The translations under genes and the position numbers were made by a program. A stretch of 63,916 nt of DNA, the filler included, from Intoshia linei (taxonomy: Eukaryota > Animalia > Orthonectida): the NCBI GenBank assembly GCA_001642005.1. It is 7 parts of 7 records of this genome, joined end to end, with 100 filler letters (N's around TTAATTAATTAA, not from the genome) between each part and the next. Parts side by side here need not be neighbours in the genome. Positions count along the whole stretch, not along the records: positions 39,291 to 52,655 come from LWCA01001016.1; positions 52,756 to 57,755 come from LWCA01001840.1; 5 more parts are not named here. One strand, given 5' to 3'. Shown here piece by piece: positions 1 to 63,916 of the stretch (positions within the stretch are counted from its first letter, which is position 1; every line of letters starts with the position of its first letter). Under the pieces are notes generated by a model. The model was not told the DNA's origin and made no database searches. It worked only from the letters and a program-made list of their open reading frames with translations.

Positions 1-74
1 ATTAATTTGGGGGCCTTTTTTAATGAGTGGCCCTGGGCTACAGCCCATATTGCCTATTCCTTAAAACGGCTCTG
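1..74. mobile_element. Right end of a hAT-type MITE (same family as 17832-18114)
   Basis: ccctgggctacagcccatattgcctattccttaaaacggctctg closely matches the 3' end of the TIR-bounded element at 17832-18114. Confidence 0.75.
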
Positions 75-1059
75 CGCATGATAGCGTTTTTAGTCTAAAT
101 TTGGAGATGCTCGTTGTTTACATACGAATATTTAGTCCACTTTATTTACATTTGATTCATCATCCTTGACAATTTACAATTTTTTGAAATTTTTCTTATT
201 TTATATTTTTCTTAAGAATAATTATTGGTTCAGATGCGAACATTGAATGTGATTTTTTTCATTCAACAGATATATAGGATGATTTACTGATGTAGTGTAA
301 TTATCGTATATTCGAAAAGTTTCTACTAACTAAATCTTACTTTCTATACAAATTTCATAGCTGGGGTAGTTTTCTACACCACGCGAGTAGCAGCGTTATA
401 AATTTAAAATAACGAGAGCGATTACGTGTTAAGTAAAAAATTGTGAATACATATTTCGGTTAATGCAACCATTCTCAACGGGGTCCGTTTGGGCCCAGTT
501 AATGAAATTATCATTAATTATATAAGATAATCGTTGTTAAAAATGTGTGTTTTTGTGTGTAATCATTTATTGTTTTGTGAAAAACTGTCCCAGAAATTTC
601 AAAAACAAACATTCAACTCAGTTTTTTCCGGTGCTAGTCTAGTCCTAGAGTTTAATAAAACTTAAATTTTCATGCAGATTTTAAAATCATAAACATTATC
701 ATCAATTTCAACATCATCAAATCTCAAAATTAAGACAAGATTACACATTTAGTTATCATAATATCGCCATTTTAATACGGTTTTTTTAAAGGTTTGCACG
801 GTTATGTATAAGATTAATATAGAATACTAGTTTGATTGTAACTTTAACTAAACCAATTCCGTAAATCTGGATTTAGACACTAGAATGTATGAATAAAAGG
901 TTCATTGTAACCCATATCAGATCTTTGCCTGCTAAAAAACCTGTGGACAGTTAAATATTTGTACACCTTTGTTTATGTCACGTAATTATAAATTATCTGG
1001 ATTCAATTCTGCTCTTATATCATTATCCTTACATATACACAATTTAATATAATACACCA

Positions 1060-1500
1060 ATATAATATGCTATGCAATATTTGTTTTTTTGTGTGTTACC
1101 GTTTATTTCAATAACTATCACTCTTAGAATTTTATAAAGTCCACATTTCAATTACAGTTTTTTCCGCGGGCGTCAGCAAAATAAATTTCAACCTCCCAAA
1201 CTCATATCTTACGGGTCAAAACCACCAATTACCCTTTTTTTTTAATGAAAACAGCCCTAGAATTTAAAAAAATTTACAGGTGGTACAGTTTATCCTGAAA
1301 ACACAAAAAATTTCAATCTGAATAAGTTACGCCTTCACGATAAAAAAGCATTTTAGTATTCATATATTTTTTTTCAGAAATATTTTATTAAAACAAAAAA
1401 TGTGAAATAATTTAACGGTGCTAAAATTAAAAAAAGATTATTTTGATAGAGCTTATTCGAGTTGATATAAATACAAAATTTCAACCCAGAAATCTACGTG
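1060..1500. repeat. Dispersed repeat family A (copy)
   Basis: Shares the aaaacagccctagaattt and gaataagtnacgncttcacgntnaaaaagcattttagtattcat blocks with 7862-8620, 9950-10900, 39291-39675 (rc) and 61260-61577 (rc). Confidence 0.8.
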
Positions 1501-1502
1501 AC

Positions 1503-1728
1503 ACAGTAATAAATATATACTTCATTAATATTAAATATTGACTTTGGAAATATTTCATAATCAGTTGAATCAAAAAAAATTTGGTTAATTAATAAATATT
1601 GAGTAAATTTTTAAATACATATATAATGTAACATGTCATACCACTTAATGAAATTTTTTGTTAAGGGGCGTTGAAAAAATATACTGCTAAAATGGGTGCG
1701 GTAAACCAAATCAATTTGGGAACCCCTG
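1503..1728. mobile_element. Partial Buster/Charlie-type MITE (family of 49529-49910)
   Basis: Matches about 49698-49910 and ends in ttgggaacccctg. Confidence 0.7.
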
Positions 1729-2210
1729 TACTTTACTGTAGTAACAACAGTATAGTGCATGCTTTTTTCTTATATAATGCATTTCGGATGAAACAATGTT
1801 ACTAATATTAAAATTATTATCATCGTGATTGTAATTTGATGCGTATAAACATATCAAAATTTGCTCTAGTTAAAAAATAATCGCCCTAATGATAATGCTT
1901 ATACTTTAAAGAAAGGATGATTTGTGGTTCTCACTATGAAAACGTAAGTTTCTGCAGCAGAAATTTACGACAATATTAATAATTTTAAAAGGCGTCCAAG
2001 AATTTTTTTTTTAAAAATATAGGCCTTATTTTATTTAAAAAAAATAATAAATTAGGTTTTTGACCATGAAGGACTCAATTTTAAAAAAAGTAATTTGCGA
2101 TAAAACATCACTCTCGAAAATCTGCATTAGAAGTTAATTTTTTTAACTTCTAGAATTGTTAATTTTTAAAATACACGGTAACAGACACACAGATAGACAT
2201 ACAATCTTAT

Positions 2211-4853
2211 TCAAAGGTTTAAAAAATATAAAAAACCTGAACTAAATAGCCTGCATTTCAAATAAACATTTTGATTATAAGAAGCCATCAAAAATTTTGC
2301 AAAAGTTTTTGTAGACAAATCTCGAATAACATGGCATTTAACCCTAGACGTAGGCATGACCTCTAAAATGGTATTATCCTTGAGAAACTCTTCAATCAAA
2401 GTTGCTTTAGAAGAAATGAGTATAGAAATTTTTAACTTTGCACCAATTTGTTGCATTTCAGCATAAACATTTGACGGTGGAATAAAATTGACAAACCCAG
2501 CAGGATAATAATTAACAAAACTAAAATCATCACCATTCTCATCACAGCTTCCTATATTCTTGAAATCAACATGAATAGAGTCCTTGAAAGCAGCATTATA
2601 ATTCCCAGTAAGAAAATATTTTAAAATGCATCCAACAAGAACCAGTTGAAAAGTAATTGGAGAAATACTAGAATCAATAATTGTAAAAAGAGAAAAAATG
2701 AGCATATACTTCCAAAAAATGTCTAAGTTATAGTCAGAATTAAAATAATGGCATTCACTTAAACTTTTTAAAATGTGAATAATAAAGGATTTCAGTTGAT
2801 TAACATTAGAAAAAAAGCAATCATTATTGGATTCATGAAACCGATAAAAGGTGCATAAATATACATCTATAAAACGTGTACATATAAAATGATTTAGATT
2901 CAGATTGACAGGATCGTATTGAAACAGGATTTGTAATTTTGAAAATTTTTTTAAATTTCTGGAATTTAAAAAACAGTACTTTAAAATGTATCGTAAAACT
3001 TTACGATGAACAGTTTCATTTAAATGGGTATCCGAAATTGTATATTCTTGTTCAGTCTTGTAAAAAAATGTTTTTTTATATGAATCCATGAGGAAGGTGT
3101 AATCCTGGCTACCATTAAAAGGTTTCATACATCTTTTAGAATCTTTTAATACCATATTGATGATATTATTGTAAACTTCAAAAAGGTGTTGTCCAGATTC
3201 ATTGTTGTACATTTCATACAAAGAAGTGATGCAAAAAATACTAAATACAGTCATGTCTAGCATAGCAGTAATCAAAATCTTTTTATTTTCAAAATTGAAA
3301 TCATTTATAACATTCATAGAATAATTAGAGAAAGATTCACTATGATACACCATATTTGTTTTAAAATTACATGTATCCAAAAGACCGCATATTAAATACA
3401 AGAGATTTGATTGGTTGAAATTAAATTTTCTTTTAAATTCCTTTAGAGAAATTTTCAAAAAATGTAACAAGGAATCTAAATTTTTCACCTTAACATTTAT
3501 AGATTCTTCATAAGTTCGGCATTTCAGAAAATTTTTAGTATTTGGATCAACATGGCATATAGATTCAATCAAAATGGACCGATAAGCAAAACCAAAAATG
3601 TATGATATATCAATAGGATACGACTTGAAAAGTTCTCTAATACTTTGGTTGACAAGTGCATTTGAAAAGACTTTATTATGAGGTACATTAAATTTGACAC
3701 CGTGTTCATTACATCCAGCAGAAATCAATTTTTTCAATATTGTACCCCTAATAATATAAATAAGATTGGATTTATCGGAACCAATAAAAGTTGACACATG
3801 ATTAGAAAATTTAAGCATTATATTACTAGCAATGTTTTTAGACTTGTAAGAATTGTAAAGTAAATTAAAAATAACATTTTGGTTAACCTGAGAAATGTCG
3901 ACACAATTCACAGCAATCGTATCCATCAATAAAGTCAATATCAATTGTTGAGAAGAGTCACAAACTCCACAAATCAAGTCAATTTTAGAAGAAATTAAAT
4001 GGCGTATCGACGGAAAAGAAACAAAATAAATAATAAACCTGATGAAATGTTCGGAATAAGAGGCAACTGATTTATTTTGCAAAAAGTAATTTTCCAATAT
4101 ATTCATGCAAAACAATTCAACATCTCCACATTCCAAATTAAAACGTGTTAAATCTACATTATTAATATAATTATTATCAACAAGGTAACTAGTCATATTA
4201 TGAGAAAATTTCGTTTTACACACACTTAACGCAATTTCAACTATAAAATAATAATTTTCATCGTTTGACCATACAGGATTACTAAGTAACATGTCTTTAA
4301 AATATGAAATGTAAATTACTCGAAATAAGAGGTATTGGTCAAAATTTACATTTTCAATTAAAAATTTTAGGGCACTGCTTTGAATATCATTTGCGGATAT
4401 ATTATTGAATGCAGTATCTAGAATTGATCGGCATAATAGTAAGATGAGTTTATGATCAATGTTATTTTTTACACTGTTTAAGAAATTTCCAAATGTTCTA
4501 AAATCTTTTTGCTGTTTTTTAGCATCATTTTTTAATGTATTTAAAATTATGATACCAATTGTTAAATTATCTGACATTGTTAAAGTGTCCATTTCACTGT
4601 TGTATATGGACGTTTCACTAGAAAACAGTTTTATTTTTGAATCTAGGCTCTTTTTTAGTTCTTTTAATGGTTCATTCTCTTTTAATGATAACATTGTTGT
4701 TATTAGGGAAAAATCTGTGTTTAATGAACATAATGTAGCTTCATTCAAGTCTTCTATTGTCTTTTCTTTTTTAACTTTTTTCAAATTATCGACAATTTTT
4801 TTATCCACGTCTATTATTTTTATAAAATTTTCTTTTTTTGATTTACGTTTCAT
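2211..4853 (-). CDS. 880-aa intronless protein of unknown function with a basic NLS-like N-terminus; probably largely helical
   Basis: A 2.6-kb uninterrupted ORF is very unlikely by chance in such AT-rich DNA; starts MKRKSKK; no recognised motif; possible extra 3' exon via a donor near 2237. Confidence 0.8.
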   Translation of the reverse strand: MKRKSKKENFIKIIDVDKKIVDNLKKVKKEKTIEDLNEATLCSLNTDFSLITTMLSLKENEPLKELKKSLDSKIKLFSSETSIYNSEMDTLTMSDNLTIGIIILNTLKNDAKKQQKDFRTFGNFLNSVKNNIDHKLILLLCRSILDTAFNNISANDIQSSALKFLIENVNFDQYLLFRVIYISYFKDMLLSNPVWSNDENYYFIVEIALSVCKTKFSHNMTSYLVDNNYINNVDLTRFNLECGDVELFCMNILENYFLQNKSVASYSEHFIRFIIYFVSFPSIRHLISSKIDLICGVCDSSQQLILTLLMDTIAVNCVDISQVNQNVIFNLLYNSYKSKNIASNIMLKFSNHVSTFIGSDKSNLIYIIRGTILKKLISAGCNEHGVKFNVPHNKVFSNALVNQSIRELFKSYPIDISYIFGFAYRSILIESICHVDPNTKNFLKCRTYEESINVKVKNLDSLLHFLKISLKEFKRKFNFNQSNLLYLICGLLDTCNFKTNMVYHSESFSNYSMNVINDFNFENKKILITAMLDMTVFSIFCITSLYEMYNNESGQHLFEVYNNIINMVLKDSKRCMKPFNGSQDYTFLMDSYKKTFFYKTEQEYTISDTHLNETVHRKVLRYILKYCFLNSRNLKKFSKLQILFQYDPVNLNLNHFICTRFIDVYLCTFYRFHESNNDCFFSNVNQLKSFIIHILKSLSECHYFNSDYNLDIFWKYMLIFSLFTIIDSSISPITFQLVLVGCILKYFLTGNYNAAFKDSIHVDFKNIGSCDENGDDFSFVNYYPAGFVNFIPPSNVYAEMQQIGAKLKISILISSKATLIEEFLKDNTILEVMPTSRVKCHVIRDLSTKTFAKFLMASYNQNVYLKCRLFSSGFLYFLNL

Positions 4854-4945
4854 TTTAATTTTCTATTTTGTACAATTTTTGTTAATTTGTTAAATCAATA
4901 AATTTAACTTCCTAGTAAAAAAAGTTTTTTTCAAATTATTTAAAT

Positions 4946-5099
4946 TAGTGACCAGAAAAAATACGTACTATCAATTTCAGTTTATTTGGTGATAAATGTA
5001 CAGCCAAAACTACTTATCTATGATGACTAATAAAAATTTTCGGCTTAAAATTTATTCCAAATAAACTAAAAGTGATAGTACGTATTTTTATGGTCACTT
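4946..5099. mobile_element. About 155-bp palindromic MITE
   Basis: Long imperfect inverted arms (agtgacca..tacgtactatca..agtttatttgg / ccaaataaact..tgatagtacgta..tggtcact) flanked by a tatttaaat duplication; second copy at about 41930-42086. Confidence 0.8.
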
Positions 5100-5149
5100 T
5101 ATTTAAATTATTTTATTTTTGGTAAATCATGGGTTTTTAACCTTTTAAT

Positions 5150-7393
5150 TAGTGATTGTGATTTCCCGGGAAAAAAATTTTAGAAACTTTAATTAATTTT
5201 AGAAACAAAAAGAAATTTAATTAAATAACACGAATCTATAATTAGGAAAAAATTTATTTATTTTAGACTGTTGAAAAAGTGTTTCAAAACACACATAATA
5301 TTGATAGATTCGTCATTTAAACACGTTCTACGTTTTTTAACGAAATATCATATCATATCAATTAAAAGCAGTAGAGAAATATCTTTCATTTTGTGTTGAC
5401 ATAGATTGAACGGTCATAAGGGCTTCCTTTAATTTTAAAAATCTTGATGATAGCGTTCTAGTTCTTTCATATCGATCGAATTCATCATATAAATTGTGAG
5501 AATTTGATAAGATATTATTTAACTTCATACTATCAGAAATAGATCTTTCGAATATATTTATTTCTTTTACACCACATATCTCTTCATTTGAATAAATGAT
5601 ATCTTCTTTAAATAATCGATCTATCTACAAAATATTAATGTTTAACTTTTTGTACACATAGAGAGATCATTGCAGGTTGTTTTCAGTCTAAAATGGTTGC
5701 ATTCATGTAGAAATTTAATAAGATTTAACAGTTCTTTGCTTCTTCTTTTCGTTATTTCACTTTAAAACTTTAATTGTAATTGTTTCGAATAATTTTCATT
5801 AATTGTTTCTAATTCATTGAAAATAAATTGAATGATAGCATCTGCTTTTAATAAGTTCATGTCGGCCTTACTCAATGCCTCGATACCAATCTTAACCGGT
5901 TTTAGAATATTAAAAATTTGTATAGCTACATCTAAATATCCATTATTCCACATAAATGATAAGTTTGGATCATTTAAAGCAGTTATTAGTGAATCCGATA
6001 CTTTCATGAATCGATCCAACATTGTTGTAATACTATTCCATCTCGTCGGGGTATCCAACAATAAATTCAACTCATGGCCTTCTTTCAATGATATGTAATT
6101 TTGTAATATATTATTTTTTATGGAAGATGATCTAAACACTTTAACAATGTTTCTGATTCCATTTAATGCAACTGATATTGGCAATAATTCCGTTCTGTAA
6201 AATATATCTGCATCACTGTCACTTTCGAAGCTAAAATCAGTTTCTGATTGTACGTAAACATAATCTTCCGAATCACTAGAATATAATACAGATAGAACAG
6301 CAAAGGGTATTGCATCATTATAACATTGTTGATGTAAAATTCCGAAAATTCTTTTAAATTTAAACATTACACTGAAACCATCTGTATAAACGCATAATAC
6401 ATCCGTTAAAATATTCAAATTATATTCTAATAGTAATAATAGTTTTTGAGTGAAAAGTTCAATTCAGTTCTTTCAGCAGGACAATTTTCCTGAACTCTTA
6501 TTAAACCTAAGTTGACATTATAGTTGTTTTCATAGAGGTGTACATTAACGTATTTTCGATTCCTAAAATTAGTTCATTCATCAAGGGATATACTAAAACG
6601 TTTACCATCTTGAACTGATTTTTCCATTTTTTCATTAACATATAATATATGTAATATTATATATATGATACTATTCATTTGAAATATGTATTTAACATAT
6701 GTAATATATCACTAGGTTGTTTCAGCAAACCATAGGATAATTTTTTAAATGCCTCTCTTCTAAATTCACTTGTAGTTATTGCCGTAATTGAAAATCTATT
6801 CTTACACTAACTCAGCTACCAATTCCTCCCTGGTTTTAATTTGTTTTACAAATGAATTAATTGATGTTTGTTTCCTTATTTTTTTCGGTTGACATATATT
6901 TGCATCACTTTTTATATTATGACATTGTGAATGTCTACGAAGACCTGAGGTCGAAGATTCACTGCAACATATCATTTTCTTGCAAACCTTACACTCTGCT
7001 TTATCACCTTTACGTTCATAATTTAACCAAATGCTAGATATTTGTTTCATTTTTATAAATGTATTATCGTTTCTGTAATCTGTATTATAATCTATAATAC
7101 ATTTTCATAGTACAGTAATGTTTCGAAATAGTCACATTCGATTACTTAAATTTTAGTTTATTTAGAAACAATTTTAAGCCAAAAATATTTTTTGCAATCA
7201 TAGATATGTAATTTTGTCTTTACATTTAACTCCAAATAAACTAAATATGAATTAATCGAACATAACTAAATCGAGATATCACGGTAATAACAAACATAAA
7301 TCACATACAAGTATGTCTCAATTTTTTTATTCCCGAGAATTTATTAAATACCCCGGGAATTTTATCTTGGTTTTTTTCCTGGCACAATCACTA
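5150..7393 (-). mobile_element. Full-length but defective Ac/hobo-type hAT transposon
   Basis: 11-bp TIR TAGTGATTGTG/CACAATCACTA and 8-bp TSD cttttaat/ctttcaat. Transposase fragments: BED finger (6802-7050; W..C-x2-C..STSGLRRH..H), SISLDE*T, TDG and DTPTRWNS, with stops and frameshifts. Confidence 0.9.
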
Positions 7394-7505
7394 CTTTCAA
7401 TAGATTGGAAACCCTACTATATTGAAATTATATTTGGCACCACCATATATTTATAAACTTAAATTTAAATTAAATACATTTTAAGTATGGTAAATGATAA
7501 TAAAT

Positions 7506-7762
7506 CAATGGGTAGGACACGTTCTTAGATTACCAGAAGATACCCAATGTAGACAAGCTCTATATGAATTTCAAAGATCTACACCTAAATAAGAGGTGCA
7601 CCCATCTGCACCTGGTATAACCAAGTCCTAAAAGAACTTAAATCAAAAGACATTGATACAACAAATTTGAAACTTTTAGATAATGATAGAATAAGGTGGA
7701 GGAACATTGTAGCAAAATTCCATAAGCTGTAGTGTCAACCGAAGTAAACGCAACAAAAAAAA
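7506..7762 (+). mobile_element. 5'-truncated RTE-clade non-LTR retrotransposon 3' end
   Basis: Translates QWVGHVLRLP..RGAPICTW..VLKEL..DRIRWRNIV* with one frameshift, the typical RTE C-terminus; followed by an A-rich tail. Confidence 0.75.
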
Positions 7763-7861
7763 TGATTACCATAAATACATTAAAGCTAAGATTAATAATT
7801 TTGTCACAATAAAATAAACTTTATTGGTAGTATCCTTTGTTGTACGTTTATTCGCATACAT

Positions 7862-8620
7862 ACCGTTTATTTAAAAAATTGACAGTCGTAGAAATTAAAT
7901 AAATCCAATTTCTTGTACAGTTTTTCCCAGGACGTGTGCGCAAACATAATTTCAACATTCCAATTTTACATCTTACGGGTCAAAAACCCCATTTGTCCCT
8001 CTTTTTATAAATTAAACGAGTTAGGGAATTTAAAAAAATATATACGCTGATACGGATTTTAAAATATTAAACATTATCATAAATTTAAATTTCAAAAAAT
8101 TATATCTTCAGGGCCTTAACCACAAATTACTTTTCTTTTTTTAATCAAAACAGCCTTAGAATTTCAAAAAATTAACAGGTTGTACAGTTGTATCTTGTTA
8201 ACACACACATAAAATTTCAATCCGAATAAGTGACGACTTCACGGTCAAAAAAGCATTTTAGTATTCATATATTTTTTTCCAAATATTTTATTAAAACAAA
8301 AAATGTGAAATAAATAACAGTCCGAAAATTAAAAAAAAGGTTATTCTGATAGAGCTTATTCCAGTTGATATAAATACAAAAGTTCAACCCGAAAAATCTA
8401 CGCATTCCCGATGAAAAATAATTTTTAATATATTATCAACCAATATTTTTCAAATATTTCGATTAAAATAAAAATATTGATCCTACAATTTAAAAAAAAA
8501 TGTGAATTGAACGTCTACACATTTCCAATAAAGAAATATGGGTGAAAATTAATATAATTCATCCCTTCAGATTTTATTTCATTGCTACGCAATTTTTCAT
8601 TTTCAAATTAAAGTTTAAAA
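7862..8620. repeat. Dispersed repeat family A (copy)
   Basis: Colinear with 1095-1500 and 9950-10900; internally repeated modules. Confidence 0.8.
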
Positions 8621-8887
8621 TAATTTTGTATTAAATTTTAGTCTAAAACTAAAACAACAAAGTACTACAAATAACTTTATTATTATCATTGGTAAAATTC
8701 AACCAAAATATGTTTTTAAAGTGCAAATTCCGTTTATTATTGTACAATTTAACTTTCATTTACAGGTTTTATCGGTTGTATATATAGTTTTAATTTCCGT
8801 ATCTCGCCAACTTTTTCGAAATACCAAGAATGGCGAGTTATAGAGAGAATACTGTATGTAGTTTAAAGATGATTAATTAATTTTTAT

Positions 8888-9758
8888 TTAAAAATTTAAT
8901 TCAGTTAAAAATTTAGAATTGATAACTTTAGCCTTAGGATTTGGTGTACTTTGAGTTGATTTAGGACTATTCATAGGCACATCTATAAAAATTAAAATGT
9001 TAATTGTACTATAAACATAAATTTACTTGGACCAGATTGACCAGTATCCCTCATGTATAATTTATCATTGCGGTTTGATTTGAAGGACAAAGCATTAGAG
9101 TTTTTAATTATAAATTCATTACCATTATTCATAAGAGACCTGCATATATATTCCGTCTTATACCTTAAATTTGAAACTAAATTCATAACATATGTATAAA
9201 TATAATTAAAAATTAAAATTAAATGAAATACTAAATTTACCATTTTCCAGAAATTTCAATGGTTTCATTTCATGTTTCAAAGCGTGATTATTTAAATTTG
9301 GATTATATAACTTTGATGATGATATGCCTGTGCCAAGTTTTAAAATTTTTTTTTTTTTAATTCTATACAATGCGATTCTTTTTCTATTTAATTTTTTATA
9401 AACAGCAATAATGTCATTATTTTTTCTTTCATTAAATTGTCCCAATACATTGTATATTGGTTTTCCATTTACTTTCTTATTAATAGGATAACCATATTCG
9501 TCATAAACTTCATTTTTATCATAGACAATACTTTGTTCGCCATCATCGTATTGTAATATTTGGTTGACCACTTTTTTGAATATTTTACGATAAAATTTTT
9601 GATGAATAGAATTTATGGCGTATAATGCTCTCTAAATGATTATGTTATTTTTATGAAAATTTATATATACTAATTTTATTGTCTTGTTTGGATATTCTGT
9701 TAAAGTTCCATTGTTTGCCTTTAGTGTATTATTGATTAATGGTTGTGCAACGGTTAGT
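8888..9758 (-). CDS. Spliced gene of unknown function (at least 4 exons; 5' end unresolved)
   Basis: Exons ..EYPNKTIKL|RALYAIN..LEN|VSNLRYK..QSGP|NVPMNSPK..ELNF* joined by GT-AG mini-introns with consistent phases 0, 1, 1. Confidence 0.6.
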
Positions 9759-9949
9759 CTTCAATTATTTTTAGTTTAGTTACAAATGTTAATATACTCT
9801 ATTTATTTTAATGTACGGTTAATATTTTTTATTATGAAATATGAGATAATTTGTTCCAAATTTTGAAAAATTAAATTTGTGTAACTTTAACCGTTGAACA
9901 TTGAATTTATCTTAGTCCATCACTTATATAAAATTGAATGGCAGTGTTT

Positions 9950-10900
9950 GTTGCCTTTTATTAAAAAAAACCAGCAGTTCTAGAATTTAAAAAAACCCAA
10001 TTTCCAATACAATTTTTCTCAGGACGTGTTTTTATCTATTTTTCTGTTTCAGATTTTCAGTCCTTCAGGGGCAAAAACCCAATTTTCGCTTTTGATTAAA
10101 AAACAAATCAGTCAAAAAATTTAAAAAAACATACATTCTGAGGTGCGTTTTAAAATCATTAACATTGTCGTAAATCTCAGCCTCAGAAACGCATACCTTC
10201 ATCGTCAAACCCCCAAATCACCGTTTGTTTTAAAAATAAAACATATCATAAAATTTTATAAAACATAAATTCTGGGATAGTTTTTAAAAACATAAGCAAT
10301 ATAATAAATGGAAACATCAAAAAACTTCATTTTCAAGATCAAAAACCCCAGATTACCCTTCTTTCTTTTTTTTTAAATAAAAACAGCACAAGAATTCTAA
10401 AAAAAATTACAGTTGGTACAGTTGATTCCTGTTAACTTACACAAAATATTTCAATTTGAATAAGTAACGCCTTCACGGTTAAAAAAGCATTTAAGTATTC
10501 ATTTTTTTTTATTTCGAAACTATTTTATTAACATCATTAAACAAAAAATTTGAAATAATTAACGGTTTGAAAATTAAAAAAAAAACGATTCTGATACATA
10601 TTATTCTATTTAATATAAATCAACAAGTTCAAATTCAGAAATCTACGCATTGTTCTTTAATACAAATGCTGGTACACAAAATCTTCCGGTGAAAAATCAT
10701 TTTTAATACATTATCAACCAATATTTTCAAATGTTGGATTAAAATTAAAAATGAAAAAATAAATAATCATCATACAATAGCAAAAAAAATGTGAATTGAA
10801 CGTCTACACATTTCCAATAAAGAAATATGGGTGGAAATCTATATAATTGATTCCTTCGGGGTTTTTTTTATTGCTACGCAATTTCGGATTTTTTTCATAA
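9950..10900. repeat. Dispersed repeat family A (copy abutting the Gypsy remnant)
   Basis: Colinear with 7862-8620. Confidence 0.8.
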
Positions 10901-10904
10901 CTTA

Positions 10905-12979
10905 CAATGATTAGAATCAACTTAACTGATTCAGAAAAAGTCAGGGCGATTAGGGACATGAGACCTCCAACAAATGTTAAAGAAGTCCAAAGATTTTTGA
11001 ATACAACCAATTACCATCGTAGTTTCATCAAAGATTTTTCAGACATTGCAGAACCTCTGAAGAAACTATTAAAAAATACTAAAAAATAGTAAAAATACTA
11101 AATTCTTATGGAATGAGGAGTGCGATATTTTATTTAATAAATTAAAAACAGCTCTTGGTTTAGCACCTGCTATGGCATTATCTGTGTTAACAAAAACATT
11201 CGTTCTCGAGGCAGACGCCTCGGATAAAGGGCTGGGAGTCGTACTTTCGCAAAATAATCGCCTAATTGAATATGCAAGTAGGTCGTTAAACTCAGCTAAA
11301 AGAAATTATAGTACCTTCGACAGAGAATCTCTTGCTGTTATGTATGGAGTTAACAGATTTACATATACTTGGAAAACAAGTTATGATCTTAACGGATCAT
11401 AACCCATTAACATTTCTATCTTTTGCATCGAAATTAACTGTTATGAATCTCAGATGGTTTCTGGATTTGCTAAATTATGATTTTATCATTAAATATTGTC
11501 CAGGTCCCTTAAATAAAATGGCCGATCAGTTGTCCAGGTGTTGTAGTATAATACACGATTCAGATGATCTGGACATAGCATTACTTCAAAACAACGATCT
11601 GCATTGTAAAGAAATATTAAAAAAATTGAAATCTCGAATACCTATATCCAAGTCGAATAAATTATATAAAATAATATATATAATAATATTTTATATTATA
11701 AATCAATTAAATCAGGTAGTTTGATAGTAGCACCTCATGATTTACGGGCAAAGCTCATTTCCAAGATACACTGTGGTCCACAAGCCTGCCACCCAGGAAT
11801 TAGAAGCGTTGTATCAACGTGGGACTAGAAGCTGCGGTTAAAAAGTTTATTAGAAATTGCAAAACATGCAATGAACAGAAAACGGGCAGATGACACCATA
11901 ATGTACCTTTAAAACAACAAAATTCTAATGGATTTAATGATTTTTGGCAACTAGACTTCGCAGGACCTTTCCCAAAATGAAATTACTATAAAAAGTATTT
12001 GTTTGTCGTGATCAACCATTTTTCTGGGTGGCCTGAAATTATTCCAATAGAAAATATGACAGCAGTTAACTGTTATTGAGCATATAAAATATAATATTAT
12101 AGCTCGGTACGGTGTGCCATCACGTATACACACAGACTGTGGTACACAGTTCAAATCTAAATTAGTACACCAATTATGTAAAAATTATAATATTAAAAAA
12201 ACTGACTTTACTCCTTACTGTCATCAAAGTGTAGGACACGTGGAAAGGTTGAATAGAACTATTAAGGACAAATTGAGATGCGTATGTAAAAACGACTTTT
12301 CAAATTGGTGCGAGGTTATACCAAACATTTTAATGGAGTTAAGAAATACACCAACAGAGCGTAACTTTGTTTCTCCGGCTCAAATTGTACTTGGTCGCAA
12401 TATTTCAATACCATTTATACCTCAATCTCTTACAAATGCCAATCGAATACGGAAAGATTCAGTACATACTGCTAAAAATCATAGAAAACTACACAACAAC
12501 TGAGTTAAACGCAATTATGATAAAACAGTACCCAATAAACCTACATACTATTATCAAAATTATATTCCAAATTGGCCTTTTACTGGTAAATTGAAACAAT
12601 TATTTGTTCCACGATTCTCAATTCCTTGTGATAACATATGAGATCCACCTGCGGATATTCCGGATGGTAATATAGATCCACTGTCTAGCAATGAAATAGT
12701 AAAATACAGATTATTATCTCATTCCAGTAATAGTTCAGACATACAAAACGAGGTTAAGTCTTCTCTCCCTACCAGGCGGAGACGTTTTCCTAAAAAATAT
12801 TATGATTTGTATACCAAAACCAATGATGCGGATTCTCCTTAACTGATTAAAAATAAAAATGTATTAACTTCCCCAACACCTCGTACAATAACTGAGGGGG
12901 AGGTCTAGCGTGAAACTAACTTCACTCTTAGTAACGAATTACTATATTATCAATCAAATCATTTTATCTCGTGCATTTT
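10905..12979 (+). mobile_element. Degenerate Ty3/Gypsy LTR retrotransposon (RT connection, RNase H, integrase, PPT, start of 3' LTR)
   Basis: PTNVKEVQRF, FVLEADASDKGLGVVLSQ, YASRSL..NYS, TDHNPL, QLDFAGP, IHTDCGTQF and GHVERLNRTIK across broken frames; polypurine tract gagggggagg at about 12894-12903. Confidence 0.9.
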
Positions 12980-13079
12980 NNNNNNNNNNNNNNNNNNNNN
13001 NNNNNNNNNNNNNNNNNNNNNNNTTAATTAATTAANNNNNNNNNNNNNNNNNNNNNNNNNNNNNNNNNNNNNNNNNNNN
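12980..13079. other. Assembly spacer (44 N + TTAATTAATTAA + 44 N); identical spacers at 39191-39290, 52656-52755, 57756-57855, 61578-61677 and 62715-62814
   Basis: Same 100-nt structure six times; the core has stop codons in all six frames. Confidence 0.97.
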
Positions 13080-14260
13080 GCTTTTTCTTCAAAATGAATA
13101 AATAAATAATCTATTGTCCATTGACTCTTAAAATATACATTTTTCTTTTGCCTTTTCGCTTTCATATACATGTTGAATGAATTTTCAATATTAAAAAACG
13201 TGAAAAAATAAATAAATAAACGTGAAAAAAACTAATAAAGTTGAAGTTCTCACTGAAATGAAGTTTCAAATATTAATCGATATTTATAAAATTCAGCTAA
13301 AATTAAAAAAGAGCAAAAAAAATGTTAAAAGAGCAAAATCTTGCCCGCGGGCAGCAGTTTCCCCACCTCTGCATTAGGGTATCGTTATCGCACTTTTTAC
13401 GTTTTTTTTTATTAGAAAACCATTTTTTGCATGTGGATGTTTTTTGTGATTTTATCCATTTATCACACACAAAAAAATGAAATCGGTTAATATTTACCCC
13501 CCTCAAATGTAATTATTGCAATTCATACAAAAATGTTAAGATAAATTTAAAATAGAATTTTATTTTATGTATTACTATTTTTCTATGAATAATTATGTTG
13601 GTAATTCCCTTAATGTGTTACCCATGTTTTGTGAACCATTTTGTTTTTTTAAATAAAAATCTACCTCATCTATTTTGGTTTTTACGACATTCAGTTAGTG
13701 TTAATAATAAATTTTATAAATAGTTTTTGGGGTTAATTATGAGGAGTTTAAACATCTTTAAAAAGTCAAAATAAATGAGCTAGAAATGAATTTGGGTACC
13801 GTAGGCGAATTCCCCACTCAGCGAAATTTAAAAAAATAATATTTCCCGGCACAGTTATTAATAAATTTAGCTAAGTTTGTATAACTTTTTTATTTATTTT
13901 AAAAATTTACTTTAATTGACTTATTAATTAGTATAAAAAATTTTTATTTCAAAACAATTAAAAATCAAAAAATGGGTGACACGATTAAGATTATTTACTA
14001 TTTTTTATTATTTCGTGACAATTACTTTTAATTTGTCGTAATACATTTGGAATAAATTGGCAAATATCAAAACAAAATAATAGTTGCTTGGATTGTATCG
14101 AATATAAATATTGGATGATGTATATTACTTACAATTAATACAATTAAACATTTTAACACAAAATTGACTTGTTAACTAGTTTTATATTCATTTTATTGTT
14201 AAATATGAGAATTAACAAAATACATTTATAACAATTCAAAATTGCTTTGTAAAGAAATAA

Positions 14261-17200
14261 ATGACTCATCGTTTGCCAAAATCCATTCGAAAATTAACAA
14301 AAAATGAAACCATTTGTGAATACTGTGGAATCAGTTATCTTATTAAAAGACAAATTGAAGTAAATTATCTAAAATATATATACAAAAAATAAAATGTATA
14401 TATAAAATTTAGAATTTGCAAAGAGAATTAAAAAAAACCCAAAAAAGACTAAGTCAATACAGGACTTTCAAGAAAGATAATGTCCTCTTGTTGAATTGTC
14501 AAACACTCCATTTGGATAATGTTAAAAATTTGACTGAACGGTTTAATATTTATTAATAAGTGTTTAATTTTTGAAAATTAAATCAAAATTAGTTTTAATT
14601 AGCCTAAATTGTGCTTATTTAATTTTTTTAGATTATTAAACTTTGAATCAACTATAGATAGCAATATAAATAAAATGAGCATGAAAATATGCACATCACG
14701 TTCCAAAATTAAAAACAACACAAATAATGTCATGCAATATCAACGTAGATTGTAAGTTAATATTTTTTAAAATATCCAATTAGCATGTAAAATTAAAAAA
14801 CTCTTTGAAAAAATCATTGTTTTTTTAAGTGTTTGAATATAGGTTTATAAATAATGATCTAAGCAGATTTGATGATTCGGATAATTGACAGAAATTGATT
14901 GAAGGGTAAGTACCCAAAATATTTATTAAAGTTGGTCAATAAGGAATTTTAGTTAATGAAAATTTTAGATGATTTAAATTTTAAATCAATTGTATTAAAT
15001 TATAATTTAAATAGAGAAATATCAAAAAATTGTATTCAAGAATATAAGAAAATGTATGATGAATTAAATTTATGTAAAGAAATGACAGATATTAAAGAAT
15101 GGACACAAACGGAATTCAAATCAATCGATACAACTATAAAATCAACATTTCATGGTATTTTTTATTGTATACTAGATTGACTGTTACGTACTTTGTTCAA
15201 AAAATAAATTCAATAAAATCTTACCAAAAATGCTAATATTCACTACAATTACCGTATTACCAATTCTTTGGGAGTGGTTCCAAAATTTGATTAAAATATT
15301 ATGACTGTTTTAATTGGATATAACTGTATAAGCTGTAATGTGTTTTTAAATTCAAAGACCTTTTTCAGTTTTTCAAAAAAGGGTAATATCGGTATTGATC
15401 ATAAAAAAACACTTTTTTGAGGTTGTTATTTATGATAATGCTTATTTATTATATTTTAAAAACTATCCCAGATTTTTTGTTTTATAAACATTTTAAAACA
15501 AAGGGTAATTTGGGTTTTGACCATAAATGTGGCTTTTCTGAGGCTGAGATTTATGACAATGTTAATGATTTTCAAACGCATCCCAGAATTTATGTTTTTT
15601 TCAATTTTTGGTCTGATTTTATTTAAAGCAAAAAAATGGAAAATTGAATTTTTGACTCTGAAGGACTCAAAATCCGAATATGAAACTTAGATATAAACAT
15701 ACTCGTAAAAAAATGTATTAGTCATTGGGTTTCATTAAATTCTACGACTTTTAGTTTTTAAATAAACGGTACTGACAAATAAAATACTTCCCTTAAAACA
15801 TTGTATATGTACAATATTGTAACATAAATGAAAGATAATTGTATACCACGTTGTGCCAATTGTGCACGAGTTCACTAGTTTGACGAAGCGAAGCAAATTG
15901 AAATGTTTATTTATTTTGAATAATCATCGATGTATCCTTAGACCAGTGGTTTTCAACCAGGGGGTCGCGAAATTTATCATGGGGGTCGTGAAAATTTGAA
16001 CACAAAATAAAATATAAATAAAACTAAATATGCTTTTTTAATATTTTTATGTTAAGGGGTCGCGAACACAAAAAGGTTGAAAACCACTGCCTTAGACGGT
16101 ACACAAGGTTGTGGTGAGGGCGGCTAGGGACAATACGATTCTATTGTAAATTAATAACTAATGTTAGAAAATTTCGTCAAAATTATCTTATATAAAAATT
16201 TTCTATTGATCATACCAAGCAGTGATATATAAATAACCCGATCGGGCACTCAATATTATGCAATATTTTATTGATAAGGACTACAGTTTCGTCTGGCTCA
16301 TGTACAATGTACATTGTACACTGCTGGTTCTTTACTCTCCTTGTATTTTATTGTTTGAAAATACATTATCCATTATAAATATCTTTTCATTCATGAACCT
16401 ATTTAGATATTTATCAAAAATTTAATTACAACTTAAAATGTATAAAGGAAGAACACAAACAAAATACAATAGAAAATGAATTAAAATACCAAGATTATGT
16501 AAAAATTCATAAATTTGAAACAATCAATAATCAGTCATTAATAAATAAATTGTCAATGTCAATTCAAAATAATGAAATTTGCCATGAAAAAAGTAAATCT
16601 ATTTACATAATAGTTAGTAAAATTAAATTAATACATCAATGTAACTATAAACTATATACAACAATATTACAAAGAAACTGTCTTAACCGAGGTATTCCTG
16701 TACATTATATCCAATAATATTCATTACTTTATCGGGCGATAAGGTTCATCGGTTTGTACCTAATACTGGATCGCCATTTCTTAACTTTAACTGGAATGGA
16801 GTTACATTAAAGTTTCGGGCAGTTAAGGAATATGAAAATATAATACTAATTATGAAAATGTAAAAATATAACGCATAAGATAATAAACACATTGGATGTC
16901 ATAAAATTTTTAGATTAATTTTAATTTTTTAATTAATTTTAGATATCAATGACACCAAAAATGAATTCAATCTTAAAATAAAATCATTGAATGCCGACTA
17001 CAAGTAAGCATATTATATTAATGTGATTTTAAAACTGTATATTTAGTATTTTGATGAAAAACACTGCAACAGAAAAAAATAAATTTGAAGAAAAAGAATC
17101 AAATCTAAAACGCCATAATGAACGGTAAATATATACAATATATGCATTAGTCAATAATTTAATATAATTACTTTGTAAATATACCCTGGAGCTCGTGAAA

Positions 17201-20200
17201 TTTATTTAATTTAATTTGAATAAAATTGCGCCAATATACAACAGGTAATAATTAATGTATAATTAAATAATTATATAATATAATAATAATATTAATAATA
17301 ATAAATTAATATAATAATTAATTAAATGTATTCATCTTATTATTTTGGCGGAATTTTTGCTACAGTCAATTTCTTATCTATTATCTTGTTTCATTTAATT
17401 TTAAAATTTTATTTTTATTATGTATTGGTTAATTAACGTAATTTTTTCATTGCATATAGTTAAAATAACATATTATATAATATTAACACTATATATACTA
17501 TTAGTATTAACTTATATATAGTCACTGACGGTGTCATATTTTTATTTACAAAATGGTTATTAAATTGTTACCATCTGAGTAAATCCAAGAAGTGATCGGT
17601 AGAGTTGTTACAGTACTGTGTATAATACATGTAATAATAATGTATATCTCAAATTGGTCCAAAGTGTGCCCACGGAACGAATTTTTACAATCCACCGAAT
17701 AAATGTATCAAAATTATAAAAAATTATATTTATGGAATTTTTACACATTTTAAAGAAATACTTGTGAACTTTAAATCTCTTTTTTAGTGTCTAATTCAGG
17801 AGTGCACAAGCTGCGACCGTACGGTCGTGAGCAGAGCCGTCTTAAGCCACTTCGGACACTGGGCTAAGCAAAGACCGGGCCCTTTACAATTTTTAACGAA
17901 GCGATAAAAAAAATTAGGAACCCTGTTTAGAAGACAAAGCATACTGTTGGTTGGATACTTAGAGTCTTATTTCATTGAGTATTAATAAAAACATTAAAAG
18001 ATATTATGTAAGTTTCTAATAACTTTTATTTCTTTTACAAAAACCTACTTACATTAATTAATTATCCTGGTCCTGGGCTACAGCCCATATTGCTTATGCC
18101 TTAAAACAGCTCTGGTTGTAAGAGCGTTTGTGCGCGGCCGTGGGAAATCAATGTGATCATAATAAAATCACTTCAAATTGAAAAATTTAAATCAGATTTT
18201 ATTCAAGGGCAATTTAAAATATTTAAATCAAAATTGACTTTGCCCCAGTTTCTCTAAAAAATAAAACTTGCTGATACATGTAGTAAAATTTAAAGAAAAT
18301 TATTTTATTATACCTAAACTTTAAGTCTAAAGTAAAGATTTAAAGTAGGTAGTAAGAATACTGATTATTATTATTTATGTGTGTAGTTAAACCATGTTAA
18401 ATTGTTGTCATTGTTAAGACGCGAAATATTTCGAATCTTTATAACTTTATAAATTTCACAATGGGCAACTTTTTAAAATGACTTAATTTAAATTTTGTAG
18501 TTTCTCTAATGTGCAATGAAATATCCCATTTTACGTCAAATTGAAAAAGTTTAAATCAGATTTTATTCAAAGCAAATTAAAATATTTTTATCAAAAAGTT
18601 ACATTTTTGACTGGCCACTTTCTCAAAATGAATTTATACTCTCTCAATGTCAAAGTAAATTTTGTTCGGCCGTAGGATCAATGAGTAAAATAGCTTTTCG
18701 GCTGAATTGGTGGAAAGGTTGTAAATCCCTAGTCTAATTGAATCGATCCAATGTTATTAAAGGGGTTAGTTTAACAATAATGTCATGATAATAATCCAAA
18801 TTACCATCATTTTAAAAATATTTTAAGTTAATACCTATACCAGGAATTCCCACATTTTTTTCACGACGGACTGGTAACGAATGACAAAATGTAGCGCGGA
18901 CCACTAAAGCGGTATTGCTAGGCAAATTTAAAAAAATTTTGATGAAAAAAGTAATAAATTGACTTCTAAGTAAATTAATTTTTTCAAAATTATTTCACAA
19001 ACGGGTAAAATTTTTTCATTGACCGGCATTTGGGAAACGCTGACCTATACTAATACCTTTAGTGCAAAAAAATTAAAAAAACAATTTTATAAAGTATGAA
19101 TTTGAACCGTTTTAAATTAAAAAATACATAACAAGAATCTTTATGTATCATTCTTCTTTTAATATCATTTATCATTCCAGAACAACTTTTAAAATAACGT
19201 TAGAAAAAAATATTGCAAATACGGTTTCCAAAATTTCCAAATTAAATTGTTGTCCTCACCCGAATTTAGTTGGATCAGCTTGATGTATCTAGTCGACTAT
19301 ATTTTATATTAGCCTCGAAAATGAACTAAAATTTTTAAAATCAAACAACGAAAATGAAAAATCTAAAAACAAAAAAGAATATGATGAATTGAAAAAAACT
19401 ATAGATAATTATAGTTATAAAAATGATGAATTACAAGGTTTATATACATTTAATTTTACCCTATTAAAATACTCAAAAAATAATTTTGAATCAATATATG
19501 CATAACGTAATACATTTTTTAGAAAATTGCAGTTATTATCAAAAATTATTAAGCAGAAAAGATGAACAAATGAATATCAAGTATATTTTATGTACTACAG
19601 TAGAAACTTGAAAAATAGACAAATTTTAAATATCGGAACAAAAAATCATATAACTAATGTTTATTACATTAATGTTATTGAAATTACATGTACATTGTAC
19701 ATCAAAACTAATGATCGGGTGGGCTCCAACATTTCATGGGTTGAATGTACAAGTTTTTTTTACTGTGCAAACTTGGACAATAATTTATTTTGGTGAAAAA
19801 AAAATTTAGAATTTTTAAATTGAAAGAAAAGGAGAGAAATTTGCATAATGTAAATTATATCAATAAAAAATTATCTACTCAATTAAAACAATTAAAAGAT
19901 GAAATATCAAATTGTAAAACTCTTTTCAATACAGAATACGGAAAATTACAAAATTCTATTCATTCCAGTGTAATTATTACTTATTTCATGTATAGTTCAC
20001 AGTACTCTGCAGCTTGATTAACCGATATTATCGATTTAAAAACTTTTAATCAAGATCACTTACTATTTTTTATTAAATTTTACCGCTGGATAGGACATTA
20101 AAAAAATAGACATTATTTGACTCCTGATTTTCTGGGATAAATTTAAAATTTCATGGAATCTATCAAGTTTTGTATGACATAATGGATAATATTAAATTTA

Positions 20201-20705
20201 GATTAAATTAAGTTTTGAAAATTTGAAACAAGAATACCAAAAAAACTTAAAAAACGCAGGTCGAGATAAATTTAAAATGGAACAACAATATACCTTATCA
20301 CAACAAAAAATAGTAGATAAAGGTAACATTTAAATGATTTTTTCATCAAACTTGATTAAATTTTAAAAATTAGCATAATAATATAAAAATAAATATGTAC
20401 AAATAATAAATTAAATTATTTAATTAGACAAAGAATTGTACATTTTAAACGAAAAAAATGGAATATTAAAGAACGAAAAAGAAATCAACCTGGTAAAATA
20501 TAAAACATTGGTTGATATTATAGATAAAGATAAAATGGAAATTAATAGATTAAAACTAAGGGTATATTTACGCAAGACATTTGAAATAAGTTTTTAGAAC
20601 ACGGTATTGGAAAACATTGTTCAAGATGAATGCAATGAAAGAGTTCAACTCATCAATAAATACAAAAAATTGCAAGAATTGGTTGGATTTAATCAATTTA
20701 ACTAA
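14261..20705 (+). CDS. LEKR1: LEKR1-like coiled-coil protein (multi-exon, TE-expanded introns)
   Basis: Exon 1 MTHRLPKSIRKLTKNETICEYCGISYLI matches the LEKR1 N-terminal H-x-LP..CxYCG(V/I)SYLI motif. Last exon NTVLENIVQDECNERVQL matches LEKR1 LQETVRRECEERFEL. K/E-rich exons in between; internal exon boundaries only approximate. Confidence 0.8.
15944..16089. mobile_element. Buster/Charlie-type hAT MITE
   Basis: TIR CAGTGGTTTTCAACC/GGTTGAAAACCACTG; perfect 8-bp TSD ccttagac. Confidence 0.92.
17797..18731. mobile_element. Buster/Charlie-type hAT MITE containing a nested MITE
   Basis: Imperfect TIR caggagtgcacaagct / aggttgtaaatcccta; perfect TSD gtctaatt. Confidence 0.8.
17832..18114. mobile_element. 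hAT MITE nested in 17797-18731
   Basis: TIR CAGAGCCGTCTTAAG / CTTAAAACAGCTCTG; TSD gtcgtgag/gttgtaag (6 of 8). Confidence 0.8.
18841..19042. mobile_element. Buster/Charlie-type hAT MITE (related reverse copy at about 32447-32615)
   Basis: TIR caggaattccca / tgggaaacgctg; perfect TSD acctatac. Confidence 0.85.
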
Positions 20706-20935
20706 ATTTCAGTTTTTAAAAATTGTTTATAAATACATTTATGTATTAAAAAAATATTTGAAACGGATGATTTTAGTGTTTACAATAGGGTCGTCAAAGT
20801 TTTTCCAGTTTTCGAACCTTTGACCACTGAAATGATATAAATACCGCGATTTACCCTTTTTACGTGCATTAAAAAATGAGAAAGTAATATTTAATATTGA
20901 TTGAAAAATTAAAGACAAATATAATTAAAATATAT

Positions 20936-22780
20936 TTAAGGGTTAGTATCACTAAACCTTAAACGAGCACATGTATAGCTACCAACTGTATTTAAGCAGA
21001 ATGGGCAATTTTCAACTATTATGGGATCTTGGCATTCGTCTAAATCTATTAATTGTGTAGAATTAGAAACAATTATCAAATTTAAAAAAATAAAACCTTC
21101 ACATGTTCGTCCGTCCTTTGTTAGCGAATATCCTGCTCTACATATACAATGGTATGATCCTATTAAAAATAAAAATTATTATATTCATAACAAATAAACC
21201 TGAAGTATTGACACAAATATGAGAACATCGACCTTGACCTTCACTCAAGCATTCATTTTCGTCTAATTGAGTTTAATATTAGAAATTAAAATTCATCTGT
21301 TCTTATACTGTGAAACATACGGGTTCTATTTAACTCAACCATTTGGCGGTCTAAGCTGAATAGTTTTATGAATTCTATAAATCAGAAAATGTAAATTCAT
21401 TATTCGAGAAACACTAAAATTAATCTTATATAATACAATGTATACATTAATTCTAACATTTCCATGTATAAAAAGTTATAGGGTTATAAATGTATTCCAT
21501 ATTGCCTATTTTTGGAATCACTAGAATAGTTTCTCGTAAATTACACTGTAATATATTATTTTGATATATGTGAATATATCAAAATAAAAAATTAATACCT
21601 TGACATGTAATACCGTCATTGTTTAACAAAAACCCATTATTACATTCACACCACATATTATCATCACTTTCCATGCATTTTTGTTCACAATTAAGTACAT
21701 TTAAAAGACACGGCACTCCAATTGGACCACTGTTTGACGGACCAGGGGGTCCCATTGGTCCTGTTGGGCCAATAATTTTTGGCAACTCTAAATTATATAT
21801 TCACAATTGCAAACCAGGTGTTAATTAGACCAACGGTGGTTTTTTAGTGGTAAAAAAAAATTTTGAAAATATTTGCAATTAAGGAATTTATGGGAAATAT
21901 ATATTTTTTCCATTTTACCATGAAAACTTTTCTCTGAACCACAATTAAAAAAATAATGCTCTTGTAAAAGCTGGAATATTAATAATTATAGTTTATCGAT
22001 ATAAGATTACGTGAAGTCAGTTCAACGCTTATGCTCCACAATGCAGGATAACTATAATTAAGAAAATCATTAACATCGCCAATACTAGGCGTTTCCGTTT
22101 CATCACTCATTTGTCTAATCAAAACTTTCCCACTTTCTACATAATCATGGGATATTCCCAAGTTCTTGGTAGTCCAACCAAAATGATAAGTTCCGTCAAG
22201 AGGAATATGATAATCAAAATCACTAAACTAAAAAATAAAATATCAATAAATAAACATACAGATTGAAGATTTATATTGTCTTGCAAAACTAAAAAATAAA
22301 ATGAAAAATCTCTTGATTATTAAATTACCAATCCTTTTGTTATATACTAATTGATATTGACGAAATTCCAAAAATTGTTTATAAACTTGAACATATAAAG
22401 TTTTTTCGCCAGTATAAAATTCACCAACATATACTTTAATCAAATTCAATTTATACCCTGCATATAATGTATAACCAATGTCAATATATGTCGCCCATGT
22501 GGGAATATTGAAACTAGTAGATTTCTTTCTCTGAATCGCCTCGTTACCAACGATGCTAACCATTACATCGCCTCGTATAATTATATCTAAATTGAAAAAT
22601 ATACAATTTCAGTTGTAAGACAATTCCCACGTTATAATGTCTCCATTAATATTACTATTCCAACGTTTATTATCCGTTGGGTGAGAACTGTTAGTTAAAT
22701 TTTAAATAATTACCATTAGTAGCTACACCCCTAATGTCAACAGTATAAATTATTACCAAAAATATAATCACAAGTTTCAT
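20936..22780 (-). CDS. Secreted protein: signal peptide, uncharacterised domain of about 150 aa, short Gly-X-Y stretch and EGF/cbEGF repeats
   Basis: MKLVIIFLVIIYTVDIRG signal peptide; GPTGPMGPPGP; CEQKC..CECNNGFLL..GITC; DENECLSEGQGRCSHICVNTSGSYHCICRAGYSL..GRTCE; DLDECQ..CLNTVGSYTC; GT-AG introns. Confidence 0.85.
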
Positions 22781-23060
22781 TTTTATTATTTAAGTTTTCT
22801 TTACTGTTTCTTGTTTTGTTGCTACTACATTACATATATTACATTCCTGCATTTCTCATGCATAAAAATCATTTTTACCTGTCTCGAAAAACAAGTAGGT
22901 CAATTATTAACGAAACAATCGATATTTTTTTTTAATTTTCACAGTGTCACAATTGTTCCAGTTTTGTTTGACTTTGAATTTTTATTCATTTTATTTTATG
23001 TTATACGATATTAAATAACAATAACAATGTAAAAGTTTAATTAAATTTTAATACAAACAA

Positions 23061-26000
23061 TCAGAAATTGGGACATTCTTTACCGATTATGACCATCTAT
23101 TTATATTTTAATTTAAAAATAAAATAAACTGTTAATCAAAGAATTACTAATTATATCAATACTATTTTAATAATTTGATTCACAGTAAAATTTGTAATTA
23201 TAAATGAAATACCCCATCTATATTGCAAATAGAATTGGCGAATTGCATGGCATATGAGGCTCCACAAAATTTGCATTCTACTTGATCAGATCCACTAAAA
23301 TAATTTTAGTTCATAAATAAATTAATAATCCGTTTAATATCTATCAAATTATTTGTTAGTGTAAAATTTAAACAATAATGTAAATTGTTTAAATTAAATT
23401 GTAATACACATATCAATACTGATTTTCGTTAATCATAAACTTTACGTGGAAAAACGAGTTAATAATTTAAATATTTTGCAGTTTCACGGGTTCATTGTAT
23501 AGCTTTTTTATACCATTTACGAGTCTCCGATTTACATGACAGGTATTTGAACGATAATGGTTGAGCGGTCTTTTTACATTCAAGATGGTAATTTGTGGTT
23601 ATGTTACAGTTAACTATACAGTAGTTAAATAATCATATAGTCAACGTTAAAACCTCTTGATTAAATTGGTTAATCTGCATTTACTAATTTTACTGTGTTG
23701 CAGATGTAACGATGTTTGCTATGTAATATTAACTTTAATGATAAATATCACTGAAAATAATATTCAAAATTCAATATACAATATACAATAACGCCCGTGA
23801 AACATCACCACACAGTTTTGGAATACCTGATGTAAACAAAGTTGTATAAATAAAATACCTGTATAAGGGCACAAATAATTTCGAACAAATTTTAAATGGA
23901 TTTAAGGAATCGTAGTCATATAGTATGGCTTCAGAATTGTTTTTTTGTGAAATGTTTAATATTTTGTTAGCCTAAAACAAATAATTATGCATACATGAAT
24001 ATGTTTTTCAAGTATTGTGAGTACTGTTAAAAAATTTAAACTATTGGAATGACACTTTAATTATTAAAAGGCGGTGGAGACAGTGTCGGATCTAGGATTG
24101 TCAACCAGAAGAGGGAAAAATAATTATTAGGGCTAAACTCATATAATGTATTTAAATTTGAATTTTTATATTTCTTTATATATAATAACTTGTATTTTTT
24201 TCTAGTTTTCATTCTACTAAATTTTTCAACAACTGCATCAAAATCGACATTTTTGGCAAGCCCTCTATCGATTATCAACAACATTAAGTTCGACAATTTA
24301 ACTTAAACTCCGATAACAAATTAATATACATAAAACTGAAACAACGATAACAAACATAATTCAATACACGCAATTTGATAGGTCTTAGAAAATTTTTCAC
24401 GCCAAGGGCGGTCGCCCCTGCACCCATCTAGATTCGCTACTGGGCAACAGTATGCCGGTTCAAATAAAAATTTGTGTATCTCTATTTAAAAATAACAAAA
24501 TCATCACTGCATTTCTTAATAAAATATAATTATGGGGCTATAAATGTTAAAAAAATTTTTAATTAGTATATTTTATAATCTCGACAGGGTCATTTATTAG
24601 TATAATCATTGATCAATAAATAATTTTAGTATTCGTAATTTTGTCATAAATAAGTTTCCTTTATTTTCTGACTATTGATACATGCATATGACCCTATCTC
24701 TAACGGAAAAAACCATAGTTCTGTCTCAGTGCTAGTCAACTTTTTATAAGAATCTAAATACATTCAAATTATTGAACCTTTTTTGTAACACCTATTTCTA
24801 AATCACTAAATAAACAAATAAAAATTAGTACTACCCTAATACTCATTACCTAATAATGTTAATTTTTTAATGCTAACAGTGCAAAAAAACTGAACAAATA
24901 TTACTTTCTCAGCCGATTCAGTGTTAGGTCCCATGGAGAGATATCTTTGAGCAAACTCTGCTGCACTTTTGAAATTTTCACATTTATAACTATTATTCAT
25001 GGCGACTTTCAAAGAAAGCAACATGTGAGGTGTATCAAATTGGCAATGAGTAGATAAGGCCGCCAACTAAAAATTAATCAGTTTATTTTACGTTTTTAAT
25101 ATAAAATTTTTACTTGAAGACATTTTTCTTTGTCTTGATCATTTTTGGACAAATTACGGCGTTCCAGTTCAATAGACAACCCTAAAATATACTCCCGGCA
25201 TTTGAAAGCAATTTCTTTCAGCTATAAATGTATACATAAAAGTACTTAAATAGTTACATATCTATAATCAACTTTAGTGTTCAATGGAATAAGTGGGATA
25301 AGTCTTAAAATGGATCTAAAATTGTCAATCGCTTCATAAAACTTTTTAAAGTTTAAAGCAGATTTCAATTTTTCTTGTAAATCTTCTTTAGTGTAAAACG
25401 GAATTGGTAAAAAAATTTTTAAATTGCTGTCACATCTAAATAATAAATCAATTCAAAACCAAGAATATATTACCTATTTCGATATGAATAAACAGGTATG
25501 ACCTTAGAATTAATAGAGGGTTTAAAATTTAAAGACGACTTGGTAAATATATCATTAAAGATTTCATCATAAACAGAAACGTTTTGAATAGCATATTGTT
25601 TTCTAAGTAATTCAATGGCAGTCAAAATGGAACCGATCGCAATATGATCAGACACATTTTTAGAAGTCAGCACATCTCTAGTTTGAGCTATTCCGGTTTG
25701 TGGCATAATAAACTGTGGAGTATTTTGATTTTTAATATCATAATTGTTAATTTCAATGTCCTCTTCCTCCCAGCCTTCATCCTCGTCACCGTTTTTACTG
25801 GATTCGTCATTTTGAAAAGAACTGTTAGATCTTGGAGTAGCAAATCCATCATTATCAGAATCATTAGAATCAGTTTCCCAGGAAGCTTCAGCAACATTAT
25901 CAGCTATTCCATTCGTTTCAACTACAGAAGTCTGAGCAGTTACAATATCAAACAAATTGCGTTCAATGTTCAACTTTGGCCAATTTTCAGCGGATTCGTT

Positions 26001-29000
26001 TATAGGTTTAGGTGTTTGAGGTAAATTAAAGTGTTTTTTGCATTTATCAATATTTAAAGTCACAGATTCTGGTAAAATTTCACGTAATTTTTGGGAAGGT
26101 TCTTCAATAGAATAATTATTAGCCAACAAGTAGGCTATGGATGGATTACCACACTTTTCCAAAATTCTCACCTGGTCAGTATACATACCGGAAAACATGG
26201 CTATTTGAAGCTGCAAATTATGGTCATTTTTACTTTCAGTAGTTTTCATAATTTTCAACAATTTGGCCGTCTGACCAGAAATTATATAGAAAAAGGCGAG
26301 TTGATCTAAATCGTTTATTCTTTGATAGCATAACTCTACAATCTTTAAATTTCCGTGTTTAAGAGCTACTTGAGATAATTGAGTCCAACACTTTTCAAGG
26401 TCAATTTTTCGGGCCGAAGCTAAAGCGACTTCCAAATTTCCACATTCCAACGCAAGTGAAAATTTTGTCTTGTCGTCGTTGACGAAATGTAAGGCAATTT
26501 CTGGATACCCCTTCTTCTGTAAATATGCAATAATACTTTGTCCAATCAATTTCGTGGTACGAATCATGTTTAAAACCTCATCGTACCTTTTTGTAATCAA
26601 CGCCAATTTAAATTTGTACTCGGTAGTGTCAATCTGAACAATTCTGATATTAACACTGCGATCTATACAATACAGTTTTCCTTCATAAATTGCAGCCAGG
26701 TAAACGGGAAATTCGAGGGTTCGAATAATGCCGAAATCTCCATTCATTAATAAATATTTTATGTGATGATTCGTTGTGTAAACAAAAACATTAGAATCCC
26801 AGAGACCACTCTTGACTCTGGTATTTTCTCTTATTGATGTGATGCTATTCAATTGACGATCCACAATATAGATGGACTTTACACATAATAAGGCTGCAAA
26901 TTTTCCATCTTCCCTCCAATGAATATATTTGACTTTGGGGAATTTACAAGAAATTAATTTTTTGTTTTGCTGAATATCAAACAAAGTTAACATTTCCATT
27001 TCCTTCAGTAAAACACATCCTAATCCATAGTAAAATAATTTTTCTACATTAGAAATTGCAATCTTTTTTGTAATTTCGCCTTCCATGTTTTTAACCAAAA
27101 GATTATTTGATCGGTCCAAAAGAACATATCTATTTCTAGTAATCCAAACAGCATCCGTTATTGCATGATTCTTTTCCATTCCACCTGTGTTACTGAAATT
27201 TATCATGGTATAGGTAATATCTTTAGACTTTGAAATCATTTTTAAAATTAAACAGTTGGCCGTGAAGTTATATTCGAGAGCTTTTATGCGATTTTTTGTA
27301 GTGGTTCGACTGTACACCTTCTCATCTCTATTAGTTTTAAAATCCAAGCGTCTTACTGTATTTTTACTAAAATAAAACATGGATTCTTTACATACACAGA
27401 ATGCTGGCCTTTCACTTTCCAATTTAAACACCATTAGTCCACTGTCATGACCTGCCGCAATCAAATTATTAGACGGGTGAACTCCCAAACACCAAAACCT
27501 GTCGTTTTCGATTCGATGGCTGTCTATACAGATTCTACTATTCAAATCCCAAAATCTAATAGTCTGGTCAACTGAATTACTAATTACAATGTCTTTGAAT
27601 GGATGGAAAATAACATGAGAAACATGATTGTGGTGACCTCGTAATGTATCAAATTGAGTAGCTTTCGTGTCTAAAATGAATATTTAGAAAAAGGGTATAT
27701 TTTTAATGTACCTGTAATCTTCCAAATCCGAATTAATTTGTCATCAGACGCAGAAAGTAAAATAGGTAATTTTTTATGAAATTCAACCCAATTTACAGCA
27801 CCATCGTGGCCTTCCAGTACATGCATAACAATAAAATCACCTATACTGAATAACTCTGGTCTACCTACAGCTCTAATTTTTTCTTCAAATGCAGATTGTG
27901 GAGGTGATATATTCTTTTTAAACAAATCTATTTAAAAAATTTAAAAATTTAAAAATTTATATTATATTTACTGGAAATGTCCCAAATACGAATTGTTTGA
28001 TCAAGAGAACAAGAAGCAACTAAATTTCGAACGGGGTGGAATATTGCACACATGACATAATTACTGTGACCAGCCAAAATACTAAACATTTTAAAGTTAA
28101 TTGGTTTAATTAATAATAATAACAAGTCGTAATCAACGACCGAAACATTGTAATAAGTTCTCAATCTTAATTCGGAGTGTGTTATACATTTTCTAAATTT
28201 TTCCAAAAGGTTTATGGCAGTTTTGGTGACATTTAATTTTATACATATAAAAATAATGCGTTTTCCACGCAGAGTACCATTACATACAATAGTGTTTCTC
28301 AACGGGTGGGACCATCAAAATAAAAATAAATTGAAACTTGTAAATTTTTTTAAACTTTTCTCAGTTTATGAAAAAAGTTGAATACAAAATTGAATAGCTG
28401 TGTGTTACAATTAAATTAAAAAATTAACAGTCTTAGAATTTAAAAACCATACTTTCTAATGGTTTTTCGAGAGTGATGCTTATCGCAAATTAAATGTTCA
28501 AAAATTAAGTCAAATTATGTTAAAAACCCAATTTACCCTTTTTTTTAAATAAAATCAGCCCTAGAATTTAAAAAAGCATTCATTTAAAATCTCAACCTCA
28601 GAAACTTACATTTTCATGATCAAACCACAAATTACCTTTTTTAAAAAATGAAAAATAATCGAATTTTATAAAACATAAATTCTGGAATAGATTTTGAAAT
28701 AATGAGCATTACCACTAAAAATTTAGCCATATGAAAATAATAATGGTTCCAATGGAAAAGGGTTTAAAACGACTGGATTTTCATCTAATAAATACAAAAA
28801 CAAACCCTAAACACTGTCTAGATTGCCAGTTCCAAATTCTACATGTTTGGTCGTCGGAGGCACTTATTATCCACGGGTGTTCCTATGCATATTTTTTAAT
28901 AATAAAATTTAAATTAAATGAATATTTAAATAAATGAAAAAAAGTATTCCCTAAAATAATAAAAAATAAAAATTAATTTGTAATAATAAACTTAGTTCCT

Positions 29001-30648
29001 TATGTATTTACGTCTATTTGATAGTCTCTACGATTTTAAAATTGTATATTAAATATAGTCACATCCCTATTTCATCAGCTCAATCATTAACGATTTTTTA
29101 GATGTCCATTTTGGGTCAAGTAGAGTTTTAACAATTTTCAATGTTTAAAACATTTTTTTTTCAGTTTAGGTACCAACTGTGAATTATGTTGGGAACCGCT
29201 GCGATGAACGTTTTGACGCATGATGAACGCATAACATGCATAATTAATAATTACATCATGAAAAAAGGTTGTTCTAACATAATCCAAATGTCCAACTAAA
29301 TCGAAAAGTTTCTTCTTTTGCTCATAGTTCCAAACCTATTTAAATTTACAAATTACATTGTAATTAAATTTCTAAAAAATCAAAAATCAAAAAAACAATT
29401 AAAATCTGATATATGTCGCGTCTAATCTTAGAAATATAAATTTTTTTCAAAGATTGTAAAATGTCTGATTTATATTTACTTTATATATATTTATTTATAG
29501 AATAAAAATAATTAGTAATGTGACCATTCCATTGTTGGAATCAATGTCATAATAGATTCAAAGACTGATATCAAAATTAAAAAATTACGGGGATTATCCG
29601 TAGAGTCGTGTCTCTTATGCAATGTATACATTTTCAAAACTCTATAAAATATTTAAACCATTTGAATTACTCAACTACTCATTAAATATTTAACTTAGTC
29701 TACTGTCTTTTCTCGATTATAAGCAGACCCCTGAAATACAAATTTTCAGTAAAATTTTTAACTAAATAAAATTTGAATATAAGCAGTTTCTATTTGTAAC
29801 TTAAAAAAAAGAACTTTATAAAAAAAATAGACAACATATCAGTTTATTTCTAAAAAATAACTTCCTTCATACAATAGAATGTCTAATTTATAAGTTTATA
29901 CTAATTAGAAAAAAAATTTTAGTATATTTTTTATATTTTTCAAGGTCTACTTAAAAGTTTGCTTTTTTTGATTATAAGCATTTTTCCTTCTACTCTCGAA
30001 TATAAGAAGACTTCTTATAATCAAGAAAAGACAGTAAATAGCAATTAATTTTTAGATTTTACATTAATTTTTCTAATAATTTTGGCGACACTCGCAAAAT
30101 AAAAAAGCATAGGTTGATGTATGAATTATTAAAAGAAACACAAAATTACCTTAATTTTATAATCATCTCCACCACTAACAAAAATTGGTTTGTTTTTATG
30201 AAAACATAATCCTCTAACTGGCCCTAATTTATATTATAAATTAAAAGATAATACATTAAATAAAACATTTCTAAATTTTCATACTACATAAAAACTCTAT
30301 ACATACCTCTATGATCTTCATATTTTTCAATCATAGATTTAATTCTGTAGTCCCAAAGCTGTATAGTACCAGTATGTAAACTAACCAAAACCCACGGTCG
30401 TGTGGGATGGAAAGAAATAGCTAAATTAACGATTCAGTAAGATTGAAGTCCCTACAAGTCAAAAACACAACAAATCACAGTATAATAATCAATTGGAATA
30501 AAAAGTCTTTAAAATAATTCAAAAAACTAAGAGACTGGAAAATTGATAAAATACAAGATACACTGGATTATTAAGTTTAGGTAATTGCAATTAAATTTGT
30601 TTTAATACCTTTAACTCTGGCTGATTTTGTTTTAAATTTAATTAACAT
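23061..30648 (-). CDS. COPA: Coatomer subunit alpha (about 14 exons)
   Basis: [81 protein letters not shown], a C-terminal CKFCGA Cys motif and a final exon IGKECPNF*. Confidence 0.96.
24081..24442 (-). mobile_element. Internally deleted Tip100/ZMYM1-like hAT element in a COPA intron (related end at 52160-52202)
   Basis: TIR cagtgtcggatctag / ctagattcgctactg; the minus strand encodes a hAT dimerisation-domain tail [33 protein letters not shown]; no clear TSD. Confidence 0.75.
28960..29201. mobile_element. Partial reverse copy of the 37369-37738 MITE in a COPA intron
   Basis: Reverse complement similarity to about 37369-37625; ends ttgggaaccgctg. Confidence 0.75.
29703..30034. mobile_element. 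Tc1/mariner-superfamily (pogo/Tc2-like) MITE in a COPA intron
   Basis: 21-bp TIR ctgtcttttct(c/t)gattataag with TA on both flanks. Confidence 0.8.
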
Positions 30649-31152
30649 GAGAATATTTTCAATGTTTAAAAAAATAAAGTTGTGGTTTTAAAACGTGTCT
30701 CTTTGCTATAGCTTGACGAGTAAATAAATGTTTATATTTTATCAATTACATTTTTACTTTTGTTCTTACTTTATCTAGAAATGAAAAAATTGCCTTTGGA
30801 GTTCAAATTGTATTGATGAACAAAAGTTTAGAATTTTTTATAAATTTTGGAAGGGTAAATTTAGATTTTTAAGGAGTTGTAATGATTTTTTAGTGTTACC
30901 ATGACACGCGTTATGATTTATTTTTTGGTTTTTGCAGGAGTGGATTTTCCCATAAATTTTTGTAAAAATACATTTATCCTACAATTTGATACAAGTGCGT
31001 AGTTAGAATTATCACAAACGAGTATAAAGTATGTAGTATTAGTTGCGTTATTTTAATCATATAACTAGTTATACCTTTGCAACTCTGTAAATACTGGATT
31101 ATTAATTTTTATCATTTTATGAAAAATAATTTACTTAACAATTAAAATTTAA

Positions 31153-31737
31153 ATGCTTGTAAAAATATTTCTATTTAGTTTTATGCTAGGTTTATTAACG
31201 TATAAATTTGGCTTTAACAAAAAAATATGCAACGAAACGGAGATTACTTACAGGCCTATCCCGACAAAAGCAGATATCGAAGATTTTTTAAATATGATAA
31301 GAGATAATAAAAATATTTGGATGGATAGTTTGAAGATGCATTTAAGGACTGGTGATGACTTTATAAAAATATATAAAGTAGCAAATTTTAAATCGGAATC
31401 AAATATGGATATGAAACTATTTGCAGCAAATAGTATGAATAAAGCAATTTTTGACTTTTTGTAATTACTGAAAATGGGAGAAAAAGGAGTTTGTCCGTTT
31501 TACCAAGCATGCCAGGAATTCCATAAAGTAAATAATGAAATAGAAACTTGTGGGGTATAGATTATATTTATTAGTTGATAATTTACAATATAGATATTGA
31601 AACACGATATTAAACGATCTCTAATTTTCTTACACAATAAAATTGAAGATAATGGAAATTCAATTGAATTTGCTATACATTTAATGGATAATATTTGTTT
31701 ACTTTGTAACACATGTGATCCATATGAAATTGAATAG
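31153..31737 (+). pseudogene. Small Cys-rich secreted-type orphan gene with an internal in-frame TAA (31462-31464)
   Basis: Signal-like N-terminus; the frame stays open after the TAA up to a 39-nt GT-AG intron (31555-31593) and a 47-aa last exon ending ICLLCNTCDPYEIE*. Confidence 0.6.
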
Positions 31738-32994
31738 ATGCTTGGGGATTATTCATGTGTTTGTATAATGTAACTTTATAAATAAATTTATGTAGACAGT
31801 TTTGGCCAAGCAAACAAAATCTTTTCTTGTTTTCGCACTTTCACTTGAACGTTTTTCAAAGGGTCCAAATTGCATATCTAAAATTTCTAATTATTACAAT
31901 TATTTTAATTTTTTTTCAAATAAATAGCTACAAAATAAAAAAATGAATACCAAAATTTCTTTTACCGTGAAAGTATCCTTTTGTGAGATTAAATATTTGT
32001 GAGCATGTTAATTGGAGATAACCGAAGCTGATATTTTTTTGAAAATTTTAGGGCTATTTTCATTTTTTAAAAAATTGCTTTAAAAATTAAAAAACATTTT
32101 AAAAAAATCTGAAATTTTGATAGTTAAAATGCACTTTTTGGGGTTTGAAATTTATAAATTATGATTTTAAAAAATATCCACAATTTATGTTGTATACAAA
32201 TCTAAAACTTTTCATTTAAAAAAAAATGAAATTTGGGGTTTTGGCTGTCGATACAATTAAATATAATTTTGAAATTAATCAAATTGTGTTGATAATTTTA
32301 AAATCTGCATCAGATTATGTATTTTTTATAATTCTAGAACTCGTTCAATTTTTAAAAAAAGGATACTTGGGTTTTTACCTTGAAGAGCCCAAATTCTGAA
32401 AATGTCATTTGCGATAGAATCTAAACGACTAAGAAATCATTAAAGGCAGCGTTTTCCAAATTCCGGTCCGCGAAATAATTTTTACTAATTAGAAGTCAAT
32501 TTATTCCGTTTTTTATGAAAATTTTTTTAATTTTGCCTAATAATTTCTATTTTATCGTCCACGCTATATTTTATAATGTATTACCGGTCCGCCGTAAAAA
32601 AAGTGTGGGAATCCTTTTTAGCCTGGCATCCCTACACTCATTCTTAACTTGGGTTCGATGTGAGTTTATATAATTAATTGTAAATGTAATTACTAATTAC
32701 TTAACTTACTGTACATTTGTAAATGTAAATTAGCGTTTAAAAGTAAAGTTTTAAATGTAATGTACATTGTTGTCTTAGTTAAATCACTAGACATTCACCA
32801 TTAAAATTCCGTGACTGAATTTGAAAATGAACATTTTTCCTGATTTTTTTATATCTATTCCAATAGATAAAAGGCGAAAACATACACATAGATATGTTGT
32901 TGGACAGTATACTTATAACAATGAAAAAAAGGTACATTTTCACTTTCCATTAATCAAAATAGGGTTTCAATGTGTCAGAAAATAATATACACAA

Positions 32995-33490
32995 TAGGGG
33001 TGTGAATTTTTTACTTTTTTGCGAAAATACAAAAGTGCTACCCCATACGTGGAAGATGGGGTTGAATGATACGCAACTATCAAAAAAGGTTAAAAAAAAA
33101 ACCTGGGGCAAAGCACTTCAAAATATAAATAATGAGAAAAATTTAATTTATTTTGTATAGAAATTTCATAACAATTAATTTTCAATTTATATTTTTTTAT
33201 ATTTATTCAGTTTTTTCATTAGAATCGGTTTTTAATATCAATTCGGCGTTCATAATTCGCTAGACGATAATTTCGCGCATCTTTATAGCTATTTGTATAA
33301 AAAATTTTATATTTAAGAAAATTGTCATATATTAGTTACTGTGAGCCATATATTGTTCAAAACTTTAGAGGCGATGCCCCAGGGTTTTTTTAGCAGTAGA
33401 GAGGTAGGATTGGGTGCAAATTGACTATTTTCAAAATGTTCATATGGTGGAAAGATGCACTTTTGATATAAAAATTCGTTCACACCCCTA
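32995..33490. mobile_element. hATm-like MITE (partial copy at 52756-52923)
   Basis: TIR TAGGGGTGTGAA/TTCACACCCCTA; TSD atacacaa/ataaacaa. Confidence 0.85.
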
Positions 33491-33517
33491 ATAAACAATG
33501 TTTAATAGGGTGTACAC

Positions 33518-34185
33518 TAGTGGTGTGATTTTTTATACTGTTTTTCGAAATTTCATGGTCCAAATACTGATAAAGTTGCGTGTGATAGTTTTATGATAAT
33601 CGTGAAAAGAAGAAAAATTTTCAGTGGAAGAGATTGCCAATTTAAAAATTTCATACAAAAATGTTCTACAAAAACTAAAATATAACTTTATATACTGAAA
33701 TGTTACGATGAGATCCTGTAGTTATGTTTTGAGTGGTCTTGTGTTGTTCGCCATGTTTGGTTGTTCATTTTGCATCTTTAAATTTAATTCTACCTCATTT
33801 ATTTTTGTTTTAAGATAAAATTTTTATAAAATAAAAAGAATATCTATAACATCTATATATAATAAAATAAGAATAACTACTAATTAGAATAAAACATCTA
33901 TAAAATAATAAGTAAAGGAGGTAGAATTAAATTTAAAGGTGCAAAATGAACAACCAAGCATGACAAACAACACAAGACCACTCAAAACATAACTACAGGA
34001 TCTCATCGTAAAATTCCAGTAAATAAAGTTATATTTTAGTTTTTGTAGAACATTTTTGTATGAAATTTTTAAATTGGCAATCTCTTCCACTAAAAATTTT
34101 TCTTCTTTTCACGATTATCATAAAACTATCACACGTAACTTTATCAGTATTTTGACCTAATTTATAAAATTTTGGAACACCCCTA
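33518..34185. mobile_element. Long-inverted-arm (foldback-like) element, family C; relatives at 41462-43180 and about 58930-59355
   Basis: Inverted arms of about 230 bp (33567-33795 vs 33917-34152); termini tagtggtgt / acaccccta; TSD gtgtacac/gtatacac. Confidence 0.85.
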
Positions 34186-34526
34186 GTATACACTTTTGCT
34201 TTTTTCTATTAGAAACCCCACTTTGCATATGGAAGCCTTTTTTGGTTTTAAGCATTTATCGAAAAAAATGAAATCGGTTAAGATAAATTTAAGTTTTGTT
34301 TATTTATAATTAGCTTTAGTTTCTATAGTTTTAACTCATTTGATGGATTTACCATTATTTGTGCACCATTTTAAACCGCTTTTTTTAACTTCAGTTCTAC
34401 CTCATTTATTTTGGTTTTTACGAAATTCATTTTCAGTAATGTACATTTTACAATCATTCTAATGTCACGATATGCATTTATTTTTTATCAGATCAGAATG
34501 AAATAATTAAACTTTAGTATCATAAT

Positions 34527-34880
34527 ATGGCCTATTCAAATGACAAGTATGATGTTGCGTGTTTAATTGAAGGGAAAGAAAATTCTAGATATGATAAAAC
34601 CGTACAAGATGGCGAAGAATCCAGTATACTATCAGCTAGGGTTTTTGATATGTCTCCTACTCAATTGCGAAGATATATCGATCATAATATTAACCTGTTT
34701 CGAATCCAACGTGAAGAAGAGGCTAATAATATAAATAATGATAGAATAACTGTTGATAATATACCAATTGATAGGGTTCAGCAACCACTTGCTCGGATTG
34801 ATAGAGATTTGACTTTTTCTGGCATTAATTCTGATTCTGATGAGGGTTCATTCATTGATAATTTAAACAATACACAATAG
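34527..34880 (+). CDS. 117-aa acidic Asn/Asp-rich ORF of unknown function, apparently inside a TE
   Basis: ATG-initiated ORF with protein-like composition and higher GC than its flanks. Confidence 0.45.
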   Translation: MAYSNDKYDVACLIEGKENSRYDKTVQDGEESSILSARVFDMSPTQLRRYIDHNINLFRIQREEEANNINNDRITVDNIPIDRVQQPLARIDRDLTFSGINSDSDEGSFIDNLNNTQ

Positions 34881-35140
34881 AAATACGCTTATAACTATTT
34901 AAAATGTTTGCTAGTGCAATATAAAATCTCAATTTTTATAAAAGTAATAAATCCTATTAAGGATATAATGTATTTTACATATAATATTTATTAAAACAAA
35001 TTTTTAAACATATATTGAATTTATTAATTATTCAATTCAGCATATCTGGTATTATCACTTTCAATTGTTATTTTGTGATGTTCGCTAAATGTATAATTAA
35101 TGTTTTTGTATAATTATTTTTAATAATATGAAAATTGTCT

Positions 35141-35216
35141 AAAAGCTTTTAAAAGTTAATTGAAATTTTACTATATCCAAAAGCTTTTAAAAGTTAATTG
35201 AAATTTTACTATATCC
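35141..35216. repeat. Exact 38-bp tandem duplication (two copies)
   Basis: aaaagcttttaaaagttaattgaaattttactatatcc occurs twice in tandem. Confidence 0.95.
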
Positions 35217-36005
35217 AATTTCTGGCATCCTCAGAAACATATATTTTATCCAGTTTTTTGATAATTTTATGTTCAGAAATTTTAATACCCTTTTATTTGC
35301 TTCATTTATTATAAATATAAATTTTAGGAAAAAATTACCCTAAATACATTTGTATTATTGTGTTCAACATAATTTTATTATGTAAAGACTTTTTTAAAAA
35401 CATTTTATTTCAAAAATTATAGAATAAAAATCCTGGTAGAAACCTACTAAAATGTGGTGTGTTAATTTTGAGACTTTTTTCTGGAGTGTTTTCTAATCAA
35501 AAAATTGTCACTTAGCACTACAATTGAAACCAAAGCTAAATTTTTACGGGTATAAGAGAAAATGAGTAACATTTTTCAGCAATTTTTTCAATGCAATCAA
35601 CTATAAATTTAACAAAACTTGAAAAACACAAAAATTCAATGATGCCCAGGTAAACCTTGTTTACTTATGGACTCTCTCTTATGATTTTTTTATTAACATG
35701 TAAATTTAATTTTTAAGATTCACATTTTTTGAAATGTGTTAAAAATACATCTAGTGTGTACTTCTAACACGAAAACACGAATTTTTCCATAAATGGTCAA
35801 GTAATAATATGAACTAAAATTGATATTTTTGAATTTGACGGTTCACTGAAAACTATTTGGGAAGCCTTCATATACAAATTTATTTAGTTTATTTAAAAAA
35901 GTAAGGGGAGTGGAGTTTTACAAACTCCATACTCTTATAACGGTTTTTCCAGAGTTTTGTTTTATCGCAAATTTTCAATTTCAGAAATTAGTACATAACA
36001 GTCAA

Positions 36006-38940
36006 CTAGTCAATAATAAAATTATTAAAATACTCTATTTTTGCTTTTGATACATTTTGATTTTGTACTTGAATCGGAAATTCTATTCCATTCCCAAGAC
36101 TAAATATTTAGAATATTACATTAGGTGATACATCAATATATACTGTAAACCAGTGCTTCTCGAAATAGTTAATGTGGACCCCAGGGGTCTACGCTATATA
36201 ACAGGGGTCCATCGATAAAGTAATGTATTATTTCAGAAATTCATTTAATATTATTATGGAGAAATCACCACTAAATCCGAATTTACCAATCCTCAAAGAA
36301 AAAATTCAATTTTACCAACATTTTCCTTTCTCAAGAAAAAATATCTTTTCCAATATTTATTTTAAACAAACAATTTTATTAAATCTAAAGAATAAAACTT
36401 AATCTAACCCTAAAGAAAAAATCCAAGTTTACCAACTCTTACGGAATTAGAAATTCACTGCTGTAAACTATTTCGTTGGAGCGTGATAAAAATTTTATTA
36501 TACATTATAAAAGCTGTCATTACACAAAGTCTCAGGTGAAAAATTTTGGAATCACATTTCGATTAACATAAATATTAAATTACCTAGTAAATACAGGTAA
36601 AAACCAATAACGTTTTTTGATTCCAAAAACTTCGATAAAATTTTGTTTGCAGCCTAAATCAAACAATGTGACATTTTTTCCGAATTCGCTATAAGGCTTT
36701 TTAATTGATTCTAAATTATTTTTTTTAACATTATTTTTATAAAATTATCACAGAATTTATTAAAATTAAGGATTACAGGGCTACCGTTTGAATGGAAGAT
36801 TTACAAATTAAAATAATGCAATTTTACATAAACTTATTTACAATACTAAATGACATAAGAGCTATTAAATCAGAATGTATTCTTATTTGAAAAAACTCGT
36901 ATAATGAACATTAAAATATACAATTAAACTTTAATTGTACTCAAATTAATAAAAACAAACCTAAAGTTGTTATATTTTTGAAAATGTTAAAAATGTGGTA
37001 ACAAGTAAATATAAACAGAGTAAAGAAAAAGCCTACAGAAAGGCAGAACGAAATAAGCAATTGTATCCATCTGGATTTATTATTGGATACCTAAATAAAT
37101 AATTAATATACATGTAATTTTAGTTAAAAGCAGTGGTAGACAAATATAAGGTTAGATTCACTAGGTATACAAAAACTGTTTTACTACGAGCAGTAATTTC
37201 AGAGTAAATTTCCAATCTTCGCGAACCATTTAAAATCTAATTGTTAAAAAACGTTACCAAAATATCACATTAATTTTTTGTCTTCGTTCACATTTTCAAA
37301 AAAAGACAGAAATAAAATAATTTAATAATGGGTAATAATGGTAGTTACTATGATGGATGTGGCTAAAACAGCGGTTCCCAACATACTTCGCAGTTGGTAC
37401 CCTAAACTGAAAAAAAATAATTTGGTACTATAATAATTTTAATTTAGTGTAACTATGCCACCGTATCAATTAAAAAAAATATACTTGACCAAAAATCGTT
37501 AATGATTGAACTGACGAAATAGGAACGTACATATATGCTATGCAACCTTAAAATTGCAGAGACTATTAAATAGACGTAAATACATAAGGCACTGAGTATA
37601 TTATTACAAATTAATTTTTATTTTTTGGAATTTAAAAAATATCTATAATTTATGAGTCATAGTATCAGACGAGCTGGTACCACCAAAATAATTTCAGTTA
37701 CCCCTTAGGGGTTCCAGTATCCCACTTGGGAACCGCTGGGCTAAAATGAGTTTAATAGATAGGAATTAACTAAGGCTAAAGGGAACAAGAGATGATTACT
37801 TTTTGACTACATTCTAAAATGTTTTGCGAAGCTATACTTATTAATGTAAATATTACCGAATATGTAAATAAATATTTTATAACAGTGAGACTGAAAAACA
37901 TTGTATATATTGTGGTGTAAAATATGAAGAGGAAAAAGAATTTATAATTATGAAAGCCAATGCAACATCCCACCCTAAAAGTAAATTTAAAAATGATATT
38001 CATAATTTTAATCAATTATATTTTTACCATATGCAATGATGGTCCATTTTCAAAATGCAACTAATTATAATGTATTAATAATATAAATGTAACTAGATAT
38101 TTTCAATTAAGATTGTTACCTTTCCCGCGATTTTTAGAGTCTTTAGGGTAATTTTTGTATAAACCCATCAAAGTGGATTTAACATTAATTTATTAAACTG
38201 TCTACAAAAAACCTCACTTTAATTCATATTAAAAAAATTTAATTGTCATATAACATACACTAAATACCACTATTATGGTTGATTAAAAATGGTTATAATT
38301 GACATATCCTAATAAAACGAGAAAAATTACTGTGATCGGTAAACATTGATCCAAATAGAAAATATTTACAATAAAAAAACAAAATGTACCATTGACACAT
38401 ATCACAATGATGTGCTCGATCAGGTTTAATAATATTACATTTTGAACAGACGCGTATCTTACAAACTGGGGACATAAAACTTCTATAGTCGCGCATTTTT
38501 ACTGGTAAATTTTGGCATCTTTCATTTAAATAATCAATGTCTTGATTGGTAATTTTAAACTATTTTAAAGAAAATTACATCAAGAAATACAAATAAAAAG
38601 TGTAAATGAGTCATTTTCTCTCACAAATTAAAAAAACTAAATTCTTTTTACGTTTTTTGTTAGTTCGATTCGTATATTTTCAGGATATTACAAAATTATT
38701 ATAGAAAATGTAATATTAAGGCTCTATTAAGATATTATGACATACAAAAATAAAATATACTATATTTTAAAATACATTCTCAAAAGGAATGCATCATAAC
38801 TACGCCAATATTGACTAAAAAAGTAATAACTAGAGTAAACAAATGCAATTTTTTATGGCACTAAAGTTACTAAACAACAAGAAGACAACAATTGATGCAA
38901 AGTTCATTAAAATTATTTGAATTGAAAATGAAATAGTCAT
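36006..38940 (-). CDS. DHHC palmitoyltransferase, ZDHHC2/15/20-like (5' exons uncertain)
   Basis: CSKCNIIKPDRAHHCDMC, CILKMDHHCIWVGCCIGFHNYKFF, NITTLE, FDLGCKQNFIEVFG..WFLPVFTSLGNGIEFP. Confidence 0.9.
37369..37738. mobile_element. Buster/Charlie-type hAT MITE in a DHHC intron
   Basis: TIR CAGCGGTTCCCAA/TTGGGAACCGCTG; perfect TSD ggctaaaa. Confidence 0.92.
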
Positions 38941-39290
38941 TAAAATATTAATCATTAATTATGACATTAAAATATTTTAAATAATATAATTAAAGAATAA
39001 AATATATTTAAGATTAACAATTAGTCATTATTATAATACAGTATGAAATATTTTTCAATATTTTTTTTAAAAAATGGTAGATCTTTGGTTACCATTCTTT
39101 TTAGTTTTGAGAAACTTCTTTCAACGGAACAAGAAATTGGTTAGCATTTCTTTAAATCAACGTATATACTTGGTGGGATGTCATTTCTCGNNNNNNNNNN
39201 NNNNNNNNNNNNNNNNNNNNNNNNNNNNNNNNNNTTAATTAATTAANNNNNNNNNNNNNNNNNNNNNNNNNNNNNNNNNNNNNNNNNNNN

Positions 39291-39675
39291 CCGTGAAGTC
39301 GTCACTTATTCAGATTGAAATTTTTTGTGTGTGTTAACAGGATAAACTGTACCGCCTGTAATTTTTTTAAATTCTAGGGCTGTTTTCATTATAAAAAGAA
39401 AGGTAATTTGGTGTTTTGGCCCTGAAGATATAATTTTTTTAAATTTAAATTTATGGTGTTATATGTATATAGTGTTAGTATTAATATCAGATTATATATT
39501 TTTTAAATTCCCCAACTCGTTTGATTTTCATAAAAGAGGACAATTGGGGTTTTTGACCGGTTTAAAATGTGGACTTTATAAAATTCTAAGATTGGTAGTT
39601 ATTGAAATAAAGTGGAACACAGACACAAACAAATATGTCGTAGCATATTATATAAGGAGTCCTTACTAAGGACTA
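39291..39675. repeat. Dispersed repeat family A (reverse copy including its terminus)
   Basis: Reverse complement of about 1060-1340; ends in acacagacacaaac followed by the hairpin agtccttactaaggact. Confidence 0.75.
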
Positions 39676-40119
39676 TTTTTACTAACATGCAACTTGTAAA
39701 ATAAAATATTAAAAGAAATAAATATTTTGAAATGGTGGTCCGTACAAATTTGAATCGGGAACCACTGATATAATGATACTTGGAGATCCATTATATACAA
39801 TAATAATGTATGTATATTTATATTATTTAATCTGCTGTATTTAAAGAACAAGTAAACATAAACACAGCAAAATAAAAAATGCACCATTCAATAAATAAAA
39901 CATAACCTGAAATTTGCATAGGTAAGTTGAAAATTCAATTTTTGCAGTAAATGAATTTTTTGTTTAGTGTTTCTAACACATCGAAATTCATGAATAAAAT
40001 ATTCTATGGGTATAACTTTCTAAAACAAAAAAAATTAAATTTAACTTGTTAAAAAAGTTTACACAAGTATGTCCCAATTTATTCATTTTAATGATTTGTA
40101 ATTTTTGATTTTTAGTAAA

Positions 40120-41220
40120 AGTATTGAATTGATCATTTGTAATACCCCGGTCGCTCTATAAACTGTATTAAAATTATTAAAAATTAAAAATTTTACTGCA
40201 ACATTTTGAAATACTCCGTCAATTTCCGAATCACTCAAATTGAAAGATTGTGAAGAGTTTTCAAAATTTTCTTTAAGTTCTTTATTCCTTCTTGAAGAAA
40301 ATCGGCGTGAAATTACAGTTACTGACTTTGCTCTATTAGTTTTTACCTTGTGAAACTATCAATACTTGTATTATTTACATAATTTTATACCAATTTCATG
40401 TTCCAGCAAATTTTACGGTTAAATTTTAAACTTTATTCAGTTCAAAAGTTAAATTCTTTAAGAATGGTAATAAATTACATTTCATTACCACGTTAAATTG
40501 CGCCAAATAAATTAAATGACTGGTATTTATCAAGAATTAATTAACCAATTTGAAAAATATACAGATGATGTAGTAGACAACCTGAGGTTTATTATTTTTT
40601 AAATCAAGTCAACAAAACGATCACTGGGTAACTTTTCTGATCCGTCCAAAATTATAATGTTTTTACTGACGCAAAATTTATAAAACTTTTTTTCAGATTC
40701 ATTTCAAATGAATTGATTTATTTCAAAATATCATCGCCCATTAAAAAGTTAAATTGCACACTAGTGGGCCATGTGACCCAGGTTGCGATATACTGAAATA
40801 TGCGAAATTTAGCAATGAAAGATTTATTTAAGATGGTCTCGTCTAGTTTATCATTTTTATTGTAATGTATATACAAACTTTTAGGCAAACTTGTTCCTTG
40901 TCTCTTGAAGAAAATGGTAACCCTCAAAACGTGGAACAATTAAATGAAATTGTAGATAAATATTCTCACCAATGTCACCAAAATATAAAGGTTTAATGTT
41001 ATAAATTGTTTATATATTTTTATGGAATTTTTCAAAAATATTTAGTATTATTGCAATTTTTAATTAATATTTGAATCTATAAACACAATTCAAATTGATA
41101 TTTCTTTAGTCAGTAAGAGGTTATCTAGTTTTTGTAAAAAATTGGAATGTATAATATTTTTTATCAATTCGATCAGAGATAAATTATTAGACCTTGCCCA
41201 TTCCTCATTTGTTTTCATTT
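40120..41220 (-). pseudogene. Possible decayed gene of unknown identity
   Basis: Protein-like stretches (KPLYFGDIGENIYLQFHLIVPRFEGYHFLQ; FHKVKTNRAKSV..DGVFQNVA|FIERPGYYK*) interrupted by many stops. Confidence 0.3.
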
Positions 41221-41461
41221 TAGAAAAAAATTATGTCATTTATGGATAATGAAGAAATTAATAAAGATTTTTCACTTGATTCTAAGTCTAAACTGTTTAA
41301 CACAGATACGGATAAAAATGAATATGTTTGGTAATTATAATTGTTTATTTAAAATCTAAATTTTAGTTGATTTATTTATTGTGGAAGTAGTGAATATTTG
41401 ACATCTACTGTATATAAAATACATAACTATTAAACTTTGTAATATTGACTTACATGTATAT

Positions 41462-43180
41462 TAGGGGTCTGATTTTTAGTACTTTTTTTGAAATGTTATA
41501 GGTATAACGCTGATAAAATCGCGTATGATGCTTTTATGGCTACTCTGAAAAAATAAATTATTTTGAAATATTTTGGTTGGAAGGAATTTCAATTTTACGA
41601 ATCCTATACAAAAATGTTAACAAAAAACTAAAATGTAACTTTATTTACTGGAATGTTATGATGATATAGAGTAGCTGTGTTTTGTGTGGTTTAGTGTTGA
41701 TTATCATATTTGGTTGCACATCTTGTTTTTTTAAATTCAATTCTACCTCAAATATTTTTGTTTTTAGTGAAAATTTTTATAAAATTATAAGAACTTTAAA
41801 CTAAAATGCCCAGATATACGTATTTTTGCAAAAGTACGCATTTTTTTAAGTTAAAAATACGTATTAAAATTTAGTACATATTTAGTTAAAGTGTCCAGAT
41901 TTTATAAGTACTAAAATTTAGTCTAAATTACTGTGACCAGAAAAAAAAAGTACTATCACTTTTAGTTTATTTGGAGTAAATTTTATGTCGAAAATTTTTA
42001 TTCGTCATCATAGATAAGTAGTTTTGGATTTACATTTATCATCAAATAAACTAAAATTGATAGTACGTTTTTTTTCTGGTCACACTATCTAAATAAGTAC
42101 TTTTCGAAATGTCTTAGAAACAAAAAGAACAATAAAATTTGAATTGAAAGTTATAACAATTTGAAATTTAAAAAGAATTAACAATTTAAAATATGAAATG
42201 TTAAATGTTAATTTTATATTGGTATTTATCATTGCAAATTATTTTTTTACATAATTCACTATGATTTTCCAAATGTTTGTAAAAGTCAATAAACTCTCTT
42301 TACAATTATAATTTTTTTGGCATAATTAAAAAATAATTACTTTTTATTAATTAATAAATTTGAAGTGATCCAAATTAAACGATATAAAGTGTTTTGTATA
42401 AAATATAAATTTATTAAGAAAGTGAAAAATTACAAGTAAAATATTGACTGAAATTATCTATGGTATTTATGAGTACTTATTTAGTGTGTCAAAATGTCAA
42501 AAATAAGTACTTATGGACACACTAATTTAGACTAAATACGTACTCGATAATTTTTATGTAAACGTAAAAATTTTACTGTATAAATTTGTATAGAAAGATG
42601 TTTACGTTTTATTTGAAATAAACTTTCTCAATTGTAATTAAATTAAACACACTGTATCAATATTTTTCAAATTCAAATTCAAAACTGAAATTTCAATTTT
42701 AAAGTAAAACAAATTTAATTAGTAATTAATAATTATCTCAAAATAGTTAAAAAAAATTGTTCTGATTTTAATAAATGTATACTAAATAACAATTATTTTT
42801 GTCTAAAAATTATGTCTAATGATAAATTCTAATGTGATATAAATGTATAAATAAATATTAATTTTAAATTCGATTTCGACTGAGATTTTAAATTTCATTT
42901 TGGTTTCTAACTAACGAGTACGTATTTAGTACGTTAAAAATCTGCCCACTATATTTAAACATCAATACCTCTCAAACCATAACTACCGTATCTCATCATA
43001 ACATTCTAGTAAATAATGTTATATTTTAGTTTTTTGTTAACAATTTGGTATGGGATTCTTAAAGTGGAAATTCCTTCCGCTAAATTTTATCTAATTTCAT
43101 TTTTTTTTGCACTGTCATTTTTGATTAATTACTCAACTTTTCCGCTGTTATGACTTGATTTATAAAATTTTGGAACACAC
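41462..43180. mobile_element. Family C element holding a nested Blackjack-like element (about 41802-42953), which in turn holds a palindromic MITE (about 41930-42086)
   Basis: Arms match 33518-34185; inner termini atgcccagat / atctgcccact with a tttaaac duplication; the innermost element matches 4946-5099. Confidence 0.7.
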
Positions 43181-43512
43181 AAATGTTTGTGAAATAATAA
43201 ATAATGAAGTGTTTTCCAAAGTGGATAGTACACGCGAGAGTAGAGAGAAATAAAAAACTTTTGTATACCTTGTGGGAAGTTTCGTGTTCAGGTTAATAAG
43301 GTCACAATGTTAATTTATAATTTTTTGTATTAAATAAACATTGTTCCTTATTTAAAAAAACTGGAATTCAAAGTTTTTTTGATTTGCACACTTTTTTTGG
43401 CCCGAGTAAAACTCGGTCTGGTTAGAATTTATTTTAAATTTATAATCTTATGATTATTTTTGAAATTATAAATACATTGTACATTATGTATATTGTAGCT
43501 ACATCTTTTACA

Positions 43513-44026
43513 TGGCGAACATTCGTTTGAGCGACATAATCATCGATTTTGTTAATTAATAATGTTTATTTTTTGACAATATTTTTGTGGTTTCTTTGAT
43601 GACAATAACCAAATTTTTGTAGGTTAAGGAAGGTTTTTTACCCATTTTATAAAGAGTTTGAAGACCTTTTTGGGATTTAAAAATTATGAATAAAGAAACT
43701 CACGAAAATTTCGTGAAAAATCAATGATATGATAAATTAGTAAAATGGATGAGTATGTCGTTCAAATAAATATCGCTCCAGAGAATGGACGTCGGTTCAC
43801 ATATACATGCTTTGAGAATTATTATATTTATTTTTTAAGGAGACCCAATGGAAATGTTAATAAACATTTGGAAAATTCTGTAAGTGATTGTTTATCAAAT
43901 CATTTCGAATCTTACCAACTCATTCTTAACAATCTAAATGAGGTTTTTGACGTGGAAAAAGAAAATTATTATCAAAATCTTGAAATAATGAAAGAATATG
44001 AACAAAAATTGAAAAAAATGTTATAA
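43513..44026 (+). pseudogene. Possible degenerate orphan gene (includes the 93-aa ORF 43745-44026)
   Basis: ATG exon MANIRLSDIIIDF, a GT-AG intron, then broken frames leading into a coiled-coil-like ORF. Confidence 0.3.
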
Positions 44027-44296
44027 ATTTAGTATTGTTAATAAACACACAAAATCCATCACATTTTATTTTCGTAGTGTCTCGGGAAAAATTGGGTATC
44101 AAATTATTTATCTCAATTGGAAAATATTTTTTCATTTTCGGATTCAATATTTATTTTAAAACCAAAGTTGATGGTTTCATTATCAGGGATTATTAAAGTT
44201 TTTAAAAAATTTGCCCTTTGACCAGAATTAGACAGTTAAACTTGAGTTTAGCGATCATAACATTCAGAGTATCATATTATATATATATATAAATAT

Positions 44297-45693
44297 TAGG
44301 GCTGTTAATTTTTTACAAAAATTTCGATTCGAAAAAAATCCACCCCTACCTTGAAAAGAGTACTTTAAAACCCATAAAAATAAAATTTTAGAAAAAATGA
44401 CCTTAAAAATGTGTACCCTGTTTGAATTATAAGGTTTTCACGCGCTTTTTCCCCTTTTTCTTAATTGGCGCCATTTTTTTTTAAAGATGGATATGATTAA
44501 TGTATGATCCACTAAGACATATACCAAACTTGGACTGAAAAAATTTAATATTTAACCTCACAGCGTGTTTTGTTCTTAAAAAGGGATTTTTGTAATATTG
44601 GTCAAATTTAAAAATACTAACATTTATAATAACCAAAAATTTATTTCAAATATGAAAATCTGAGTGTCCCATTTTGAAATTCAGTTATTAACGTTTTAAA
44701 CACATTTTAATGAAAAAAAGTAATTACAACTCTCTAGAAGCCAAGCTAAAAAATTGAACTGTGTTTGTTCTAATCGATTAATTTATGTATGACGATGTGT
44801 AAAATGTTATGCAGATTCGAGGCAATTGAGTGTAGTTTTTTTTATATTATTAGTTTCTTCATTGTAATTAATTAAAATCAGGAAAAAAAACGAAAATATT
44901 TTATTATCTTGAAAAAATTATGATAAATCATGGAAACAATAGTTTTTAAAATTTTAAATATTTATTTTGTTAAAATATTAACGTTGTTTTCAATGTCAAC
45001 AATATTACGATCGACAAATTTTTTTACATATCTCAAAGATCTCTCACAAATTTCATTTGTAACATCCACATTGATAGGATATGATCGTAATATATAATTC
45101 TGATTAAAACATTCCAATGTTTTACCTTCTAGTATTCCTCGTAATAATTCAATTGATTCAGTTTGTCATATCTAAATCTACATACCCCATACTGCAATTT
45201 GATTCTCTTTGCATATTGTCAAATTGATTCAAAAATTTTAGGTTCACAAGAAATGTCAAATAATTTTATAAATTGTAATAATCTACGCTTTATTGAATTC
45301 TTTGTAATAGTTTTAATTCGACATTTTTTCCATAAAAATATCAATTCATTAGAAATCAAATCGATTCGATCATTAACGGACTTGGTAGTATGAAATAGAA
45401 ATGCATATCTTTCTAATATATTAATTTCAGTTGCCAATTGAGATAAATCAACTAACTCATTCATTATTATAAAACTTTTATAAACCAATAAATAAATGAA
45501 CGTAAATAAAAATGTTATGCTAGTTACCGATGAAATATTTAAAAATAAACCTCACATTTTATATATACTTTTGAAGATATAAATTGATTTAAGGTACACA
45601 TTTTTAAAAAATTGACCATTTTTAATTGATACATACGTTATTACACACTTTGAAGTATATGGTATGCCCATGGATTTGTTTTGAACAGCCCTA
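44297..45693 (-). mobile_element. Internally deleted hATm-type transposon
   Basis: TIR TAGGGCTGTT/AACAGCCCTA; perfect TSD ataaatat; minus-strand remnant ISNELIFLWKKCRIKTITKNSIKRRL..KLFDISC resembles a hATm transposase N-terminus. Confidence 0.85.
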
Positions 45694-46628
45694 ATAAATA
45701 TATTATATATAATATACCCACGAAAAACTGTTGATAGATTGAAGGGAGAAAATGGTATATATACATTAGATTTTTACCTTTCTTCAGTACATTTCCTGTC
45801 TTCACATCTGTATTTCTTAAATTTGGTCCGCGAAATGTACTGCATGACGATTTTAATGATATGATAATTTATCATTGATAAACATTGAATTTTTGTTTAT
45901 TTATTGGAATATCCTTTTCTTACATAAAGTTGAATGTGTATATTCTCAGTTTTTTCAAATTTAACGTTGCTAGACTTTTAAAAAGTCCAAATTCTCGTAC
46001 AGTTTTTGTCAGTGATTGGTTCAGCATTAATTTCACTCTAAGAAATTTGCATCTACACTTAATGAACTCAAATGACCATTTTATTCATAATATTTTACAA
46101 GTTACGTTAAAAATTTTATTAGTCAATTATAATTAATTAATTTTAAAATTTATAATTCTCACATTTTTTCCGTTTCATATAGATATAGACATTTACAATT
46201 TCGTAAATAACATACACTTGGTACACTTTTCTGGGAATTAAAAAATTTTGAATTGAAATCCAATTTCAGAAATTGACCTCTTCGCTTTTTGTAATTATCA
46301 AAGCATTAGTCTATTAAATTTTATCTGTTAGTTGGAAATTTTTAAGGGGCGACGAAAAATGTTATGTGAACTAAGCGGTCCGTGGAATTTTAAACTTATA
46401 AATCTATAACTTCAATCTCACCAATATGGTTACAAATAGACTGTTTCAATGAACAGTATTTGTGTAGTCAATTTAAGAATAACTGGTATGCTTCTAATGG
46501 AATTCTTATAGAATTCCTTCTAATGCTTTATTTTGGCAGTATATTGTAAAATTTGTCAGGTCAATTTTGTAAATAACAATGGGTAATTCGCGATAATTTT
46601 GAAAGTTGTTATATATCTATTATCGTTC

Positions 46629-47822
46629 ATGACTTCAATAAATGAAATTGAATATAAAACCTTTGAAAATACAGATTATTTGATATACAAATTGTTACTA
46701 TCAACAGTTTCAGGAAAACCGATATTGATAAACTCAATAAGTAAAAATGAACTTTCTGGGATACAATTATATGAAGTATGTTTGATAAGACTTGTAGACA
46801 AATTGACGAATGGGTCTGAATTTATAATATCTCCGGATGGTACTAAATTGACCTATAAGCCTGGTTTACTGATTGGAGGTAAATTTGATTTCAAGTGTAA
46901 CAAGGAAAAATCTATATCATATTACCTGGAATTGGTAATGTTATTATCCCCCTTTTGTCGTGATGAAGTACAGATAAAATTTAATGGAGTATCACACAAG
47001 GAAGAAGAAAAAACAGTAGAATTTTTGAATATCACAATGACTAACTTCATGAAAACATGTTTAAAAAATATTCATGGTGAATCCATCGCTAATGTAAATA
47101 TTAATCAAGTAAAAAATTCCACATATCCTTGTGAATTGGGTATTGTCAAGTACTCGTATACGCATGAACTTGGAGCTCAAAGAATTGAACCACTTTTGTT
47201 TCAAAAATTTGGAAAGATTTCAAAATTAGTCATTTCATATTGGCGTAAAAATGTTCCACAAATTATAATCAATGAAAATATCCAATGCGTCAAAGACAAA
47301 TTGACAAATTTTCTTCCTTCTCATGCTATTAGAGCGGTAGAATTGTCTGGATCTCGAAAATTTGCTAAAGAATCTAAAGAAGGCATCGAAACCTGTAATA
47401 ATGCTTTTGGGTTTATAATTCATGCAGACACAAAGTACATGAGAGTTGCTTCTGAACATACGTGTTTTTCTTTAGGGTCTCAGGCTAATGTAACAAGGAT
47501 TCAAGATATGCATGGTCAAATCATTCAAATTGGAAATGAGGCTCTCAAAACATTTTCACAGAGTTTATTTTATAATGGAGCCATATCTCCAGATGATCAA
47601 GTTTGTTGTTTACTGTTTATGAGTCTTTCATATGGAGATATTTCAAAGTGTGTAATGGGACCTCTAACGAATGATTCCATTTCTTTTCTGCGTTTAGTGA
47701 AGATATTCCTTAATGTGCGTTTCAAAATTGACAAAGAAAACGAAAATGATAAATACAATTTACATAATTATCTCAGTTGTCGAGGTATACAGTACGTTAT
47801 ACCCACTTGTTCAAATTTTTAA
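46629..47822 (+). CDS. RCL1: RNA 3'-terminal phosphate cyclase-like protein (intronless)
   Basis: LLLSTVSGKPI, GIQLYEVCLIRLVDKLTNGS, YKPGLLIGG, SISYYLE..LSPF, GDISKCVMGPLT..FLRLVKIFLNVRF, LSCRGI; first in-frame ATG at 46629. Confidence 0.92.
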   Translation: MTSINEIEYKTFENTDYLIYKLLLSTVSGKPILINSISKNELSGIQLYEVCLIRLVDKLTNGSEFIISPDGTKLTYKPGLLIGGKFDFKCNKEKSISYYLELVMLLSPFCRDEVQIKFNGVSHKEEEKTVEFLNITMTNFMKTCLKNIHGESIANVNINQVKNSTYPCELGIVKYSYTHELGAQRIEPLLFQKFGKISKLVISYWRKNVPQIIINENIQCVKDKLTNFLPSHAIRAVELSGSRKFAKESKEGIETCNNAFGFIIHADTKYMRVASEHTCFSLGSQANVTRIQDMHGQIIQIGNEALKTFSQSLFYNGAISPDDQVCCLLFMSLSYGDISKCVMGPLTNDSISFLRLVKIFLNVRFKIDKENENDKYNLHNYLSCRGIQYVIPTCSNF

Positions 47823-47839
47823 TGTATATTATAATTTAT

Positions 47840-48600
47840 TTATACCAATGTAATTTCATTGTCTGAAAATTTCAAAATTTGTGGGTTGCATACCAGTATT
47901 TTGTTTAATAATCTATCTATGTAATTCTTCTTTTTTTCGTTTTCTAAATCTTTATTTAGGTAATTTAATTTTGTGATTAAATCATGAGTAAAAGTTGCTA
48001 AATCGTAAATATGAATGTTAATATTCATGTACCTCTTTGTTCATGGCATTACAATTTACAAAACTAGAATCGTTGTTTTCTATAGTGGTAGCAGCGATTG
48101 CCATTGTACATTCGGCTACAAATAAAAGTACATTAGTTTTTTAAGGAAAGTTATTAAGCCAGCTAGTTTGAATCTAAAAATATACTTAAATTTTGTATCG
48201 GTAGAGCATGTTGAGATTTTTCTTTTTTTGGTATGGTTACATTAAATCCAGCTTTGTGAATTGTCTTTTCTTTGATATTAGATACCAAAAGACGTTTAAA
48301 ATCTTTAAAATAATTGACTTGTTCAGAGAAATTTCGACTAGTTGAAGAATTTTCTATTTGAAGTTTACAACATTCACGCAAACTAGGTTTTGATATTCTG
48401 ACACAAAATGTTTTATATATCATATCATAACTTTTATAACGTTAGGTTGGATGCATCTTTGCATTTATTCGACCTTCTCGTCTGTATAAACGGACAATAG
48501 TTTGAACACTAATTCGTGGGCGACTTAACATATATGCTATTTCAGCAATTATTCTTCTCGTGTCATTTGATATTCTAGTTTTTAAACGTTGAGGTATTAA
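47840..48600 (-). pseudogene. Tandem unit 1: Tc1-like HTH + FIP-RBD-like coiled-coil fusion, disabled
   Basis: KTRISNDTRRII..EIAYML..VQTIVRLYRREGRI and YDMIYKTFCVRISKPSLREC align with ORF 50000-50437; 3' exons ECTM..NAMNKE|QLLLMI*..YIDRLLNKILVCNPQIL; contains stops and deletions. Confidence 0.75.
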
Positions 48601-49103
48601 TGATCAACTGTATTACAATATTTGATGGCGAAAATGAATTGACTTAGTGACTATTCGTCACTGACGAATATTACTTTATTCAACATGAAATAATGTATAC
48701 AATATATTTGTGGCAGGTTTAAGTGACCTATAAATTAATCAGAAGACCAGTCCGTTTATTCTACCGATTTCTCTAATTAGTATTAATAATTAATTTCTCT
48801 TCGACTAATTAACTGATTTTCAGTAAATAGAAAAAATTAAAGTTATGACTAACAGCGTTATGCCTAGTCTTTAAAAACTAGCATTATGCTTACTCGCTAC
48901 CGTACATATTTGAACATTTCTAAAAATATTTTAATTTCAATAACCGTAAAATTGGCCTATCTCGTAGGAGATTGTTCGCATTCATAATTCTATTTAGTCA
49001 TTGTATACGACATATTTTTAAAATGTTTAATGTATTTTAATGTGTTTTTTTTTGTTAATAATTTTAACAAAATTTTAATTTTTGTTTTCAGAAACGTTCA
49101 ACT

Positions 49104-50437
49104 TTACTGCCAGTAAATTACTGGTTTAATTTTATTAATCAGTCTGTTAATATAGTTTTTCTTTTTATGATTATCAGTTTCCAATTCTTTGAGACGACAA
49201 TCTAATTTTGTAATTTCATTTTCTTGTGATTCTATCATAAGTAAAAGTTGCTAAAAAAGTATATAATATTTGATGCATATTTAGAACATTTTTATTCATG
49301 GAATTGTAATCGTTTTTTAAACTGTTTATGCTACATTCTGTGGTGCTTTCGATTGTTGGGATTGTACACTCGGCTAAATTTTAAAAGTTATGTGCACGTT
49401 AAAACGGAAATTCAAATTTTTAATTTTAATTTCTGGTAAGTTGGAAAAATTATATGTACAGTAATAAATAGGTGACTGTACTGTTTCATCTAACTTATCA
49501 GTTGGTACTCCATGTTTAGAGTATAGAGCAGGGGTTCCCAAGTGGGCGATATTGCTCCAGGGGATTAATTCAGTTAGGGGGCGATTTTAAAAAATATGAT
49601 ATAGTACTAGTATATAGAGTGAGGCGTTGATTAATTTTTTGGTTGTAAGAGTAGATTTTTATAGCAAGTTTGGGATTCACTGAGATAAACAGTGATCCAG
49701 TAATAAATATATAATTTTGATTAATATTAAACATAGACTTCGGAAATATTTCATAATCAGTTGAATCAAAAAAAATTTTGTTAATTAATAATTATAACTT
49801 TACTCAATAATAATTGAGTACATTTTTACATAAAAATGTTTTCATTGGGCCGTTAAAAAAATATATTGCTAAAAAGGGGGCGATATACCAAATCAGTTTT
49901 GTAACCCCTAGTCTAGAGTCTACAATCTAGATTGATTCATCATGTAAACGTTAAATGTAATTAAAATTAAATGGGTTCGTGTTGAATATTTTTCAACAAT
50001 TACGAAAGAGACATAAATCTAACAAAAATACATAAAATTTTACAAATTAGAGGAGGCCTTGTTTTGGATTGAAATTTGCGGCATTGACGTAAACTCTTCT
50101 GTGATAATTTCACATTAAATTTTTTATAAATTAAATCGAACAATTCGTTAGATGAAATGTAGCGGTATTCTTTTGAATTTTCTATAAAATTTTGAATTTC
50201 ATCTGTTATTTGTCTATTTCTATGTTCTTCACGTCTTTTTAACTGTATTTGAGATTCTCGTTTATAATATTTAACAATGTAATTCACGTTTTCTTGAGGG
50301 AGATTTAGTTCTAATGCAATTGAATATACTGTCGAACCTTTATTGTAAGATTGCACTATTTTTTTTCTAGTTTCTTCTGATATTAAAGTTTTGACCATTG
50401 GTTTAACTATAATTAAATTATCTAAAAAACTATCCAT
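49104..50437 (-). CDS. Tandem unit 2: predicted 208-aa fusion of a Tc1/IS630-type bipartite HTH and a FIP-RBD-like coiled coil (exons 50437-50044, 49373-49288, 49250-49104)
   Basis: ISEETRKKIVQSYNKG..SIALELNL..NVNYIVKYYKRE is a transposase HTH without a DDE domain; phase-1 donor at 50043 fits the phase-1 acceptor at 49374; YNSMNKN|QLLLMIESQENEITKLDCRLKELE..NYINRLINKI. Confidence 0.6.
49529..49910. mobile_element. Buster/Charlie-type hAT MITE inside unit 2
   Basis: TIR caggggttcccaa / ttgtaaccccta; TSD gtatagag/gtctagag. Confidence 0.85.
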
Positions 50438-51214
50438 TGTAGTATCCTTAGGAATGATATATAAAATAATCTCATTGGTTACAAAGTAGCCAGATATAAA
50501 GTTAAAGAGTCACTATAATTTTATCGTATTTTATTGTTTATTTTTAAATGTGTGTATTGAATGAGTTTATAATTAAAAATAGTATCCTAAATAATACAAT
50601 TTTGGTTTATTATTTTTTGTCTTTAAAATTGTAATTTCAGCGAGGTTTTCCATAATGATAATAAATTAAATTATTTAAATAAAAATTGGCCTATCTTGTA
50701 GGAGATTTCTCGTATTACTTTTTCTATTTAGACTAAATTTTAGCAACCTTGCGCGTCTCGTGGGCCACTTTTTTTTTATCAAAAAATTTTACGAGCCCCA
50801 TTTTTGAAAATTTACACATGATAAATTTCAATTTTAAATGAAGAACATTAAATGACACAAAATTGGAAATAGCTTAATTGATAAAAGATAAAAAGTTATA
50901 TTTGTTTTTATCAGATATTATGTAAATATTAAGTTATTGTCTTGTCTCAATATTCATGCGTTTATCAAATTTTCAATTCTATTTATATTTTTTTTAATAC
51001 TATAAAAATCTATTTTTTAAATAAATGCTTTATTTTTTGTGATATACCCCATCAACGAATCTTTATCAACTTTCTTACTATGATTAAATACTATCATCGT
51101 TCAATTAATTTAATACATAATAGAATATTATCATTACCCTCAGTTTTTGGGGCACTTTTCAAAAAAGGTGCCCCAACACGAGGTTATACTGTATTACAAT
51201 TTTGACAAAAAATT

Positions 51215-51510
51215 AATTTTGCGTTTTCAAAAACGTTAAATATTTATGGGTTACATACTATAATTTTATTTAAGTCTTTCAATATAGTTTTTCTTGTGTC
51301 ATTATCACCTTCCAAGTCTTTGATGCGACAATTTAATTTTGTAATATCATCTTCTTGTGATTCTATAAAGTAAAAGTGGCTAAAAAGGTAAATAATATTT
51401 GATGTATATGTATAACATTTGTATTCATGGAATTGTAATCGTTTCTTAAAATGTTTGTGCTACATTCTTTTGTGGTGTTTTCGATCGTTGACATTGTACA
51501 CTCGACTAAA
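51215..51510 (-). pseudogene. Tandem unit 3: frameshifted copy of the two 3' (FIP-RBD-like) exons
   Basis: High nucleotide similarity to 49090-49375 with the same intron position; ..NYIERL..NKIIVCNP*. Confidence 0.8.
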
Positions 51511-52949
51511 TTTTAAATTACAATATTAAAATTTATGTGCACATTAAAACGGAAATTTAATTTTTAATCTGATAAGTTCTAAAAATTATATGTATAGTAA
51601 TAACTTGTAGTAATATAGATCAGTGGTTCCCAAAAAAATATATTGTCGACCCCCCTAACAGTACACAAATATTTTTAGAGAAGATCAATTAATACAAAAT
51701 AGTGAATATGTTTATTATATGATTATAACAGCTTTAAACAAATGTTATCTTTTAATATTAATATTACTGGTTTTATTTTAGTTATAAATCATACTTTCAT
51801 ATAGTTGACACCCTAGTTACTAGGGCCTAGTATACAAAAAATTGTAAAGTTATGATTGTTCTTTTTTGTTTATATACGTGTTATTGTCTCGTAAGGGTTA
51901 ATAACATTTAAATTTATTATAATCCAAAATTAATCTATAAATAAATTATTTATAAATTTTATATTTGTATAATTGATGCAACTAAATTGACATTTCAAGT
52001 GACAATGTGTACTTTGTTTAGTCTAAAATTTAGATTACATTATAAAATCGAACAATAACTATTGTTCGGAATAAACATTATAAATTATAATGTTTAGTCA
52101 ATAATTATTGACTAAAATTACTTCGTGACTAAATTCATTTTACTTGTATATGTAGTACCCAGTAGCGGATCTAGGTGGGGTGCAGGTCAGTCGCCCCTGG
52201 CGATATACATGTGCCAAATAATATTTTAAAGTGTGTATTAACATTGTAAAAAATTAAAAAAATGTTCTAGGACCCATCGTTTACAATAATCATTTATCTA
52301 TGTATTATTTTTTATGCTAATAACATCAGTTTAATAATCGGATCTAAAGTTATTACTTTAAAATAAATGCGAATTCAAGTTAGTCAGTACTTCATTTGTA
52401 ATATGGAAGTGTTTCTTAACTGATGTATAACCAGTGTATAATATATAACTTATACCACGACTCTTAGGTGTATATTCCTCACCCTGTAGTACCTTGTATT
52501 TATGATTTAAAAAAAAAGTTAACACACCAATATACACACGAGAAATACGACATAAATAAATTATCAAATTTTCTTTAAAATTAACTTTGCAATGTATTAA
52601 AAAAATTAAGTTATGACAAACAGCGTTGTGCCTGGTTTTTAAAAATTCACTCTAANNNNNNNNNNNNNNNNNNNNNNNNNNNNNNNNNNNNNNNNNNNNT
52701 TAATTAATTAANNNNNNNNNNNNNNNNNNNNNNNNNNNNNNNNNNNNNNNNNNNNTATACAAAATAAATTAAATTTTGCTTATTATTCATATTTTGAAGT
52801 GCTTTGCCCCAGAGTTTTTTTAATCTTTTTTATATAATTTTGTGATAATTGTGTATCATTCAATCCCATCTTCCACGTATGGGGTGACACTTTTGTATTT
52901 TCGCAAAAAAGTGCACACCCCTAATGTATATAATAGAAAAATGTAAATT

Positions 52950-53571
52950 GAAAGCCTATTGGCATCAAGAAACCGGCAAGGTAGAATACAGAATAAGGCT
53001 TAATAGATCCATGCGTGAAAAACTGTATATTATATGAAACTCAAACTACGAAAACTTGTCAAAACACATCGATAACGTATTAATGAATATCTGATGTATC
53101 CCTTCCGAAAGAACTGGATTTTCTCATTTAAACCTCGTATATGGACTAAATGAAAAAATTTCCCATCCAAGTAGCTATACTATAAATAAACAAAGTATTA
53201 TTAAACAAGCTAAAGAATATATGATAAACTACTATACTCGTGTATCGCGAAACTATTACAAAAAATTACAAAAATCACAGTTACCATCATAAGGACTTTG
53301 ACAAAAAATAATCCAATAACTACCAAAGAACAAAAAAAATGTCGTAGAACAATTCGCCAGCCAACCCGCTTTGACGATTACGATATGAACTTTGCGGGGA
53401 GGTGTGATGGTTCCCCTAACCATTATTAACAAAATACAATAAATATTAACATTTGCCACTGAGACAAATTTAATATCAATCATTCATTTTAGAATAACAA
53501 TCTCATTTTCCAGTAAAGAATTAAATATAAGTCTTTAACTTTAATGTATAGATTATTTATTAAACATTACA
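52950..53571 (+). mobile_element. Gypsy integrase C-terminal remnant, PPT and 3' LTR of about 169 bp (53403-53571)
   Basis: AYWHQETGKVE..LNRSM remnant, TGFS..LVYG, PPT ggggagg, LTR bounded by TGTGATG..CATTACA. Confidence 0.7.
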
Positions 53572-54008
53572 TGCTATCTTTACAATAAAAGTGCATACGT
53601 AATACTAAATACATCTGAAGAATTAAATAAAATATGCCTATATAATAATGTAGCGTGCGTCTTGTTTGTTCTTTCAAACAAAAAATTGAAATTTAATATT
53701 CATCATATACAAGTTAGTCTGTAATGATTTAATAATTAAACTAATGTTATTAAACATTTTTGAAATTTACTTTCTAAAGAATTTAAACTTTTTAATAATA
53801 CTTTATACATGTATGCATATATCAGCTGTGTCAAAATTGCGGTCCATTTCAAATATAAGTGTGGGCTGTCGCGACTTCATATATGTATATATAATATATT
53901 ATTAATTGGTTTTTTTCATATAATTTAGACCGTTTATGGTTATTGAAAGCAAATAATTATATAATGGAATTAAAATCGGCATTTATAGCTTTTTATGATT
54001 GTTTAAAG

Positions 54009-55074
54009 CAGTGGTTCTTAACCGGGATAAATGCACCCCAAGGTCAAGTGCATAATTAATTTTGGGGGTGCACAGAGCTATATTTAATTTTTTTTAATGA
54101 CATTAATAAAATAATTAGTTAAAAATTAATTAATAATTATTTTTTTTCTAAATGATATAAATTACTTAATTGATATTTTTATTATTAACATAAAGATTAG
54201 ATATAAGACACAATTTCATCTTGTTAATACTTATTAAGATTCAGAAAATAGACGAATAAAATATCAAGAAATAAATTAGATGTCCGTGCCGGTATGCGAC
54301 TGAGCCTATCAAAAACCATACGAAGATTTAGCTTACTTCTCATTTCAAAGTAACAATAACGATCCCATTAAAATTTATGTAAATAAATATGTTCAATTGT
54401 TATATAAATGTTTTACGCTACTAATTAATTCGTCTATTTTGTGAGTTTTTAACATTTTTGAATAGTCTTTTGTTGATTAATGAATTGGATGGTATGACTA
54501 GGGCTACTACATTTTCCGATATTTTTATATGGAAAATAGATAATATATCTACTGGATATTGCAACAGTACTTACAAAGCTTTTAGTGGATATGATAGTTG
54601 ACATGTTTTCATAAAGGTTTGAAGTAAGTGCATACAGGGTCGTGGAAAGGGTCATATGTCCCGTGTCTACAATTATAAGGGCCTAATTTTTTAATTTATT
54701 AATAAGTATTGATGAAAAATTTAAATATATAATTGAAATTATATTATAATTTCGATAATCAATGCGATTTCCAATGGATATTTTTAATTTGTAGATAATG
54801 AACGTTCGATTAATTAATGTATAGAGGTCCATTTGTAAAAAATTTTTTATAGGGGCCTATACTTTTCATCGAGCCCGGGCCTACTGTTGGCTCTCCACGA
54901 CCATTATTATGACCAAATCAGCTTTAATTCTTAAATTGTATCCGTTTAATTTAAGTAACTAGTTAACACTCTATTTATAATTAATATTGTATTAATTCAT
55001 TTTTAATCAGGGGTGCACAGTCATTAAGATCAATATTTGAGGGTGTATAGGTCAAAAAAGGTTAAGAACCACTG
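54009..55074 (+). mobile_element. Internally deleted Buster/Charlie hAT element with a nested MITE (about 54635-54904)
   Basis: TIR CAGTGGTTCTTAACC/GGTTAAGAACCACTG; perfect TSD gtttaaag; 54264-54371 reads SRNKLDVRAGMRLSLS..K*Q*RSH*, the Buster transposase C-terminus. Confidence 0.92.
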
Positions 55075-55259
55075 GTTTAAAGCAATATTAGAGCAAAATT
55101 TTATGATACGGTTATTTCAGTTTGACATATCTGATATATATGATGTATATTATTCTGTATAATTTATGTAAATGTTAATTATGATAATTATAAAATTATC
55201 ATAAGCTTACCTAAAACTAAAGTGTATTAAATTATAATTTATATCGCACCTTTGCCCCA

Positions 55260-58174
55260 TTAGGGTGTCACACGTATTCAAGAATAATGTGCGCCTAGTA
55301 TACGTTCGGTATATTCATTAAAAAAACAACTTAATCTATAATTTTAGACTCTAAAAATTAACATTCGTGAACGGCACGAGTAAAAACCAAATGCAATTAC
55401 TTATTATTTTAATTAAGTTCAATTTGAATTTTATTTTTAACTATTTTGATTTATTGTTTGTAATTTTTAATTCAAATTTAAATAAATTTAGAGTAAAATG
55501 TTGACTTATGAATTTTTAAAATACATGATCAGTTACAGAATTATACTAGACTTGGTCAGATTTTTTAAATGTTCAAAACAAACAATTTTCTAAAAAATAT
55601 TACTGACTACTCTTAATAATCATTGCCTATAATTCTTTTTAATCTCAAGTTTCATAAAACGGGATTAGTGGCATTTATAGTAAAATTATTAATCCTTGCG
55701 AAACAATACATTTTTAGATAAAAGACTAATTTTATCTGTTTTTAATTAAAATTTCCTGGTTTATCTCAATAAATGAAAAACGTTATTATATATTTGGATG
55801 TATTCCGTTGTTTCAAATGACACAATCCAAATTGAAATTGTATTAGGTCTCCCAAAACAGGCTAATGGAAAAAGATTCATAACGGCTGAAACGGTTTGTA
55901 AATTATCAAATGACTAGAAATTATCGAAACAAGAGGTAGGATTATGTTTTGATATGGCTGCTAGTAACACAGGTAGATTGAATATAAGCGTCAAATTTAT
56001 TAAGGACACAATGAATCTGCCAATTATTGAATTACCGTGTAAACATCATATACTAAAACTTAATCTTTCATGTGTTTACCTAACGGCTTTTAGAGATACA
56101 CAACAATCAAAATTTCATTTAACTAACACAATGTGTACAAAAATAATTTAAATGAATACAATAAGCAACTATACTCCTCCTAAATTAGAAAATACTAATA
56201 TTAAATTTTTGAAAAAAATTGAATTTGTATCCCGAATATCTTCATTCAAAATGGATGACTATAAAGAATGCTGTAAAGTATATGTTTGTGTCTTAATAGG
56301 TAAAAGTGTAACACTATTAAAGTCCGGGTCGTTTCAAAGGCCAGAGAGATGGTTAGAATAATTTAAGCTTTTAAAGCACATATTCTAAATATTAACAGGA
56401 CTGAAATAATGAAACTTTTTTGATTTTAATTGGCTATGGCTATATGAAGTTTTGGTTGAATGCATCTAATGCGTACAAAAATTATTTAGAAATGAAACCT
56501 TGTTGGGATGATTTAACCTATTCATCTCTATTAATGAAAGAGCTATGTGATTAAAAAAAGTTAGGGTTGCCCCAGCTGTGAATAATGCAGCAGAACGTGC
56601 TCTATCCAAATTTAAACGATGCCTAACTGTTTCAAAAACAGAAAACTAACTCCAACAATTGGTATATACATGAAATATACCATGTAATCTATTTTATGGT
56701 TAAAATTTAAATTTTTAAATTATAATTCAACTCAATTATTCATTTAAGTTGGTGAATTATTATGGTTTTTAAGACAACACCAAAGCTGAAACGGATCCAT
56801 GATAATAAGTGTAATATAGATAACTAATAATTAAAATAAATTTCACTTTGACATATATTGAAGTGTAAATTTTGGGTATAGTAATAAAAAAACAAGCATG
56901 CAAAATTCCTATTCAAAAGTATATTTAGAAAGTATTATATACTGGGTTTGTAGTGTTTTATAATAATTTAAATTAATAATTTCGGTTTAATAAAGTTCAT
57001 TTTGTCATATTCTTATAGTTGATTCGTTAATTTACTTAATTGATGTGCCGTTCACGAATTTGCATTTTTTTTTAAAATAAATACAATAATGGATATTATA
57101 TTTCATGATGTAATGATTTGATGTCAAAAGGTATTAAGGTTTAATAATAAAAAAATTTTAAGTATATCGATAATAAATATATCTATAACAATGAAGAGTA
57201 CTTCATTACACCTCCGCCTTGAAATTAATGAATAGTCTTTGAATCTTTCAGGAAATTTTTTGGTCCGTTTTGTATAAAGTTTATCTTGTTTATTTGCTCG
57301 TGGAATAATGGCACTATAATTTTTATGATGAAATGAAAAACCTTTCTGTCTCAATTTATCATAATTTCGCTTCATACGCACCACCTGTTTATTACGTGTG
57401 GTTTTAATACATTTTAACAATTCAATTTGGTTTTTACAATAACTATAGTACATATTTGAACCGAAAACAACATCTGATGGCGTTACTCCATTTTTAACAT
57501 ATACTGTAGAACGCAAACTCATCAAAACATAAATTAACATATCATCCCAATTGTTATCCTTCGTTAGTATTTTTAATCGTTCCGAATCGTACGATTGAAA
57601 CGCTCCAAAGTGCCATTTTCGTTATGCTTATAAGGCCGTGAATGTATTTTTTGAATGTTAAACATATTACATAGTTGCTAAATTATTTGTGCTTCAAATT
57701 ACCGTCCACAATCAAAATGCAGACTCGATGGTGGACCATATCGAGATACAATATTNNNNNNNNNNNNNNNNNNNNNNNNNNNNNNNNNNNNNNNNNNNNT
57801 TAATTAATTAANNNNNNNNNNNNNNNNNNNNNNNNNNNNNNNNNNNNNNNNNNNNACGATTTGTAGGTAGCTTATTAGGGTTAAGGGTTAAACCGTAAAA
57901 ATGACCGACAATATTATTTCTGTTTTTATTTAACATGATTTTAACAAATAGAGGACTAAAACCATGTGGTAGTAAGTAACCATGAGAGGTGGTAACCATG
58001 TAAAATAGTTTGAACTGATGTTTATTCGTTCCAAATTTTGTAAAACTTTGATTAAAACCTGCGGATCAAGCAGGTCATTTTAGTTATTGTAAAAACGACA
58101 TAGTGAATATATTGCTTAAGAGCAACGAATTTTCACTACGCGCAATTAAAATTCAGATGTGTGTGCCACCCTAA
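55260..58174 (+). mobile_element. Defective hATm transposon carrying a Gypsy insertion near its right end
   Basis: TIR TTAGGGTG(T/G)CACAC (13 of 14), subterminal inverted 15-mer attcgtgaacggcac; transposase motifs CFDMAASNTG, LPCKHH, VNNAAER; spans an assembly gap and has no clear TSD. Confidence 0.75.
57109..57755 (-). mobile_element. Gypsy integrase remnant, PPT and 102-bp LTR (57109-57210)
   Basis: SRYGPPSSLHFDCG..PYKHNENGTLERF, GVTPSDVVFG; PPT aaggcggagg; LTR bounded by a perfect TGTAATGA..TCATTACA. Confidence 0.85.
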
Positions 58175-59832
58175 TTTACACATCTCATGGATAAGTCGTA
58201 CCGTATACAGTACAGATTAACGTAACAAGGCAGGATATATTATTAAGATTAAAAATAATTAATTCACATAAATTTATTATTATTTTTATTAATTTAGACT
58301 TGAATCGATAGAAACACTGCAACTTAATATCGATCAACAAGTCTGAAAAATATATTTAAATTATTGATTAAAGTATTTTACACTATAATATTTGCATTTA
58401 CATCGTTACAGATAACTAATTAATTATTTTGTTTTCTAAAAATCATGAAATCATTTTCTTAAAAGTTTGGTTCAAAAAAAATCGTAATTAAATGATTTGA
58501 TATTAATTAAATGAAAGTTTTACAAAGTCAAATAAATTTAAAAATAAACATGAGCTTGTTAATTTCACTGAATTGGTAAATTCGTTGTTAGCAAAGCATC
58601 AATTATGTATCTAACTCTGAATTGGCGTCTAAGACACATTCTTACTCAAATACATTCTACGATTTTCCCGTGGAATGTGTACATTTTACAGTTGTACACA
58701 TTCTATGCAACATATATAAGTTAGGATTCATTATAATCACTTAAAATGAATTAGTCTTTATATATCGATCCACCCTCTACAGAGGTAGCTGCGGTTTGTA
58801 TGAGATAACAGTCAAGCTTGTATAAAGTTAAAATTGTTAAATATTAATAAATAAAGCCTGTCTGAAACCATTTATTTAGGTTTTACTGCAAAATTAGTTC
58901 CAATTGGTACGAGTCATAAGTACACGAGTACTTTTTTTGGAAATTTTATGGTGTAGTAACGGATAAAGTCGCGTGTGACAGTTTTATGGCTACACTAAAA
59001 AAAAATGATTTTTGAGAATTTTTTGCAGAGACGCTTGCCATTTTAAAAATTTTATACAAAAACTAAGATATAACTTTATTTACTGGAATGTTATGATGAG
59101 ATGCTGTAGCTATGTTTTGAGTTGTTTTGTATTGATCGTCATGTTTGGTTGTTCACTTTGCATGTTTAAATTCAATTCTACCTCATTTATTTTTGTTTTT
59201 AGTGAAAAATTTTACCAATGAAAAATGATAATTTTGATAAAATTATAAGAACTTTAACATGGATAAATTTTTATCAATTTATTTTTTTTTTAGTCATTTT
59301 TGATTACTCAATTTTTTCCGATCCTGCAAGTAATTTTTAAAATATTGTGGCACCCTATTGTATATAGTATATACTTATACTATGCAAGCTAAATGTGGAT
59401 TCTATTCGTGTATCAAATACAAACAAGATTTTAATAGGACATTAGAAATCATGAATTATACACAGGTTGTGTAGTTATCTTGTAGTTGAAATATACAAGT
59501 AATTAAAGAGTAAAAGTAAAACTAAACTGAAAGTTTCGCTTGGATAAACTTATAAGCGTACAATAAACAAAGTTGTGATTGATTATATATATCCAATAAC
59601 GACATGGTTATAATTGAAAATATATCACCAGCCCATTGTAAATGACAATTATTATTTTCAGTTGATATTAATTAATTACCATTTAATACAATGTCAAATC
59701 ATGTATTCAAATGATACAAAGTTAGTCCAATACAAAACTTGTGAACTGAATCTATCTGATCAATAACAAAACGTTCAATTAAATTAATTATCTGTTGCTA
59801 TATATACTACTTGTACAACTAAAGACGAACCA

Positions 59833-60893
59833 ATGTCAATAGCGTTTATGCAAAATTTAGTTCATTCATTCGTCGTAAACATATCCAATCAGAAATTTAA
59901 CAAATTGATATAATTTACTAGAAATATCATTCAAAGGTACAAATTTGGTCGTTTATTAATAAATCCAACACTTAGATGAAAATGGAGGAAAATAAATCTT
60001 TTAAGGTAAAACCTAAAAAAAATAATATTGTTGGTGGTAGTGTTTGTAATTCAACATCAATCAATTCACCGGTACGAATTTATCATTTAGTAATTAATTT
60101 GTAGACTACGCCAAAAAATCAAATTAATCAAGCACCCGTGATATGCCAACCTCAGTTCTATTCAATGAGTGATGCGGCCAATGCACAATGTCAATTTTTA
60201 TCAAACCCCAATATTGCCAAAGTAATTTATTTATTTTTTTAATTTACATCATTAATATTACATTAGCAATTTATGGCTATGCTCCCAACCATGAGTAATG
60301 TACCATTTTCTCCACAAAACGTTAAAATTGAAAATAATGCCATTAAAACAATTCCAGTGCAAAACCAGGAAATGGCTCATATCAATCAGTTTTCTTCCCA
60401 GCAGATTCAAAATAATATTGGTAAAAATTTCCATTTTGGTATTTTATTCAATAATAATTTAGGTGTCAATTCAACTCAAACACCTAGTCCTAATCAACAA
60501 TATATTCAACTGCCCAATGGACAGATTGTGCCGACTTTTCAAGGTATGGTCGGGAATCAACCTTTAATTATGGTAACATTTGGCTTTTACTGTTTTGTAG
60601 TTTCAATATTTACCTTGTTTAATAGATGATTCCACCTAATCACAATATGGACATGATTCATCATAATGGTTCAACTCCAACTCAGCAGAACACTACACGA
60701 ACACACAATGATATATTTCCACAACCAATTGCTGTTTCGAATAAAGTACAAGATGACGAACCTCTTTATGTTAACAATAAGCAATGTAATTTTAATTTTT
60801 TTTATACAAATATTTTTAGATGATCGCATTTTAAAGCGTAGGGAAGCTAGAGCAAAACTTGAAAAAGCTGGTAGAATTCCTAGAGAGAGGAAG
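59833..60893 (+). CDS. NFYA: Nuclear transcription factor Y subunit alpha (3' DNA-binding exon not visible)
   Basis: Q-rich N-terminal exons and DEPLYVNNKQ|YDRILKRREARAKLEKAGRIPRERK; phase-consistent mini-introns; start could be 59833 or 59976. Confidence 0.9.
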
Positions 60894-61259
60894 GTACGTT
60901 TATTTTTAATTTGATATATTTATATTACATATTTTATCAATACCTTAATCACTTCCTAACCCTTTGAGCGAATATATTTTTAAATTTCTAGAGGCTACAA
61001 TGTAGACTACACCTTCACGGAGGCATTATACTCAGTATATTTCACGTTTGACTATTTAGTAAGTTAAACAATATTCAAGGGCGTATTTAAAACACAATGA
61101 AAACCTTTGAATTTTTAGTCAAAAATAGTGTGGGTTTTTTAAATGTAAACTTGGATAAATCAAATGTGTAGTTTCACTATTATAACTATCTTGATTGTCT
61201 ATTTTATAAAATACTAGGTTGACTGTTATATACTACGTACAAACAGTACCTAATTCTGA

Positions 61260-61577
61260 CGAGGGCACATTTTTATTATACCAAAAAATAAATTCACGTT
61301 GAAAATCTAACTTAAAAATTAAATTTTAAATAAAATGTTTTGAAAATGAGAATTTGAGATTGAAAAATTGCGTAGCAATGAAAAAAATTCTGAAGGAATG
61401 AATTATATAGATTTTCACCCATATTTCTTTATTGGAAATGTATAGACGTTCAATGCACATTTTTTTTTTAATTGTCGGACCTTTTATTATTTTACATTTT
61501 TTATTTTAATAAAATATTTCGGGAAAAAAATATATGAATACTAAAATGTTTTTTTGACCGTGAAGTTGTCACTTATT
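61260..61577. repeat. Dispersed repeat family A (reverse copy)
   Basis: Reverse complement similarity to about 8225-8710. Confidence 0.75.
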
Positions 61578-62278
61578 NNNNNNNNNNNNNNNNNNNNNNN
61601 NNNNNNNNNNNNNNNNNNNNNTTAATTAATTAANNNNNNNNNNNNNNNNNNNNNNNNNNNNNNNNNNNNNNNNNNNNATTTTAATTAGCCAATTAATACA
61701 CGTAAAATTATTATCATTTTTATTGTAATTTGATGCGTATGAAGATATCAAAATTTGCCCTAATTAAAAAATAATCGCCCTAATTATAAGTAAAGAATTT
61801 AAAAAAAATAGCATTCATTTGACAAATGAATTCAGTGTAAAGCAAAAATAAAAAAAATTGGTATGTTGTTGCACAGTTGAGTTTTTTCCTGATAAATTAA
61901 TAAATAGGTTGGATTTTTTGATGATACGTGGACAACTCTGCGTAAAACACCTAATATATCAAATTACTACTAACCTGGGCAATTTGCCTCTCCGTTTTTT
62001 CCATATATTAATGAATGATTATCCTTACATATTGCACAGTACTCTTCATCGTCATCCCAAGTTTCACAATTTATATCTAAAGTGTAATATTTAGTTGAAT
62101 TTACTAATTAAATCGTATTATAACGGATAATTTGATTTATCTAATTATCTGAGAATTTAGTCGACGAAATATTAGTATTAGAAAGTGGTATTTTTAAAAC
62201 GTTACGCCTTTATATTCCTAAAAAACTGGAAAAAATAAATAAAAAGTCATACATTTATAGCAATAATTCTAATTTATA

Positions 62279-62714
62279 TTGGGTTAGCAATTAAGTTCTT
62301 GCCGTTTTTTAATTATGCAATAGTTACTGGCGATGAGAAATGAAAAAGCAGCGCAAGGAATGGTGGTGCCAAATCAGGCGAGTATGGCGGGTATAGCAGC
62401 ACCTCTCCCGTGTCTTTGAATAGCTTCTTTGGTCATATTTGCGATATGAGGGCGGGCGTTGTCATGCAGTAAAAGAACACCGTGCTGTCAATTAGGTCTC
62501 TTTTCCTGAATAGCCGTTTTTAGTCATTTCGTCAATCATCATCAATTCGTAATGAATAATCCCCTGCCAGTCCCACCATACATATAACATTGTTTTACGC
62601 GGATAAAGATCTTGTTTCACGCGTGGTGTCGCCTTTTTATTGGGGCCAAGCCATTCCTTACGCTGCTTCATATTGATATACAGGCACCATTTTTCATCGC
62701 CAGTAACTATTGCA
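62279..62714 (-). mobile_element. Rearranged mariner (DD34D) derivative
   Basis: TA followed by TIR-like ttgggttagcaattaagt; minus strand IVTGDEKWCLYINMKQRKEW..WWDWQGIIHYEL..LLHDNARPH..PPYSPDLAP; truncated by a gap. Confidence 0.9.
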
Positions 62715-63916
62715 NNNNNNNNNNNNNNNNNNNNNNNNNNNNNNNNNNNNNNNNNNNNTTAATTAATTAANNNNNNNNNNNNNNNNNNNNNNNNNNNNNN
62801 NNNNNNNNNNNNNNTTCTCACGACCCCCTTGATAAATTTTAGCTACAGAGATAGCTGGTAAAATTACAGTTTCTCCCAATGTGTGAGGTTTACAAGCTTT
62901 TGTTATAATTTTTGAAATTTCATAAAAAGCTGTTGAACCTTTATCTTTCTTGATAACTTATTATTGAACATATTGTTTATTTTCATCAAATAAAAATTGT
63001 CACGTAGTTTTGTAAAATACTCTAGGTATAGATTTTTTTCCTTGCCCCAAAATTATCTGTGAACTCCAAGAATTTACTATGGACAGCTAAAAGGTCAACA
63101 CGAACTACCTTGAGAACTACTGCCTTAGAATATATATGGGTAAAATATTTGACCCTTTTACAATAAGTCCAAACATTAAATACTCATTTGAATCATGGTT
63201 AATGTCAAATTATGACAATCTTAGTTAATAATACATGGGAAAAATTGATGATTATCGAGACTAAATATTCTCAAGGATAGGTCCAAACATTTGATGAATT
63301 TAAAAAAAAAATTAATGATTAAACATTTGAATACTTTACTAAAAAATATATAAACCCCTTTCTTTTGAGTTTTGTAAAAATTGTTATTTTTACAACCTAA
63401 TCTACAATTTTTAATTATAAATTTTGTAAAAATATGATAAATTAACAATCATATTTGTTAATAAAATAATTTTCAATATTTTTTTGTTAAATAATTCTTT
63501 TTTTTGCGTAACTGCATCAGAAATTTTTTTTAAAAATTTAAACCCACATAATAACTTAAATATCAATGATAGCTTAATTTTTCCTACCTCAACAAGAAAC
63601 TCGAAAAATTTTTACTTTTTAAAACACCCTAATATATATTTTCTTTGTATAATTAATCTGTATAATTATGTAGAAATTCATACTTCTAAATTTTCTATTA
63701 AATTTAAATATAACTTCTAATATAAAAATAAAATATAGTTAGAATCACAAAAAATAGTTTATTATTTTAATATATGTTACAATATTTTTTATCGTACAAT
63801 TTAAATCAGTGTAATATTGTGACACGTTTATAAATAATCGTTTAACAATATGTAATAAAAAAAGCAGAAAATTTAATATGTTATAGACGCGATGAATTTT
63901 TACTAGTAGTAGTTCC

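What the first reader, a model, noticed from the sequence alone, without database searches (positions are those of the whole stretch)
47840..52650. Tandem array of chimeric genes: transposase DNA-binding domain fused to a Rab11-binding (FIP-RBD)-like domain
Seen: three tandem minus-strand units share the same two 3' exons and intron position (about 47840-48115, 49104-49373, 51215-51510) and share upstream blocks (48951-48997 with 50683-50730; 48832-48880 with 52600-52645). Units 1 and 2 begin with a Tc1/IS630-type bipartite HTH, with no DDE domain and no TIRs seen. Established: the FIP-RBD (Pfam RBD-FIP) motif reads roughly YxxLxxxELxxL..coiled coil..YIDxLLxxIxxxxPxIL (Rab11-FIP3 YIDRIIVAIMETNPSIL, from memory). 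Here the exons read YNSMNK(N/E)QLLLMI..YIDRLLNKILVCNPQIL. Inference: a lineage-specific family made by exon capture that couples a transposase HTH to a dimerising or Rab11-binding coiled coil, possibly a transposon repressor, a new transcription factor or a DNA-to-trafficking link. Unit 2 can be spliced to an open 208-aa product. I know of no described protein with this architecture.
Basis: partly seen in the sequence, partly recalled or inferred. Interest (0 to 1): 0.85.

Follow-up and report, generated by a model that had tools for sequence, protein, structure and literature searches.

The report
Transposase DNA-binding domain fused to coiled coil
In the parasitic worm Intoshia linei, an unannotated gene splices the DNA-binding head of a Tc1-type transposase onto two short coiled-coil exons; the transcript is real, but the proposed link to Rab11 trafficking is not established.

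Summary
The piece is the whole 13,365-nt contig LWCA01001016.1 of Intoshia linei, an orthonectid. Nothing is annotated over 47840-52655.

Three minus-strand units share two short exons and a 35-37 nt intron, and units 1 and 2 have a Tc1-like bipartite HTH upstream.

One 650-nt contig with no mismatches covers the full 208-codon ORF of unit 2.

Units 1 and 3 are dead as coding copies. Unit 1 is still transcribed and spliced.

The HTH exon is a true transposase DNA-binding domain. No DDE domain or convincing TIR is left.

The Rab11-FIP reading is weak:
- Pfam RBD-FIP scores 15.4 bits against a cutoff of 23.3.
- It hits only the out-of-frame unit 1 copy.
- FIP3 chains in the PDB score E about 0.5-1.2.
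- The one intact copy has lost the NPxIL half of the motif.

Verdict: this is a lineage-specific host-transposase fusion family, a known kind of gene birth. It probably encodes a dimeric DNA-binding protein. Interest is moderate.

The parts
50044..50447 (-). Unit 2 exon 1. ATG at 50437. 131 codons plus 1 nt encode a bipartite (PAI+RED-like) Tc1-type HTH. Donor GT at 50043-50042.
   Evidence: X1 record 2 runs 50447..50044 with 0 mismatches. Pfam HTH_SB E 3e-5. Sleeping Beauty PAI subdomain E 3.3e-4. BLASTP E 4e-11 to the Thelohanellus Tc1-like transposase P0047, residues 37-138. AF2 pLDDT 80.5 with six helices. Best folds are Pax6/Pax5 paired domains, with the SETMAR and Tc3 DNA-binding domains further down the list (ranks 7 and 16).
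49374..50043 (-). Unit 2 intron 1, 670 nt, phase 1. It contains GC-richer dispersed-repeat blocks.
   Evidence: Joint 50044>49373, ends CT..AC on the plus strand (GT..AG on minus), in all 3 runs.
49288..49373 (-). Unit 2 exon A, 86 nt (linker ending in ..DYNSMNKN).
49251..49287 (-). Unit 2 intron 2, 37 nt.
   Evidence: Joint 49288>49250 in 2-3 contigs of each run.
49091..49250 (-). Unit 2 exon B. 48 codons then TAA at 49104-49106. Heptad-periodic helix with Asn at one core position. The C-terminus reads NYINRLINKIKPVIYWQ.
   Evidence: X1 record 2 reaches 49091. Alignments. A profile of the three units hits the MITF zipper and cortexillin/GCN4.
48186..48998 (-). Unit 1 first exon as transcribed. 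Decayed HTH at 48603-48445 and 48441-48187, with an in-frame stop at 48442-48444. Donor after 48186, phase 1.
   Evidence: X1 record 1 and X3 record 16 are contiguous here with 0 mismatches. tblastn 30% identity to unit 2, E 4e-8. Pfam HTH_SB E 0.0026.
48033..48115 (-). Unit 1 exon A, 83 nt, preceded by a 70-nt intron (48116-48185).
   Evidence: Joint 48186>48115 in 3 runs. Translation.
47789..47997 (-). Unit 1 exon B, after a 35-nt intron (47998-48032). An alternative acceptor lies at 47943. It is dead in the frame set by exon A. The FIP-like peptide NYIDRLLNKILVCNPQIL is encoded at about 47873-47926 in another frame.
   Evidence: Joints 48033>47997 (3 runs) and 48033>47943 (2 runs). Frame. 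Pfam RBD-FIP E 0.017. FIP3 alignment with 10 of 24 residues identical.
51417..51505 (-). Unit 3 exon A homologue, 89 nt. No HTH is detectable upstream.
   Evidence: tblastn finds no HTH in 51606-52655.
51240..51379 (-). Unit 3 exon B homologue. It carries 2-nt deletions and a TAA at 51244-51246 where unit 1 has CAA. An internal donor at 51309 is spliced to 50406 in one contig.
   Evidence: Joint 51309>50406 in X2.
48948..48997 (-). Upstream block shared with 50682-50731.
   Evidence: 84% over 50 nt, E 1.6e-9.
48782..48877 (-). Upstream block shared with 52556-52645.
   Evidence: 76% over 96 nt, E 1e-11.

Best explanation
This is a tandem cluster of a lineage-specific host-transposase fusion gene in Intoshia linei.

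Origin. In an ancestor of the cluster, the N-terminal paired-like DNA-binding domain of a Tc1/IS630-type transposase came to be spliced, through a phase-1 intron, onto two small exons that encode a linker and a heptad-periodic helix. The catalytic domain and the transposon ends were lost. The whole unit then duplicated in tandem at least twice.

State of the copies. The middle copy, unit 2, is intact and makes a spliced mRNA with a 208-codon ORF. Unit 1 is transcribed and spliced but broken by a stop in the HTH, a stop in exon B and a 16-nt deletion. Unit 3 has lost its HTH and carries frameshifts. More strongly represented paralogues exist elsewhere in the genome.

Inferred function. The product would be a small sequence-specific DNA-binding protein that pairs through its C-terminal zipper-like helix. 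It would act either as a repressor that occupies the ends of cognate Tc1-like elements or as a recruited transcription factor.

Shown here: the architecture, the homology of the HTH, the splicing and the decay of two copies. Inferred: translation, dimerisation, DNA binding and biological role.
For: - Identity of the contig and absence of annotation.
- Splicing: five GT..AG joints on the minus strand in three runs, including 50044>49373 and 49288>49250. A 650-nt contig with 0 mismatches spans ATG to stop of unit 2.
- The patchy coverage and co-occurring unspliced forms show these contigs are cDNA-type.
- HTH homology. Paired-like fold.
- No DDE remnant.
- Units 1 and 2 both join HTH to exon A in phase 1 at the homologous acceptor. 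The fusion therefore predates the duplication.
- Frameshifting indels that can be polarised with unit 1 fall mostly on unit 3. Unit 2 keeps 624 nt open in a genome of about 25% GC.
- The helix has an unbroken a/d heptad pattern, and the three-unit profile hits leucine zippers.
Against: - There is no direct sign of purifying selection. Unit 2 versus unit 3 identity is 90% and 81% in the exons against 88%, 86% and 81% in the flanks and intron.
- Two of the three copies are dead.
- The C-terminus of unit 2 has itself been rewritten relative to units 1 and 3.
- The transcripts include read-through and inter-unit splices, such as X2 record 8. Expression could therefore be noise.
- The runs are not on record as RNA, and contigs give neither strand nor level.
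- No homologue in any other species was found.
- The dimer prediction gave no verdict.
Confidence: 0.6

Rival explanations
1. Expressed junk. The cluster is a decaying transposon-derived or pseudogene array. Unit 2 is open only because it is young, and the spliced RNAs are by-products of pervasive transcription in a compact genome, so no functional protein is made.
For: Two of three units are broken. Exons are no better conserved than intron or flanks between units 2 and 3. Read-through and inter-unit joints exist. Unit 2 has lost the ancestral C-terminus. There are no orthologues.
Against: A 208-codon open frame in DNA of about 25% GC is very unlikely without constraint. About 9% of random codons would be stops, which is my estimate. 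Splice sites and intron phase are kept in the old unit 1 and in unit 2. The polarisable frameshifts fall on unit 3 and not on unit 2. Paralogous exon-B and exon-A contigs stand at high depth.
Confidence: 0.27
2. The 3' exons are a true Rab11-binding FIP-RBD captured from a Rab11-FIP gene, so the family links a DNA-binding head to Rab11 or endosomal traffic.
For: The C-terminus inferred as ancestral is NYI(D/E/N)RL(L/I)NKI(L/I)VCNPQI(L/F). Units 1 and 3 share VCNP and all three share NYIxRL. It aligns to human FIP3 YIDRIIVAIMETNPSIL with 10 of 24 residues identical. The Pfam RBD-FIP hit has E 0.017. The motif sits at the extreme C-terminus after a coiled coil, as in FIPs.
Against: The score is below the Pfam gathering score (15.4 against 23.3) and covers only profile positions 20-39. 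PDB E-values are 0.5-1.2, beaten by an unrelated enzyme. The three-unit profile does not find FIPs. The Atlas gives no usable hit. In unit 1 the motif is out of frame. The intact unit 2 lacks NPxIL and has YIN in place of YID. A nuclear DNA-binding head and a Rab11 effector tail make no obvious functional sense together.
Confidence: 0.1
3. An independent Tc1 fragment lies next to an unrelated small coiled-coil gene that starts at the ATG in exon A, which is present in units 1 and 3. On this view the fusion is only apparent.
For: Exon A of units 1 and 3 carries ACAATG at the same place. A weak 26-nt inverted pair (77%) flanks the HTH of unit 2 at 49784-49809 and 50555-50580.
Against: Spliced contigs join HTH to exon A in both units 1 and 2, at the homologous acceptor and in the same phase. 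That ATG is lost in the only intact unit. Inverted pairs of that quality are common here, with 39 in 5.6 kb.
Confidence: 0.03

Closest known systems
Host-transposase fusion genes made by transposase capture, such as SETMAR and KRABINER (Cosby et al., bioRxiv 10.1101/2020.05.07.082677)
   Same: A DNA transposase DNA-binding domain is joined by splicing to non-transposase exons. The catalytic activity or mobility is lost. A Tc1/mariner-type HTH is the captured part.
   Different: Here the partner is only about 76 residues of linker plus coiled coil, not a KRAB, SET or SCAN domain. The gene is found in an orthonectid, is tandemly triplicated with two dead copies, and has no shown orthologues or function.
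Tc1/Mariner HTH captured by F-box genes in Caenorhabditis (PMC12062965)
   Same: An invertebrate, multicopy, lineage-specific family built on a captured Tc1/mariner HTH.
   Different: The partner domain differs: coiled coil here, F-box there. I read only the abstract of that paper.
Tc1-like DDE_3 transposases, such as Thelohanellus kitauei KII71436.1 (P0047)
   Same: The bipartite HTH is 27% identical over 102 residues, E 4e-11.
   Different: There is no DDE_3 domain and no TIRs. The domain is spliced to foreign exons.
Rab11-FIP3 Rab-binding domain (PDB 2d7c, 2hv8, 4d0m; Pfam PF09457)
   Same: A C-terminal YID..hydrophobic..NPxIL motif follows a coiled coil, seen in unit 1 and in the inferred ancestral sequence.
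   Different: The similarity is sub-threshold. The motif is out of frame in unit 1 and half lost in the intact unit 2. No C2 domain, EF-hand or other FIP part is present.
Truncated, DNA-binding-only transposase repressors such as the P-element KP protein (from my own knowledge)
   Same: A DNA-binding domain plus a dimerising segment, without catalysis, would compete for transposon ends.
   Different: KP arises by internal deletion of the element itself. Here the tail comes from separate exons, and no cognate active element is known.

Membership tests
Tc1/mariner (IS630-Tc1-mariner) transposase | N-terminal bipartite paired-like HTH DNA-binding domain | tested here: met
   It is sub-threshold for Pfam HTH_SB (24 bits against 43). 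BLASTP to a DDE_3 transposase gives E 4e-11, and the top fold matches are Pax paired domains, with SETMAR and Tc3 DNA-binding domains lower in the list.
Tc1/mariner (IS630-Tc1-mariner) transposase | DDE/D catalytic domain (Pfam DDE_3) | tested here: not met
   tblastn with six full-length relatives finds only the HTH in the 13.4-kb contig. A 10-residue collinear match in unit 1 (IHKAGFNVTI against VDEVGFNVSM, E 0.42) is at most a vestige.
Tc1/mariner (IS630-Tc1-mariner) transposase | Terminal inverted repeats flanking the ORF | tested here: not met
   One search shows only AT-rich pairs of 72-90% complementarity, no better than background.
Rab11-FIP Rab-binding domain (PF09457) | Match to the family profile at or above the gathering score | tested here: not met
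   Unit 1 scores 15.4 bits against 23.3, E 0.017. Unit 2 has no hit at E up to 1.
Rab11-FIP Rab-binding domain (PF09457) | YID core and NPxIL tail at the extreme C-terminus of a translated product | tested here: not met
   The motif is present in unit 1 DNA but out of frame. The translated unit 2 has YIN and no NPxIL.
Rab11-FIP Rab-binding domain (PF09457) | Binding to GTP-bound Rab11 | not testable with these tools
   No Rab11 of this species was available by reference, so no complex job was possible.
Rab11-FIP Rab-binding domain (PF09457) | Parallel coiled-coil homodimer | tested here: inconclusive
   Two copies of exon B scored 0.03 against a mark of 0.32, which the tool reports as no verdict. 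The heptad pattern was seen only by eye.
Host-transposase fusion gene | A mature transcript joins a transposase domain to non-transposase coding exons in frame | tested here: met
   with frames.
Host-transposase fusion gene | Immobilised: no catalytic domain and no ends | tested here: met
Host-transposase fusion gene | Maintained by purifying selection or conserved across species | tested here: inconclusive
   One search shows no excess exon conservation between units 2 and 3. No orthologues were found. Paralogues elsewhere in the genome could not be read.

The most novel reading that the evidence does not exclude
The ancestral and still intact paralogues elsewhere in the Intoshia genome carry a working FIP-type Rab11-binding tail on a transposase-derived DNA-binding head. 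That would be a protein tethering DNA or chromatin, or transposon ends, to Rab11 membranes, or a Rab11 decoy. No such architecture is known in any organism.
Probability: 0.08. Interest if true: 0.8.

Novelty: new member of a known kind. Interest (0 to 1): 0.42.

Why it matters
Orthonectids have among the smallest and most reduced animal genomes. A young, multicopy, expressed gene family born by transposase capture shows that gene birth continues even there.

The locus holds one live copy and two dead ones side by side, which gives a compact natural series for studying how such fusions arise and decay.

It is also a gap in the public annotation. The region is currently treated as an intron of a mis-modelled RCL1 gene.

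The Rab11 idea would be striking if it were true, but at present it rests on a short sub-threshold motif.

Tried and rejected
- Word-indexed homologue searches with the HTH ORF and with exon B of unit 2 found nothing.
- Exact look-ups of the RCL1 ORF and the 145-residue ORF were not on record.
- The Atlas search with the unit 1 C-terminal ORF gave no usable hit.
- A profile of the three C-terminal exons against PDB found zipper coiled coils and no FIP.
- The homodimer job on exon B gave no verdict, with a score of 0.03. It is evidence neither for nor against dimerisation.
- Pfam on eight other ORFs of the contig found nothing. No tRNA and no Rfam family was found.
- I tested whether the start of the unit 2 intron is homologous to the longer first exon of unit 1. 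Similarity fades right after the shared ..SLR(Q/E)C(R/C)K(F/L)Q.. codons, so this is undecided.
- I considered a ciliate-type genetic code because unit 3 has TAA where unit 1 has CAA. I rejected it because the 397-codon RCL1 ORF encodes all its Gln with CAA/CAG and ends at TAA.
- The joined 208-residue model was not sent to any search, fold or look-up.
Full report
**What the piece is.** A word-indexed search with the neighbouring 397-codon ORF (46629-47819, plus strand, Pfam RTC E 2e-26) returned a 99% identical protein named as a putative RNA 3'-terminal phosphate cyclase-like protein of Intoshia linei. The protein sits on contig LWCA01001016.1 of GCA_001642005.1, which is 13,365 nt, exactly the length of the piece. 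Window coordinate equals contig coordinate plus 39290. The piece is about 25% GC. Four genes are called on the contig, and none covers 47840-52655 on the minus strand. The deposited RCL1 model spans 46629-48987 and departs from the simple ORF at residue 342. In the public annotation, unit 1 of the finding therefore lies inside a probably spurious RCL1 intron.

**The observation.** Self-BLAST and a MAFFT alignment confirm three homologous minus-strand units. Each has an exon A of 83-89 nt, an intron of 35-37 nt and an exon B.
- Units 2 and 3 are 79% identical over 425 nt, including flanks.
- Unit 1 is much older: 61-66% identity in the exons.
- Upstream of exon A, unit 2 has an intact 131-codon exon and unit 1 a decayed homologue. 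The unit 1 copy is 30% identical, carries two deletions and has one in-frame stop at 48442-48444.
- Unit 3 has no detectable HTH.

**The HTH is a transposase DNA-binding domain.**
- Pfam gives HTH_SB at E 3e-5, below the gathering score.
- phmmer against PDB gives the Sleeping Beauty PAI subdomain at E 3.3e-4.
- An exhaustive phmmer search of 1.84 billion representatives gives 39 hits, none closer than 68 bits. The single-stretch ones are short HTH proteins and DDE_3 transposases about 330 residues long. Named examples are Tc1-like transposases of Thelohanellus kitauei, a Smittium paired-domain protein and a microsporidian protein.
- BLASTP to the full-length Thelohanellus transposase P0047 (Pfam DDE_3 E 5e-27) aligns residues 19-119 of the exon to residues 37-138 at E 4e-11. 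This covers both HTH subdomains.
- An AlphaFold2 model has pLDDT 80.5 and six helices in two three-helix bundles. Its best PDB matches are the Pax6, Pax5 and Prd paired domains. The SETMAR (rank 7) and Tc3 (rank 16) DNA-binding domains also appear, among other HTH proteins, all at weak E-values of 0.007 or more.
- tblastn with six transposases finds no catalytic-domain remnant on the contig. No credible TIR flanks the exon.

**Transcripts.** No RNA run is on record for this stretch. Three runs of one 2024 study hold 30-39% of its words. Laid on 47700-52655, their contigs are patchy in coverage and carry precise excisions with GT..AG ends on the minus strand, so they are cDNA-type assemblies. 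That is my inference.
- Joints seen in all three runs: 50044>49373 (670 nt), 49288>49250 (37 nt), 48186>48115 (70 nt) and 48033>47997 (35 nt).
- An alternative joint 48033>47943 appears in two runs.
- X1 record 2 is 650 nt, has no mismatches and runs 50447-50044, then exon A, then 49250-49091. That is the whole unit 2 mRNA from 10 nt before the ATG to 13 nt past the stop.
- Phases fit: 394 nt, then 86 nt, then 147 nt, giving 208 codons.

**Unit 1 and read-through transcripts.** Unit 1 is also transcribed. It is contiguous from 48998 to 48186 and spliced in phase 1 to the homologous acceptor. Its exon B reads QLLLMI then stop, and it carries a 16-nt deletion.

One X2 contig of 1,823 nt chains several parts together. 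It joins part of unit 3 exon B (donor at 51309) to an acceptor at 50406 inside the unit 2 first exon. It then continues through unit 2 and unspliced spacer into the unit 1 exons. Read-through and inter-unit splicing therefore occur.

Contigs 85-90% identical to exons A and B stand at higher word depth than the locus's own contigs, so paralogues are expressed elsewhere in the genome. Contigs cannot give strand, ends or level.

**Order of events.** Units 1 and 2 both have HTH, a phase-1 intron and exon A at the same acceptor, and unit 1 is the oldest copy. The fusion therefore existed before the duplications. This argues against an independent Tc1 insertion beside a separate gene.

Exon A of units 1 and 3 has an ATG that unit 2 lacks. 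A still older stand-alone small gene is possible but not needed.

**The 3' exons.** Exon B of unit 2 is a helix-like sequence with hydrophobic residues at unbroken 3-4 spacing over about 4.5 heptads and an Asn at one core position. I read this pattern by eye.

Comparing the three units in their ancestral frames gives a common C-terminus of NYI(D/E/N)RL(L/I)NKI(L/I)VCNPQI(L/F). All three units share NYIxRL, and units 1 and 3 share VCNP(Q). The FIP-like motif therefore belonged to the ancestor and is not an accident of one dead copy.

It aligns to human Rab11-FIP3 with 10 of 24 residues identical. The statistics are weak, however:
- Pfam RBD-FIP gives E 0.017, 15.4 bits against 23.3, covering profile positions 20-39 only, and only for unit 1.
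- phmmer against PDB gives E 0.5-1.2, behind a chance match to 4-hydroxyphenylpyruvate dioxygenase.
- A three-sequence profile finds the MITF zipper and a cortexillin/GCN4 peptide, not FIPs.
- The Atlas gives nothing.

In the only translated copy, the last seven codons have been replaced (..NKIKPVIYWQ) and YID has become YIN. In this locus, no product with a complete FIP-like tail is made.

**Is unit 2 under selection?** Exons are no better conserved than intron and flanks between units 2 and 3. Unit 3 is a pseudogene, so this says little.

Indels that can be polarised with unit 1 fall mainly on unit 3: a 3-nt insertion and two 2-nt deletions. One falls at the very end of unit 2. A 624-nt open frame in 25% GC DNA is unlikely without constraint, but I could not compute a proper test. 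The dimer prediction gave no verdict.

**Verdict.**
- The thing is a lineage-specific, unannotated host-transposase fusion family: a Tc1-type DNA-binding head plus a short zipper-like tail, with one live and two dead tandem copies.
- This is a new member of a known kind of gene birth (10.1101/2020.05.07.082677; PMC12062965).
- The Rab11-FIP reading remains a lead only. I put it at about 10% for homology of the ancestral tail, and lower for function.
Exons were treated separately by reference.

Noticed in passing
window 46629-48987 (+): The deposited Intoshia linei RCL1 model (P0040, 380 aa) follows the single ORF 46629-47822 for 341 residues. It then jumps to a far exon near 48886-48987, across unit 1 on the other strand. 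The plain ORF already covers the whole Pfam RTC domain, so the model is probably mis-spliced.
   Followed up: partly
window 47789-47945: A cDNA-type contig of unit 1 (X3 record 15) reaches 47789, past the RCL1 stop at 47820-47822. The two convergent genes therefore overlap at their 3' ends.
   Followed up: no
window 50795-50844: A segment of about 50 nt stands at word depth up to about 2,500 in 8-21 different contigs that diverge on both sides. It is a dispersed, heavily represented short repeat. On the minus strand it is followed by a GT and an Sm-like AAAATTTTTTGA, reminiscent of a spliced-leader RNA gene. However, the shared part does not end at that GT, the fold z-score is -0.12 and Rfam finds nothing.
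   Followed up: partly
window 49520-49930: GC-richer blocks with C and G runs inside the 670-nt intron of unit 2 attract many variant contigs and odd joints. They are probably another dispersed repeat or MITE.
   Followed up: no
window 51309 to 50406: One contig (X2 record 8) splices a donor inside unit 3 exon B to an acceptor 31 nt inside the unit 2 coding exon, in frame with the HTH. The same contig has a join that goes back from 49288 to 51379. This could be inter-unit splicing, a copy-number difference between samples or an assembly chimera.
   Followed up: no
protein hits P0001, P0002, P0004, P0030: The best-scoring relatives of the HTH exon in the 1.84-billion-protein library are proteins with 7-11 tandem copies of a PAI-like HTH. 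One has an ankyrin-like N-terminus. They are arrays of transposase-type HTH repeats of unknown function.
   Followed up: no
runs X1-X3: Runs labelled with two different coded organisms (A and B) hold contigs identical to this Intoshia contig over more than 1 kb of non-coding sequence. One label may be the host or a mixed sample.
   Followed up: no
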